Positions 1 to 64,000 of a stretch of 64,000 bases of DNA are shown piece by piece. The first letter of the stretch is position 1; every line of letters starts with the position of its first letter. Origin of the DNA: an uncultured delta proteobacterium (GTDB lineage: Bacteria > Myxococcota_A > Polyangia > Polyangiales > Polyangiaceae). The translations under genes were made by a program, and so were the position numbers. The DNA lies in the NCBI GenBank assembly GCA_963696385.1, contig CAVOKF010000003.1, positions 672,001-736,000 of the forward strand. Reading direction: 5' to 3'. Under the pieces are notes generated by a model. The model was not told the origin of the DNA, did not search any database, and was given only the letters and a program-made list of their open reading frames with translations.

Positions 1-70
1 GCCCGTCGAAATCTATGTCTCCGATGGCCTCATGTTCTAATCGACCGCGCGGCGAGCCCGACGCGGCGAG

Positions 71-1549
71 TCACTTGGCCAAAGCCGCGCCGCCGGAGAA
101 GGGCAGCAGCGACTTCAAATCCTGATCGTTGTACCGGAGCTGGAGCCCCAAGAAATAATCGCGTTCTGCCGGATAAAACACATTGTCGACCCCACCGAGT
201 AGCCATAGATGTTTGATGAATTCGTACGCGACGAAAACGCGGTACCGAGGCTGTGGCTCGACGCTGAACCCGAAGAGATCGTTGACGATCTCGATGCGAT
301 CCTGCAACAAGTGGATATCCAACCCGATGCCGCCGGTCGACTCCTTGATGCCGAATCGACCCGTGAACGGTCCGAGCCGCTTCGCAATCTGCAACGAAAA
401 CAGGAACGAATTGGTCGTGGTCGTGGTGATCGTCTGATAGTGTTGAGGTTTCTGAATATCCGTCGTGTCGACGTTCGTCTCCGTAATCGACGTGAGTCCA
501 CGTGGATCGTTGATGAGCTCGATGTCGAAATATTTGTCTTCGGACGGCTGCAGCCGAAGCTCGACGTAATTCTTGATGGTATTCGCTAGAAAGTTGTAGT
601 CCGTGCGCAGGCCGACGATCGTTTGCACCCGCGTGAGCGTTTGTACGTAATCGTTGACCCCCTCTGCAACCCCTTGCACTTCGTTGATCAGCTGGTCGTC
701 TTTGGTCAGTTTGCCCACGGTGCCCTCGCCGCGGTCGATCCGACCGGTCACGCTGTCGATGTGCGAGAGCGCGCCTTCCAGACTCTTGCTCGCGCGATCC
801 AGCCGTTCGAACGTATCCCGAAGCTCGCCCTTCTGAGCTTCCGGCGTCTGGCCTCCGGTCGCCAAGAGCTGCCGAGCGTCCTGCGTGACGACTCGAACGT
901 TTTCCAGAATCTGCGACAATTGCGGGTTCGCGTTCCGCGTGATCTCGTCCACGTTACGCAGCGTGTCGTTCAGGTACTCCCGGTTCTCCCGGATCGCATG
1001 ATTGATGGCGTCGGTGGCGTCGGCCAGATTCTGCAAGATGCTGCGAATGTTTTGGCCTCCTTGGTCGGTGCCGATCGACCTCGCGAGTTGCTCGGCCACC
1101 AAGCGTACGCTGTCGGCGATCTGCTTAACCTCGTCCAGGATTTGTCCGGGCGTCGCCTCTTCGACGATGACGCGAATCTCGTCGCCGTCGTGGAGCCTGG
1201 CGCGGTCAGCGGTGCCCGGCGTGAGGACCACCAGAGACTCGCCGAGCAACGAAGCCGCCTTCTTGCCGAGCGTGGCGTTCTCGTAGAGTGCCACGTCGCC
1301 GCGCACTTTCACGTCGAGCTGTGCCTGCCCGTTCACGAGGCGAATCGCATCGAGCGTTCCGACGGGAATGCCCGCGATCGAGACGCGCGAACGGCTTGCC
1401 AATCCCGTCGCATCGTGGATGAAGGCGTGCACCGTATAGCCACCGCCCCCGCCCGCCTCAGGGCTGATGAATCGGTAAATTCCGTAGCTTGCGGCTCCCG
1501 TCAAGACGACGAAGAGTCCAACCTTGGCCGCCTGCGTGCCCTTCGCCAT
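71..1549 (-). CDS. MlaD/MCE-family protein (N-terminal TM, MCE domain, long helical region)
   Basis: Starts MAKGTQAAKVGLFVVL. MCE motifs DATGLASRSRVSIAGIPVGTL and ASLLGESLVVLTPG; GEGTVGKLTKDDQL tail. Start trimmed to ATG at 1549. Confidence 0.85.
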   Translation of the reverse strand: MAKGTQAAKVGLFVVLTGAASYGIYRFISPEAGGGGGYTVHAFIHDATGLASRSRVSIAGIPVGTLDAIRLVNGQAQLDVKVRGDVALYENATLGKKAASLLGESLVVLTPGTADRARLHDGDEIRVIVEEATPGQILDEVKQIADSVRLVAEQLARSIGTDQGGQNIRSILQNLADATDAINHAIRENREYLNDTLRNVDEITRNANPQLSQILENVRVVTQDARQLLATGGQTPEAQKGELRDTFERLDRASKSLEGALSHIDSVTGRIDRGEGTVGKLTKDDQLINEVQGVAEGVNDYVQTLTRVQTIVGLRTDYNFLANTIKNYVELRLQPSEDKYFDIELINDPRGLTSITETNVDTTDIQKPQHYQTITTTTTNSFLFSLQIAKRLGPFTGRFGIKESTGGIGLDIHLLQDRIEIVNDLFGFSVEPQPRYRVFVAYEFIKHLWLLGGVDNVFYPAERDYFLGLQLRYNDQDLKSLLPFSGGAALAK

Positions 1550-1625
1550 CTGCTCGACGGCGGCTACCGTACCAGTGAGCTGGCCCCGTGAGGAGCTTGT
1601 CGCTGGCCGCAGTACGCCACGGCCC

Positions 1626-3260
1626 TCACGGCTCTTCGTAAATGGGCTCGGGCTCGGTGCCCTCGGTCGGGACCGATCCGGCTGAACTCGCCGAGGGGAG
1701 GGCGATGCCGTCGAGCTCTGCATCGAGCTCGCCCCGCCGCCTATCGAAGTCGTCGCGCAAGACGTGCGGAACGGTGCGCACTCCGTCGAGCCGAAGCGTC
1801 ATTGGATCGACAAAGACCCCGTTGCGCTTGATCCCGAAATGCAGGTGCGGCCCCGTAACCCGGCCCGTCTGGCCCACGTACCCGATAAGCTGCCGCTGCT
1901 CGACGTGTTCGCCAACGTGCAAGCCGGCCGCGTAGCGGGAAAGATGGCAGTAGATACTCGTGATCCCGCCCGCATGCGAAATTTCGACCTTGTTTCCGCA
2001 CGGCCCGCCGTTGCCCACGCTTGTCACAACGCCCGCGGCCGTGGCGTAAACCGGCGCGCCCATTGGCGCCGCGAAATCCACCCCGTTGTGAGGCATCAAG
2101 ACGTGCAGCACCGGGTGCATGCGGTGGGGATTGAAGCGCGACGCAATCCTGGCGAGCGGTACCGGGGCGCGAAAGCCGCCGTGAAGTGGCTGTCGACCTT
2201 TTGCGTCGTACCATCCGCGACGTTTCCGCGAGTCGTTGGTCGAGTCTCCGTCACCGATCGCGTACACCCGAACCGCCGGCGCATTTGCGCTCGCCGGAAA
2301 GTACTCGACGGCGTCGAGCGAAATCCAACGCACGAGCGCGCCCTCGACCTGCTCCTGGGTGCCGACGATCCGAAGGCGCGAGCCCGGCCGAATGTCCGAA
2401 AGCTCGGCGTGACCGTCGAGCGCGTCGTCGAGCATGGAAAGCATGTCGTCGACCGGCGTCAGACCCGCTTCCGTCAGCGAGGTGCGCAGGTCCGCGCCGA
2501 CCAGCACGGCTCGGCCGACACGAACGCGTGACGTCTGCAGATCGAGGCGTCGCGTTTCGAGCGACGTCGTACCGTCAGACTCCACTTCCTCGCGAGCCTG
2601 CCACACGTCGGAGGCCGTGCTTGCGAGTTCGAATGCGACGACGCGCCCGGTGGCCTTCTCGATCGCCAGGGTCACCGTGTCCGCCGGGCTCAAGCGATCG
2701 ATGCTACGCGCGGCACCGAGCGATTGCGTGACGCGCTGGGCTTCGTTGGGCGACAGCCTGACTGCAGCGAGAACGGCGAGCAGCGACCGGTGACCGACCA
2801 CGTCTTCCACGACACGAACGCCCGAAGCTTCCGAGAGTTGCGTGACGCGCCACACGGCCGCGTGGAACGGCGGCGCCGGGACTTCGGCACTTGCGGTCCG
2901 GTCCTTCGTCGCGCCGCCAACCACAGTCTCCGACGCGGCGACCGTCGCAGCAAGCGACGCCGCACTCACGGCAGGCGCATTGGCTCCCCCCGATCCCCGC
3001 AAGGCGATCGGCGCGCCGAGAAACGCGCCGAGGACCGCAGCGGCTCCGCCCGCAATCGCCAGTGCCATCCGCGCGCCGAACCGAAAGCCCCATTTTCGCG
3101 GCAGACCGCCTTTTTCCGCTCCAGGGGAAGAGCGGGCGATCGTCGCGGCGTGCGGAGTCTCGACTTCAAGGGAAGCGCTGTCCACGGGCTCCGTGGCGCC
3201 TGCGCGTTCCCCCTCGTCCGGCGCACACTCGCTCGGCGTCTTGGGCTCGGAACCCTGCAC
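1626..3260 (-). CDS. M23 family metallopeptidase (MepM/OapA-like, membrane anchored)
   Basis: HNGVDFAAPMGAPVYA (HxxxD), YCHLS and TGPHLHF (HxH) motifs; N-terminal TM segment. Confidence 0.9.
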   Translation of the reverse strand: MQGSEPKTPSECAPDEGERAGATEPVDSASLEVETPHAATIARSSPGAEKGGLPRKWGFRFGARMALAIAGGAAAVLGAFLGAPIALRGSGGANAPAVSAASLAATVAASETVVGGATKDRTASAEVPAPPFHAAVWRVTQLSEASGVRVVEDVVGHRSLLAVLAAVRLSPNEAQRVTQSLGAARSIDRLSPADTVTLAIEKATGRVVAFELASTASDVWQAREEVESDGTTSLETRRLDLQTSRVRVGRAVLVGADLRTSLTEAGLTPVDDMLSMLDDALDGHAELSDIRPGSRLRIVGTQEQVEGALVRWISLDAVEYFPASANAPAVRVYAIGDGDSTNDSRKRRGWYDAKGRQPLHGGFRAPVPLARIASRFNPHRMHPVLHVLMPHNGVDFAAPMGAPVYATAAGVVTSVGNGGPCGNKVEISHAGGITSIYCHLSRYAAGLHVGEHVEQRQLIGYVGQTGRVTGPHLHFGIKRNGVFVDPMTLRLDGVRTVPHVLRDDFDRRRGELDAELDGIALPSASSAGSVPTEGTEPEPIYEEP

Positions 3261-3473
3261 TTGACATTAGGCCTTAGCGGCAGACGGGTGCGGGCGCAAA
3301 CAGAATTGACTCGGGTCCGCACCGCCCCCCCCTTTCCGTGGCAACGCACGGACAGTTACACCTTCCAGCCCGTGACGCATTCGTCGTACTCTCAGGGAGC
3401 GGCCTTTATCGAGCCGGCAGGGGCCACGGGGGCACGCCAGGTCGAACTCCACGGGACCCGCAAGGGCCACACC

Positions 3474-4184
3474 ATGGACGAGCAAACAAAGCAACGACTG
3501 CTGCTGGGCCGCGAACACTACCAAAAGAGAGAGTTCGACAGGGCCGAGCCGCTGCTCCGGCAGGTGCTCGAGAAGAGCGATCGACTCGCCGACGTCCATG
3601 ACATGCTCGGAGTCATTTGCCACGGTCACGGCAATTTCGTGCAGGCAGAACATCACTTCGAGCGAGCGCTCGCGATCAACCCCAGTTACACGGAGGCCGC
3701 GCTCAACCTCGCCGTGACCTACAACGATCGCGGGAAGTACGACGCCGCACGACAGACCTACGCGCGGATCCGCGGGATGGCGAGCGACAGCGCGCATGTG
3801 CTGGACCCGTTCGCTCGCGGCAAGATCGCAAACATGCACGCCGAAGTCGCCCAAGCGTACGCCGACGCGGGTCTCCTTCACGACGCGATTACCGAGTATG
3901 AAAGGGCGGTTCGCCTTTGCCCACAGTTCGCTGATTTGCGAACCAAGCTCGGCACGCTCCTCCGCGAGACCAACGACCTCGGGCGCTCCCGAGAGCAATA
4001 CGAGGCGGCCGTCGAAGCGCGCCCGAACTACACTGCAGCGCGCATCCAGTTGGGCGTCACGCTCCTCGCGCTCGGAGAGACCGATGCGGCGGCCGAGCAA
4101 TGGCGAAGGGTCCTCGAGCTCGATCCGGACAACGTCCCGGCACGCATGTACCTGCGCGTCTGCGGATCAAGTGGACACGAGTGA
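3474..4184 (+). CDS. Tetratricopeptide repeat protein
   Basis: From MDEQTKQRLLLG, several TPR units (HFERALAINPSYTEAALNLA; YERAVRLCPQFAD; WRRVLELDPDN). Confidence 0.85.
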   Translation: MDEQTKQRLLLGREHYQKREFDRAEPLLRQVLEKSDRLADVHDMLGVICHGHGNFVQAEHHFERALAINPSYTEAALNLAVTYNDRGKYDAARQTYARIRGMASDSAHVLDPFARGKIANMHAEVAQAYADAGLLHDAITEYERAVRLCPQFADLRTKLGTLLRETNDLGRSREQYEAAVEARPNYTAARIQLGVTLLALGETDAAAEQWRRVLELDPDNVPARMYLRVCGSSGHE

Positions 4185-4925
4185 CCACATCGAACGCGAA
4201 TCGTGCAGCGCGGCCCACTCGCCGTGCGCGTCGAACACGCGCTCGAAGTGCGGCAGCGTCGATCGTGCAATCGACTCCATGGCCGGTGGGCGGATGCCCG
4301 AAGCTACGACTGAGGTCACCCCGTACTCCGCGATGCCACATGGGACGATCCAGCGATAGGCCGTCAGATCCGTCGACACGTTGTAGGCAAAGCCATGCAT
4401 CGTTACCCAGCGTGAGATCCGCACACCGATGGCGCCTATCTTCGCAGCGACCTTCGCCCCACCGGGCAGCCGCGGATCGCCCGCCCATCTCCTCGGACGG
4501 TCCGCATCGACCCAAACGCCCACGAGCTTTGAGTCGCCTTCAAGGAAGCTGGCCTCGATGCCCATGTCGTGAGAGATGCCGATCATCACGTGGGCTAGGT
4601 CTCGCACGTAACGACGTACGTCACATCGATCCGGCCGCAAGTCGAAAATGGGGTACGCGACCAGTTGGCCGGGCCCATGGTACGTGACGTCTCCTCCCCT
4701 GCCGGTCTCGTGGACCTGGATGCCCCGGCTCGTGAGCTCCGTGCGCGAGACGAGAATATTGTGCGCACGGGCTGTTCGACCCAACGTGATGACGGGGTCG
4801 TGCTCGAGCAGAAGGACTGTGTCACCCACCGCCCCGGCGATGCGCGCCCGAAGGATCTGCTCCTGAAGGGCGTGCGCTTGCAGGTAAGGCACACGGCCTA
4901 GCCAGTGGGCGACGAACCGGCGCAT
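4167..4925 (-). CDS. lipB: Lipoyl(octanoyl) transferase
   Basis: EHDPVITLG, RGGDVTYHGPGQLVAYP, KIGAIG, HGFAYN and IVPCG motifs. Confidence 0.95.
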   Translation of the reverse strand: MRRFVAHWLGRVPYLQAHALQEQILRARIAGAVGDTVLLLEHDPVITLGRTARAHNILVSRTELTSRGIQVHETGRGGDVTYHGPGQLVAYPIFDLRPDRCDVRRYVRDLAHVMIGISHDMGIEASFLEGDSKLVGVWVDADRPRRWAGDPRLPGGAKVAAKIGAIGVRISRWVTMHGFAYNVSTDLTAYRWIVPCGIAEYGVTSVVASGIRPPAMESIARSTLPHFERVFDAHGEWAALHDSRSMWSLVST

Positions 4926-4955
4926 TACCGAGGGGCGCGACTGAGAACCGCTCGT

Positions 4956-8013
<3,058 letters not shown>

Positions 8014-8143
8014 CGGCAACGATGGGTTTCGACTGTAACAGATTCGACCCGCTCCCAAAGGCGCTTTGTCCCTTTGTACTGTAGGCTTGGGTCCGGAGCC
8101 GCTTGCGCATGCGGCGAGCCCGTGAAACGGTTCGCAAGACGAC

Positions 8144-8818
8144 ATGTCGGCCGGCAGAAACGTGGAGACTCTCGGCGCACAGGGCGAGCGACTCGGCGCC
8201 CGAGGCGAGCGAATGGGCGCCCTCGCCCACGTGCGTCGCGTCCTGATCGTCATCGCGGGATACGCCGCCGTCGGTATTTTTGCGGTCGCGGCATCCGTGC
8301 TTCTGGGCCGCGATCCCATGGCGTGCGACGGATGGATCGGAGCGCACCATGCCGCCTCGCTCCTCTTGAGCCTCGGGCTCGGGGTGCCCCTTGGCGCAAT
8401 CACCATCGTTTCGACGCGCATTGTCGTCCGCCGCTCGTCTTGGGCTCACGCACTCCACGAGGCGCTGCGGCCTGCGGTGCACAGTGCTGACGACGTGACC
8501 GTTTTCGCCGTCGCAGCGGCCAGCTCGGCTGGCGAAGAACTCCTCTTTCGAGGTCTTCTCGTGCCCATCGTCGGGGTGTTCGCTTCGTCGATCCTGTTTG
8601 GCGCCGTGCACCAAATTCGCGGGCCCGCGCGATGGCCATGGATGGCTTGGGCCACGCTCATGGGTTTTCTTTTTGCAGCCGTATTTGCCTCGACCGGCAG
8701 CCTTGCTGGACCCCTCGTCGCGCACGCTGCCATCAACCACTCGAACCTTCGCTTCTTGCGCGACAACAGCCGGATTCCGCGAAGGCGCTCCTTGGGTGGA
8801 CTGCTCCGCCGGCCCTAA
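8144..8818 (+). CDS. CPBP (Abi/Rce1-like) intramembrane glutamic endopeptidase
   Basis: EELLFRG, FGAVH and HAAINH motifs; multiple TM segments. Start uncertain. Confidence 0.85.
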   Translation: MSAGRNVETLGAQGERLGARGERMGALAHVRRVLIVIAGYAAVGIFAVAASVLLGRDPMACDGWIGAHHAASLLLSLGLGVPLGAITIVSTRIVVRRSSWAHALHEALRPAVHSADDVTVFAVAAASSAGEELLFRGLLVPIVGVFASSILFGAVHQIRGPARWPWMAWATLMGFLFAAVFASTGSLAGPLVAHAAINHSNLRFLRDNSRIPRRRSLGGLLRRP

Positions 8819-8991
8819 CCTAGGGCTCCATTCTCCAAGTCAGACCCAGTCGCTTCGATCCGCCCGGTTGCCTCGACGCGATCGACTTCGATCTGCTCGT
8901 TGCGCGCCTCGAGTCTGAGGGCCTCGCCGTCGTAGGGGCAGACAGCCGAAGCGCCGACTTGAGGCTCTGCGCATCGTGGACAGAGTTTCAT
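8815..8991 (-). CDS. Putative 58-aa zinc-ribbon microprotein
   Basis: MKLCPRCAEPQVGASAVCPYDGEAL (CxxC...CPxDG); start lies just downstream of the glnE stop at 9020. Confidence 0.45.
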   Translation of the reverse strand: MKLCPRCAEPQVGASAVCPYDGEALRLEARNEQIEVDRVEATGRIEATGSDLENGALG

Positions 8992-9019
8992 CGGACGTGT
9001 ACGTGCGCGATGGTCTGCA

Positions 9020-11944
9020 TCACCGCGTCCCCAGAACCCGATGGTACGCGGCACGAACCTCGCGCGTCACCATCACGTAACGATCCAGAAGAAGCTGGTC
9101 TGCCCGCGCGCGCGGGGCGTCGCGCATTCCCATGCGTCTCGCCAGCGTCACGAGACCGGGCGCTCCTTCCTCGAGCAGACTGACGCTCACTCCGTGCGAA
9201 ATGCGCAAGCGTTGCTCGAGTCTTCGCAGAAATAGCCACGCGTCGCGAAGCGTTTCCGCCAAAGGCGCCTCGATGTACGCGCACGTCTCGAGAGCGGACA
9301 GCGCGACTTCGGTCTCCGTAGCGCGCACCCGCGGATCCAAGCCGTAGCGCATCTGAAGCCACTGCGTCGCAAACTCGATGTCGACGAGCCCGCCACGGCC
9401 CACCTTCAAGTCGTATCGGGAGGGCGAGCGATCGAGCCGCTCGTGTCCAAGCTCGCGCTCCATGCGTCCTCGCAAATACTGCAGGCGCTGTGGGTCCGGA
9501 GCGCCGCGCTCGAACGCAGCGCGATGAGCGATCTCGATGACCCGTGCACCCAACTCGGGGTCACCTGCGCAAGCGCGAGCCTTCACGAGCGCCTGGCGCT
9601 CCCAGCTTTCGGCGCGTTCGTCCTGATATCGTCCGAAGCCGTCGAGCGAGACCACGAGAAGGCCCTGATTGCCCGACGGACGAAGTCTCGTATCGAGAGA
9701 GTAGCCAACGCCCTCGCGATGCGGGGTCTCCATCAACCGGAGCACGCGTTGGGCGACGCGGGCGAATCGCTCCGGGGCCGCCTCGTCGATCGCCTCGTAC
9801 ACGAAGAAAATATCCAGGTCCGATCCGTACCCGATCTCGCGCCCACCGAACGTTCCCAAGGCCACGACGGCCAGGCCGCGCGCGCCGCCTCCTCCGTCCG
9901 GGCTTGCTTGCCCCGACGGCGCCGTGCCACTCGTCTCGCACAATGCGAAGTTTACGGCGTGGGAGAGGATGGCGTCGGCCAGTGCCGTCAGGGCACGCGT
10001 GACATCGACCGTTCCCAGCTCACCCGCCAGGTCGGCAAGACCGACCTCGAAGGTGACACGCCGCTTCGCGCGGCGAATTGCGCCAACGAACGCATCCACG
10101 TCGCGGGCGTCGTCCGGAGAAAGCGCGGCCACCTCCTCGTCGACCTGAACGCGTGGAACGTCGGCCGACGGTGCGCCGCGCGCATACAAAACGCGGTCAA
10201 CGAGATCGGGATGACTCACGATCGACTCCCCGAGAAAAGCGCTGGCCCCCAAAAGCGAGCAGAGTGCGCGCACCAGCCGGGGATCGTCGGCCAGAGCGCG
10301 AACATAGGCACCGGGCGTGGCAAGACGAGCGAAAAATGCCGACAGAAGACGCGACGCCTGTTCCGGGTCGGCGGCATCCGCGAGGGCGTCGATAAGACGG
10401 GCCGAAAAATGGGGATCTCGATCGCGCGTCGTCGCCGCGAGCGGACTGTCCGGCTTGCGCGCGAGAGACAGGAGATGTCGTGGCAAGTCGACGCCAGCAG
10501 CGCCGAAGCGCCCCGACGCGGCTCGTGCGACAGCCCCCTCGTCGTGCGAATCGAGAGCCGTCCATAGCCCCCCCAGCGAAGGGTCTTCGCGCAACGCCCC
10601 CGAAGGCCCCAGCGACGCGAAACGCGCCGAGACACGTGCACGAACTGCGTCGATCTCGCGCACGAGCGGCTCCGATCCGTCGTACCCGAGCGATCGCGCG
10701 ATGCGGTCGCGCATGGGTTCTTCCCGAGGCAGTGTGTGTGTCTGCTGCCCGGTCGCAAACTGGATGCGGTGCTCGAGTCGCCGCAAAAAAAGGTACGCGT
10801 CAGCGAGCTCCTGTTCTTCGCGCTCGGTCACGAACCCGCCCGCCCGCAGACGCCGCAGAGCTTCAACGGTATTGCGGCATTGTACGCGCGGCTCGCGCCC
10901 ACCCCAGACGAGCTGCAAGCCCTGGGCGAAGAACTCGATCTCGCGGATGCCACCGGGGCCGATCTTCAGGTCGTCGCGTGCCAGGGCCCCGGCCTCGGTG
11001 CGCGCGCGGGCAAGCATCGCGGCCATGTCGTCGATGACGCGCGGATCCACTGCACGACGCCATACGAACGGGGCCAAGGCTGAAAGAAGAGAGTCGCCGA
11101 AGCGGAGATCCCCGGCAATCGGCCTGGCGCGCACGAGTGCCGCGCGCTCCCACGATCGACCCCACGTTTCATAATAGCGCTCGGCCGCCGCGAGTGCGTT
11201 GACCAGCGGTCCTCGCGTCCCCTCGGGCCGCAAGCGAAGATCAACCCTCCAAGCCACACCGTCCTCCGTGGCGTCGTCGATCGTTGCAACGAACCGCTGT
11301 GCCACTCGAGTGAAGTGCTCGTGCAGCGTGTGCGCGGGGCCGCCCCCCACCTGCGGCGGGCGCACGACCCCGTCGTCGGTCTCGTAAAAGAGTGTGAGGT
11401 CGACATCGCTTCCCGCGTTCAGCTCCCGCCCGCCGAGCTTGCCCATTCCGATGACGACGAATGCGCACGGAGATCCATTTGCGGCGAAAGGTTCACCGAA
11501 CCGAGCCTGCGCCCACGTGGCAGCCTCTGTGAGCGCGATTTCGCAGGAGACGTCCGCCAAGTCGGAGAGCTCTCGGGCCGTTACGTCGACGTCTTGCCCT
11601 GGATACGCAAGGACTTCTCGCACTGCGATGCGCAGCTTCTCTCGAGCGACAAAGCGTCGCAGTCCGCGCTGGACGCGCAGCCTATCGGTGACATCGCCGA
11701 CTGCCGTCGCTGCGAGGCGACGGTACGTACGCAAGTCGCGCGCCTGCCGAGTCCCGCGGGCGACGGCGACAAGGTCTTCGGGATGCGCATGGATCTCAGG
11801 GGCGAGGCCGGGGTACGCGCAGGCGACCAGAGCGCCGAGTTCGATGACGTCTTCGCGAGGTCGCTCTCCGAACGCGTGGAGACGCGACGTAATGAGCACC
11901 CGCGCCGCCTCGGCATCGTGTGGAGCGACGTCGATGGCGCGCAT
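9020..11944 (-). CDS. glnE: Bifunctional glutamine synthetase adenylyltransferase/deadenylyltransferase
   Basis: Two nucleotidyltransferase halves: GKLGGRELNAGSDVD...DLRLRPEG...WERAAL and GGREIGYGSDLD...DTRLRPSG...WERQAL. Confidence 0.95.
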   Translation of the reverse strand: MRAIDVAPHDAEAARVLITSRLHAFGERPREDVIELGALVACAYPGLAPEIHAHPEDLVAVARGTRQARDLRTYRRLAATAVGDVTDRLRVQRGLRRFVAREKLRIAVREVLAYPGQDVDVTARELSDLADVSCEIALTEAATWAQARFGEPFAANGSPCAFVVIGMGKLGGRELNAGSDVDLTLFYETDDGVVRPPQVGGGPAHTLHEHFTRVAQRFVATIDDATEDGVAWRVDLRLRPEGTRGPLVNALAAAERYYETWGRSWERAALVRARPIAGDLRFGDSLLSALAPFVWRRAVDPRVIDDMAAMLARARTEAGALARDDLKIGPGGIREIEFFAQGLQLVWGGREPRVQCRNTVEALRRLRAGGFVTEREEQELADAYLFLRRLEHRIQFATGQQTHTLPREEPMRDRIARSLGYDGSEPLVREIDAVRARVSARFASLGPSGALREDPSLGGLWTALDSHDEGAVARAASGRFGAAGVDLPRHLLSLARKPDSPLAATTRDRDPHFSARLIDALADAADPEQASRLLSAFFARLATPGAYVRALADDPRLVRALCSLLGASAFLGESIVSHPDLVDRVLYARGAPSADVPRVQVDEEVAALSPDDARDVDAFVGAIRRAKRRVTFEVGLADLAGELGTVDVTRALTALADAILSHAVNFALCETSGTAPSGQASPDGGGGARGLAVVALGTFGGREIGYGSDLDIFFVYEAIDEAAPERFARVAQRVLRLMETPHREGVGYSLDTRLRPSGNQGLLVVSLDGFGRYQDERAESWERQALVKARACAGDPELGARVIEIAHRAAFERGAPDPQRLQYLRGRMERELGHERLDRSPSRYDLKVGRGGLVDIEFATQWLQMRYGLDPRVRATETEVALSALETCAYIEAPLAETLRDAWLFLRRLEQRLRISHGVSVSLLEEGAPGLVTLARRMGMRDAPRARADQLLLDRYVMVTREVRAAYHRVLGTR

Positions 11945-12079
11945 CTTTAACGCAGACTAATCCCGCCACTGCGGGGCGTTAAGCCAGGAACGCTCGACGA
12001 TAGGGCCCTCGCACGAGTGTTCGTGGCCGCGGTTCTCCGCGGTTCTCAAAGGGCCCGTCGCCGCAATTTGGGAGCGGAG

Positions 12080-12787
12080 TCAGCGCCGCCATGTCGACCC
12101 CCAAAGCGGAAACATCATGATGGCCGCCCAATCGAAGAGGGCGTGTGCCAGGATGCCCGGCGCGAGTCGCCCGAAGAAGCGCGCCATGCCTGCCCAAAGG
12201 AAGCCCCCGCCGAGCGCCGCAACGAAGACCACGGGGTTCGGTCCCGCGCCGGAGCCCAGCGCAACGGCCGTCGGAACGGTCGCGGCAGCATAAAGCCCTG
12301 CCGCCCAAAGCCACGCGAAGCGTGAACCGAAACGGTCGGCAACCAGCTGCGTGATCATGCCCCGCCACAAGACTTCCTCGGCCGCCGACGCCACGATGAG
12401 CGCCGTGGCGACAGCACCCGCGTGGGCCTGCAGCTCGCGTGGATCGCCGATCTGCCCGTACAGCGACACGAGCCAGATCTCGCGCGTCGAGCCCACCGGA
12501 GCGGCGGCCCGGGCGAAGCCCCATGCGACGGCAAACAGAACGAGAGCGCCGAACAACCCGCGCGTGAAGTCTCCCCACCGCGGGGTCATCCACCCGCGCA
12601 AAAGCCCCTGCCGCTCTGCCCATACGGCGGCGATCGCGGCCAAGACGACCGTGGGACCTTCCGCGAGGAGCCAGAACGCCGTTCTCGCCGCGCGCTCGGG
12701 TGAAAATGCCAGGTACCAAGCCGCGCTGCTCACGACGAAGACGACCGCAACGAAGAGGGCCGCAGCAGAACGCATGGCGAGGGTCAT
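12080..12787 (-). CDS. CPBP family intramembrane protease (motif-2 His absent)
   Basis: EEVLWRG and HALFD motifs, ~7 TM segments; LYAAAT where FxxxH is expected. Confidence 0.75.
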   Translation of the reverse strand: MTLAMRSAAALFVAVVFVVSSAAWYLAFSPERAARTAFWLLAEGPTVVLAAIAAVWAERQGLLRGWMTPRWGDFTRGLFGALVLFAVAWGFARAAAPVGSTREIWLVSLYGQIGDPRELQAHAGAVATALIVASAAEEVLWRGMITQLVADRFGSRFAWLWAAGLYAAATVPTAVALGSGAGPNPVVFVAALGGGFLWAGMARFFGRLAPGILAHALFDWAAIMMFPLWGSTWRR

Positions 12788-12902
12788 CACGTAATCGAAA
12801 CGTGGCGCCCGTGCGAGCCACGTTGGACGAACGGTCCTGTCCACCCGGTCGCGCATGCGCGGTCGGCATGGGCGACGGATCGAATTCTGATAGTCTCGAC
12901 CC

Positions 12903-13976
12903 ATGGCCCGCGTCGTTGCCGCTACAGCGTCTGCGATTGCGCGCTCGTTCGGCTTGCTCGTGGTCCTGGCGATTGCCGGAGCCGGTGCCCTTTTCTTGGG
13001 GTGCAACGCAACGACCCGGGTCGATGCCGGTCATGTCGGCATCCGCGTGAAGCTCGCGGGAAGCGACCGGGGTGTGCAGGACATGCCCGTCGTGACGGGA
13101 TGGGTCTTTTTCAACCCTCTCACAGAGCAGATCGTTCTCTTCCCGACCAGCGTGCAAAACGTCGTCTGGTCGCAATCCGCGCACGAAGGCAAACCTTTCG
13201 ACGAATCCATCACGTTCAGCTCGAACGAGGGCGTCAACATCAGTGCCGACATCGGCCTGTCGTTTCACATCGAGCCGGGGCTGGCTCCACGGCTCTACAA
13301 CCGCTTCCGGCTCAACGATCTGGCCGTGCTTGCGGACGGCTACATGCGCAACACGGTTCGCGAAGCGTTCAACGACGTGGCGTCGCGACTGCCAGTCCAG
13401 GAGATTTACGGCGGCGGGAAGAGCAAAATGCTCCATGACGTGACGCAGAAATGCCGGGACGTCTTCAGCAAAGACGGAATCGTCATCGACCAGTTGACAA
13501 TCAACGGAGCGCTTCGCCTACCGCAAAACGTGATGGACGCGATCAACCGAGCGATGGAGGCGACGCAGAACGCGATTCAGAGCCGCAACCGCGTCGCTCA
13601 GGTCGAGGCGGAAGCTCAGCAAGCGATCACCCAAGCGCACGGGCAAGCCGAGGCCGCAAGACAGAAGGCCGAGGGTGAGGCCGACGGGTTGCTGATCCGT
13701 GCGCGGGCCGAGGCCAAAGCCAACGAAATCATCCGCCTTTCGATGACGCCGGCCGTTCTCCAGTACCGAGCGCTCGAGCACTGGGATGGCAGGCTGCCCG
13801 TCTACAGCGCGGGGCAACTGCCCTTGCTGACGTTCGATGCCGCAAAACTTGGCGCGCTAGGCAACGAAGGAGCTCGGCAAAAGGCGCTTCAGCAGCTGCT
13901 CGAAGAGACGGATGCAAACAAGGCCGCGAAGACGGCGCCCGAACCCCCGCCGCCCGCCACGACGCCACCGAACTGA
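12903..13976 (+). CDS. SPFH/Band-7 (prohibitin-like) protein
   Basis: RVDAGHVGIRVKLAG, FPTSVQN, RNTVREAFN, AEAQQAI/AEGEAD coiled coil, WDGRLP. Confidence 0.9.
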   Translation: MARVVAATASAIARSFGLLVVLAIAGAGALFLGCNATTRVDAGHVGIRVKLAGSDRGVQDMPVVTGWVFFNPLTEQIVLFPTSVQNVVWSQSAHEGKPFDESITFSSNEGVNISADIGLSFHIEPGLAPRLYNRFRLNDLAVLADGYMRNTVREAFNDVASRLPVQEIYGGGKSKMLHDVTQKCRDVFSKDGIVIDQLTINGALRLPQNVMDAINRAMEATQNAIQSRNRVAQVEAEAQQAITQAHGQAEAARQKAEGEADGLLIRARAEAKANEIIRLSMTPAVLQYRALEHWDGRLPVYSAGQLPLLTFDAAKLGALGNEGARQKALQQLLEETDANKAAKTAPEPPPPATTPPN

Positions 13977-13989
13977 ATGAAAGCGATGT

Positions 13990-14018
13990 TTGACGTTCCC
14001 GTCGAATCGCGGTAGATG
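13990..14018 (+). promoter_or_regulatory. Candidate sigma70 promoter for the HARE-HTH gene
   Basis: TTGACG-17 nt-TAGATG. Confidence 0.5.
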
Positions 14019-14038
14019 TCGTCGCGACGCGTAGCGTG

Positions 14039-14089
14039 CGGCTCGCACCAGGTTGGCAGGGTCGGCGCAGGCGCGGAGTCGTTTTTTTT
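14039..14089 (+). terminator. Stem-loop plus U8 (terminator or leader attenuator)
   Basis: CGGCTC(14039) can pair with GAGTCG(14076-81), directly followed by T8 (14082-89). Confidence 0.4.
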
Positions 14090-14174
14090 CAAGAGCGCCC
14101 GGAACGGTCATAGCGGCCAATCCAGCGGCGCCCCGAACAGGGGGCCCCGGCAAGGGGACGAACGAAAGCCGAAC

Positions 14175-15809
14175 ATGACGTTCATCGAAGCTGCTGCGGA
14201 GGTTCTCCGCCAAGCGGGTAAACCGCTTCATTACAAAGAGATCACCGAGCTTGCCATCGCAAGCAACCTTCTCTCTCACGTGGGCAAGACGCCCGAGGTC
14301 ACGATGAGTCATCGCCTGACGGCGGCGGTGAAGAAGGACGACAAGGACGTCCCCATCGTAAAGGTCAAGCCCGGGATCTTCGCGCTCCGCGAATGGGAAG
14401 AGCCGAAGGCCAAAAGAAGAGGCGCCCCCACGGCGCCGGACGGTGAAGCCGGCGCTTCAGAGGAGGTTGGCGAGGAAAACGGCGCACTCGAAGTCAATGC
14501 TCTCGAGATTGAGGCCGCTTTGCGCGGCGCGGAGCAGAACCGCGAGACCGCCGCCGAATCCGACCTCGAGGACGAGGGCTCGGACGGTGACCGCGCAACG
14601 CCCGTATCGGGTGAAGAGGCCCTGCGGGCAGACCTCGCCGCTCGAGGCGCCGAGCTGTTCGACGACGAAGACGACGACGACCAGCCGATCCTCGCCCCGT
14701 TGTCCCAACCCGAGACGACGACCGCGCAGGGCGAGGGAGGACGACGACGAAGACGACGGCGCCGGAGGGGTCGAGGCGGCAACAGCCAGGCCGATACCGG
14801 TTCTGGCTTCGCTCCGAACGCTTCCGCCGACAAGCCGTCTCCATCGCGAGTCGAAGTCACGCTCAGTCAGCCTCCAGTAGCGGCCCCTGCCGAGGGGGAC
14901 GACGGAATCGAGGCTCGCGAACAAGCTGTGGCGGCGCGACCGGTCGTTCGCGATCGGCAGCAGATTATGGCCGGCGGACAGCCGACCGGAATCGACGTCC
15001 CGTTGGGGGAGGGCGAAGAGCTTGCCGGGCGCGAGCTCGCCGACGCGGTCGCACTCGTTCTGGCCTCGTTCGATCGCAACAGCGGGCCGGCTCCCGTTCG
15101 CGCGGTCGCCGACGCCCTGCTGCGCCGGGGGCGGCTGCAGGGCGACCCGATCTTAGGAGTGGCTCAGGTGGGCGCGACGGTCCGGGCCGATAACCTTCGT
15201 CGTCATGCCAATGGACAGCGGATTCGCTTTCGGTTGGCCAGCAATGCACGAGTGGGCTTGACGGACTGGTCGCTCGGGGGCGAGCTGCCTCGGCTCGAAC
15301 AGGAAGTTGTCGCCGCCGTCGAGCGTTACCGAGAGGCGTCGCGGCGCGCGTTGCTCCGCCGCATCCAAGAGTTGCCCGGCCATGCTCTGATCGAGCTCGT
15401 TCTGGTCGCGCTCGAACGGGTCGGAATGATGAATCTGAGGACCGTTCGGCGCTCGGGATCGCCCGGCGGCGAGGCGCACTTTTCGGCCCTGCACAGGACG
15501 GGGGGCGATGTCATTGCCACCGCACTCGTGATTCGAAAAGACGGGCGCGAGATCGGGCGAGAACGCGTCACGGATCTCCGAGGTGCTCTTCATCATTACG
15601 GACCTGCGACGACCGGGTGGCTGATCACGACCGGACAGGTGCTGTCCGGGGCGCGCGAAGAGGCTGCTGCTGCGGGCGCGGCTCCGGTGACGCTCTACGA
15701 CGGCATCGGTTTGTGCAAGCTACTCGAGGAGATCGATGTCGGCGTGGTGAAGACCCGATTCGCCGTCGCGATCCCGGACCTCGAATTGCTCGAGACACTC
15801 CGCGGCTGA
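14175..15809 (+). CDS. HARE-HTH + acidic/Arg-rich disordered linker + degenerate Mrr-like restriction endonuclease domain
   Basis: MTFIEAAAEVLRQAGKPLHYKEITELAI...GKTPEVTM...PGIFAL (HARE-HTH). C-terminal IGRERVTDLRGAL...GWLITTG...AREEA...VTLYDGIGLCKLL (Mrr_cat-like). Confidence 0.8.
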   Translation: MTFIEAAAEVLRQAGKPLHYKEITELAIASNLLSHVGKTPEVTMSHRLTAAVKKDDKDVPIVKVKPGIFALREWEEPKAKRRGAPTAPDGEAGASEEVGEENGALEVNALEIEAALRGAEQNRETAAESDLEDEGSDGDRATPVSGEEALRADLAARGAELFDDEDDDDQPILAPLSQPETTTAQGEGGRRRRRRRRRGRGGNSQADTGSGFAPNASADKPSPSRVEVTLSQPPVAAPAEGDDGIEAREQAVAARPVVRDRQQIMAGGQPTGIDVPLGEGEELAGRELADAVALVLASFDRNSGPAPVRAVADALLRRGRLQGDPILGVAQVGATVRADNLRRHANGQRIRFRLASNARVGLTDWSLGGELPRLEQEVVAAVERYREASRRALLRRIQELPGHALIELVLVALERVGMMNLRTVRRSGSPGGEAHFSALHRTGGDVIATALVIRKDGREIGRERVTDLRGALHHYGPATTGWLITTGQVLSGAREEAAAAGAAPVTLYDGIGLCKLLEEIDVGVVKTRFAVAIPDLELLETLRG

Positions 15810-15812
15810 GAG

Positions 15813-16904
15813 ATGCCCTGGGTCGGCACGTGGGTCGGGCTGCTCGCGGCAACTTCAATCGCGGCAGCGCCGCCAACCGTGGCTCAAAAGGGCCGGCCGT
15901 TGGCGACGGCCGTGAGGAATGCGAGGAGTCCGAGATCCCATCCCTCGCACCTGCCCCCGGAGCCCAACGTCAAGCTCGCCCTGGATGCACCGACGACTCG
16001 CGATCGCTGGAGCATTCGCGTGACCAACGACGGCGTCGTTCCAGTCCGAATCGTGGCCGACGCCCGGTTACTCACGCTCGATGTTACGCCGAGGAGTGCA
16101 CGCCAATCGGTGCACTGCGAACTTCCAACGACGATGCGTCCGGAGGATCCACTCGAACGCGCCATCGTGCTCCCACCGAGCCGCACGTTCGTCGAAACGT
16201 TCGAGCCACGCCTGTACTGTTTTGGCCAGAGAGGCTTCGATGCGCTCGCGTCCGGCGCCATCGTGGTCGGACACTTGGGCTCGAGCGGCGGTCCCGGAAC
16301 CGCGTTCTCGGAAGTCACGCCCATCGACGGGATCGAGCCCGAGATCGCGTCGATCCGCATGCTGGACGCCCCGCCCATAGCTCTGCCCGACGAGCGATCC
16401 CTTCCGCGGTCGATCCCGAGACCGGCAGGCGACGATCCGCTGGGAACGCCCAAACTCCGGCTCGAATCAGCCGACGCGATCGACGCCGCGTCGCCCGAGG
16501 ATGTCGAAATCCCGATAACGCTCCACAACGAGAGCACGATCGCCGTAACGCTGCGTTTTCGTCCAGAAATGCTCGGGTTCGAAGTGGCTGCACCTACGGC
16601 GGACCATCGCTGCACGTGGCCCACCCTGCCCTCTGCGCCCCTTCGGGAGCTCTTCACGACGATTGCACCGCATTCCGCCGCGCATCTCACGGTCGTGCTC
16701 GGTGCGTATTGCGCCGACCATACCCTCGACCGCAGCGGGCTCCTGCTGGTTCGCGCGTGGCTGGACACCCGCGGAGCGGGCGGGGCGACTTTGGGACTGC
16801 GCACCTTCGAGGGACGGTTGATGGGCACCTCGCCGACCGTCGTTCGACTGCAGCGCGGCAACGCGCCTCAACCGCTCGTACGACCGCGCCTGCAGAGCTA
16901 CTGA
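15813..16904 (+). CDS. Hypothetical exported protein with two internally repeated beta-rich domains
   Basis: Hydrophobic N-terminus; two similar segments (V/L-x-N...C...YC...D). Confidence 0.65.
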   Translation: MPWVGTWVGLLAATSIAAAPPTVAQKGRPLATAVRNARSPRSHPSHLPPEPNVKLALDAPTTRDRWSIRVTNDGVVPVRIVADARLLTLDVTPRSARQSVHCELPTTMRPEDPLERAIVLPPSRTFVETFEPRLYCFGQRGFDALASGAIVVGHLGSSGGPGTAFSEVTPIDGIEPEIASIRMLDAPPIALPDERSLPRSIPRPAGDDPLGTPKLRLESADAIDAASPEDVEIPITLHNESTIAVTLRFRPEMLGFEVAAPTADHRCTWPTLPSAPLRELFTTIAPHSAAHLTVVLGAYCADHTLDRSGLLLVRAWLDTRGAGGATLGLRTFEGRLMGTSPTVVRLQRGNAPQPLVRPRLQSY

Positions 16905-17029
16905 GGCAGAAAAATGGCACGTCGCAAGGCACGCTTCCCATTTTTCGGACGTTGCCCGGGGGTCCTTGCGGGCCGCAGGGCAGCGCGTATGTTCGTGCAG
17001 CTGCCGTTGTGGATAAACCGAGCGCTCCG

Positions 17030-17557
17030 ATGCCCCGTTACGAGTACCCCATTTTGACGCACGATCTTGACGTCTCGGGCAAGCAATTTCGCTTCCCGGT
17101 CCGAGCGGCTTGGCTGCGCGGCGCATTGGAGGGAACGGACGTCCGCCCCGCCGACCGCGACGGCAATCTCGACGTGCGGCTCTCAAGGAGCGGGCGCGAC
17201 GTCGTGGTGCGCGGTGTTCTTCGAGCCGAGCTGATGGTGCTGTGTGCGCGGTGTCTTGAACCGACACGCATCACGGTCGAGGACGAGGTCACGGCTCTCG
17301 CCGTAGAGACGCCCGCACACGGCACCGCACATGCCGAGGAGCTCGAATTGGCCATCGCGGACGCCGATACAATCCCGTTCGATGGTGAGACCGTCGTGCT
17401 CGATGACCTCGTCCGCGACCAGCTGCTCCTTGGCCTTCCGATGATCCCCTTGTGTTCCGAGGCTTGCGCGGGTATCAGCCACGGGGCCGAAAGCGGCCTG
17501 CCTGACGAGGCCCTGGACCCAAGGCTGCGGCCCCTGATGAGACTGAAGAAGACGTAG
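17030..17557 (+). CDS. yceD: DUF177/YceD family protein
   Basis: CARCLEP, DLVRDQLLLGLPMIPLCSEACAG and DPRLRPL motifs; directly upstream of rpmF. Confidence 0.9.
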   Translation: MPRYEYPILTHDLDVSGKQFRFPVRAAWLRGALEGTDVRPADRDGNLDVRLSRSGRDVVVRGVLRAELMVLCARCLEPTRITVEDEVTALAVETPAHGTAHAEELELAIADADTIPFDGETVVLDDLVRDQLLLGLPMIPLCSEACAGISHGAESGLPDEALDPRLRPLMRLKKT

Positions 17558-17570
17558 AAGGAGAACTGTC

Positions 17571-17762
17571 GTGGCCGTCCCCAAGCGACGCAAGAGCCGT
17601 TCAAAACGAAACATGCGACGTGCGCAACATGACAAGGTCGAGGCGCCGAACCTGGTTGCCTGCCCGAATTGTGGAGAACCCGTCGCGTCGCACCGTGCCT
17701 GCGCTTCGTGCGGCCATTACAAGGGGCGTTCCGTCAAACCCGGAACGGCATCGACCGAATAG
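17571..17762 (+). CDS. rpmF: 50S ribosomal protein L32
   Basis: MAVPKRRKSRSKRNMRR...CPNCG...HRACASCGHYKG. Confidence 0.97.
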   Translation: MAVPKRRKSRSKRNMRRAQHDKVEAPNLVACPNCGEPVASHRACASCGHYKGRSVKPGTASTE

Positions 17763-17858
17763 ACGCTCGCAAACCGGCGCGGCCCGTGTCCGGGCGGCCT
17801 TCAAGCCCGAGATTCCCGAGGTCAAGCGAGCGCCGGAGAAGGCGCGGGCGGATGGATC

Positions 17859-18809
17859 ATGAGCATCGCATGGCTTTTCCCCGGCCAAGGCTCGCAGTTT
17901 GTGGGCATGTGCAAGGACGTCGTAAAGTCCTCGAAGGCGGCACGCGCGATTTTGGAGCGCGCCAACGATGCACTGGGCGAATCCCTCTCCGAGTTGATTC
18001 TGGAAGGCCCGGACGATCGACTGACTCTGACCGTCAACGCGCAGCCTGCTCTCGTGGCGACCAGCTGCGCGGTCCTCGAGGCCATTCGCGAACGCCTGCC
18101 GGGCTTGCCTCTACCCGCATTCGCCGCGGGGCACTCGCTCGGCGAGTACTCCGCGCTGGTTGCCGGCGAAGCCCTGTCCTTGGAGGATGCCGTTCGTCTC
18201 GTGCGCACGCGCGGCAGGGCCATGCAAGAGGCGGTGGCCCCGGGCACAGGAACGATGAGCGCAATCGTCGGAATGGATCCCGAGCGGCTTGAGGCAATTT
18301 GTGCCCAGGCGGCGGAGGGAAGCGTCGTCGCGCCAGCCAACTTCAACGCGCCGGGGCAAGTCGTCGTCGCGGGACATGCGGCCGCCGTCGCGCGCGTCGG
18401 CGAGCTCGTGATCGCTGAAAGGGGCCGCGCCATTCCACTCAAAGTGAGTGCCCCATTCCATTGCGCTCTCATGGCACCGGCGGCGCGCACACTGGAAGCG
18501 GAGCTCGCGTTCGTGAACGTGCTGCCCCCCCGTTTCCCCATCGTGGCGAATTTCGATGCGTGTGCCAATATCGATCCGTCCCGCGCGAGAGAACTTCTCG
18601 TCCGCCAAGTGGACGGGCCCGTGCGCTGGGACGCAAGCGTCCGCTTCATGGTCGCCCACGGCGTCACTCACGCGCTCGAAGTCGGGCCCGGGAAAGTTCT
18701 CGCCGGTCTCGTCAAGAGGATTGCCAAGGAGGTCAAAGTGCTGAGCGTCGGAGACCTCGCTTCGCTCGGAGAACTGCACTCCTTTATGGCCGAGGCAACG
18801 AGCCGCTGA
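17859..18809 (+). CDS. fabD: Malonyl-CoA:ACP transacylase
   Basis: FPGQGSQ, GHSLGEYSA, VSAPFH, EVGPGKVLAGL. Confidence 0.96.
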   Translation: MSIAWLFPGQGSQFVGMCKDVVKSSKAARAILERANDALGESLSELILEGPDDRLTLTVNAQPALVATSCAVLEAIRERLPGLPLPAFAAGHSLGEYSALVAGEALSLEDAVRLVRTRGRAMQEAVAPGTGTMSAIVGMDPERLEAICAQAAEGSVVAPANFNAPGQVVVAGHAAAVARVGELVIAERGRAIPLKVSAPFHCALMAPAARTLEAELAFVNVLPPRFPIVANFDACANIDPSRARELLVRQVDGPVRWDASVRFMVAHGVTHALEVGPGKVLAGLVKRIAKEVKVLSVGDLASLGELHSFMAEATSR

Positions 18810-18891
18810 CGCAAAGCGCCATCCGCCCTCGCGCTTGAGTGTTGAATGGCCGGCGCGCGGCGTCTATAAGCGGCTCGCACGCGGGAGATGC

Positions 18892-19638
18892 ATGTTTCGA
18901 CTCGATGGCCGAATCGCCCTTGTCACCGGGGGCTCACGCGGAATTGGACGCGCATGCTGCGAGGCGCTCGCAGAAGCCGGTGCGACGGTCGTCGTCAACT
19001 ACCTCAAAGGCGAGGCAGCGGCGCGCGAAGTCGCCGACGTCATTGTCGCGAAGGGTGGAAAAGCCGACGTGGTCGGTTTCGACGTCGCCGACACGAAGGC
19101 CGTCGATGCCGCGGTCGAGGACATCATCAAACGGCATGGCAAAATCGACATCCTGATCGCCAACGCTGGGATCTCAATCGACGGCCTGCTCGTGCGACTC
19201 AAGGACGCGGATCTCGAGAAGCTTTGGGCGACCAATGTCCGCGGCGCGATCGCCTCGGCGCGCGCGGCGAGCAGGAGCATGATGCGAGGACGCTGGGGCC
19301 GCATCATCTTCGTGTCCAGCGTCATCGGCGAAATGGGCAACCCCGGCCAGACCGCTTACGCAGCGACCAAGGCAGCGGTGATCGGCGCGGCGAAGTCGAT
19401 CGCGCGCGAGTACGCTTCGCGCCATGTGACCACGAATGTCGTCGCACCGGGCTACATCGATACGGATATGACAGCCACGATGAGCCCCGACCACAAGGAG
19501 CAGCTGATGAAGACGATCCCCCTCGGTAGAGCGGGAAGCGCGCGCGAAGTTGCTGCAGCGTGCGTGTACCTCGCAAGCGACGAAGCGGGATACCTAACCG
19601 GCCAAGTGTTGCGGGTGAACGGCGGGCTGTACCTCTGA
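18892..19638 (+). CDS. fabG: 3-oxoacyl-ACP reductase
   Basis: [27 protein letters not shown]; position in the fab cluster. Confidence 0.95.
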
Positions 19639-19717
19639 CTTTCGACGGCGCGCAGCGGTTCCCGCGCCTCTGCCGCTCGACTCTCAATCGTTTTTCCTAT
19701 ACGAGGCGAACACACCC

Positions 19718-19960
19718 ATGGCTACTGACATTCCCAGCGAGGTCAAGCGCATCATCAAAGAGCAGCTCGATGTCGACGAGAAGGACATCAAGCTCGAGTC
19801 GAGCTTCATCGACGACCTGGGCGCTGACTCGCTCGGCCTCGTCGAACTCGTGCTCGCGTTCGAGGAGGCCTTCGAAATCGACATTCCCGACGAGGACACC
19901 GAGAAGATTCGGACCGTGCAGGATGCGATCGACTACATCGAGAAGCACGCTAAAAAGTAA
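19718..19960 (+). CDS. acpP: Acyl carrier protein
   Basis: [21 protein letters not shown] (DSL phosphopantetheine site). Confidence 0.97.
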
Positions 19961-19970
19961 CGAGAAGGTA

Positions 19971-19995
19971 TCGGCCCGGGGACAACTCGGGCCGA
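19971..19995 (+). other. Strong intergenic hairpin between acpP and fabF
   Basis: TCGGCCCGGG-GACAA-CTCGGGCCGA with no U-tract; could stabilise the acpP part of the mRNA. Confidence 0.5.
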
Positions 19996-20008
19996 CTGAG
20001 CTCTCGCC

Positions 20009-21253
20009 ATGGAACGCGTCGTCATCACCGGCATCGGCCTCGTTACCCCTCTCGGAATCGGAACGAGAGAGAGCTGGAGGGCCCTGCTTGCGGGTGAGAG
20101 CGGCGTCAGCGCGATCACTCTCTTCGACTGTTCGAAATTTCGGGTTCGGATCGCTGGAGAGGTGAAGGGCTGGGAACCCACGCGCTGGATCGAGCGGAAG
20201 AAGCTGAAGGAGATGGATCGCTTCATGGAATTCGCGCTCGGCGCCGCCTCCTTGGCGATTCTCGACGCCAAGCTCGAGCTTTCCGATTCAGCGCGCGAGC
20301 GCGCCGGATGCTTCATTGGCAACGGGGTGGGGGGCCGATTTTCGCTGGAAAAGACGAAGGAAACGCTGTTGACGAAGGGACCTACGCGGGTCAGCCCTTA
20401 CGCGATCCCCACGATCATCGGCAACCTTGCCGCTGGACAAGTCTCGATCGCGCACGGTTTGAAAGGGCCGAGTTACTGCACCACCAGCGCGTGCTCGAGC
20501 GGCGCGCACGCTATCGGTGAAGCGGGCGAGTGGATCCGTCGGGGCAAAGTGGACGTCATGATCGCCGGTGGCACCGAAGCGACGATTTCGCCCGTAGGCA
20601 TCGCCGGCTTCGAAGCGATGCTCGCGCTCAGCAAGCGCAATGACGATCCGGCGCGGGCGAGCCGCCCGTTCGATCGCGGGCGCGACGGGTTCGTCTGCGG
20701 CGAAGGGGCAGGAGTCATGGTCCTCGAGTCGCTATCGCACGCGAGAGCGCGCGGCGCTCGCGTATACGCCGAGGTCGCGGGCTACGGCGCGTCCAGCGAC
20801 GCCCACCATCTGACTCAGCCGGCGCCGATGCATGAAGGGGCTCAAAGAGCGATGCGCATGGCACTCGAGGACGCGCGCATTTCGCCGGATGCCATGGACT
20901 ACGTGAATGCGCACGGCACGTCGACGCAGATCGGAGACCTCGAAGAGTCACGCGCGATCGCCAAGGTTTTTGGCGCCAGTGCGATCGACAAGAAGTTGTG
21001 GGTCAGCTCGACGAAGTCGATGATGGGTCATTTGCTCGGAGCAGCGGGTGCCGTCGAGACCGCGATCTGTGCCCTGGCTGTGGCCGAGGGGTTGGTCCCT
21101 CCGACCATCAACCTCACCGATCCCGACCCCGAGTGCACTCTCGACTACGTGGCCAATACGGCGCGCGAACGACGGGTACGACACGCCATGAACAATTCGT
21201 TCGGCTTTGGCGGTACGAACTGCGCACTGGTGCTGTCGCGTGTTGACGCATGA
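20009..21253 (+). CDS. fabF: Beta-ketoacyl-ACP synthase II
   Basis: TSACSSG catalytic Cys, [26 protein letters not shown]. Confidence 0.96.
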
Positions 21254-21309
21254 CCGCGACAACCCCGGCTCGATGACGGGCTCAAATCACCCGTGCTAAG
21301 GCCAGGCCC

Positions 21310-21810
21310 GTGAAATGCCCGTTTTGTTCGCAGCTCGACAGCAAGGTGACCGACTCTCGAACCTCTGCGACGGGTGACGTCATACGGCGTCGCCGCGAAT
21401 GCGAAGGGTGTGGACGCCGCTTCACGAGCCGAGAGCGCGTGGAGGACGTGCTCCCGGTCGTCGTCAAAAAGGACGGTGTTCGCGAGCCGTTCGATCGAGA
21501 AAAAGTGCTTCGGGGTGTGCGCCTCGCGTGCAACAAGCGCGCGGTGGCGATGAATCGCATCGAGCAGTTCATCGACGAGCTCGAGCGCCAATTGATCGAG
21601 AGCGAGGCCAAGGAGGTCGACAGCAAACAGATTGGTGAACGCGTGATGAAGCTCTTACGCGAGGTCGATGAAGTCGCCTATGTTCGCTTCGCAAGCGTGT
21701 ATCGAAGCTTCCGTGATATCGAGGAATTCCGATCCGAGCTCGACAAGATGGCTCGGGCGAGGCGATCCGAAACGGCCGTCGAAGGCCCCCCCGGAGAAGC
21801 GCAACGATGA
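21310..21810 (+). CDS. nrdR: Transcriptional repressor NrdR
   Basis: CPFC...DSR...RRRRECEGCGRRFT, ATP cone, VAYVRFASVYRSF. Confidence 0.97.
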   Translation: MKCPFCSQLDSKVTDSRTSATGDVIRRRRECEGCGRRFTSRERVEDVLPVVVKKDGVREPFDREKVLRGVRLACNKRAVAMNRIEQFIDELERQLIESEAKEVDSKQIGERVMKLLREVDEVAYVRFASVYRSFRDIEEFRSELDKMARARRSETAVEGPPGEAQR

Positions 21811-22940
21811 CGGAGGTTGACCCGTCTGACGTCGTCTTCTCGGAGGAAGACGAACGCTTCATGGCCCTGGCATTGGAAGACGGCGCGCGTGGCAATCCCT
21901 CTCCCAATCCGCACGTCGGCGCTATCCTCGTCAAAGACGGACAGGTCGTCGGCAGAGGCCATCACGAGCGCGCGGGTGAGCACCACGCCGAAATCGTCGC
22001 GCTGCGTCAGTCCGGGAAGCGCGCAGCCGGCGCAACTTTGTACGTCACCCTCGAGCCCTGCAATCACGTGGGTCGGACGCCGCCGTGCACGGACGCGCTC
22101 GTCGCAGCCAACGTTGCGCGTGTGGTCGTAGGATGCTTCGATCCAAACCCGCACGTGACCGGTGGAGGAGTGGCCCGGCTACGCAGCGCCGGCGTACGCG
22201 TCGACGTCGGCTGCCGGGAAGCCGAGGCTCGGCGGATGATTGCTCCATGGGCGAAATTCGTGACGACCGGAATTCCTTACGTGGCGCTCAAGCTCGCGCT
22301 GTCGCTCGACGGGCGAATCGCGTCACGCACAGGAGCTTCCAAATGGGTCACCGGACCCGAGGCCCGCGCTCGCGTTCACTCGTTGCGCGCGCAGCAAGAC
22401 GCCGTCATCGTCGGCATCGGCACGGTGCTGGCGGACGACCCTCGCCTCACGGTCCGCGACGCACCCGGCCACAGTCCGCTTCGCGTCGTGTTCGACACGC
22501 GCCTGCGCGTGCCGCTCGCGTCGCGCCTGGTGCAGACGGCGCGCGAGGTGCCCACGTGGGTTCTCTGCACGACGGATGCGCCATCCTCCAACGAGGACCA
22601 GTTGGTCGAGCGCGGGGTCGAGGTGCTCCGAGCGCCCCCTTCGGCGGAAGGTCGCATCGAACCGACCGCGGGGCTGCGCCTGCTCGGATCCCGGGGCATC
22701 GTGAGCGCCATGATCGAGGGCGGAGCGGAGCTGGCCGGAAGTCTCCTGGCAGGAGGAGTCATCGATGAGCTGCATGCGTTTATCGCTCCGATCCTGCTCG
22801 GACCCCGCGGACGACCTGGAGCGGTCGATTGGGCCGGGCCCGCCACGCCCGCCGAAGCACCATGTATCGCCGACCCCCAGTGGGAAGTGTGCGGAGTCGA
22901 CGCGCACGTTTGGGGAGCCGTTCGGCATCCACCGCGATGA
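21807..22940 (+). CDS. ribD: Bifunctional pyrimidine deaminase/reductase (riboflavin biosynthesis)
   Basis: PNPHVGA, HAE, TLEPCNHVGRTPPC, SLDGRIA, EGG. Confidence 0.96.
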   Translation: MTEVDPSDVVFSEEDERFMALALEDGARGNPSPNPHVGAILVKDGQVVGRGHHERAGEHHAEIVALRQSGKRAAGATLYVTLEPCNHVGRTPPCTDALVAANVARVVVGCFDPNPHVTGGGVARLRSAGVRVDVGCREAEARRMIAPWAKFVTTGIPYVALKLALSLDGRIASRTGASKWVTGPEARARVHSLRAQQDAVIVGIGTVLADDPRLTVRDAPGHSPLRVVFDTRLRVPLASRLVQTAREVPTWVLCTTDAPSSNEDQLVERGVEVLRAPPSAEGRIEPTAGLRLLGSRGIVSAMIEGGAELAGSLLAGGVIDELHAFIAPILLGPRGRPGAVDWAGPATPAEAPCIADPQWEVCGVDAHVWGAVRHPPR

Positions 22941-22979
22941 TCTCGCCAGCGGCTTGGAGGCGCATTAGATTACAAGAAG

Positions 22980-23501
22980 ATGGCCGTCCGCACGATCCTG
23001 CACTATCCCGATGCCCGACTTCGTGTCGCCGGGCGCAAAGTCGAGGCGCTTACGGAAGAGCTTAGGGGTTTGATAGACGACATGGCAGAGACGATGTATG
23101 CGGCGCCTGGCGTCGGTTTGGCAGCCACCCAAGTCGGCGAGCTCTGGCAAATCTTCGTCGTCGACTGCGCGTCCGAGGGGGACGCCAGCGATTTTCGTGT
23201 GTTTGTCAACCCCGAGATCATCACGAGCGAAGGGAAAATGGCCTCGGAAGAGGGCTGCTTGAGTTTTCCGGGCGCACGCGAAGACATCGAGCGCGCCGAA
23301 AAAGTGCGCGTCCGAGCCCGAGACGGCCACGGGCGGCCCTTCGAGCTGGAGGCCCAAGGCCTTCTCGCCATTGCAATTCAGCATGAATACGACCATTTAC
23401 AGGGGGTGCTCATGATCGATCGCCTAGGCCCGCTCAAAAAGCGTCTGCTTCACCGAAAAATGCTCAAGCGCGGGGAGAGTGCGACTGCCGCATCAGGCTG
23501 A
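22980..23501 (+). CDS. def: Peptide deformylase
   Basis: GVGLAATQVG, EGCLS, QHEYDHLQG. Confidence 0.97.
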   Translation: MAVRTILHYPDARLRVAGRKVEALTEELRGLIDDMAETMYAAPGVGLAATQVGELWQIFVVDCASEGDASDFRVFVNPEIITSEGKMASEEGCLSFPGAREDIERAEKVRVRARDGHGRPFELEAQGLLAIAIQHEYDHLQGVLMIDRLGPLKKRLLHRKMLKRGESATAASG

Positions 23502-23612
23502 ATCCTACGCATCAACGAAACACTGTCGGCTGAGGTCGCCACTGCCCACGGCCCGTGGAAACATTCGAAGCGAACGACGCGTTTCGGAGCCGGACCCCAT
23601 CGATCCGTTCCA

Positions 23613-24896
23613 TTGCCCCGTACCATTTCCCCCACAGCGCTAGTGACCACTTCCATCCCCCTCCAATCCATCCGCCAAGACGCGCCGTCCGACGCGGTCA
23701 CCACTTATTTCGAGCAGCTCGCCCGGGTGCCGCTCCTCACTCGGGAGGGCGAGGTCGACCTCGCCAAACGCATCGAGGACGGCGAGAGGCAGGCCCTAAG
23801 TGCCATCGCCGGCTCCACCGTTGGCGCGCGCGAGCTCGGAGCGTTGGGCCGCGCGCTGCGCGATCGGAAGCTTCGACTGCGTGACATCACCCGCGCCACG
23901 GTCGATGACGACGGGGGCGATGATGAAGACGGGACTGTCCGCGCCATCGGGGAGGCGCTCGAACGCGCAGGGGCGATAGCGCGATCTCGCCGGGTCGGGG
24001 CGGGTGCCCGCGGCGAGTTGGTCGAAGCCCTCCTGGAGGTGCGTCTTACTCGTCGTGCCTTTGACCGGATCGTAGCCAAGCTGCGAAGCACGCGCGAGGA
24101 TGCGCCCGTCACGCGGCGACGCGCATTGGACGCAACGCTCGGTGCCATTCGCTCCGGGGAAGCCAAGTCCGAACGGGCAAAGGCCGCCCTGATCGCGGCA
24201 AACCTCAGATTGGTCGTATCGATTGCCAAACGCTACCGCAACCGCGGTCTGCACCTGCTCGATTTGATTCAAGAGGGCAATTTGGGCCTCATGCGGGCCG
24301 TCGACAAGTTCGAGTACAAGCGCGGGTACAAGTTCAGCACATACGCTAGCTGGTGGATTCGGCAGAGCGTAAGCCGCGCCATCAGCGACCAGGCGCGCAC
24401 CATTCGCATCCCGGTGCACATGGTCGAGACGCACAATAAGCTCTCGAAGACGTTGCGCGACATGGTCCAGGAAGGGGGCGAGGAGCCCACCCCGGAACAA
24501 ATAGCCGCCCGGATGAACGTACCGGTCGAGAAGATTCGAATGCTTCTGGAAGCAACGCGCGATCCGGTCAGCCTTGACTCGCCGGTTGGCGAAGACGGCG
24601 GCGCAACGATTGGCGACTTTGTCGAGGATCTTTCGTTCCGTGCTCCCGACGACGCGGTCGGCGACAAGGAGCTTTCACACGAAACGCGCGAGCTTCTCAA
24701 GCTTCTCACCCCACGCGAGGAGCAAGTGCTGCGAATGCGGTTTGGAATCGACTCGCCTGGCGATCAAACGCTCGAGGATGTCGGCAAGAACTTCGAGCTG
24801 ACGCGAGAGAGGATCCGTCAGATCGAGACGAAGGCTCTTCGGAAGCTGCGCCTGCCTTCATTCCACAGAAAATTGAAGGTTCACATCGAGAGATGA
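23613..24896 (+). CDS. RpoD-like sigma70 factor lacking region 1.1
   Basis: Region 1.2 ([16 protein letters not shown]), region 2 ([12 protein letters not shown]...[10 protein letters not shown]...[12 protein letters not shown]), region 4 (TLEDVG...TRERIRQIE). Start uncertain. Confidence 0.9.
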
Positions 24897-24902
24897 AGCG
24901 TG

Positions 24903-26846
24903 TTACCGCGCCCGTTTGAAGAGGGCCGCCTCGAGCGTCACGCCGCGTGCCGCGAAATCACCCGTGAATCTTGGGATGTTTCCTGTCACCACGAAAGTCG
25001 GCTCGCCGACCGCTTCCGCATTCGAGATGAAGAGGTCGGCCACGCTGACCCCCTTCGCATCGGACCCGATGAGTTCAGAGATTCGCAGAACCCGAAGGCG
25101 CTGGTCGGTCGGCGAACGTCCCATCTCGACGGCCACGTCGAAGGACTCGCCGACCGCCTCGCGTGCAACCTCGATCGAGGTGCCAGGACGCGCCAGGGCT
25201 ATCTGAGCGGCCAGCCGGGCGAGCCCCTGCCGCATGGACGGCGCCCCGACGCCTCCGAAGACGCCCTCGAAGCCCTCGGCAATGGCGTCGATGGCAGCCG
25301 CCGCCAGCTCGCCACGGAGCGATCCGAGCGAAACGTGGCCGGCTCCGAGTCGCGTGGCGGCCAGCAGCGTCCGCACCGCATCGGGTCCCTCTCTGGGCCG
25401 AAGTCCAATTGCCTGAGCCTGGGGGCCCACGGCAACGTCTTCCTCGTCCTGGAACATAGCCACTCGTTCACCGACAGGCGTGGCCGCTACGAGCGCACCG
25501 AGCATCGGTGCGATGAGCGTGGGCCCCGAGCCAATGACCAGAACGTTGGCGCGCGCAGCCGCGCAGGCCTCGAGAAATACCGCCATGGGACGCGACAGGG
25601 CACCGGTGCGCACGAGTTCGTCGAACGTCACGTCGAAGCGTCGCGGTTTACGAATGGCGAGCACCCAAGATTGCGCAACCGGAGGCCCAACCGCGACCAG
25701 GCGGGCGCCCCGGGGCAATCTTCGGTCGACGATGGGCTCGCCGGCCCGAAGGGGCTCGCTCGTACGTCCGGCCAGCCGGGCGATGGCGCGACGGACGACA
25801 GGCTCGCTCGTGAAGCCTGGCTCCGCCAGAAACGACTGCCCGTTCCTGGTGGCGAGCACGTAGTCTGGCCGCCAAACGTGAATCTGAGTCACGGAATCAT
25901 CGTCGAGGAGCGGGCCCAACGGCCCGACGTCGACGAGCTCGCGAATCGCGTCGCGCGAGAGGGTCTCGAGATCCACCCCTTCGGGTGCTTCCCCTTCGAC
26001 CCGCATGGCCTTCGCTTGGTCGCGAACGGCCCGCTCAATCTGTTCTAACTGCGCATCGGAAACTTCGAATGCCTGATCCATCGAAGCCAGATCGATCGCG
26101 TCGGCCACCCGATCGACCAGGGTAATCAGCGCCAGGCGTCGTGCCGCCTGCTGAGGTCCCTCCCGCGGCGGCGATCGGCCGGGCACTGGAGCCGTCGGTC
26201 GCGCCGCGAGTGTCGATGCTGGAAGCGACTGACGCTGCGGCGCCCCCGATCGTTCAGGAGCCACCGTCACGGACCGCGGACGCGGCTCCAGACGCTGCGG
26301 AAGGCGAGGAGGCGCGGGCAACATGGGCATGGACATCCCGCGCAGCTCGGGCGCGCTTTCGCTGTCTGGATCGCGCTCGAGCGGGAAATGGCTCACGTTC
26401 TGCAGTTCTGGCGGTGGCGCCGCGGCGGACCGGGCGACGAGTCCGGCAGGCGCTGCCGACGTCAGGGGGGTCGACGGGCCCACCGCGGGCGAGGAGCCTG
26501 GATCGAGTGCTGATGTTCGCGCGACGGGTGCTTCGGCCGGTCGACCGGATTCTTTCCCGGTCGCCTCCAAACGGAGAACGAAGTCACCGATGTAGATTTT
26601 GTCGCCCTCGCGAACGAGCGTCGCTTGCGAAATTTTTCGACCGTTTACGTACGTCCCGTTCGTGCTCCTCAAGTCGGTAACGATGAAGCGTGCGTCGCGA
26701 AGAAGCAGACGGGCGTGATGCTTCGAAACATTGCCCTTTGGCAGCATCAGGTCATTGCCCTGCACTCGCCCCACGCTGATTTCACCCCCTTCGAAAGCTT
26801 CCCGTCGCTCGGTCCCTCCTTTTTCGTTGATGACGATCGTGAACAT
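24903..26846 (-). CDS. FHA domain + Pro-rich linker + degenerate CpaF/TadA (VirB11-like) ATPase
   Basis: FHA (VGRVQGND...VSKHHA...STNGTYVNG). TadA-like LGPLLDDDSVTQI, IVDRRLPRGARL, LAIRK. Walker A/B not intact. Confidence 0.85.
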   Translation of the reverse strand: MFTIVINEKGGTERREAFEGGEISVGRVQGNDLMLPKGNVSKHHARLLLRDARFIVTDLRSTNGTYVNGRKISQATLVREGDKIYIGDFVLRLEATGKESGRPAEAPVARTSALDPGSSPAVGPSTPLTSAAPAGLVARSAAAPPPELQNVSHFPLERDPDSESAPELRGMSMPMLPAPPRLPQRLEPRPRSVTVAPERSGAPQRQSLPASTLAARPTAPVPGRSPPREGPQQAARRLALITLVDRVADAIDLASMDQAFEVSDAQLEQIERAVRDQAKAMRVEGEAPEGVDLETLSRDAIRELVDVGPLGPLLDDDSVTQIHVWRPDYVLATRNGQSFLAEPGFTSEPVVRRAIARLAGRTSEPLRAGEPIVDRRLPRGARLVAVGPPVAQSWVLAIRKPRRFDVTFDELVRTGALSRPMAVFLEACAAARANVLVIGSGPTLIAPMLGALVAATPVGERVAMFQDEEDVAVGPQAQAIGLRPREGPDAVRTLLAATRLGAGHVSLGSLRGELAAAAIDAIAEGFEGVFGGVGAPSMRQGLARLAAQIALARPGTSIEVAREAVGESFDVAVEMGRSPTDQRLRVLRISELIGSDAKGVSVADLFISNAEAVGEPTFVVTGNIPRFTGDFAARGVTLEAALFKRAR

Positions 26847-26911
26847 TCAGCTCCCTCGGAACGCTGCGGCCGTTCGCGCCCGTCCCATCGCGCGCCAGCA
26901 CGTCCCCGAGG

Positions 26912-26940
26912 ATTGTCGAAGCAGCCCGGCAAGCAGTCAA
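26912..26940 (-). promoter_or_regulatory. Candidate sigma70 promoter for the FHA-TadA gene
   Basis: TTGACT-17 nt-GACAAT on the minus strand. Confidence 0.5.
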
Positions 26941-26992
26941 CTTGGGCGGCGTTTTTGCCGAACGGTGGTTGCCGGCCCGCTCGTCCCCCCAG

Positions 26993-27193
26993 TCAGGTTC
27001 GACCGCGCTGGCCCCTGGGAGCGGCTTCCGCGCGGACCTCGCTGGCCACTTCTCCGAGGAGCTCACCGGCAAGGGCCATGACATGGCGCACTTCATAGCC
27101 GCTGCTCCGGAGCTCTCGGTAAATGGTCTTCGCCAGAATAGAGAGCGCGCGGGAATCGCGGGCGCCCGGTGTCTCGCCGAACGGTAGGGCCAT
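26993..27193 (-). CDS. Small 66-aa helical hypothetical protein
   Basis: RALSILAKTIYRELRSSGYEVRHVMALAGELLGEV reads as an amphipathic two-helix protein; preceded by a sigma54 motif. Confidence 0.7.
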   Translation of the reverse strand: MALPFGETPGARDSRALSILAKTIYRELRSSGYEVRHVMALAGELLGEVASEVRAEAAPRGQRGRT

Positions 27194-27252
27194 GGGTTGT
27201 CGGATTCAGGTCGCTCCACATCGGGCGACCACGTTGCTCCGCGGCGGACGAA

Positions 27253-27268
27253 AGCAAGACGCGCGCCA
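27253..27268 (-). promoter_or_regulatory. sigma54 (-24/-12) promoter
   Basis: TGGCGCGCGTCTTGCT, near consensus TGGCAC-N5-TTGC, 60 nt upstream of the ATG at 27193. Confidence 0.7.
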
Positions 27269-27418
27269 AACATCGATTGGCACAAACCATCGAGGCTTTC
27301 ATGGTCTTGGGGGGACCCGATGCGTGGTCGAATGCGCAGGCAGCGAAACACGCTTCGCGCTGGGCCTCGGCACCCGGCGACTGCCGGGCTGGCGCGGCGG
27401 ATGATAGCTTTGCGCAAC

Positions 27419-28873
27419 ATGGCGATGCCCCATCCTCGCAGCGATGGGCGCGCTGCCGCCCCCTCAAGCAAACTTCCGGCGCGCACGGGACGGCTCGCCA
27501 CCCTGGTCCAGCCCGAATCGCGCCCTCGTCGTCTTCTCCTCGCACTGTTCGTGTATCTCGTGACCACGGCGATCTTCGCTGCGTTCGCGGGAGCACAACG
27601 GCTCACGGTCCATACCCCTTTCAATCACTTTGCTCTCCTGGCAGACGCCTGGTTGCACGGGCGCCAAGACCTTGCGGGTGGCCCGCCGGCCTACGCCATG
27701 AACAACGACTTCGCCGAGTTTCACGGCAAGACGTACATCAGTTTTCCTCCACTGCCGGCGCTCTTGATGCTGCCGTTCGTGAAGCTCGCGGGTTCCGCGG
27801 AGAATTTCCGCGACGGCCAATTTGCGGTGGAGCTGGCGGGCCTTGCGCCTGCCGCGTTGTTGCTGGTGCTCGAAAAGCTTCGCCGAACGGGCCGGTCATG
27901 GCGAACGGAACGTCAGAACGTCGCGTTAGCGCTGCTTTATGCCTTCGGAACGGTCTACTTTTTCTCGGCGGTCGAGGGAACCGTGTGGTTCGTCGCCATG
28001 GTCGTGGGCGCGGCCGAGGGCGCGCTCTACGCGCTCTGGGCGCTCGACGCCGAGCGACCCGCTTTGGCGGGCACGATGCTGGCCTGCGCTTGGCTGACTC
28101 GGACCCCCGTGTTTCTGACCATCCCGCTCTTTGCGTTGGAGGCGTTGAGGGTCTCGGTCAAAGGCGAGCTTGCCATGTCCGGGAGCCTCGTCGATCGAAT
28201 TCGCGCGCTCCCATCTGGCGTCGACTTCCGTGCACTCGCACGCCGGTACGCTCTGTTTTCGGGGCCGATCGTGGTTGGTTTCGGAATCGCCGCCTGGTTG
28301 AATTGGACCCGCTACGGCCGCGCGACTCCTATTTGGTTCGATCACGAGTTCCTGACGGTCGGATGGCACACGCGGATCATGAAGTGGGGCCTCTTCAGCT
28401 ATCACTACCTCGCAAAGAACCTGGGGATCATGCTTTCGAGTTTGCCGTGGCTGCCGCCGCGCATCCTTGCAACGGCCGCAGCCCCCTTTCAGATCAACGA
28501 ACACGGTCTGGCGATCTGGTTCACGACCCCCCTCTACTTCTGGGTGCTCTGGCCCAAAGGTCTCGAAGGCGACCGGCCGAGAAAGTGGCTTTACGCCATC
28601 GTGGTCTTGTCTGCCGCGATTCCTGCAGTCGGCGATCTCATTTATCAGAACTCCGGATGGCGAACTTTTGGGTATCGTTTTTCCAATGACTACTCCGCTC
28701 TTCTCTTCGTCCTCATCGCCATCGGATCTCGCCCGATGCGCCATCTCTTCACGGCGGCGGCGATCTGGAGCGTGGCCTGGAATGCCTTTGGCGCCGCCAC
28801 GTTCGACAAGGCGTCGATGGATCGATTCTATTTCCGCGATGGCTCTCAGACGATCGTTTACCAACCAGACTGA
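27419..28873 (+). CDS. Polytopic membrane protein, probable GT-C-fold glycosyltransferase
   Basis: ~10 TM segments with first-loop motifs NHFALLADAWLHG, YISFPPLPALLMLPFV, and late FGYRFSND. Family assignment is an inference. Confidence 0.6.
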   Translation: MAMPHPRSDGRAAAPSSKLPARTGRLATLVQPESRPRRLLLALFVYLVTTAIFAAFAGAQRLTVHTPFNHFALLADAWLHGRQDLAGGPPAYAMNNDFAEFHGKTYISFPPLPALLMLPFVKLAGSAENFRDGQFAVELAGLAPAALLLVLEKLRRTGRSWRTERQNVALALLYAFGTVYFFSAVEGTVWFVAMVVGAAEGALYALWALDAERPALAGTMLACAWLTRTPVFLTIPLFALEALRVSVKGELAMSGSLVDRIRALPSGVDFRALARRYALFSGPIVVGFGIAAWLNWTRYGRATPIWFDHEFLTVGWHTRIMKWGLFSYHYLAKNLGIMLSSLPWLPPRILATAAAPFQINEHGLAIWFTTPLYFWVLWPKGLEGDRPRKWLYAIVVLSAAIPAVGDLIYQNSGWRTFGYRFSNDYSALLFVLIAIGSRPMRHLFTAAAIWSVAWNAFGAATFDKASMDRFYFRDGSQTIVYQPD

Positions 28874-28913
28874 GCGAGGTCGACGCTCGGTCGAGCGAAT
28901 CGCCCCAGCCCGG

Positions 28914-29564
28914 CTACCGAGGCCGTTCGATCCGCTGGCCCGATTTGACTCCGTGCCGCCGCGCCCACCCGGCGTTCACCTCGAGCACCCAGCGCGATGG
29001 GCAACCGACTCCGCGCGCCTCGTCGTTGAGGGTCGGCGCATTCTCGACGATGCCCACCACCAAGCCGTCGAAATCGACGAAAATCAGGTCGAGTGGGATG
29101 CACGTGTTGTGCATCCAGAACCGGTGGTCTTCGCGAACGCCCAAGTCGAAGAGCATCCCCTGGTCTTCGCCCAACGATTTCCGGTACATTAACCCGCGCA
29201 TCGTGTCGTGCGGCGAGCGCACGACCTCCGCATTCACGGAGACGCCGCTCACGTCTTCGAAGATGACGCGGACCGTAGGAAGTCTGGCAGGCGAGCCGGA
29301 GGCCTCGGGATCCGCTGGACAGTCTGCGACTGGCCCCGGTGGCAAGGCGGCCGGCGGCCCCTCCGCCGTCGCACGAACGCAACGGTCGCCGGAAAGCCGC
29401 TCCGACGTGCCGGTCGCGACCGGGCCGTCGCTCGGCGGCGGCGCATGCGCGGGCTTCACCGGTTCGCCCGTGGCGGCAACCGCGTGCGCGAAATCCTCTT
29501 GCGCCGGCCGTTGGCAGCATGCCGCCCCCAGGGTCATTACGAGAGCCATCGAGACGGAACGCAT
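28914..29564 (-). CDS. DUF192 domain protein (putative lipoprotein)
   Basis: RGLMYR...GMLF...FWMHNTCIPLDLIF...VLEVNAG; N-terminal LGAAC. Confidence 0.88.
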   Translation of the reverse strand: MRSVSMALVMTLGAACCQRPAQEDFAHAVAATGEPVKPAHAPPPSDGPVATGTSERLSGDRCVRATAEGPPAALPPGPVADCPADPEASGSPARLPTVRVIFEDVSGVSVNAEVVRSPHDTMRGLMYRKSLGEDQGMLFDLGVREDHRFWMHNTCIPLDLIFVDFDGLVVGIVENAPTLNDEARGVGCPSRWVLEVNAGWARRHGVKSGQRIERPR

Positions 29565-29600
29565 GGCCCGCTCTACCGCGCTGCGCACGGGGGCGACACA

Positions 29601-29658
29601 GATAAAAACGGCACCGCATAGGGGCCCGGGGGGGGAGAGCCGGCCTACGCGGTGCCGC
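29601..29658 (-). ncRNA. Candidate sigma54-dependent single-hairpin sRNA (or leader attenuator) with C-rich loop
   Basis: CGGCACCGCGUAGG-CCGG-CUCUCCCCCC-CCGG-GCC-CCUAUGCGGUGCCG-UUUUUAUC; predicted +1 at 29658. Confidence 0.55.
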
Positions 29659-29668
29659 TCGCCTACGA

Positions 29669-29684
29669 TGCGACGAGTATGCCA
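29669..29684 (-). promoter_or_regulatory. sigma54 (-24/-12) promoter
   Basis: TGGCATACTCGTCGCA with exact GG-N10-GC spacing. Confidence 0.6.
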
Positions 29685-30005
29685 GGCTGCGCACCGAAGC
29701 GTTCTCGAGAACTTGCGCCGCGTGCCACGGAGGTCGGCGTTCAGAAACGAAATGAGCCGCCCGCCGAGGATTTCACAATTGAAACGACCCTCGTCGGTTC
29801 GATCGCTATGGAGATCCTGTGGACAATTCAGGGCTCCGCCGTGGTCGGCGAGGGCAGACCACGCGCCAACACGATGAGCTCGTCGCATTCCCCTGCCGCT
29901 TCTGCCGGTGCCGCCGCGGTCGAGGCGCGTGCAAGGCCGAACAGGCGGCTCCTGACGCTCTCGATCCCTTTCGGGACCCTCATGGGCGCTTCTGGTCTCC
30001 CTAAC

Positions 30006-31922
30006 CTGAAGTTCCCCGCCCGCCGGGACACAATGCGGCCTATTTTCCCTGGATCCGTCGAAATCGCGGCCTGAGTTACTGCCTACACGGCGATGGCTTC
30101 AAGTAGCTGGAGGGCTCTCGCTTGCTCGGGTGACGGGACGGTCAGCATGGTGAAAGTCTGGCCTTCGTTGTCGGCTCCGACGGGCGCGAAGGTGCTTCGG
30201 GTGATCGTGGCGAGATTGGCGAGAAGGGTACGGAAGCTGTGGACGGGCGCCCCGTCCTCGCTTCGCTTGGTGGCGACCTTATCGAGTGCACCGGGCGACC
30301 GGGTGGCCGGCGCGACCGGGTCTCTCGTGTTCTTGGCAGCCTGGTCCTCGTCCGAGAAGAGGACCGGTCGCCACGCTTCGCGCATGTGCCACTCCACGTA
30401 GAAAGCGAGCGTGCACAGGAAGATGTGCGCTCGGACTCGGTTTTCCAAGTGGTGGTGAATGGGGCGCACCTTCAAGTCGATCGTCTTGATGGATCGGAAT
30501 GCGCGTTCGACATTCGCGAGCTTCTTGTAATGGCGAACGGCCTGTTCGTCGCTGGTCGACTCTTGGCTCAAGGACGTACGAATCACGTATACGCCGTCGA
30601 GTGCTGCCTCCTCTGCGATGCGATCCTCGCGGAGGCGATACTCGAATGTGGAATCATGGATTTCGAGTAAGAAGTGCTTGGCCACCTTATGCTTGTTGAT
30701 CACTTTTCCGATCCGTAGCCCGATCGCTGCTTTGCCCACCAGCTTTCCGCGAGCCACAATTCTCTGCACCGCGTCGAGTTCTTTGCGTGTCGCGTCGACA
30801 AGGCTCTGGCGCTTGTGTGCGCGCAATCGTGCGAGATCGTGGTTCTTGCATGCGATCAACCGCTCACCGGCAAGTTTTGGGTCCCGCACGGAAAACAGAT
30901 TGCGTTCGTCGAAGAGTCCGAGTTGCAGAACGCCCGAGTGCACGAGGGATCGAATGCGACCGCTCTTGAGCGCGGTAACCCAGGTCATCCCACCGGTTTT
31001 GCGAAGCGACGAAATCTGTTTCTCCGTGATCATCCCGCGGTCACCCACAATCACGAATCCGTCAATCCCGAAGTCGGATCGAACACGCTCCACCTGGTCG
31101 AGGAGCGTCGTCGAATCGGATGCGTTTCCCTCGTAAACCTGGACCGCAATGGGACAGCCCCGTTCATCGGTGAGAAGGCCATAGTTGACCTGCAGCTTGC
31201 CCTTCTTGCCATCGCGGTTGTATCCGAACTTGGCAAGCGGACATTGGTGTCCTTCAAAATAGCTCGATGACAGATCGTAGAGCACCAACCCTTGCTGGCG
31301 CAGGTGACGCGTCGCCAACTTCTTCTCGATCGCGTCCTGCCGCTCGAAGAGCCAATCCATGGCGTCGTACAGGTCATCTTCGGTCGCATCCGCGACCCCG
31401 AGGTCTTCGGGCAGGGTCGTGGTCTTCCAGGCCCTCGTCGTCGCGAGCTTGCTCTGGGCATCGGTGATGCGCGCCACCAACAGGGCCATCACCAGATCGC
31501 GCTGGCGGCTTGGTTGTCGGTCGATGAGGACCTCGAGCCCCAACTTGCGAATGACTTGCCGAACGGCGTCGACCGCACCGTGGCTTTGGTCGCGCACCTT
31601 TCGGATCGGCCCGTCCGGGCCAAACAAGGGCTCCCCGCGGAGCGCTCGCCGCATCCCCTCCACCTGCTTTTCCGTCAACGACGACAGGTTCGCCAGCGTG
31701 CGCGACTTGACCCGTCCGCCCTCTCGATACGACTCGCGCAGCAGGATCGCCGGTGGAGAGCCGCGGTTCGGCACGGTTGCGATGTACATGCCTCCGCATC
31801 ATGCACATCGAATCGATAATGGAAAGCTATTTCTATCTGTTTACATGCCTACATTTCGGGTCAATTTTGCCGATTCCACAGCAAGATCGCGAACTTCGGC
31901 GATTTTGGTTCAGGAACTTCAG
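30006..31922 (-). mobile_element. IS1634-family insertion sequence, apparently intact
   Basis: Perfect 10-bp terminal inverted repeats CTGAAGTTCC (30006-15) / GGAACTTCAG (31913-22), flanked by the 6-bp direct repeat CCTAAC (30000-05 and 31923-28). Confidence 0.92.
30083..31789 (-). CDS. IS1634-family DDE transposase
   Basis: LRESYREGGRVKSRTLANLS, LYDLSSSYFEG, FGYNRDGK, VGDRGM, VERAFRSIK, RVRAHIFLC. Confidence 0.95.
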   Translation of the reverse strand: MYIATVPNRGSPPAILLRESYREGGRVKSRTLANLSSLTEKQVEGMRRALRGEPLFGPDGPIRKVRDQSHGAVDAVRQVIRKLGLEVLIDRQPSRQRDLVMALLVARITDAQSKLATTRAWKTTTLPEDLGVADATEDDLYDAMDWLFERQDAIEKKLATRHLRQQGLVLYDLSSSYFEGHQCPLAKFGYNRDGKKGKLQVNYGLLTDERGCPIAVQVYEGNASDSTTLLDQVERVRSDFGIDGFVIVGDRGMITEKQISSLRKTGGMTWVTALKSGRIRSLVHSGVLQLGLFDERNLFSVRDPKLAGERLIACKNHDLARLRAHKRQSLVDATRKELDAVQRIVARGKLVGKAAIGLRIGKVINKHKVAKHFLLEIHDSTFEYRLREDRIAEEAALDGVYVIRTSLSQESTSDEQAVRHYKKLANVERAFRSIKTIDLKVRPIHHHLENRVRAHIFLCTLAFYVEWHMREAWRPVLFSDEDQAAKNTRDPVAPATRSPGALDKVATKRSEDGAPVHSFRTLLANLATITRSTFAPVGADNEGQTFTMLTVPSPEQARALQLLEAIAV

Positions 31923-32017
31923 CCTAACGACTCCCGCTGAGGCGGCCAAAGGGCGAGGTCCGCCGGGGCGATTGGCAAGTCGAGCACGTCGAGCTTCCCA
32001 AGAGGGTCCGCTCAAGC

Positions 32018-32953
32018 CTACGCCTTGAGACTTCGCACTCCCGCCCGATGCACCTTGCCCGGAAGCGGATGACCGACGAGGCTCTCGGCGACGCGAGCGG
32101 CTTCCACGAGGCAATCCAAATCGATGCCGGTTTGGACGCCCATTCCATGCAGCATGTACACGAGGTCCTCGGTCGCCAGGTTGCCGGCCGCGCCCGGCGC
32201 GTACGGGCATCCTCCGAGGCCCCCGACGCTCGCGTCGAAGTCTCGAACCCCCATCTCGAGGCCGATGAGGACGTTCGCCAGTGCGGTCCCACGCGTGTCG
32301 TGCATGTGCATCGCCAGATGGTGCGGCGAGATCTCCGCCAACATCATTTCCAAAATGTGCGCGGTCTGACGCGGCGTCCCCACACCAATCGTGTCCCCGA
32401 GCGAGACCTGATAGCAGCCCATGTCGAGCAGCTTCGTCGCGATGACCACCGCACGGCGGGGATCCACCTCTCCCTCGTACGGGCAGCCCCACACGGTTGA
32501 GACGTAACCACGCACGTTCATGCCTGCCGCATGCGCCGGAGCGATCGTGTCGTCGAACACGGCTAGCGTGTCGGCGACCGTCTTGTTCACATTCTTCTTG
32601 TTGTGCGTCTCGCTTGCCGAGACAAACACCGCGATTTCGCGGATGCCCGCCGCACGTGCCCTTGCCAAGCCGACGGGGTTGGGGCAAAGCGCACTGAACG
32701 CGACTCCCGGTGGCGGTACGGCGTGCTCCGCAACATCGTCCGCATCGGCCAGCTGTGGAATCCAGTTGGGTGCGACGAAGCTCGTGATTTCGATTCGCTT
32801 GAGGCCCGCGGCGACGAGAGCGTCGATGAGCCGAAGTTTGCCTCGAACCGGCACCATCGATCGTTCGTTTTGCAGCCCGTCGCGTGGAGAGACCTCGTAG
32901 AGCGATGCTCGGTCGGGGATGTGATCGAGAAGGCCCACTTCGTCTGGAACCAT
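32018..32953 (-). CDS. Hydroxymethylglutaryl-CoA lyase
   Basis: EVSPRDGLQNE, SLGDTIG, HMHDTRG, GLGGCPYAPGAAGNLATED. Confidence 0.95.
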   Translation of the reverse strand: MVPDEVGLLDHIPDRASLYEVSPRDGLQNERSMVPVRGKLRLIDALVAAGLKRIEITSFVAPNWIPQLADADDVAEHAVPPPGVAFSALCPNPVGLARARAAGIREIAVFVSASETHNKKNVNKTVADTLAVFDDTIAPAHAAGMNVRGYVSTVWGCPYEGEVDPRRAVVIATKLLDMGCYQVSLGDTIGVGTPRQTAHILEMMLAEISPHHLAMHMHDTRGTALANVLIGLEMGVRDFDASVGGLGGCPYAPGAAGNLATEDLVYMLHGMGVQTGIDLDCLVEAARVAESLVGHPLPGKVHRAGVRSLKA

Positions 32954-33182
32954 AATTCCTTTCGTCCTGGTTCGGCGCAAGGTTCATGCGACTCACGGAG
33001 CGCGTGAGAAGGCGATACATTGGATGCATTTTGGACTCTTGGGGGCTGAGACGAGAACGAGGGCCCCCGCCGGCGGGGATGCGCAGCGGCCCGCCCACCG
33101 CCTGCGTCCCGAGGGTGGGGCCCGTCCCCCCTTGGCCCACGCCGCCTGGACGGTCTGTGGGCGTTGCATGTATCCTAAAGCT

Positions 33183-33995
33183 ATGAAGGGCGTTTCTGAC
33201 CGCGGCGGGTCTTCGGGGTTGCACGGGCGGCTCTCGGAAGTTTACTTTCCGGCCCTCGTCGCGGCGCAAACGGCCGCCCTTGCGCAGCGGTTGGGCGACC
33301 GAGCGACCATCGATGATCCTCTCTTCGGTCGAGCGAGCGGAATGGCCGAGATCGCGCCACGACTGGCCGAGATCGCAAGCTGGCTCGCGGTGCACGACGC
33401 TGCATTCGACAATTTCGGGTTCGTGACCGGATCCGACCGAGACGTAACGGAGGGAGCGCTCGCGCTCACCGTGAATGGCGCACGAGTACGCGTCCCGGTC
33501 GGCGTCGTCGCAGAGCGACGGCGCGAGCGCGAAGTCGAGGTCCGAGTCTATTACGCGACACGCGCGCTACGCAAAGCGCACGTGCCTCGGCGGGTGCTTC
33601 TGCCCAGCGACGATCGAACGGCTGTCCCGCCTCCCGTTGCAGCCCACCTCGAAGCGCTCGCCCGAGGCGACATCGCCGGGGTGGTATCGAGCTTCGAGCG
33701 CGGGGCCACTGTCCGCGGCGCGGACGGCGAGACGCACGCGAAGCTCGAACCAGGTGGCGGGCCCCTGGGTGCCTACTACGATCGATTGCTCGGAAGTGAA
33801 GGCAGCGTAGAGAGCCGAGGTCTGCAACTGCTCAAGAACGCGCGCGCAGACGACGGAAGGACGTGCGCCCTGGAGTATACGGTCGTGCGCTTTCGCGGAG
33901 TCGAAGTTCCAGCGCCAGCGGGGCTCGCGGTTTATGAGCGGGGAGAGAGCGGCCTTCTGCGGACCGTACGCGTATACGACGAACTGGAACTGTGA
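33183..33995 (+). CDS. Tandem NTF2/SnoaL-like domain protein
   Basis: Two halves: ATIDDPLFGRASG...VRVYY and LARGDIAGVVSSFE...CALEY...VRVYD. Confidence 0.65.
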   Translation: MKGVSDRGGSSGLHGRLSEVYFPALVAAQTAALAQRLGDRATIDDPLFGRASGMAEIAPRLAEIASWLAVHDAAFDNFGFVTGSDRDVTEGALALTVNGARVRVPVGVVAERRREREVEVRVYYATRALRKAHVPRRVLLPSDDRTAVPPPVAAHLEALARGDIAGVVSSFERGATVRGADGETHAKLEPGGGPLGAYYDRLLGSEGSVESRGLQLLKNARADDGRTCALEYTVVRFRGVEVPAPAGLAVYERGESGLLRTVRVYDELEL

Positions 33996-34053
33996 CATCG
34001 TGACCGCGCCGCGGTCAAGGTGTCGGCCGGCGCTTCGTCGGCGGCGCCCCGCA

Positions 34054-35541
34054 TCAGACGCCCACAAGTCTCATCTGCCGCTTGCTCGTGGGCGTGAACG
34101 GAATTGCGTATTGTCCCGAGAAACAAGCATGACAGAGCGAGTTGCCATCGCCAACCCCCGCCAGCATCCCCTCGAGCGACAGATAGCCGAGTGAATCGGC
34201 AGTCACATAACGCGCAATTTCGTCGACGCTGTGACTCGATGCGATGAGCTCGCGGCGCGTCGGAGTATCGATGCCATAATAACAAGGCCACTGCGTCGGT
34301 GGGCTCGAGATGCGAAGATGCACTTCCTTCGCGCCCGCGTCGCGCACCATCTTGACGATTTTCCGCGAGGTCGTTCCACGAACGATCGAGTCGTCGATGA
34401 CGACGACGCGTTTTCCGCGAAGCACGGGGCCCACGGTGCTGAGCTTCAGACGAACGCCGAAATGACGAATGCTGTCTTGCGGTTCGATGAATGTGCGCCC
34501 GACATAGTGCGAGCGAATGAGTCCCATCTCGAACGCGAGACCCCGTTCCGCCGCATACCCGATCGCCGCAGGCACGCCCGAGTCCGGAACGGGAACGACG
34601 ACATCGGCCTCGACCGGGTGCTCGCGCGCGAGCTTGCGCCCGAACGCTTTCCTCACCTCGTAAACACTTTGACCCGCAAATTGCGAGTCGGGACGAGCAA
34701 AATACACGTATTCGAAAATGCACGCGCGATGAGGTGCGCTCGGCAACGGTCGCACCGACCGAATGCCGCTCGCATCGATGATCACCATCTCCCCGGGCTC
34801 AACGTCCCGGACGTACTCGGCGCCCATGAGTTCGAATGCGCACGGCTCGCTCGCCACGACGTGCGCGTCCTTCTTTGAAGGCAAGAGCCCGAGGCACAGC
34901 GGACGAATCCCCATCGGATCACGCACGGCGATGATCGCGTCCTCCGTCAAGAAAAGGAGCGAGTAGGCTCCTTTCACGCGAGTCAGCGCATCCGCGATTC
35001 GATCCTCGATAGAGATCTCCTGGCTCATGGCGACGAGGTGGACGAACACTTCCGTGTCCGTGTCGCTTTGGAAAATCGACCCCCGAGACTCGAGCTCCGC
35101 GCGGAGATCGTCGGCATTCGTTAGATTGCCGTTGTGGCAAACGGCGAGCGAGCCCCGTGCGTAGTCGACGGCGATCGGCTGCGCATTCTTGATGTGCGAG
35201 CCTCCCGCAGTCGAGTAGCGGACATGCCCAATCGCGCATCGACCAGGTAGTCTGGCCAGCTGGTCCTGAGTGAATGCGTCCTGAACGAGACCCATCGCCC
35301 GATGGGCATAGAGCTGTCTCTCGTCGCTCGTGACGATGCCGGCCGACTCCTGTCCGCGGTGCTGAAGCGCGTGCAGTCCGAGATACGTCATATTGGCGGC
35401 TTCTTGGTGTCCGAAAATTCCGAAAACGCCGCACTCGTCGTGAAAGTGATCGTCGTCGATCAGCGCACCCCCGGCAGTCCGATCGCAAGGTTCCCCGCGC
35501 GGAGGGTCGAGGACGACGAGGTGGCGCTTTGGATCCCGCAT
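34054..35541 (-). CDS. purF: Amidophosphoribosyltransferase
   Basis: Propeptide then [49 protein letters not shown]. Confidence 0.97.
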
Positions 35542-35674
35542 CAACGCAACGAAACCTAACCGCCCGCCGAGCTGGCCGCTAGTGCACCGCAGTCGATGAA
35601 CCATCGAACAAGCGCTGCGCGATTGCTTCGCTTCACGATCGGCGGCGCACTAGACGAGTTCCTTGGGCTGCGAA

Positions 35675-36319
35675 TCACGTCTTGCCGCGATAGGTGGCCG
35701 TGATCGCGATCTCGTAGCGGGCATGGCGGTGCTCGATGCCGTCGAGGTCCACTGCGCGCATCGCGTCTCCAACGGCCGTCCTGCAACCTACAACGATCTT
35801 GCGGTCGCTGAACGAACGGCCGGTTCGGGGCAGACGGACGCGCACTTTATGGCGCGAGAAGCTCACATCGGCGACGTATTCGATCGTCCCGCTCGAGTCC
35901 GCCGCGGGGACGCACGCGAGCGACTGTTGGATGGCCTGCGAGAGCGCACGTTCAATTGACGCGACGTGGTCGCACTCCTCGGGCAACGTAACTCTTGGCC
36001 CCCGGTCGTGGCACCCGATGATGCGCGCCTCCGACAGCGTGACCGGCGTGGGCCCGGCTTCGACTGCCGAGGGCCCGGCATCACTCGCGACCGCCAAAGC
36101 GGACGCAACCGGCTCCGCGGAAGAGCCGTCGGTGGTCACCCGCGGCGGCCTTCGCCAGAGATACAGCCCGCTGCTCACCAGCACGAGTCCTGCGAGCAAC
36201 GCTGCGATCAGCTGCACGCGCACCGGACGATCCTCGGTGTGGTGCGACACGCCTCGACGGCGCGCCGGCGACCCGTAGGGATCGGACGGCGGATGCGATG
36301 GATCGCGCAATTCGCTCAT
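35675..36319 (-). CDS. Hypothetical bitopic membrane protein with a 4-Cys C-terminal domain
   Basis: TM LIAALLAGLVLVSSGLYLW, low-complexity linker, four Cys. Confidence 0.65.
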   Translation of the reverse strand: MSELRDPSHPPSDPYGSPARRRGVSHHTEDRPVRVQLIAALLAGLVLVSSGLYLWRRPPRVTTDGSSAEPVASALAVASDAGPSAVEAGPTPVTLSEARIIGCHDRGPRVTLPEECDHVASIERALSQAIQQSLACVPAADSSGTIEYVADVSFSRHKVRVRLPRTGRSFSDRKIVVGCRTAVGDAMRAVDLDGIEHRHARYEIAITATYRGKT

Positions 36320-36338
36320 GCGACGGCCTGCGACGTCC

Positions 36339-38051
36339 TCAGGAGTCGACGAGTGCGCGAACGCTGACGCCCGGCTCGTAGCGAGCGATGGTGGCCCCGA
36401 GCTCCAGCCCGTCCGGCATCATGGCTTGCACCTGACCCACCACCTGCTCAACGAGGTTGCGTGCCTCTTGGGAACCAGGACCGACCATGGCTACGCAGAA
36501 CCGTAGGGGGCCGCTACGTCCAGCGGTAACGGCAATGAGCGAGAGGAGAAACATGTCGGTGAGCTCCACAACGCGCGTCGCCGATCTCCGAAGTGCGAGC
36601 ATCTCCAGAATCGTTGGTCGGTCACTGACGAGACGGCTCGGCCCGCGGAGCTCATAGCGGGCCAGCGTCAGAGGGGCTTCGACCCAAACGGCAAACGCGG
36701 CGTCCTCATCGAGGGTGCGCAGCAATTGTTCGCGCACGAGCAACCCGGTGAGTCCATCGCGTCTCGACAGATACAGACGCGCTCGCCTGTGATTCGGACT
36801 GTCCTTTGCGTAGCTGACCAGCTTCAACCGGAGTTCGCCGAGCTGCACCTCGCCGCCGTGGAGCAAGTTGATGCTCTTTGCGCGTTCGTACATGTAATCG
36901 GCGTAACTGCCGTTGGTCGAGCCCGGATCCTCGACGATCCATGTCCCGTTCTGCCACTTGAGCTGCGCATGTTGCCCGCTGACCGTAGCTTCCGGCACGA
37001 TGAGGTCGTTGTCGGGGCGCCGGCCCACCGTCACGACGGGCTTGTCGAGACACAGGAGCTCACCGACGAACTCCGGCGCATTCGAGGCAAATGTAGCCAG
37101 CAACGCTTGCGACCCCGGAACGAACGATAGCGAAGCGCTGTGCCCGGGCGGCGGGCCCGCGTCGAGCCGCTCACGCGGAACCTGGATGGGATTCGTCGTC
37201 AGCGTGACGGGGTTGAAGAAACGCAAATGGCGCGCCGCGAGGCGCTGCTGGGGGTCCTCGGCAAAGCAGCGGAACACCTGCTTGATCTCGTCGATGCTCA
37301 ATCCAGCTGGGACATCGAACATGATCTGCTGACGCATCGTCTTGGAGCGCGGCTTGTAGCCAGGCTCGGGCACACGGCACGTCCACATTTCGAGCAGGGT
37401 CAAGCCAAGGGCGTATACGTCGTCTTCGGGACTGGCTCCTCCGGAGCGAATGCGCTCAGGGCTCATGTAATTGGGTGTTCCGCCGTCAGGCGGCGCACCC
37501 GGACGCCGCCCGCTCGCCCTGGCGCGCTCCTTGGCGAAGCCGAAGTCGAGCACGATGGCTTTTCCGAGCGATCCGTCTGGGCTCGTCGTCACCATGACGT
37601 TGCCTGGCTTCAAGTCTCCGTGAACGAGCCCTTGCTGGTGAATGGCGGCGACGCCCGACGCGACGTCGCTTGCGATCCGCCGGAATTCGTCGGAAGTGTA
37701 TCCGCCCTGGGCCTTCTTTCGACGGATGTGGGTGTGAAGCGTCTGCCCCGTGATGTACTCCATGACGAGGATGGGGCCGTACGGACTGGGGGCGAGATCG
37801 TGCACCCGGCAGACGTGCGGATCGCTGACCGAACGCGCGAGCAAGAGCTCGAGGCGAAGCGCCTCGTCATCGCCCGGCATGCGGGCTTCCTCGCGCACGA
37901 TCTTGAGAGCAACCGCCTGCTGCGTGGTTCGATCGTACGCAAGAAAGACTTCGCCCATCCCGCCCTTGCCGAGGCTCTGTCGAATCTCGTAGCGGTCGTT
38001 GACGACCGTTCCGTGCGTCAGCGGCGGCAGTCCGCTCCGGCCCTCGGTCAT
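36339..38051 (-). CDS. Ser/Thr kinase - FHA - degenerate GGDEF-like fusion
   Basis: LGKGGMGEV, VALK, HGDLKPGN, DFG, YMSPE; FHA VGRRPDND...VSGQHA...STNGS; RRDGLTGL marks a GGDEF-like start. Confidence 0.88.
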   Translation of the reverse strand: MTEGRSGLPPLTHGTVVNDRYEIRQSLGKGGMGEVFLAYDRTTQQAVALKIVREEARMPGDDEALRLELLLARSVSDPHVCRVHDLAPSPYGPILVMEYITGQTLHTHIRRKKAQGGYTSDEFRRIASDVASGVAAIHQQGLVHGDLKPGNVMVTTSPDGSLGKAIVLDFGFAKERARASGRRPGAPPDGGTPNYMSPERIRSGGASPEDDVYALGLTLLEMWTCRVPEPGYKPRSKTMRQQIMFDVPAGLSIDEIKQVFRCFAEDPQQRLAARHLRFFNPVTLTTNPIQVPRERLDAGPPPGHSASLSFVPGSQALLATFASNAPEFVGELLCLDKPVVTVGRRPDNDLIVPEATVSGQHAQLKWQNGTWIVEDPGSTNGSYADYMYERAKSINLLHGGEVQLGELRLKLVSYAKDSPNHRRARLYLSRRDGLTGLLVREQLLRTLDEDAAFAVWVEAPLTLARYELRGPSRLVSDRPTILEMLALRRSATRVVELTDMFLLSLIAVTAGRSGPLRFCVAMVGPGSQEARNLVEQVVGQVQAMMPDGLELGATIARYEPGVSVRALVDS

Positions 38052-38112
38052 CGTCGCCTCGACACTACCTCGCCTGGAATCACCTGCGACCCGCTCGGTC
38101 CAATTCTAGCGG

Positions 38113-38136
38113 AGCAACAGCGCGACCATCTTGCCA
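38113..38136 (-). promoter_or_regulatory. Two overlapping sigma54-like motifs upstream of the kinase-FHA gene
   Basis: TGGCAAGATGGTCGCG (38136-21) and TGGTCGCGCTGTTGCT (38128-13), both GG-N10-GC. Confidence 0.4.
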
Positions 38137-38161
38137 CGCTTTTGCTCGTCTGTCGGGCGTC

Positions 38162-40912
38162 TCATGCCAGGCGAGCGTAGAGACTGTCGAGGGCCTCATC
38201 GAGACGGTCCATTTGCGCGCCGCCGGCCTGTCCGAGGTCCGGGCGTCCGCCGCCCGAGCCGCCGAGCAGCTGAGCGATCGCTTTTACCAGATCCCCGGCA
38301 TGATACCTAGCCGTCAACCCCTTGGAGACGGTCAGCACCAGCATGGCCTTGTCGCTGCCGGCGGCGCCGACCAGCACAACGGCCTCTCCGAGTTTGTCAC
38401 GCAGGCGCTCGGCCATTTCACGGAGCGTAGCGGCGTCGCTCGCCGAGATCTTCACCGCGAGCGCCTTACCTCCTGGCACGTTGCGTGCTGCTTTCACGAT
38501 CTCGTCGATGCCGCCAGCGCCGGCGCTGGCTCCACGATCCATCGCGCCAAGAGCGACCTGACGCCTCAATTCGGCGATTTCCCGTTCGAGCTGCTTTTCT
38601 TGCTCGACGAACCGTTCGAGCTTCTCGTTAAGATCGGCGGGCGACGCCTTGAGCGCGCGGGCTGCACGGCGAAGGGCGCTTTCGACCAATCGGGTGTAGG
38701 CCAGCGCATTGAGACCCGTCGCCGCCTCGATGCGGCGCACGCCCGCCGCGAGGCCTTGTTCGCTCACCACTTTGAAGAGTCCGACCTCTCCGAGCGACCG
38801 CGCGTGGGTCCCCCCGCAGAGTTCCACCGAGTCGTTCGTCATGGTCAGCATTCGTACAACGTCGCCGTATTTTTCCTCAAAAATGGCTACCGCGCCTCGA
38901 CGCCTTGCTTCGGCAATCGGAAGCACTTCCGTAAGAACCGGCGCGTCCGACAAGATTTTCGCGTTGACGAGGTCTTCGATCTTGACGATCTCCTCGTCAG
39001 TCAGCGGTTTGCCGTGCGCGAAGTCGAACCGGAGGCGGTCCGGGCCGACGAGCGACCCCTTCTGAGTCGCTTGCTCTCCCACGACCGTGCGAAGAGCCCA
39101 ATGCAACAGGTGGGTCGCCGTGTGATTGCGGCGCGTCGCTGCGCGTCGCTCCCGGTCCACTGCGAGGTACACCACGTCACCCGCCGCTAGGCCACCTTGA
39201 AGAATGCGCCCCCGGTGCGTAACGATCCCCGTCATCGGCTTCTGCGTGTCCCACACCTCGAATCGCATGGGCTCGATACCGCGACGCTCAATCATACCCC
39301 GATCGCCGACTTGCCCTCCCGACTCGCCGTAAAACGGCGTGACGTCGGTGACGACCGTGATCTCGTCGCCCTGCAGCGCTCGGTCCGCGATGCGCCCATC
39401 CTTGACGATCGCGAGAACCGTTGCCTCGGCGTCCTCCCGGTCGTAACCGACAAACCGGACGCCCGCTGACGACTGGCGCTGCAGCTGGGCCAAAATATCG
39501 TGCCAAACGTGCGACACCCTGGACTCATCGTTCAGCTTCAATCCCTCGCTCCTCGAACGTTGTTGCTCGAGAGCACGCTCATACGCGACGGCATCGACGC
39601 TGAGGCCGCGCTCCGAAGCGATGACTTCCGTCAAGTCGAACGGAAATCCGAACGTGTCGTAGAGTTTGAATGCAGTTTCGCCGCGGATGACGGACCCGCC
39701 CGCCGCCCGAACGCCTTCGATTTCTTCGTCGAGGATCCTCAGCCCCCAATCGACGGTTTCGCGGAAGCGCTCCTCCTCCCCTCGCGCCACACTCTCGACC
39801 AGTTCTTTGCGGCGCTCGAGCTCTGGATACTGATCCCTCATGGTCCGGACGACCTCGTGAGCCACCGTGTGAAGGAATGGTTGGCGGATTCCAAGTCGAT
39901 GACCGTGGCGGATGGCCCGACGCATCACGCGCCGGAGCACATAGGGGCGACCGGCTCGGTCGGGGAAGATTCCCTCCGAGATGAGAAAAGCGGTCGTTCG
40001 AGCGTGATCGGCGATGACCCTCATCGAGACGTCGTCGGCGGCTTGGGACGCTTCGTAACGCTTGCCGCTAAGCTCGCTCGCCTTGTCGACCAGAGTGCGT
40101 AGAAGGTCCGTGTCGTAGTTGCTTGCGACGCCCTGAAGCGCGCTCGAAACCCGCTCGAGCCCGGCCCCGGTGTCTACGCACGGCCACGGCAACGGTTCGA
40201 GCTTGGCTTGACCCGACGGGTCGACAGAGCGCTCAAACTGCATGAAAACAAGGTTCCACAGCTCCATCCACCCGCTGCCGTCGGAAGCGGGTTCCTGCCC
40301 GAAGGTGGAGTACGGCACGCCACCGCTGCCGACGTCTCCGTTGAACCAGTGAATTTCCGTGCACGGGCCGCACGGGCCCGTCTCCCCCATCTGCCAGAAG
40401 TTGTCGTTCATACCGAGGCCGATGATGCGTGCGTCGCTCAGTCCGGTGATCTTGCGCCACAGGGAGCGCGCCTCGTGGTCCGGGCCGAGACCCTGCTCAC
40501 CGCCGAAGACCGTGATCATCATCCTGGCTGGATCGAGCGCATAGACCCGCGTCAAAAGCTCCCATGCCAAGGCAATGGCGGTTTCTTTGAAGTAATCACC
40601 AAACGAAAAATTGCCGAGCATTTCGAAAAACGTGTGGTGACGAGCCGTCACGCCGACGTTTTCGAGATCGTTGTGCTTACCCGAAATCCGAATGCATTTC
40701 TGGCTCGAGGTCGCCCGCCCGTAGGCTCGGGTTTCCCTGCCAACAAAGACGTCTTTGAACTGGACCATCCCTGCGTTGGCGAACATCAGCGTGGGGTCGT
40801 TCTGCGGAACGAGCGGCGAGCTCGGGACGACTTCGTGTCCGTTCTCCTGAAAGAAATCGAGAAACGCTCGGCGAACCTCAGCGGAGGTGCGTGTCATGGG
40901 TCGCGTGCTCAT
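38162..40912 (-). CDS. alaS: Alanine--tRNA ligase
   Basis: NAGMVQFK, HHTFFEMLGNFSFGDYFK, HTATHLLH, ELCGGTH, GGGGRPD. Confidence 0.98.
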   Translation of the reverse strand: MSTRPMTRTSAEVRRAFLDFFQENGHEVVPSSPLVPQNDPTLMFANAGMVQFKDVFVGRETRAYGRATSSQKCIRISGKHNDLENVGVTARHHTFFEMLGNFSFGDYFKETAIALAWELLTRVYALDPARMMITVFGGEQGLGPDHEARSLWRKITGLSDARIIGLGMNDNFWQMGETGPCGPCTEIHWFNGDVGSGGVPYSTFGQEPASDGSGWMELWNLVFMQFERSVDPSGQAKLEPLPWPCVDTGAGLERVSSALQGVASNYDTDLLRTLVDKASELSGKRYEASQAADDVSMRVIADHARTTAFLISEGIFPDRAGRPYVLRRVMRRAIRHGHRLGIRQPFLHTVAHEVVRTMRDQYPELERRKELVESVARGEEERFRETVDWGLRILDEEIEGVRAAGGSVIRGETAFKLYDTFGFPFDLTEVIASERGLSVDAVAYERALEQQRSRSEGLKLNDESRVSHVWHDILAQLQRQSSAGVRFVGYDREDAEATVLAIVKDGRIADRALQGDEITVVTDVTPFYGESGGQVGDRGMIERRGIEPMRFEVWDTQKPMTGIVTHRGRILQGGLAAGDVVYLAVDRERRAATRRNHTATHLLHWALRTVVGEQATQKGSLVGPDRLRFDFAHGKPLTDEEIVKIEDLVNAKILSDAPVLTEVLPIAEARRRGAVAIFEEKYGDVVRMLTMTNDSVELCGGTHARSLGEVGLFKVVSEQGLAAGVRRIEAATGLNALAYTRLVESALRRAARALKASPADLNEKLERFVEQEKQLEREIAELRRQVALGAMDRGASAGAGGIDEIVKAARNVPGGKALAVKISASDAATLREMAERLRDKLGEAVVLVGAAGSDKAMLVLTVSKGLTARYHAGDLVKAIAQLLGGSGGGRPDLGQAGGAQMDRLDEALDSLYARLA

Positions 40913-40930
40913 AGCACGTCGTGGCTCGGC

Positions 40931-42625
40931 TCACGGATCGGACGCGGGCGAGTTAGGGGCGTTGTACGGGTTGTTTGGATCGTCCTCGGGCGCCGTATCG
41001 GTCGGGCCCGCACCGGCCTCGGTCGCAGTCGTGATCGAGGCTTGCACGACCGACGATGCGGGCGCTGCCGGCCCCATCGATTCAGCGTCCGCAGAGGCCG
41101 CCACGCCGAACGCCCATGCCGAGGCAGAGGAGCGCGATTCTCGTTGTTCGGCCACGGCTCGCCGCTGCGGCCGCAGCGGCGCGTTGCTCTTGGCTACGGG
41201 CGCCGCTCCCGGCGTAGGCACGGGAAGGATGGCATCGACCGCAGGCGTTCGGGGCGAGGCCGAGTCCAGGCGCGACGTCGGAGCCGCCGCCAACGTGGCA
41301 TCGGGCGGGCCCGCGTCGTGGGCGTGAACCCGAAACGTAGGCGCCCACCAAAACGCACCCATTCCGGCAGCGGCGCCGATGAGCGCCAGCCCGACCCATA
41401 AGCCGGCGCGACTCCGCTTCGGGATCTCGAGCGGCTCGTCGGGCGCAGACGACGGAACGACGCCCGATTCATCACCCAGCGCTTGCCTTGCCGGCGTGAC
41501 GCGCGCGTCCTTTCGCTTCGTCAAAGCGATGGCGCGCGCTTCCTCGTTGGCCGGATGCGAGCTTCGCCGGTCGCCGATGACCGTCGGAGCAAACGCGGCC
41601 TCCTCGCGCCCTTCTTCGTGTCGCGGGCCGCGTTCTCGTGACTCCGAGACGGCCTGGCTGACGAAAGTTCGCCGTCTTTCCGCCAACTCCGGAAGCGACA
41701 CACTGAGAAACGTGGCGACATCGTCACCGGTGGCGCTCTCGCCGAGGTCCTTCATGGCGCTTTCGATGGCTCGTTGCATGGCGCCGGCGGTCGGAAACCG
41801 ATCGTCCGGGCTCAGCGTGACCGAACGCTCCAGTACCGCGGCGACGGCTTCCGGAAGTCCTTGAGCACAGTTGGGCGCCTCGTCCGCCAAGAGTTTGCGA
41901 ATGACCTCGACGTCGTCATCGCCCTCGTTCGGCAACCGGCCGGCCACCAGCTCGTGCAGGCATACGCCGAGCGCCCAGACGTCCGCGCGCCGATCGACGC
42001 TACGGCCCTTCTTGACCTGCTCGGGGGCCATGTACTGGATCTTTCCTTTGACGATGCCGGTCCGCGTTTCGCCCTGTTTGCGGTTTTGAGCCTTGGCAAT
42101 TCCGAAGTCGATGACTTTGACGGCACCGCCGGTGCTCACCAAGATATTCTGAGGTGACACGTCGCGGTGCACGATCCCGATCGGCTCACCGAGCTCGTCT
42201 CTCAGCTCGTGAGCAGCGTGCAGCCCGGCGCAAGCGTCGGCCACGATGCGAAGCGCAGGGCCCATGGGCAACAGGCGGCCGCTTTTGGCCGCAAGCCTGC
42301 GGATCTTCGCAAGCGAATCGCCGTCGATCCACTCCATGACGATGAAAAGAACGTCCCTCTGCTCACCCAGGTCGAGAATTTGCGCGACGTTCGGATGCTG
42401 AATGCCCGAGGCGATGCGCGCTTCGTCGAGGAACATTTCCTGGAAGCGCGAATCTTCGAGAAGCTCGGTGCGGATCGTCTTGATCGCAAATAGCTTCTCG
42501 AAGCCTCGCTTGCCACGCAAGCGAGCGAGCCAAACCGTGGCCATGCCGCCGGACGCGATGGGGCATAGTAGTTCGTACCGATCGAGCCGGTCCCCCGCCC
42601 GCAAGACGTTCCCGACGGCCTCCAT
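40931..42625 (-). CDS. Membrane-anchored Ser/Thr protein kinase
   Basis: ASGGMATV, HRDVSPQN, DFG, GKIQYMAPE; TM GLWVGLALIGAAAGMGAFWW; Pro/Ala-rich tail with NPY. Confidence 0.93.
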   Translation of the reverse strand: MEAVGNVLRAGDRLDRYELLCPIASGGMATVWLARLRGKRGFEKLFAIKTIRTELLEDSRFQEMFLDEARIASGIQHPNVAQILDLGEQRDVLFIVMEWIDGDSLAKIRRLAAKSGRLLPMGPALRIVADACAGLHAAHELRDELGEPIGIVHRDVSPQNILVSTGGAVKVIDFGIAKAQNRKQGETRTGIVKGKIQYMAPEQVKKGRSVDRRADVWALGVCLHELVAGRLPNEGDDDVEVIRKLLADEAPNCAQGLPEAVAAVLERSVTLSPDDRFPTAGAMQRAIESAMKDLGESATGDDVATFLSVSLPELAERRRTFVSQAVSESRERGPRHEEGREEAAFAPTVIGDRRSSHPANEEARAIALTKRKDARVTPARQALGDESGVVPSSAPDEPLEIPKRSRAGLWVGLALIGAAAGMGAFWWAPTFRVHAHDAGPPDATLAAAPTSRLDSASPRTPAVDAILPVPTPGAAPVAKSNAPLRPQRRAVAEQRESRSSASAWAFGVAASADAESMGPAAPASSVVQASITTATEAGAGPTDTAPEDDPNNPYNAPNSPASDP

Positions 42626-42703
42626 CGCGAGCTCATCATGGCCCTGTCGTAGCTGGCGAGCCAACGATTCGGGGACCGGCGGACACTCACCGAACCATCG
42701 AGG

Positions 42704-43606
42704 TCACAGCGAGGCGACGATGAGCCCTTCGCCGGCCCCGCGAAGTGCGCTCTGAACGGCACCGTCCACGGCCTCGTCCTGCAAGCGCCGGCGGGCCTCT
42801 TCCGAGATCGCCGACCCGGGTCCGATGATTGTAGCGGAACCGGAAACGGTCCCCTTGAGCGTCTGGTCGCGGCGGACCGTGAACTCGACCTCGGCGTGCA
42901 CCTGCAGGGTCCCGCCGAACTGGGCCTCGATCAATTGGGTCACGTTGCCGTCGAGCGTGATGACGGGCAGGTGCCGGGCCGCCGCCTGGCGATGCAGCGT
43001 GACGTCGTCGCGAACCACCGTTATTCCCTGGAGGTTCCGAGCGTGCGCCCGCGCCGCATCCAATAGCACCCGCCGCAGCTCGTCGCCCCGGATGCCGCTC
43101 CCGTTTCGCATCGCTCCGAGGACCAAAACGCAACGTGCGTCGGCCGCCCGCCGATGCGGCGACGAATCGCCGCTCCGCCCGAGGGCCGATCCCCGCGCGC
43201 GAAGGGCACCGATGGCGTCACGGATTCGAATCTTCACGCTTTGCGCGGTCTCGCTCGAAAGACGTTGATCGAGCGCCGTCTCCGCCGTGGCATCTCCGAG
43301 AACTTCGAGTGCCTCTACGACTGCGACGCGTACGGCCGGATGCGGATCATCGAGGGCGCGTTCGAGCGATTCTCGTGCACCCGCGGGTCGCGCGCGCCCG
43401 AGCTGCAGCGCCGCGCTGACCCGTACCCTAAAGTCGTCCGAATGTGCGAGCTCGTGCAAAGCGATTGTCGGGTCGCCGGCTTGCGACACCGAGCTTTGGA
43501 AAATGGTCGCCAGCGCCAGCACGGCGCAGCGGGCGAAGCGAACGAGCTGCCGACGGCATGGAACGCCCACGTAAAATGGCCCTTCCGTGAATCGCGTCGG
43601 CGTCAC
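42704..43606 (-). CDS. HEAT-repeat exported protein
   Basis: DDFRVRVSAALQLG and DPHPAVRVAVVEAL repeats; signal-peptide-like segment; 4-bp overlap with the upstream stop. Confidence 0.8.
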   Translation of the reverse strand: MTPTRFTEGPFYVGVPCRRQLVRFARCAVLALATIFQSSVSQAGDPTIALHELAHSDDFRVRVSAALQLGRARPAGARESLERALDDPHPAVRVAVVEALEVLGDATAETALDQRLSSETAQSVKIRIRDAIGALRARGSALGRSGDSSPHRRAADARCVLVLGAMRNGSGIRGDELRRVLLDAARAHARNLQGITVVRDDVTLHRQAAARHLPVITLDGNVTQLIEAQFGGTLQVHAEVEFTVRRDQTLKGTVSGSATIIGPGSAISEEARRRLQDEAVDGAVQSALRGAGEGLIVASL

Positions 43607-44146
43607 TCCGCCAAGAGGTCCATCACCTCTTTTTCGATCTCCCTATCGTCGCCGTCGCGGTACCCGACGTGCGCGTACCGAACAACCCCCCTGCGATCGA
43701 CGAGGAACGTCGAAGGCATCGTCTCCGGCTTGTATCGGCGGGCGATGGATTTGTCCTCGTCCCACGCGATCGTGAACTTGGCCCCGTAGGTCGAGGCGAA
43801 CGCCGCGATTTTGTCCTTATCGTCGGGCTCGTCCTCGCTGATGCCGACGATGTGCAACCCGCGTGCCGAGTACTTCGCATTCAGATCCTCGAGCTTCGGG
43901 AACGATCGCTTGCAGGGGCCGCAATACGTTCCCCAGGAAATCGACAATCACGACCCGGCCGCGAAGCGCGCTCAAGGAGAACGCCGTGCGCGTCCCCGCG
44001 ACGGGCTTGACGGTAAAGTTCGGCGCCGGGTCTCCGACGAGCCCGGAGTCGTACGTGCGCTCCGCCATTGACCCTGATTCGTAACCGCCGCCGCACGCAG
44101 CGAGCAGGCATGCGACGAGAACCACGATCGGCAAGTCGACTGTCAC
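43603..44146 (-). pseudogene. TlpA-family thiol-disulfide oxidoreductase lipoprotein, +1 frameshift at ~43936
   Basis: LLAAC lipobox and APNF...LRGRVVIVDF continue as WGTYCGPC in another frame; removing one C from TTCCTGG restores FW. May be a sequencing error. Confidence 0.8.
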
Positions 44147-44375
44147 GCTATCGTTATGAAACGGGACAGTTGGCGCGCGCTCAAGCTCCGCGCGCCGCGC
44201 AGGCGCCGATCGCTACGATGGTGTACGCGGCAAGATCACCCAGGCGACGGGGGAGCGTCGTCTCACGAGGCGCAAGCGCCATCGCGGCTGTCCCGCCGGG
44301 CGCTCGTATGGCCGGGCTCGCCAAAGCGTGATTGGCCACCGCTTCCGAACTGAACGGAGATACCATCCGCGCCGG

Positions 44376-45485
44376 GTGTTGGTCATTCGAGAGGGCCGCG
44401 TGCTCGGCTACCGGTTGCTCGACGTGGCCGACGAAATTGATCTCGCGGCCGCGCAGAAGGTGGTCCAAAGCAGCGCATCGCGCCGCGGCGCCCTTACACG
44501 CGAAGCGGCCTTGTCCCTCGTCATGTCGGCGCCTCCGTTGGAGGTGACGCTTGGAACGCACATCGTCAACCTTCCGCGGTCGAGCGCCCGCCTGGAGGCC
44601 GACGTTTCGGCGCGGCTTTTTGACTACGGAGCCGTCTCCGTTTGTTTCGATATCCCGATTGCGCCCGGGACGGAGCTATCCTCGCTCGTGCCTCTTTGCG
44701 ACGAGCTGTACGAGTCCACCGAGCTCGATCGCTGCGCGCAAGAGCTCATCCCGGGGTTGCTCGATCGGCTCGGCACCGCGGTGCACCAGCGACACCAATG
44801 GGGCGGGATCGAGACCTATACAATCGTATTTGTCCGACATTTTGACGGCCAGCCTCGCGCAACGGAGGTCCTCGCGTCACCGACGCTCGCCAGTCTCGTG
44901 GTCGGTGAGCCGCCAACGCGCCATTTGTCGGCGGGGCAGAGGCAGGACGTGCTACAGCATGCCCACAGCTATTTCGAAGACGACCTGGTGGTCGTCGACT
45001 GGAACAGCGCGTTCGTGCTGGAGCCGTCGGGTAGTCACGACGTCCCCGACATCCTCGAGCTCGCGACCTCGCAGCTGCTCGAGCTTCAGTACTACGATGG
45101 TCTATTCGATGCCGAGCTCGCGCGGGTGCATCGACAGTTCAGCGCCGCGCGCGGTGAGCGCTTTGGAGCTGGTTTCCGAAACCCGTGGGTCGAGCTGGGC
45201 CATGGGGTGGTTCGCCGACTCCTTGAACTGACGGAGTTCGCGGAGCGTGTGGACAATGCTCTCAAAGTGACAGGCGACTTCTACCTCGCGCGCGTTTATG
45301 AGAGCGCGGTTCGCCGCTTTCGCATTCGCGCCTGGCAGTCCAGTATCGACGCCAAACAGGCGCTACTGGCGCAGGCATACAATCTGGTCCGTGGAGAGAT
45401 CGACGCGCGCCGAAGCACCGTGCTCGAGCTCGTCGTGATCGCCCTCATCGTCCTCGAAGTGCTGCTCGCGATTGTCCGGCGGTGA
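44376..45485 (+). CDS. Hypothetical protein, RMD1/DUF155-like with C-terminal TM
   Basis: DVADEIDL N-terminus, helical ERVDNALKVTGDFYLARVY, C-terminal LELVVIALIVLEV. Start uncertain. Confidence 0.6.
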   Translation: MLVIREGRVLGYRLLDVADEIDLAAAQKVVQSSASRRGALTREAALSLVMSAPPLEVTLGTHIVNLPRSSARLEADVSARLFDYGAVSVCFDIPIAPGTELSSLVPLCDELYESTELDRCAQELIPGLLDRLGTAVHQRHQWGGIETYTIVFVRHFDGQPRATEVLASPTLASLVVGEPPTRHLSAGQRQDVLQHAHSYFEDDLVVVDWNSAFVLEPSGSHDVPDILELATSQLLELQYYDGLFDAELARVHRQFSAARGERFGAGFRNPWVELGHGVVRRLLELTEFAERVDNALKVTGDFYLARVYESAVRRFRIRAWQSSIDAKQALLAQAYNLVRGEIDARRSTVLELVVIALIVLEVLLAIVRR

Positions 45486-45525
45486 CCCTCCGTTCCCGTC
45501 GGACGTATTTTGCTAGCCCACGGCG

Positions 45526-46935
45526 TTATTCGACGTGAATGCAGAGCGTTGTCGCGGCGGCCCCACCCAGGACGTCGAACGCTCGGACCGAGGCCATATA
45601 TTTCCCCGGCCGTTCGTAGTGGTGCTCGAGCGACAACGCGAGCGGCTGTCGGCCCCGGCTCGGACGCCAGGCACTCGATCCCACGTGCAGGCGCCCGTCC
45701 CGGTGATCCCAGTCGACGCACCAGCCGTCGAGCCACTGGGACCAATGGGTCACGACATCGCGCGTGCCACCGGGAACTCTGTCCGGGGCCATGGCGAAAT
45801 CGACGATCCGGATCGTCACCGCGAGACCAGAAACGCACGCGTCCGCTCGCAAAGCGCCTTCGACCTGGGATCCCGAGACGATTCCGACATGTTGCACGAT
45901 CCACGGACGGGCACCGCGAACGGCGAGGAGACGTTTGCGCGCGACGTGGAGTGCGATCGGCGAGACGTCGCCGACGATCCATCTTCGGCCGAGTTTCTCC
46001 GCCACAACCGCGGTGGTTCCCGATCCGACGAAGCAGTCCACGACCCGGTCGCCGCGGTTCGACGAGGCTCGGATGATGCGCGCCACGAGAGCCTCGTTCT
46101 TCTGAGTCGGGTACCCAACCTTTTCGCCCGAGAAGGACACGATCTGGATGCTGTTCAAGCGGTCGGCCTCGCTGCCGTTCCATACGTCCTCCATGGGGTA
46201 ACCCGAGCCCCGAGGCGGCGAACCGTCACGCCGCACGTACCCGGGCGCATACGGAATCAACTCCTTGTGAAACGTCTTGGGCTTGCCGCCCTTCGCGTAG
46301 AATAGGACCGTGTCATGATTCCGAATCCAGCCGCGCGTCTGCGACTTGAAGCCGCTGACCCACCCGATGCGCCAGACGATCTCGCGTTGAAAAGCGTCGG
46401 CGCCGAAAATTTCGTCGAGCAGCACCTTGGCGTAGTGCCCGACGTGCGCGTCGAGATGGACGTAGAGGCTGCCGCCCTGGGCGAGTAACCGGTGCAGAAG
46501 CGTCGCGGTATCGGAAAACCAAGCCAGCCAAGCGTCGAGTCCACGGGCGTCCTCATAGGCATGCACGGCAACCCGCGAAGCGCCAGCCGGGGCCCCGGGA
46601 ATGGAGGCGAGAAAATCGAAGGTCTCGCCGGTGTCGAACGGCGGGTCGATGTAGACGAGGTCGATCTTCTCCGAGAGCTCGTCAACCAGCGCCGGAAGGG
46701 CCGATGCACTGTCGCCCAATACGAACCGATTGACCTCGGCCGATGTACCATCGCCGTACATTTCCACGGACTGAATCGGGAAACGAGGTCGCTCCGGCCG
46801 CCCTCGCGCGCGGCGCGGGATTTTTCCCTTCCAAACAAGCTCCGCCACAGTTCTTTCCTTTACCCCTAGCCGAGCCTCGTTGGGCTCGGCGAGCGGCTCG
46901 ATTGCTGGCGGAGATCCGCTACCGTTGGGCCGCAC
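45526..46935 (-). CDS. Site-specific DNA methyltransferase (beta class, Type III Mod-like), orphan
   Basis: Motif IV DLVYIDPPF precedes motif I DCFVGSGTT; YPTQKNE; C-terminal WCVDWD...Y...PGKY...DVLG. Confidence 0.9.
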   Translation of the reverse strand: MRPNGSGSPPAIEPLAEPNEARLGVKERTVAELVWKGKIPRRARGRPERPRFPIQSVEMYGDGTSAEVNRFVLGDSASALPALVDELSEKIDLVYIDPPFDTGETFDFLASIPGAPAGASRVAVHAYEDARGLDAWLAWFSDTATLLHRLLAQGGSLYVHLDAHVGHYAKVLLDEIFGADAFQREIVWRIGWVSGFKSQTRGWIRNHDTVLFYAKGGKPKTFHKELIPYAPGYVRRDGSPPRGSGYPMEDVWNGSEADRLNSIQIVSFSGEKVGYPTQKNEALVARIIRASSNRGDRVVDCFVGSGTTAVVAEKLGRRWIVGDVSPIALHVARKRLLAVRGARPWIVQHVGIVSGSQVEGALRADACVSGLAVTIRIVDFAMAPDRVPGGTRDVVTHWSQWLDGWCVDWDHRDGRLHVGSSAWRPSRGRQPLALSLEHHYERPGKYMASVRAFDVLGGAAATTLCIHVE

Positions 46936-46964
46936 GGATTTACGGACAAGGACACCCGACAGCC

Positions 46965-48203
46965 ATGCCCCAGCCTTGTGTCTCTCTTAACGATGCGCGC
47001 GCCCGCTACGATGAGATGAAACGAGCCTCGGCTGCGCTCGATCTGACCCGCGGCAAGCCATCGCCCGAGCAGCTCGACCTCTCCAACTCGCTCACGACCA
47101 TTCTCGCGACGAACGACTACCGGGCCGCCGACGGCACCGACTGTCGCAACTACGGTGGCCTCGACGGATTGCCGGAGGCAAGCGCCCTGTTCGCCGGTAT
47201 TCTGGAGGTGGCCCCCGACCGAGTCATGACGGCAGGCAACTCGAGCCTCGCGCTGATGTACGAGACGCTTGCCCATGCCGTTCTTCACGGGGTTCCCGAT
47301 GGGACCCGTCCGTGGCGCGACGAGCACCCCCAATTTCTCTGCCCCTCGCCGGGCTACGACCGACACTTTTCGATTTGTGAGGATCTCGGAATCCAGATGA
47401 TTCCGGTCGGCATGAATGCGGACGGTCCCGATATGGACGCCATCGAGCGCCTGGCGGCCGAAAGCGAGCGTGTCAAGGGCATGTGGATTGTTCCGAAATA
47501 CGGGAACCCGACCGGAGTTACACTCCGTGCCGAAGTCGTCGAACGATTGGCACGAATGAATACCGCCGCGGCGGACTTCCGTGTCATGTGGGACAATGCC
47601 TACGCGGTTCACGACCTCACCGACACACCCGAGCCCTTGGCTGACTGCCTCGGGGCGGGCGAAGCGGCCGGACATCCGAACAGGTTCTGGATCTATACGT
47701 CGCTCTCCAAAGTTACCTTCGCCGGCGCGAGCATCTCGGCCATGGCTTCCGGCCCACATAACCTCGCGTGGATGCGCAAGCACCATGCGAACGTCACGAT
47801 CGGGCCGGACAAACTGAACCAGCTTCGCCACGTTCGCTTTCTGAAAAATGCCGACGGCGTCCGAGCGCACATGAGGCGCCATGCCGCGATTCTTCGACCC
47901 AAGTTCGACCTCGTGCAAGCCGTTCTGGAGCGCTATCTCGGCCAGACCGACTTCGCGACGTGGACGAAGCCGAAGGGCGGCTATTTCGTCAGCCTCGACA
48001 CGCGGCCAGGCCGCGCGGCTCGCGTCGTTGCAATGGCCGGCGACGCGGGCGTCAAGCTCACGCCGGCTGGTTCGGCGTTTCCGTACAAAAAGGACCCGTT
48101 GGACCGCAACATTCGCATCGCACCGAGCTTCCCGTCGTTGGGGGAGCTTGAGCGTGCGATCGAAGTGCTCGCCGTCTCGATCATTTGCGCAAGCGGCGAG
48201 TGA
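46965..48203 (+). CDS. PLP-dependent aminotransferase (aspartate aminotransferase-like, class I/II fold)
   Basis: LDLTRGKP, RNYGGLDG, PGYDRHF, PKYGNPTG, WDNAY, SLSK, IRIAPSFP. Confidence 0.9.
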   Translation: MPQPCVSLNDARARYDEMKRASAALDLTRGKPSPEQLDLSNSLTTILATNDYRAADGTDCRNYGGLDGLPEASALFAGILEVAPDRVMTAGNSSLALMYETLAHAVLHGVPDGTRPWRDEHPQFLCPSPGYDRHFSICEDLGIQMIPVGMNADGPDMDAIERLAAESERVKGMWIVPKYGNPTGVTLRAEVVERLARMNTAAADFRVMWDNAYAVHDLTDTPEPLADCLGAGEAAGHPNRFWIYTSLSKVTFAGASISAMASGPHNLAWMRKHHANVTIGPDKLNQLRHVRFLKNADGVRAHMRRHAAILRPKFDLVQAVLERYLGQTDFATWTKPKGGYFVSLDTRPGRAARVVAMAGDAGVKLTPAGSAFPYKKDPLDRNIRIAPSFPSLGELERAIEVLAVSIICASGE

Positions 48204-48237
48204 CGGGTCGCAAACCTCGGCCCTCGGGGCCAGGATT

Positions 48238-49539
48238 TCACTTTCCGATGTACGAGCCGAGGTCCCGCTCCTCGGAAATCGCTCGCAGCTTCTTCAGCGC
48301 GGCGGCTTCGATCTGACGAACGCGCTCGCGCGACAAGTTGAACGACTTGCCCACTTCCTCGAGCGTTTGCCCGGGGCCGCCGTCCATTCCAAAGCGGAGG
48401 CGCAGAAGCTGCTGTTCGCGCGGGGTCAGATGTTCGAGCAGCGCTCGAGTCTGGACGTGCATGCGCTCGCGCGCCAGCTGTTCGTCCGGCGCGGGCGATC
48501 GCTGATCGGCCACGAGGTCACCAAGCTGGCCACCGTCGCCGTCGTCGCCCAACGGGGCCTCCAGGCGAAGCGGTTCGCGCACAAGCCCCCGAATGGCCCG
48601 AACCTTGTCGAGAGGCAGGCCGCTCTCCCTCGCGAGCTCTTCGTCCGTTGGCTCTCGACGCCCCTGCTGCGCCATCGTTCGACGTACACGCTCGAGCTTG
48701 TGACGACTCTCGAGCAAGTGAACCGGAACTCGAATGGTTTTGCTCTGATCGGCCAGAGCTCGTGCCATCGCTTGGCGTACCCACCACGCGGCATACGTCG
48801 AGAAACGATGCCCACGGCGCCAATCGAATTTCTCGACGGCCCGAATGAGGCCGAGCTGGCCCTCCTGCACGAGATCATGCATGTCGAGGCCCTGGCCCAC
48901 GAAACGACGCGCGTACGTGACGACGAGACCGAAGTTGGCGCCCACGAATTCGTGCACCGCGCGTTGCGCTTCGCGCCGGCCCCGAGCAAAAGCTCTCCGG
49001 GCCCGTTCGTCGGCAGCGCGGGAGCGAAGAGCACGTGCCATTCGATCGAAAAGCGAGCGCTCGAAGCGTTCCGCACCGAGCTCGTTCGCAACGCGCGCAC
49101 GCCGACGACGGCTCCGCTCACGAGTGGCCTCGTCGCTGGCCGTGCGCGCCGTAGCCGCGGAAGCCGCCCAATCCAGCAATCGCGCGAGTCGTTCGACGTT
49201 CGACGGTTCGTCGGCGTCCTCGGCCGCGTTTCGTACGAGCGCGGAGGGCACGATGCGCCCGTCTCTCAGCTCCACCGCAAGAGCTCGCAGTGGACCCGCG
49301 GCGTTAGCGCTGCCGAGCAGCGCCTCGAGCGCGTCGCGCTCACCGCCTTCGATGCGTTGAGAAAGCTGTACTTCTTCCTCGTGTGTCAACACCCGCCTTC
49401 GCGTAGAGCGGGGAGGAGAGGCGGACGCCGAAGGGTGCGCGTCGTTCGCGACGGTGACGTCGGCGAGAGTATCGAGCTCGAGGGGACCTTGGTCGAGGTC
49501 CTCTCGCGCGGGAACGAGGGCAGTGCTAGGTACGTTCAC
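48238..49539 (-). CDS. Second RpoD/RpoS-like sigma70 factor
   Basis: ANFGLVV...DLVQEGQLGLIRAVEKFD...RFSTYAAWWVRQ; TLEEVG...SRERVRQIE. Start uncertain. Confidence 0.9.
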   Translation of the reverse strand: MNVPSTALVPAREDLDQGPLELDTLADVTVANDAHPSASASPPRSTRRRVLTHEEEVQLSQRIEGGERDALEALLGSANAAGPLRALAVELRDGRIVPSALVRNAAEDADEPSNVERLARLLDWAASAATARTASDEATRERSRRRRARVANELGAERFERSLFDRMARALRSRAADERARRAFARGRREAQRAVHEFVGANFGLVVTYARRFVGQGLDMHDLVQEGQLGLIRAVEKFDWRRGHRFSTYAAWWVRQAMARALADQSKTIRVPVHLLESRHKLERVRRTMAQQGRREPTDEELARESGLPLDKVRAIRGLVREPLRLEAPLGDDGDGGQLGDLVADQRSPAPDEQLARERMHVQTRALLEHLTPREQQLLRLRFGMDGGPGQTLEEVGKSFNLSRERVRQIEAAALKKLRAISEERDLGSYIGK

Positions 49540-49706
49540 GGTCGGCTGCTGGGGGCGGGGGTTGGGTAAGATGCCGAGCGATTGAGTAGGGTCGCTCCTC
49601 TTGGCGAACAACCATTGCTCTCGCCCGGCTCTTCCCCAAGGGGGACGCCAAACCTTAAGCATCACGGGCGATTTGGCCAGGGAAATGTGGCGGCCAAAGA
49701 CTTACA

Positions 49707-49750
49707 CGCAGACTTCTCGCAGAAATCGCAGAAAATCGCAGAAAATGCAG
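49707..49750. repeat. Tandem ~10-bp repeat CGCAGAAAAT (4-5 imperfect copies)
   Basis: cgcagacttct cgcagaaat cgcagaaaat cgcagaaaat gcag. Confidence 0.85.
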
Positions 49751-49793
49751 GCCGAGCTCGGGAAGACCCCCCTTTGTCCCGGGGCGCTCTACC

Positions 49794-51098
49794 TTAGGGT
49801 GACGACGCTGAGGGTGACGACGCTCGCTTCGTCACGATGAGATGCGCGTGACCGTCCCGATCCGGGTAGCCATACCGAAAAGCCAAGTCACGGGCGGGCT
49901 GTTGCGCGAATAAGATCTTGAAATCATTCGCGTCTTTGCTGTCTATTAGCCCAAATGGGGCCGGCCCAGCAAACCGGCCGTAGGTCTCTTGGGATAGCCC
50001 CGCGGCGTCGGCGAACCGCGGGGGAATGCCCGTCGAGTCGGAGACCATCCACACGAGGTGTTGGATGAGCCACGCGCGCACTCGAGAAAAATGGTCGCTC
50101 CACAGAAGATGGCTGGCGGCCTTGGTCATCGCCGACACCATTCCCTTCTGGCTCAGGTGCAACAAAAGCGCCGGGGTGGCCGCGAGGTGATCGTCGTCCA
50201 AATTGAAGGCAAGATGCCGCAGTATCCTCACAGGTCCAGCATCACCCGCGGGTCGAAACTGCAACTCGGCATCCTCGAACAGAGCACGCAAGGCTTTCGG
50301 ATGATGCGCCTGCGCAACAATGTCGGCTTGAGTGACGTATGCGACCGATCCGTCCGGCCGAAGCTGAAAATATCTAAGACTTACAGGCTCGTATCCATAA
50401 ATCACGAGCGCAGCAAGCGTGAACAGCAGCTCGCCGGGCAGGTCGGTCTTCGACTCTTTCTCGAGGTTGTCCGTACGGGAATGCGCCTTCTCGAGCAGCC
50501 GCTCCAAGTGAGCCCGGTGAACCGCAAGCTCGAGCCCAAGACGCTCCGGCGCCAGCGCGTCGATCGCCCGTACATCCCCTGCAGGCTCGAGCGAAATCGT
50601 CGTTATTTCGGTCGCTTCGGGAAAGGTTGCCAACGCGCTCGCCAAATCGCCGCCCCCGAATGGGTACACGACCGTGGCCGGAAGATCCTTCGGACGCAGC
50701 GAAGCCAGAAATGGCTCCGCAGCCGCCACCCAGGTCTTCCTGTATTCGTCGTAGGCGCGAGCAAGCTCCTCGCAGTGTCTCGTCACCAAGGCGACGTCGA
50801 AGCGCGATGGAACCTCGCCGTCAGCACCGCACGCTGCGAGCCGAAACAGAATACGGGCCTGTTCAATGAACTCAGCGCCTTGGGCGGCCGCGTCCGGTTC
50901 GTCGATCCCGCTCCGGGCGTCGAGGGCCGCGTCGTTCGAGGTCGTCGTGCGGGCGCTTGCCGCGAGCGAGCCGTCGCCGGCCTCCCTGTCCGCGGGCGAC
51001 GCGCTCGTGAGCGGGCCCACGGGCGGGGTGAGCTCCGGCGCGCCCGCACGAGCGCACGCGCAAACGAGAACCCCGAGGATGAGCGCCACGCGTTTCAT
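49794..51098 (-). CDS. Hypothetical exported protein / lipoprotein
   Basis: MKRVALILGVLVCAC signal; globular region with VVYPFGGGD, KAASHLL, SDSTGIPP, FRYGY. Confidence 0.75.
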   Translation of the reverse strand: MKRVALILGVLVCACARAGAPELTPPVGPLTSASPADREAGDGSLAASARTTTSNDAALDARSGIDEPDAAAQGAEFIEQARILFRLAACGADGEVPSRFDVALVTRHCEELARAYDEYRKTWVAAAEPFLASLRPKDLPATVVYPFGGGDLASALATFPEATEITTISLEPAGDVRAIDALAPERLGLELAVHRAHLERLLEKAHSRTDNLEKESKTDLPGELLFTLAALVIYGYEPVSLRYFQLRPDGSVAYVTQADIVAQAHHPKALRALFEDAELQFRPAGDAGPVRILRHLAFNLDDDHLAATPALLLHLSQKGMVSAMTKAASHLLWSDHFSRVRAWLIQHLVWMVSDSTGIPPRFADAAGLSQETYGRFAGPAPFGLIDSKDANDFKILFAQQPARDLAFRYGYPDRDGHAHLIVTKRASSPSASSP

Positions 51099-52505
51099 TG
51101 AGATCTCTCCTGAGCACGCATCCGCGCGCGGAAAAAAGCGTAGGCGGGAAGGCCGGTCGCGACGATTGCGGCGCCGATCAACGCTTCGCGCATGCCCCGC
51201 TCGAGCACGCTCGAGAGCACCCAAACGTTCATCGCAACGAACAGCGCGGGAGCCACCGGGTATCCGGGAACTCGGAACGGACGAGGCCAATCCGCCCGAC
51301 GAATGCGGAGTACAAAAACAGCCGCAACTGTCAGAGTCGAAAACGCGATGATCGCGAACATTGCGAAGGTAAGAAGCTGCTCGAACCGCCCACTGAAGAG
51401 CTCCGCGACCGCCACGATGGCTTGGACTGCGAGAGCGACGATAGGAACGCGCGCCGGGCCGTGCACCCGTCCGAGCGGGCCAAAGAATAAACCGTCAGCG
51501 GCCATGGCGTGATAGAGCCGCGGCCCCACGAGCACCGTCGCCTGAAGGGAACTCAAGATGCATAGCGCGACGAGCGGCGCGAGCAGGCCTGCGGCAAGTG
51601 CCCCCCCGAGCCGCGACGCCGTGACGCGAGCCGGATCGGTGGTTTGGCGGAGCTCCGCAACGGGCAATGCGCGCAAATATGTGGCGTTGACCAGGACATA
51701 CAGCAGAATGCAAGTGGCGGTGCCGACGGCGAGCCCCCACCCTAGACTCCGAGCCGGATCCCGCATCTCGCCCGTGATGTACGTCGCCGCGTTCCAACCG
51801 CTGTACGCGAAAAGGACGGGGATCAGGGCGACGGCCATACCGGCCGGGTGACCGGTCCCGAGGCTTTGGTGCATGCCGGGCACGAGCACGGGGCGCGCAA
51901 GCAGGCCGAGTCCGAGCAAGAATCGCAAACGCGGCGAGCTTCGTGGCGGTGAGTGCGTTGAGAATGACTCTGCCAGGTTGCAGACCGAATGCGTTGAGGA
52001 GGGTCAGGCCGCCAATCGCAAACGTCCCAATCGCCGTCGATGCGGATGGCCCGAGGTCGCACATCCCGGCGACGCTGTTTCCGAAACCGGAAGCCAGCGC
52101 CGCGATGGATCCAGGAAACGCGATCCAGAAACTCGTCCAGCCGCTCAGAAACCCGATTGGAGAGCCATAAGCTTCCGTCAGATACACATATTCCCCCCCC
52201 GAGCGCGGGAACATCCCACCAAGTTCGCCATTGCTCAATGCCCCGGACAGGGCAATTGCGCCCCCAATGATCCAGGTCCCGATGAACGCGGCCGGCGAAC
52301 TCACGTCGGCCGCAACGAATGGACTCACGAGAAAAATCCCGGCGCCCACGATGCTCCCCACCACGAGAAGCGACGCGTCGACCACGCCGAAGCCACGCCT
52401 CGCCGGGTCTCCGTGGTTCGACGGAGAGAGCGGCTCGAGCGGTGGAACGTGGCGATCCGAAGCGTCTTGACGGTTCGAACCGCTCGAAGGGATGAAGAAG
52501 CGCAC
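51095..52505 (-). pseudogene. APC-family amino acid permease, +1 frameshift at ~51921
   Basis: GSIVGAGIF and ELGGMFPRSGGEYVYL in one frame; FAYSGWN...GEMRDP...RPFRVPGYP in the next. Start uncertain. Confidence 0.8.
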
Positions 52506-52539
52506 CCAGCGCGAAGTACACGAAGTCGCTGAGACCCAC

Positions 52540-52574
52540 AAAAAAGCGGACTCCCGGGTCGTGCGCACGTCCGC
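52540..52574 (-). terminator. Intrinsic terminator-like hairpin upstream of the permease
   Basis: GCGGAC...GTCCGC stem followed by T6 on the minus strand. Confidence 0.45.
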
Positions 52575-52664
52575 ATCGGCCAATCGAACGAGCTTTCCGG
52601 GGAGAGATGCCGGTAGCGCAAATCGGGCGCGCTCGGTCCGGTCCGGACTAAGATGGGCTGAACC

Positions 52665-53552
52665 ATGCGCTTGCGCACGTTCGCCCCGCTGCTTTTGCTT
52701 GTCACCCCAATCGCGACGCCCGCCTGCGCAAAACCAGGGGGCGACTGCAGCGAAACGCCCGGGAGCTGCGCGAACAAGACCTCTCATCTCGTGTGCGTCA
52801 AAGGCAAGTATGTGCTCGAGACATGCAAGGGGCCGGGCGGCTGTGCCGACGACACGGCGCTCGTGTGCGACAGCACCCGCGCAGACATCGGCGACGGATG
52901 CGGACACGACGGCGCGCGCGCATGCAGCACCGACGGCAGCAAAGAGCTGCGATGCCGCGATGGCCAATTCGCCGTGGAATGGAGTTGCCGGGGCGGGTGC
53001 ACCCTCGACGCCAGCAAGAATCCCAAGTGCACCCCGACGGGGGAGGTCGGCGACCTGTGCCGAACCGACTCAATCGTTTGCGACGGCAAAGGCAAAACGC
53101 AGCTCTCGTGCGTCGAAGGCAAGCTCGCAGCGACGCGCACGTGTCACGGCGCGCTGGGCTGCCAGACCGCACCGGGCGGAGGGGTACGATGCGACCGCAC
53201 TCAGGCGCTCGAAGGGGAAGATTGCCGCGAAGAGGGTGCGGGCGCGTGCGATATGACCCGAAAGAACGTGCTTGTCTGCCAAGGCGGCCACTTCAAGACT
53301 CAGCTGCACTGCCTCGGCCCGTTGGGCTGCGAGCTCCCCGGAAACTACAGTGAACGCTGCGACAAGAGCATCGTCGAACTCGACGAGCCCTGTACGGAAG
53401 AGGGCGCCATTTCCTGCTCGACGGACGGCAAGCAAGTCAAGTGCACCGACGGCAAATTCTCTATCGACAAGAAATGGAAGCCCGCGAAGGGCGAGACATG
53501 CAGCGTGCGCTACCGAATGAGCCTCGAGACGGAAAAGTTCGAAGCGCGCTGA
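52665..53552 (+). CDS. Cys-rich repeat putative lipoprotein
   Basis: Signal peptide ending TPAC; 29 Cys in four 6-Cys units of ~53 aa plus a partial fifth. Confidence 0.8.
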   Translation: MRLRTFAPLLLLVTPIATPACAKPGGDCSETPGSCANKTSHLVCVKGKYVLETCKGPGGCADDTALVCDSTRADIGDGCGHDGARACSTDGSKELRCRDGQFAVEWSCRGGCTLDASKNPKCTPTGEVGDLCRTDSIVCDGKGKTQLSCVEGKLAATRTCHGALGCQTAPGGGVRCDRTQALEGEDCREEGAGACDMTRKNVLVCQGGHFKTQLHCLGPLGCELPGNYSERCDKSIVELDEPCTEEGAISCSTDGKQVKCTDGKFSIDKKWKPAKGETCSVRYRMSLETEKFEAR

Positions 53553-53573
53553 GTCGACTCCACGTCCTGCGCT

Positions 53574-54345
53574 TCACGGCCACGAAACGGAGTACCCCAG
53601 CCAGGAGTACACCGCACGCCCGAGATATTCCCGCAGCGCCGTCGAACTCTCGGCCAGCGAATCCGCGCGCGGCAACCACGAACCCGTGAAACGGGTCGGA
53701 TCGTACGACCTGAAGTCGACCGGCCACGTATCGAAATCGAGGCCGGCGCGGCGAACGCAGCCGGCCGCTCGCTTCAGGTGGAACGCACTCGTCACGAGCA
53801 ACAGCCGAGTCCATCCTTTCAGCCGAACGATGCGAGCCACTTCGATCGCGTTCTCGTGCGTGTTACGGCTTCGGTCGTCGACCGCAATGCGGTCGGCTGC
53901 GATGCCCCATGATTCGAGCTGCCGTTCGAGAACGACCGACTCGGGCAAGGGGTTGTCCTCGGCGGCGCGCCCTCCCGCCAAAAGCGCGTAGCGAGCGCGT
54001 CCGGTTCTCAGGGAGATCGAACCCGGCAAGCAGACGGTCGGCGGCATCGGTGTAGTTGGGAACTGCGGGCTTCTGGTCGACCACCCCGCCCAGCACGATG
54101 ACCGCGTCGTACGGCGCCGTCCAGCGAGCCGTCGCTCGCGCAGATGACTCCAGCCCGCGCAAGAGTGCATTGGCCACCGGCTCCGTGCTGAAGAGATACA
54201 GAATTGCCAGCCCGGAAGCTGGAGCGGCGAGCGTCAGCCGCGCGACCTTCCTACTTGCCCCCCAGAGGCCCGCGGCGCCGAGGGCCAACGCCCACACGAG
54301 CGGCGTCGCGAGCGTGTCGACCGTCTTGGATAGGAAAAAAAACAC
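53574..54345 (-). pseudogene. YdcF/DUF218 (ElyC-like) protein, +1 frameshift at ~54012
   Basis: MFFFLSK...AVIVLGG...DRL in one frame; SRNTHENA, LLVTSAFHLKRA, REYLG in the next; one extra C in CTCCCTG. Confidence 0.8.
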
Positions 54346-54388
54346 CGCCTTGGCAAGCTTAGCGTGGGCTCGTTGTCGCGATCCCGGC

Positions 54389-55180
54389 TCACGACCTCCT
54401 CAAGCCCGTCGCGTTCGTCAGCAACATCTCTCGGACTGCAGCGGCCCGCTCGCGTGCGACCGGGACCCGCACACCACGCCCGGCATCCGCGACGCTGGCA
54501 CCCACGAAGAGCTTGGTTTCGTGACCGTCGCGTTCGAGTTCCTTGATGTGCGTCGCGTTGACCAGCCAATTTCGGTGTACGCGCACGAACGCCCGCCCGA
54601 ACGAGGTCTCGACGGCAGCCAACGACAAATCGATGTCGAACAAGCCGTGAGTCGTGTGCACGAACGTCAGCCGGTCCGCTGCTTCGAATGCCCAGATTTC
54701 ATGCGGCTGCAGGAACACGAGGCTGCGTTTTCGGCGAGCGACGATGCGGGGTGGCCCGTTGCTCGGCACGCGCGCTTCGGCGCGGTGATGATGCAACCGC
54801 CGAAGACATTGACCTACGCGGTCTTCGCTGAACGGCTTGAGCAGGTAATCGACGGCGCCGAGATCGAACGCCGCGAGCGCATGCTCATCGAATGCCGTCG
54901 CGAAAACGAACATCGGCGCCGTCGGCTGGTCTGCGACCTCCCGCACGAGGGTGAGCCCGGTTTCGCCAGGCGACGCACCCTCAAGCGAAATGTCCACGAA
55001 CACGACGTCGACGCCGACCCCCAAGGCGTCGACCGCGAGCGCCTGCCGTGCCTCGTCCATGCTCCCGACGGCGCCGACGACCTCCGCGAGTCCGGACGAT
55101 TCGAGCAATTCGACCAAGTAGTTGCGCGCAGGCCACTCGTCTTCGACGACGAGAGCGCGCAGCGGAGGCGGTACCGACAC
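54389..55180 (-). CDS. LytTR-family response regulator
   Basis: REC (VVEDE, FVDI, FATAFDEHALAAF, DYLLKP) plus LytTR FVRVHRNWLVN. Confidence 0.93.
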   Translation of the reverse strand: MSVPPPLRALVVEDEWPARNYLVELLESSGLAEVVGAVGSMDEARQALAVDALGVGVDVVFVDISLEGASPGETGLTLVREVADQPTAPMFVFATAFDEHALAAFDLGAVDYLLKPFSEDRVGQCLRRLHHHRAEARVPSNGPPRIVARRKRSLVFLQPHEIWAFEAADRLTFVHTTHGLFDIDLSLAAVETSFGRAFVRVHRNWLVNATHIKELERDGHETKLFVGASVADAGRGVRVPVARERAAAVREMLLTNATGLRRS

Positions 55181-55183
55181 GAG

Positions 55184-56311
55184 CTACTCGCCCGCGCCAG
55201 CGATTTCGACAATCGCCCGCGTTCCTGTGCTCGATGACTCGAACCGAAGCGATGCGTGTGACGCTTCGAGCTCGAGCCGACGCCGCACCGACTGCAGGCC
55301 GAAGGCCCCCTCACGGACGTCGGCCTCATGCATGCCGGGGCCATTGTCCTCGATGATGCACACGAGAGAACCACCCGCACCCCCGGATGCGCGGATCACC
55401 ACTTCGCCTGCGCCGTCGGGTCGTCGCAGCGCGCCGTGTTTGACGGCATTCTCGACGAGCGGCTGCAGAAGCATGCGGGGAATCATCGCGCCTGCGCTTT
55501 CCGGAGCCACGTCCCAACCGAAACGAAGGACGCCGTGATGGCGCGCTTCGAGGATCTGCGCGTATCTCCGCAGCCACGCAATCTGCTTGTCGAGGCGCTG
55601 CGTCTCACTCGTTTCCTGTACCGCGTCGCGCAGCAGGTCGCCCAGACACACCAGCAAGTGCCTGGCTTCGCGCGGCTCCTCGGTGACCAGTCCCGCGATC
55701 GCATTCAGCGTATTAAGCAGGAAGTGCGGCTCGAGGTGCAATCGCAGAGTCGAAAGCTCCGCTTGCGTTCGCAAATGCTGGGCTTCAAGGGAGCGGACCC
55801 CGGCGCTCTCCACAGCGAACGGGTACACAAACGCCAACGTCCAAATGCCGAAGTACAGCTGCGCGTTGATGGCGCCGAAGAGAACCGAGCGCAGGAGACT
55901 CGCCCCATTCGGGTGATGCAGCCGAAGCTCCGGCACGTGCATCGCGACGACCCCGTAGAGCAGCCCGAAGACACAACCGATGCCGGTGACGATGATCACG
56001 CCGGCGCCGAGGCCCTGCGTCGCGCTCATCCGCCGTCGAACCGACCAGGCGAACGAAGCCGACAGCGCCAGCATGAGGATCGACAGCTCAAAGGACATGA
56101 AAATCAGCTGCGCGACAATGCGAGCCGTCTCACGTCCGGCGATAAAGTCTTTCGCGACCTGCAGAACCATCACGCCCGCGACGACCAGCGCACCGAGGAC
56201 GCGGCGGGGCCGAACGAGCGGCGGCGTACGCACCGAAATCGCTCGTGCTTGGACCACCCGCTCATCGAGCCGAGACGCGGTCGAAAATGAACCGGCGCTT
56301 GGCACGATCAT
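55184..56311 (-). CDS. LytS-like sensor histidine kinase
   Basis: Four TM segments, LEPHFLLNTLN, LQPLVENAVKHG, EDNGPG, FGLQSVRRRL. Confidence 0.93.
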   Translation of the reverse strand: MIVPSAGSFSTASRLDERVVQARAISVRTPPLVRPRRVLGALVVAGVMVLQVAKDFIAGRETARIVAQLIFMSFELSILMLALSASFAWSVRRRMSATQGLGAGVIIVTGIGCVFGLLYGVVAMHVPELRLHHPNGASLLRSVLFGAINAQLYFGIWTLAFVYPFAVESAGVRSLEAQHLRTQAELSTLRLHLEPHFLLNTLNAIAGLVTEEPREARHLLVCLGDLLRDAVQETSETQRLDKQIAWLRRYAQILEARHHGVLRFGWDVAPESAGAMIPRMLLQPLVENAVKHGALRRPDGAGEVVIRASGGAGGSLVCIIEDNGPGMHEADVREGAFGLQSVRRRLELEASHASLRFESSSTGTRAIVEIAGAGE

Positions 56312-56370
56312 GGCTTCGATTCTACATTGCCACGGCGCCCGCTGCTGCGCTGCCGGTCGGTAGGCCACCG

Positions 56371-56400
56371 CGCCTCGTCCGAACATTTTCACGGGTCGTC
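56371..56400 (+). promoter_or_regulatory. Candidate LytTR binding site (9-12-9 direct repeat)
   Basis: CGCCTCGTC (56371) and CGGGTCGTC (56392), 12-bp spacer. Confidence 0.45.
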
Positions 56401-56455
56401 GTTTGCGACGAGGTGCCGGCGATACCTAAGGCATCGTATCCTCGCGCCATTCGAT

Positions 56456-57919
56456 ATGTGGACCCGACGTCTAGTCTGCACGCTCTCCACCCTTGCGCCC
56501 ATCGTGTTCGGTCTCGATTCGGCCATCGCTCAGGAGGGCGTCCCGGCTTCCGAACCCCCGCAGCCGCGACACGGCGAGACGCCTGCGTCGAGCGCACCGC
56601 CGACCGGTCCCGCAGCGACCCGCATTGTGAATTTGCAGGCGCTGGAGCGCTTCGCCGTCACGCGTCAACCGCAAATGCTCGTGGCGCAAGCGCAAATCAG
56701 CATCGCCCAAGGGAATGTCGAGCAGGCCCGATCGCCGTTTCTCCCCCAAATCGCCGCCGTCGCGCAGTACTCGTACGGCAACTCGATTCGACCGTACGCC
56801 GTCACGACCTCGACCCCAACGAGCGGCACGGGAACGGGAACGGGTACGGGTACGACCACGACGATGACGACCACCTCCACCGGAGGTACGAGCCTATCGT
56901 TCTCGAGCGCCTCGGGGTTCTGGGACTTCGGACTGAGCGGCACGCAGCTCATCTACGACTTCGGCCAGACCGCTGGAAGGTACCGATCTGCCAAGGAGAC
57001 TCTCGAGTCGCAACGCTTCGCGGAAAGGACGACGCTGCTGCAGGTGCTTCTCGCCGTTCGGCGGGCTTACTTCACCGCCCGCGCGAACAAGGAGTTGGTG
57101 GATGTCCAGCGCGACACGCTTCGCGATCAGGAGAGCCATCTCACGCAGGTGCAAGGAATGGTCCAGGTCGGCACGCAACCTCAAATCGCGCTCGTGACGC
57201 AGAAGGCGGCGGTCGCCAACGCCCAAGTGCAGCTCATCACCGCACAAAACAACTACGAAACGGCCAAGGCGCAGCTCAACCAAGCCGCCGGAGTCACGGG
57301 CGGAACCGACTACGATGTGGGTAACGAACTCGTCCCTCCGGTCGATGACGAGGAGCAGCCGCTCGACACGCTCGTGAATAAGGCCATGCAGGCGCGACCG
57401 GAGCTGGCGACACTGGAACGACAGCGTTCGGCGCAGGAAGCTTCCGTCAGCGCCGCGAAGGGGGGCTACGGACCCACCCTGTCCGCGACGGGCAGCGTGG
57501 CCGAAGAGGGCCTCGCGCTCGATGGCTTGCAGCCGGCGTGGAGTGTCGGCGGGCTCATCTCGTGGCCGATTTTCCAAGGCGGGCTCACCTATGGCCAAGT
57601 CCACTCCGCCGAGGCGACGCTCTCGAGTATCGAAGCGCAGCGAACGCTCGAAGAGCTTCAGGTGCGGCTCGACGTCGATTCGGCGCAGCTCGCAGTGCGC
57701 GCCGGCAAGGCGACCATCGGCGCCTCGGAAGACGCCGTGGCCAATGCCCGAGACCAATTGCGGCTGGCCGAGCAACGCTATGCGACCGGAGTCGGAAACA
57801 TCATCGAGCTCGACGACGCACAAGTCGCTTATACAGCAGCGGCAGCACAACTCGTTCAGGCGCGCTATGCCCTCGCGACCGCTCGAGCCCAGCTTCTCGC
57901 CGCCTTGGGACGAACATGA
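56456..57919 (+). CDS. TolC-family outer membrane efflux protein
   Basis: ARSPFLPQI, QLIYDFG, VRRAYF, ARPEL, WPIFQGG, RYATGVGNIIELDDAQ. Confidence 0.92.
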   Translation: MWTRRLVCTLSTLAPIVFGLDSAIAQEGVPASEPPQPRHGETPASSAPPTGPAATRIVNLQALERFAVTRQPQMLVAQAQISIAQGNVEQARSPFLPQIAAVAQYSYGNSIRPYAVTTSTPTSGTGTGTGTGTTTTMTTTSTGGTSLSFSSASGFWDFGLSGTQLIYDFGQTAGRYRSAKETLESQRFAERTTLLQVLLAVRRAYFTARANKELVDVQRDTLRDQESHLTQVQGMVQVGTQPQIALVTQKAAVANAQVQLITAQNNYETAKAQLNQAAGVTGGTDYDVGNELVPPVDDEEQPLDTLVNKAMQARPELATLERQRSAQEASVSAAKGGYGPTLSATGSVAEEGLALDGLQPAWSVGGLISWPIFQGGLTYGQVHSAEATLSSIEAQRTLEELQVRLDVDSAQLAVRAGKATIGASEDAVANARDQLRLAEQRYATGVGNIIELDDAQVAYTAAAAQLVQARYALATARAQLLAALGRT

Positions 57920-59193
57920 TTCATGACAATCCGATGACCGTCGGCTCTCCAGGAGGAACCGCGATCTCGCCGCCCAGGCGCTCTCCGTGGATGCGGCTCG
58001 GTCTCGTAGCCCTGCTCGCCGCGACCGTCGCCGGCACGACGTGGATGGTGCGCGCGCGCGAGCGAGCGAGCGCCACGCAAGCCGCAGGAGCTGCCCGCGC
58101 CGCGGCGGAGCGGCAGACCCCCGTGCTGACGGCGCCGGTGGTGGAGCGCGACGTTTCCGTTTGGCGTGAAGGCCTGGGCAACGTCAGTGCCTTCTACACC
58201 GTCACGGTGAAGACTCTGGTCGACGGACGCATCGACCGGGTCCTTTTCAAAGAGGGCCAGAAGGTCAAGAAGGGCGACGTTCTTATCCAGATTGACCCTC
58301 GCCCGTTTGAGATTCAATTGCTGTCCGCCCAAGCCGCGCTCGAGCGCGACCAGGCCCAGCTGAAGAACGGACAGGTCAACGCGGATCGATACAAGACGCT
58401 GAGCCAGCAGAACCTCATTGCAGTGCAGCAATACACCGACCAGGCGGCGACGGTCGCGCAGCTCGACGGACAGGTCAAAGGGGACCAAGCGGCCATCGAC
58501 ACCGCGAAGCTGAACTTGGACTACGCGCGAATCACGTCGCCGATCGACGGCGTGGTCGGCATCCGCCTCGTGGATCCGGGCAACGTCGTCCACGCGAGCG
58601 ACACGGGGGGCCTCGTTGTGCTGACCCAGCTCGACCCCATCGCCGTGTTCTTTACGTTGCCCGAAGACGATCTCCCGACCATCAGCAAGGCCATGGCGGC
58701 GGGCCCGCTCACCGTCGACGCGTACAGCCGCGACGGCGCGACCCGGCTCGCCGAAGGCAAACTCCTCGTGATCGACAATCAAATCAATCAGGCCACGGCC
58801 ACGCTTCGATTGAAGGCCGTGTTCGACAATCCGCAGAACATTCTTTGGCCCAACGCTTTCGTCAAGGCCCGCCTGCACATCGCGACGCGCCGCAAGGCGG
58901 TCGTCATGCCCGCCGCAGCGATCCAGCGCGGGCCTCAGGGCATGTTCGTGTACGTGGCCACTGCCGAGGGGACCGCCGCCGCGCGGCCTGTCGAAATTGC
59001 ACTCACGCAAGGAGAAATCGCGGTCGTAGCCAAGGGGGTCAACGTCGGCGACCAAATCGTCGTCGAAGGGCAGGCCCAGCTCCGTCCGGGAGCCAAAATC
59101 GCTGCCAAGCCCGCGCCTGCCTCGTTGGCCTCCGGTTCGGCTTCTGGGTCGCCCCCGGGCGGCGCCGGAGACCCCGGAGGGCCCTCGCCTTGA
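57916..59193 (+). CDS. mdtA: RND efflux membrane fusion protein (MdtA-like)
   Basis: VDGRIDRVLFKEGQKVKKGD, IDPRPF, ITSPIDGVVGIRLVDPGN, IDNQINQAT. Confidence 0.88.
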   Translation: MIHDNPMTVGSPGGTAISPPRRSPWMRLGLVALLAATVAGTTWMVRARERASATQAAGAARAAAERQTPVLTAPVVERDVSVWREGLGNVSAFYTVTVKTLVDGRIDRVLFKEGQKVKKGDVLIQIDPRPFEIQLLSAQAALERDQAQLKNGQVNADRYKTLSQQNLIAVQQYTDQAATVAQLDGQVKGDQAAIDTAKLNLDYARITSPIDGVVGIRLVDPGNVVHASDTGGLVVLTQLDPIAVFFTLPEDDLPTISKAMAAGPLTVDAYSRDGATRLAEGKLLVIDNQINQATATLRLKAVFDNPQNILWPNAFVKARLHIATRRKAVVMPAAAIQRGPQGMFVYVATAEGTAAARPVEIALTQGEIAVVAKGVNVGDQIVVEGQAQLRPGAKIAAKPAPASLASGSASGSPPGGAGDPGGPSP

Positions 59194-62100
59194 GCGGGGT
59201 GTCCGAGCCGTTCATCCGGAGGCCGGTCGCCACGACTCTTCTGATGGTCGGCCTCTTGCTGGCCGGGGTGGTCGCCTTCGCGCAATTACCCGTCGCCGCG
59301 CTGCCTCAAGTCGACTACCCGACCATCGTCGTCTCGACGGCACTGCCCGGCGGCAGCGCCGCGACGATGGCGTCCGCCGTGACGACGCCCCTCGAACGCC
59401 AGTTCGGCCAGATGCCCGCGCTCACGCAGATGACGAGCGTGTCGAGCTTCGGCTATTCGCAGGTCACGCTGCAGTTCGATCTGGACCGCAGCATCGACGC
59501 CGCGCAGCAAGACGTCCAGGCCGCCATCAATGCCGCTTCGAGCCTGCTTCCCCCGCAGCTGCCGACCCCGCCCACGTATTCGAAAAGCAACCCCGCGGAC
59601 CAGCCGATCCTCACTCTGGCGATCAGCTCGGAAGTCCTGCCGCTGGAAGACGTCGACGACTACGCCGACTCGATCCTCGCGCAAAAAATCTCTCAAGTTT
59701 CCGGTGTGGGCCTCGTGACGATCAACGGCGGGCAAAAGCCGGCGGTGCGCGTGCAGATCGATCCCGAAGCACTGGCAGGGACCGTTCTGACGATGGAGGA
59801 CGTACGCCAGTCCTTGGTCGCCGCGAACATCAACGAGCCGAAAGGCAATCTCGACGGTCCGCGACAAGACTACGTGTTGTCCACGAACGATCAGCTCTAC
59901 AAAGCCAACGGATTCAAGCCACTGGTCATCGCGTATGTGAACGGATCGCCGGTACGCCTCGAAGACGTTGCGACGGTCGTCGATGGCGTCGAAAATTCTC
60001 AGCTCGCGGGATGGTCTGGCGACAAGCGCGCCATCATTTTGAACGTGCAGAGGCAGCCCGGCGCGAACGTCATCCAAGTTGCCGACCGCGTGAAGGCCTT
60101 GCTCCCTCACCTGACCGCGTCGCTGCCGCAAGGACTGGACGTCAAGGTCCTGAGCGACCGGACCGAAACCGTCCGCGCCTCCGTGGAGGACGTCGAACGG
60201 ACACTCGTCATCACGATCGGACTGGTGGTCGCGGTCATCTTCCTTTTCTTGCGCAGCGTACGCGCGACCCTCATTCCAAGCGTCGCGGTGCCCCTGTCGT
60301 TGATCGGCACGTTCGGCGTGATGTACATCGTTGGTTACAGCCTGAACAATCTGTCGCTGATGGCGCTCACGATCGCGACGGGCTTTGTCGTCGACGACGC
60401 CATCGTCATGATCGAGAACATCGCCCGCTACATCGAGGAGGGCGAGAAGCCGTTCGACGCGGCCCTCAAAGGGGCGGGCCAGATCGGCTTTACCATCGTT
60501 TCCTTGACCGTGTCCCTGATCGCAGTGCTCATCCCCCTTCTCTTCATGGGAGGGCTCATCGGACGCCTGTTCCGAGAGTTCGCGGTCACTCTGGCGGCCT
60601 CGATCGCGGTGTCGGCACTTCTCTCGCTCACGCTCACGGCCATGATGTGCGCGCACCTGCTTCGCCCCGAGCCCAAGGCAGAGGCGAGGAGTACCCTGTA
60701 TCGCTGGTCGGAAGCGGGATTCGATCGCGCGCTTGCGCTTTACGACAGCGGGTTGAAGTTCGTGTTGCGCCATCGGCTCGCAACACTGCTCGTCACCATC
60801 GGCACGTTCGTTTTGACGATCGTCCTGGCGGTCGACGTTCCCAAGGGCTTCTTTCCACAGCAAGACACCGGCGCCATTTTGGGGGTGACCGAAGCCTCGC
60901 CCGACGTGTCGTTCACGAAGATGATGGCGCTGCAACGCGAGGCGGCCGATGCCGTCCTGACCGACCCCGACGTCCTGAATGTTGCCTCGTTCATCGGGTC
61001 GGATGGCACGAACCCAACGACGAACAGCGGGCGGCTGTCGATCACGCTCAAGCCCCTCGCGGATCGCGGGGCGAACGCCGACGCCATCATCGCGCGTCTG
61101 CAGCCCAAACTGGCGCGAATCGACGGACTGACGTCATTTCTGCAGTCCGTCCAGGACTTGCAAATCGACAGCCGCGTCAGCCGGACACAGTTCCAGTACA
61201 CGCTCGAAGATGCCGACCCGAAGGAGCTCACCCAGTGGGCGCCGAGACTTTTGACCGAGCTGCGCAAAGAGCACGTCCTCACGGACGTGACCAGCGATCA
61301 GGAAGAATCCGGACTCCAGGTGTCTCTCACCATCGACCGCGACACGGCATCGCGGCTCGGAATCTCGCTGCAGACCATCGACGACACACTGTACGACGCC
61401 TTCGGGCAGCGCCAGGTTTCGATTATTTTTACCCAACTCAACCTGTACCGCGTCATCCTCGAAGTGAAGCCCGATCTGGCCCGCTCCTCGCAGGCACTCG
61501 ACAGACTCTTCGTGCGATCGATCAATGGGACGCCCACACCACTCAGCGCCATGGTCCACTGGTCCACGACAACGGCGTCACTCGCGATCAACCATCAAGG
61601 ACAGTTCCCGGCGGTGACGATTTCGTTCAACCTTGCCGGCGGGCAATCCCTGGGTGACGCCGTGACGGCGATTCATGACGCGCAGCGTCGGATCGGCATT
61701 CCTCCGAGCGTTCACGCCGAATTCGTCGGAACTGCGCAGGCCTTCAACCAGTCGCTCGCGAGCGAACCGGTGCTGATCCTCGCCGCAGTGATCACGGTCT
61801 ATATCGTTCTCGGAGTGCTCTACGAGAGCTACATCCATCCGATTACGATCTTGTCGACGCTGCCGTCCGCCGGCGTCGGGGCCCTGCTTGCGCTGTACGT
61901 CTGCAAGACGGACTTCAGCGTGATCGCGCTCATCGGCATCATTCTGCTCATCGGCATCGTCAAGAAGAACGCGATCATGATGATCGACTTCGCGCTCGAA
62001 GCGGAGCGACAGCATGGGATGTCGCCCGAAGCGTCGATTCATCAGGCGTGTCTGCTCCGCTTCCGCCCCATCATGATGACGACGATGGCGGCACTGCTCG

Positions 62101-62303
62101 GGGGGCTACCGCTCGCGCTCGGAACGGGGATGGGCTCGGAGCTCCGGCGGCCTCTCGGTATCACCATCGTCGGAGGACTGCTTATCTCGCAGGTGCTGAC
62201 GCTCTACACGACGCCCGTCGTTTACCTTTACATGGACCGACTGGGCGAGTGGCTATCGAAGGCCGCCGGCCGCCGGCCCGCGGAGGTTCAAGCGCTGCCG
62301 TGA
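59190..62303 (+). CDS. mdtB: RND efflux transporter (MdtB-like)
   Basis: PFIRRPVATTLL, LPQVDYPTI, GFVVDDAIVMIENI, GIVKKNAIMMIDFAL, RFRPIMMTT. Confidence 0.9.
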   Translation: MSGVSEPFIRRPVATTLLMVGLLLAGVVAFAQLPVAALPQVDYPTIVVSTALPGGSAATMASAVTTPLERQFGQMPALTQMTSVSSFGYSQVTLQFDLDRSIDAAQQDVQAAINAASSLLPPQLPTPPTYSKSNPADQPILTLAISSEVLPLEDVDDYADSILAQKISQVSGVGLVTINGGQKPAVRVQIDPEALAGTVLTMEDVRQSLVAANINEPKGNLDGPRQDYVLSTNDQLYKANGFKPLVIAYVNGSPVRLEDVATVVDGVENSQLAGWSGDKRAIILNVQRQPGANVIQVADRVKALLPHLTASLPQGLDVKVLSDRTETVRASVEDVERTLVITIGLVVAVIFLFLRSVRATLIPSVAVPLSLIGTFGVMYIVGYSLNNLSLMALTIATGFVVDDAIVMIENIARYIEEGEKPFDAALKGAGQIGFTIVSLTVSLIAVLIPLLFMGGLIGRLFREFAVTLAASIAVSALLSLTLTAMMCAHLLRPEPKAEARSTLYRWSEAGFDRALALYDSGLKFVLRHRLATLLVTIGTFVLTIVLAVDVPKGFFPQQDTGAILGVTEASPDVSFTKMMALQREAADAVLTDPDVLNVASFIGSDGTNPTTNSGRLSITLKPLADRGANADAIIARLQPKLARIDGLTSFLQSVQDLQIDSRVSRTQFQYTLEDADPKELTQWAPRLLTELRKEHVLTDVTSDQEESGLQVSLTIDRDTASRLGISLQTIDDTLYDAFGQRQVSIIFTQLNLYRVILEVKPDLARSSQALDRLFVRSINGTPTPLSAMVHWSTTTASLAINHQGQFPAVTISFNLAGGQSLGDAVTAIHDAQRRIGIPPSVHAEFVGTAQAFNQSLASEPVLILAAVITVYIVLGVLYESYIHPITILSTLPSAGVGALLALYVCKTDFSVIALIGIILLIGIVKKNAIMMIDFALEAERQHGMSPEASIHQACLLRFRPIMMTTMAALLGGLPLALGTGMGSELRRPLGITIVGGLLISQVLTLYTTPVVYLYMDRLGEWLSKAAGRRPAEVQALP

Positions 62304-64000
62304 GTCTGTCGTCGCCATTCATACGACGGCCCGTGGCGACGTCGTTGCTCGCCGCCGCAATCTTGCTCGCCGGGACTCTGGCCTATACCCACCTGGCGGT
62401 CGCCCCCCTGCCGCGGGTCGACTTCCCCACCATTCAGGTGCAAGCCCAGCTTCCCGGCGCGAGCCCCGAAACGATGGCGTCGTCGGTGGCGACGCCGCTC
62501 GAGCGACGGTTCGGTCGTATCGCGGGACTGACCGAGATGACGTCCACCAGCACTCTGGGCTCGACCTCCATCACCCTGCAATTCGATCTCCAACTCAACG
62601 TCGATGCGGCGGCGCGCGACGTCCAAGCCGCCATCGCCGCGGCGGGAGGCGAGCTGCCCCCCAACCTGCCCCTCAAGCCGACCTATCGAAAGGTGAACCC
62701 TGCGGATGCGCCCATCCTGATCGTCGCACTGACGAGCGACACGCTACCGCTATCGCAAGTCTTCGACACCGCAAACACCATTTTCGCGCAAAAGATTTCG
62801 CAGGTCGCGGGCGTCGGACAGGTATTCGTCGGGGGCGGCCAACAGCCCGCGGTGCGCATTCAAGTCGATCCCGAGTCGCTCGCCAGCATGGGACTCGGTA
62901 CGAACACGATCCGGACGGCCGTCAATGCCGCAACGGCCGACGAAGCCAAGGGCACGTTCGTGGGGCCGTCTCAAGCCGCGACGCTCGAGGCCAACGATCA
63001 GCTCCTCGATGCAAAAAACTACAAGCCGCTCGTCATCGCACAGAGCCCGGGTGCGACCGCGCAGCTGGGCGATCTGGCTCGCGTCTTCGAAAGCGTCGAG
63101 AACGATCGCGTGGCCGGTTGGGCGGACGGCAAGCGAGCCGTGCTGCTCATCGTTCGCAAGCAGCCGGACGCGAACATCATCGAAACGAACGAGCGCGTCA
63201 TGAAGCTTCTGCCGCAGCTCGCGCAATCCGTGTCGCCGGCCATCGACATCCAGGTGAGCAGCGATCGGACCCAGACGATCCGTGCCTCCGTTCAGGACGT
63301 CGAGCGCACCCTCATCATCAGCGTCGGCCTCGTCGTGTGCGTCGTCTTCGCGTTCCTGCGCTCTGGCCGAGCGACCCTCGTACCGGCCGTTGCGGTGCCG
63401 TTATCGCTCATCGGGACCTTCGGCGTCATGTGGCTGCTCCACTACAGCATCGACAATTTGTCGCTGATGGCGCTCACGATCTCGACGGGGTTCGTCGTCG
63501 ACGACGCGATCGTTGTGACCGAGAACATCATGAGGACCATCGATCGCGGAGAGCCGCCGATGCGTGCCGCGCTCATCGGCGCCTCGGAGATCGGGTTCAC
63601 GATCGTCTCGATCACCATCTCGCTATTGGCGGTGTTCGTACCGATTCTGCTCATGGGCGGAATCGTGGGCCGGCTGTTCCGCGAGTTCGCCGTGACGCTT
63701 AGCGTCGCGGTCGCCGCGTCGGCTGTCGTTTCATTGACGCTGACCCCGATGATGTGCTCTCGCATGATTCGCGACGAACGTCACACGGCGCACGGAACGC
63801 TGTACCGACTGTCCGAGCGCGCATTCGACTTGGCGCAAGCCTTCTATGAACGTGGGCTGCGCTGGGCGCTCGACCACCGGATCACGATGCTGTTCGTCAC
63901 GTTCGGAACGGTAGCGCTCAACGTCGCGCTCTTCTTCATCGTCCCGCCAGGGCTCTTCCCGCAACAGGATACCGGACTGCTGATCGCCACGACCGACGCC
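62300..64000 (+). CDS. mdtC: RND efflux transporter (MdtC-like), truncated by the window end
   Basis: GTG overlapping the mdtB stop; SPFIRRPVATSLL, LPRVDFPTI, PGASPETMASSVATPLER, GFVVDDAIV. Confidence 0.88.
   Translation, partial: MSLSSPFIRRPVATSLLAAAILLAGTLAYTHLAVAPLPRVDFPTIQVQAQLPGASPETMASSVATPLERRFGRIAGLTEMTSTSTLGSTSITLQFDLQLNVDAAARDVQAAIAAAGGELPPNLPLKPTYRKVNPADAPILIVALTSDTLPLSQVFDTANTIFAQKISQVAGVGQVFVGGGQQPAVRIQVDPESLASMGLGTNTIRTAVNAATADEAKGTFVGPSQAATLEANDQLLDAKNYKPLVIAQSPGATAQLGDLARVFESVENDRVAGWADGKRAVLLIVRKQPDANIIETNERVMKLLPQLAQSVSPAIDIQVSSDRTQTIRASVQDVERTLIISVGLVVCVVFAFLRSGRATLVPAVAVPLSLIGTFGVMWLLHYSIDNLSLMALTISTGFVVDDAIVVTENIMRTIDRGEPPMRAALIGASEIGFTIVSITISLLAVFVPILLMGGIVGRLFREFAVTLSVAVAASAVVSLTLTPMMCSRMIRDERHTAHGTLYRLSERAFDLAQAFYERGLRWALDHRITMLFVTFGTVALNVALFFIVPPGLFPQQDTGLLIATTDA

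Follow-up and report, generated by a model that had tools for sequence, protein, structure and literature searches.

A putative sigma-54-dependent small RNA gene with a poly-C loop, conserved across the Polyangiales

The minus strand of the stretch of DNA analysed here, 64,000 nucleotides long and referred to as the window, carries a promoter-hairpin unit that we read as a stand-alone small RNA (sRNA) gene. It would depend on sigma-54 and an enhancer and give an RNA of about 52-58 nt, the loop of which most likely pairs with G-rich RNA. We put the probability of this reading, which is drawn from sequence comparisons, at roughly 0.6. The gene would belong to a new family of enhancer- and sigma-54-dependent small RNAs; these would be regulators of a known type, and it is their minimal form, their homopolymer loop and their spread that are unusual. 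A minimal single-hairpin sRNA of this kind, with a body that is at the same time its terminator, was put forward in a preliminary description of the locus, and the order-wide conservation, the covariation, the upstream sites and the paralogs presented below all argue in favour of it.

Results

Promoter and hairpin

The predicted promoter, TGGCATACTCGTCGCA (29669..29684, minus strand, as are all features of the unit), reads TGGCAT-N5-TCGCA, with the GG of the -24 element and the GC of the -12 element spaced as GG-N10-GC. The usual geometry of sigma-54 promoters would place the transcription start 12 nt after the -12 C, at 29658 (±2 nt). A hairpin occupies 29609..29657, after a gap of 12 nt from the promoter, and consists, according to fold and covariation, of a 14-bp lower stem, a CC bulge, a 5-bp upper stem and a 9-nt loop. 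The arms of the lower stem are CGGCACCGCGUAGG (29657-29644) and CCUAUGCGGUGCCG (29622-29609). In the minimum-free-energy fold the bulge lies on the 5' side (29643-29642), and the upper stem GGCUC/GGGCC (29641-29637 / 29627-29623) closes the loop UCCCCCCCC (29628..29636), nine nucleotides with a run of eight cytosines (C8), which from the fold and the genus and family alignments is the proposed seed. The U-tract UUUUU (29604..29608), with AUC next to it, follows directly and would serve both as terminator and as 3' tail. A 65-nt stretch folded at -38.5 kcal/mol (z = -5.55), a value that none of 200 shuffles equalled, and a GC-rich hairpin with U5 immediately after it has the build of an intrinsic (Rho-independent) terminator. 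The hairpin was not among the features listed by a consensus promoter/terminator scan, in our opinion because its 9-nt loop exceeds the limit of 8 in that scan.

The promoter motif, the 14-bp stem and the U-tract had been placed at these same positions in the preliminary description, and all of them are there in the sequence. The lower stem and the position of the hairpin also stand, but its top, which had been drawn as CCGG/CCGG with a 3-nt bulge, had to be corrected. A CCGG/CCGG upper stem with a 3' bulge is not the minimum-free-energy fold, and a G-to-A change in the upper stem, seen in 4 of 24 genus sequences, would break its C-G pair. In the GGCUC/GGGCC register the same position is U-G in 20 sequences, U-A in 4 and unpaired in none, and the correction was made because the change keeps a U-A pair only in this register. 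The better-supported register holds two non-Watson-Crick pairs, not the single one previously counted, and as previously claimed they are G-U on the minus strand only. Across the genus sequences, the tallies at three stem positions are G-U in 23/24, U-G in 20/24 and G-U in 6/24; together with the U-tract, these pairs fit the minus strand only.

By itself, the sigma-54 promoter motif is not beyond chance in the window, with one match as compared to 0.31 expected and at least one match in 28 of 100 shuffles. Since the motif alone is within chance, the case for the unit is built on conservation.

Conservation and spread

When 29400-30000 was used as a BLAST query, the 54-nt core (29658-29605) was recovered, with 92-100% identity, from 24/24 genomes of the same genus, a count that includes the unpublished genome G010 (23/23 when it is left out). 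The flanks of the core diverge and could be aligned in a few of these genomes only. Aligned by hand and with MAFFT, the genus copies all keep TGGCAC/T-N5-T(C/A)GCA, the hairpin, the loop and the UUUUCUUUUUGU tail. The GG and the GC of the promoter are invariant in all 24 sequences and the C8 loop in 23, the remaining one having one C fewer (C7), and the spacer between promoter and hairpin varies from 12 to 13 nt. In the MAFFT alignment 98.9% of the cells are paired and four pairs have changed on both sides, a result reached by none of 500 shuffles. Not only the pairing but the hairpin as a whole shows hardly any variation within the genus. The exact pattern of upper stem and loop, scanned against one genome per species, was found in 22 records titled as Polyangiaceae, Myxococcales or delta-proteobacterium MAGs; the NCBI lineage of the family is Myxococcota; Polyangia; Polyangiales.

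Two covariance models were used for the wider searches, one made from the genus alignment from promoter to tail (R1) and one from 52 diverse matches (R2). Full-length matches of R1 to promoter and hairpin came from 79 of the 151 genomes sampled for the family, which going by the titles of its records is the Polyangiaceae, and represent 55 of its 89 genera. R2 gave full-length matches in 68 of 151 genomes sampled from the order, distributed over the families f1 (19/23), f11 (9/9), f17 (19/23), f22 (12/22), f3 (3/15), f9 (4/23) and f13 (1/1). Family f7 (0/10) and the smaller families of the order had no match under the strict filters with which all genome samples were scored, where not being found does not mean being absent. 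In the class sample, four genomes of other orders matched R2 (f63, 3/18; f76, 1/4), and when checked by eye these have TGGCAC-N5-TTGCT, a C8-9 loop and U7-8. In the phylum sample there were 10 matching genomes out of 151, all 10 from the Polyangiales, and none outside that order.

In the alignment of the 52 sequences 95.2% of the cells are paired, and both partners have changed in 16 of 19 pairs, which none of 500 shuffles reached, and registers slid along the same alignment gave at most 41%. This alignment was fitted to the model, which favours structure, and the MAFFT alignment of the genus is the independent check. Stem covariation in relatives, which the preliminary description had proposed as a check, is strong in both. 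It had also named a lack of conserved spacing between promoter and hairpin as a refutation; in 94 of 98 distinct sequences the core stem has its first G 13-15 nt from the -12 C. Of 100 distinct family sequences, 99 have 7-10 cytosines in their longest C run and 72 have TGGCAC or TGGCAT as the -24 hexamer, and at least seven T are found among the 10 nt past the stem in 89 of 98. The sequence flanking the C-run is CUCC in the primary type only, and GUC, GCC or UUC in other types. Judged from the alignments, selection is acting both on the pairing of the stem and on the sequence of the loop. Some diverged copies have no -24 GG. At L110, L120, L132 and L133 it is replaced (by TTTCAC or TTTCCG, for example), with hairpin, tail and -12 GC retained; copies of this kind may have decayed or may rely on a different promoter.

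Several large genomes carry more than one copy, as found with R1: nine in G110, seven in G166, five in G164 and four in G091. The extra copies lie among unrelated genes and have the same upstream sites. In the genome from which the window comes (G000), BLAST found no copy besides the locus itself, and the covariance model found a second one (G000:C7:1195549-1195637; locus L136:1501-1589), which has kept the structure and is too diverged in sequence for BLAST. The second copy has TGGCAC-N5-CTGCA, a hairpin with a C7 loop, U8 and one TTTCA-N4-TGCAC site nearer to the promoter. Its nearest confirmed downstream gene, for GTP cyclohydrolase I, is convergent, and the lineage to which the copy belongs, the second old one within the family, is seen in many genera. 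Tandem copies, 100-250 nt apart and each with its own sigma-54 promoter, were observed at L187:349-543, L188:315-590 and L189:299-632. In L187 the first hairpin is without a U-tail and the second without a -24 element, and this pair may be one two-hairpin RNA. The module is also kept, after a purF-like gene, in a single-contig genome of the family of 1.8 Mb (G066; locus L083, G066:C1:1212087-1212198), where the C-run is longer and partly masked.

Upstream sites and activators

Two palindromic sites of the form TTTCA-N4-TGAAA lie upstream of the promoter and are putative sites for an enhancer-binding protein. Site 1, TTTCAATTGTGAAA (29771..29784, minus strand), is centred at about -120, and site 2, TTTCGTTTCTGAAC (29739..29752, minus strand), 32 bp after it at about -88. 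Site 1 is conserved in the relatives within the genus, in members of the family, in the paralogs of the large genomes and in G066, the last having two near-perfect sites 31 bp apart. All copies, the paralogs included, have one or two such palindromes (with TTGCA...TGCAA as variants) approximately 85-125 nt before the predicted start. Among 125 sigma-54-like sites in G000, this locus is the only one with a strict TTTCA-N4-TGAAA match upstream. The conserved tandem arrangement would fit an enhancer-binding protein. Another palindrome, TTCTCGAGAA (29702..29711, minus strand, centre at about -49), lies between the upstream sites and the promoter, and blocks of TCTCGAGAAA that resemble it are found at the equivalent position in the G110 and G166 paralogs. 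A guess would be that it is the site of a bending protein or of a second regulator.

There is one rpoN gene in G000 and about 44 genes for sigma-54 activators. With its GG and GC ten bases apart and conserved, and with rpoN present, the predicted promoter has what is expected of a sigma-54 promoter, for which TGGCAC-N5-TTGCW is the reference context. A tblastn search with the sigma-54 activator domain (E up to 1e-8) gave no match within approximately 1.5-2 kb at any of 129 loci with family members. The small genome G066 has only four intact sigma-54 activators, two further activator genes being broken, and each of the four has a clear ortholog in G000, with 62-74% identity. These orthologs are located at C7:1217276-1218694, C3:58567-60027, C3:426305-427651 and C5:397893-398954. 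The four activators and their orthologs make up a shortlist from which none is singled out. Three of the four orthologs in G000 sit amid unrelated housekeeping genes, which gives no clue to the signal.

Expression and target scans

Of only four words sampled from the core, two were present in each of 22 sequencing runs, and 10 of these runs are recorded as RNA. Five contigs of 187-365 nt, from four metatranscriptome runs (X2, X4, X13 and X14), cover 29604-29658. They run past the core at both ends, into sequence resembling the sigma-54 promoters and the tails of relatives, and since they extend into the flanks they may be DNA or longer RNAs.

The loop had been called anti-Shine-Dalgarno-like in the preliminary description. 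The C-rich run holds up, being 7-10 cytosines long family-wide, but there is no conserved anti-Shine-Dalgarno sequence of the CCUCC type and the scans identified no target; the anti-Shine-Dalgarno reading appears weak. In G000, 60 of 780 runs of at least seven G lie 3-18 nt before a crude ORF start, as compared to 44 of 780 for at least seven C, and the figures for GGAGG and CCTCC are 1574 and 1023 of 15433. Near the crude ORF starts of this genome there is no enrichment of G-runs beyond the Shine-Dalgarno-like bias. The 12-nt complement of the loop, with at most one mismatch, occurs 41 times in G000, the gene itself included, and five of these are near a crude ORF start. In G066 there were 507 matches to a G7 homopolymer, too many to be of use. 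Hfq was not found in G000, which is 96% complete, and this fits a chaperone-free G-C-rich pairing, as in 6C.

It is conceivable, if unlikely, that the RNA does not act through pairing of its own with a message, and that the poly-C loop is instead bound by a KH-type or other C-binding protein, or makes the RNA a sponge for G-rich RNA. Such a role would agree with the near-invariance of the hairpin in the genus, with the many copies in large genomes and the retention in one of 1.8 Mb, and with crude scans in which no class of mRNA targets was enriched. Across the family, however, the stems vary freely with covariation, and the constraint on sequence is limited to the loop and the upper stem. Known sRNAs with C-rich loops act by pairing, and no candidate protein was identified.

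Gene neighbourhood

On the minus strand of the window, a purF-like gene (35649-34054) is followed by a small ORF, an HMGL-like gene of the HMG-CoA lyase family (32018..32983; Pfam PF00682), an IS element, the module and a DUF192 gene (28914..29564; PF02643, 3e-29), the product of which has a lipoprotein-like N-terminus. Further on are a membrane-protein-like ORF of 558 aa without a Pfam match (27197-28873, plus strand), convergent with the DUF192 gene, and a protein of 647 aa (24903-26846, minus strand) that contains an FHA domain and weakly matches the type II/IV secretion ATPase family. The IS element, 1929 bp (30001..31929, minus strand) with a DDE_Tnp_1 transposase of 568 aa by Pfam, lies between the HMGL-like gene and the upstream region of the sRNA gene, and the genome contains at least four complete copies of it, besides several fragments. 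It lies about 215 bp upstream of the first upstream site, with approximately 340 nt of unique DNA before promoter and hairpin. The closest relative, G003, is collinear and has no IS at this site, which implies that the insertion is recent and that it left the module intact. In most genera the best-scoring copy is found in one and the same syntenic slot, and the HMGL-like gene is upstream at 20 of 52 aligned matches.

The DUF192 gene could be taken to be what the promoter serves, the hairpin then being a leader or attenuator, a regulated promoter-proximal terminator that is overridden by some factor. This was the alternative offered in the preliminary description, where the start of the gene had been put correctly at about 40 nt downstream (the ATG is at 29564, 40 nt past the U-tract). 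Of the 52 aligned matches, 26, spread over many genera, have DUF192 as the next ORF on the same strand, and the primary copy always has the DUF192 start approximately 40-60 nt past the U-tract on the same strand. The paralogous copies in unrelated places speak against it. At six copies a Pfam-confirmed convergent gene is directly downstream, encoding a GH3 glycosidase, a P450-Rieske protein, a methyltransferase, an agmatine-deiminase-like protein, an anthranilate-synthase-like protein and an alpha/beta hydrolase. A promoter with a terminator in its path and, behind that, a gene on the opposite strand cannot be the leader of this gene, and with at least six copies facing a convergent gene the unit would stand alone and not be a DUF192 leader; other copies precede unrelated genes. 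Furthermore, the stem begins 1-3 nt after the predicted start, which leaves no upstream RNA for an antiterminator, and an attenuator has no role for the invariant C-run.

The DUF192 gene also seems to have a promoter of its own. In the alignment it can be read as a sigma-70-like promoter, GTGTCG and TAGAGC 18 nt apart (29570..29599, minus strand), with the ATG 5 nt on. The genus alignment gives TTGTCG-N17/18-TAnnnn in the relatives, with the ATG 6-9 nt later and no GGAGG before it. Its own promoter, with the ATG close behind and no Shine-Dalgarno sequence, suggests that the DUF192 mRNA is leaderless. The putative promoter overlaps the tail of the sRNA. All in all, we find the attenuator quite improbable, and the primary copy may have an additional role in cis on DUF192.

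In several genera the stop codon of the HMGL-like gene is within a few bases of the upstream sites and there is no other terminator before the hairpin, which makes it very likely that the hairpin also ends the HMGL-like transcript. That it does nothing else, and that the sigma-54 motif, in itself within chance in the window, is incidental, is very improbable: GG/GC, the spacing and the tandem sites would not have been maintained across an order and among paralogs if the motif were incidental, a plain terminator needs no invariant C7-10 loop, and in G000 the IS separates the HMGL-like gene from an intact module. The idea that the inverted repeat, long, perfect-looking and multi-copy in some genomes, acts as DNA, as a protein-binding palindrome or a mobile repeat, is hardly credible, with G-U pairs that would be A-C mismatches on the other strand, a U-tract and a promoter that impose one orientation, and a single BLAST copy in G000 besides which the second has diverged in sequence and kept its structure.

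Discussion

The stand-alone sRNA gene that we favour could work as follows. A putative enhancer-binding protein would bind the two TTTCA-N4-TGAAA sites at approximately -120 and -88 and, when bound, switch on sigma-54 RNA polymerase at TGGCAT-N5-TCGCA. Transcription would start 1-3 nt before the stable GC-rich hairpin and end at the U-tract right behind it, and the whole RNA would amount to a single terminator hairpin, its 5' end paired and its 3' end a U-tail. The eight consecutive cytosines exposed in the 9-nt loop would do the work; acting as a seed, they most likely pair without Hfq with G-runs of other RNAs and alter the translation or stability of these. The hairpin would probably also stop transcripts arriving from the upstream gene.

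The wide distribution may suggest a larger role. Rather speculatively, the module could constitute the output of a single ancient signalling pathway in the Polyangia, a master post-transcriptional switch and a counterpart of Pxr or Qrr, using a code of C8 against G-runs or the capture of a protein. What points in this direction is that the module is kept in a genome of 1.8 Mb together with four intact activators, and that genomes of 12-14 Mb have up to nine siblings, including tandem or two-hairpin forms. We consider this a doubtful extension of the sRNA gene itself.

In the full-text literature, subscription journals being outside its coverage, we found no sRNA described for Sorangium or Polyangiales, and Pxr was the only regulatory RNA of myxobacteria described in the literature searched. 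Polyangiales is an order that includes large producers of natural products. The family would give it an order-wide sRNA whose predicted features are a recognisable promoter, enhancer sites and a seed made of one repeated base. A covariance model is available for annotating the family, and four candidate activators are shortlisted. At 55 nt, the RNA lends itself to deletion, overexpression or loop mutation, which makes it a simple test system.

In our search of Rfam 15 there were 0 matches at E up to 10 in 28800-30400. Five loci with other members gave two matches at E up to 1, elsewhere in the loci and below gathering. The closest case in the myxobacteria is Pxr of Myxococcus (RF01812), described as a sigma-54-dependent sRNA with an essential cytosine in a loop (PMC5684412). 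Like the new RNA, it comes from myxobacteria and has a predicted sigma-54 promoter with an enhancer region upstream, and paralogs are reported from some species (PMC5684412, PMC5568312). The promoter and enhancer region are shared with Pxr at the level of sequence only and are common to many unrelated sRNAs. Pxr has three stem-loops over about 109 positions, whereas the new RNA has one hairpin, and it lies directly after the gene of its NtrC-like activator, pxrR, while the new RNA has no activator gene within approximately 1.5-2 kb at 129 loci. Pxr is reported as having arisen within, or as being confined to, the Cystobacterineae (PMC8538405), in contrast to the Polyangiales for the new RNA. 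Our own search with RF01812 in 151 genomes of the phylum had no match, controls included, and says nothing on the range of Pxr.

Exposed C-rich loops are known from RepG and from 6C, and the new RNA has a loop of this type, 9 nt with C8 here and C7-10 in 99 of 100 family sequences. RepG of Helicobacter pylori is not known to depend on sigma-54. Its seed is described as the C/U-rich loop of the terminator hairpin, which targets a homopolymeric G-repeat in the leader of an mRNA (PMC8295292). Unlike the new RNA, which is one hairpin, RepG includes a second stem-loop; it is single-copy and has a defined target. Actinobacteria, in which 6C (B11) is found, are not known to have sigma-54. The C-rich loops of 6C are described as pairing with G-rich ribosome-binding regions without a chaperone, and the likeness lies in these loops and in a high-GC organism without Hfq (PMC6486639). 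The 6C RNA has several loops and comes from a different phylum; the new RNA is a single hairpin without a match in Rfam.

The Qrr RNAs of Vibrio are about 100 nt long with four stem-loops and depend on Hfq, and the site of their activator LuxO is TTGCA-N3-TGCAA. The new RNA is in contrast a single hairpin of 55 nt, no Hfq was found in its genome, and its upstream sites have a 4-nt spacer. In their organisation the two are alike, the Qrr RNAs being described as multi-copy siblings, each with its own sigma-54 promoter and with palindromic activator sites upstream (PMC10162802).
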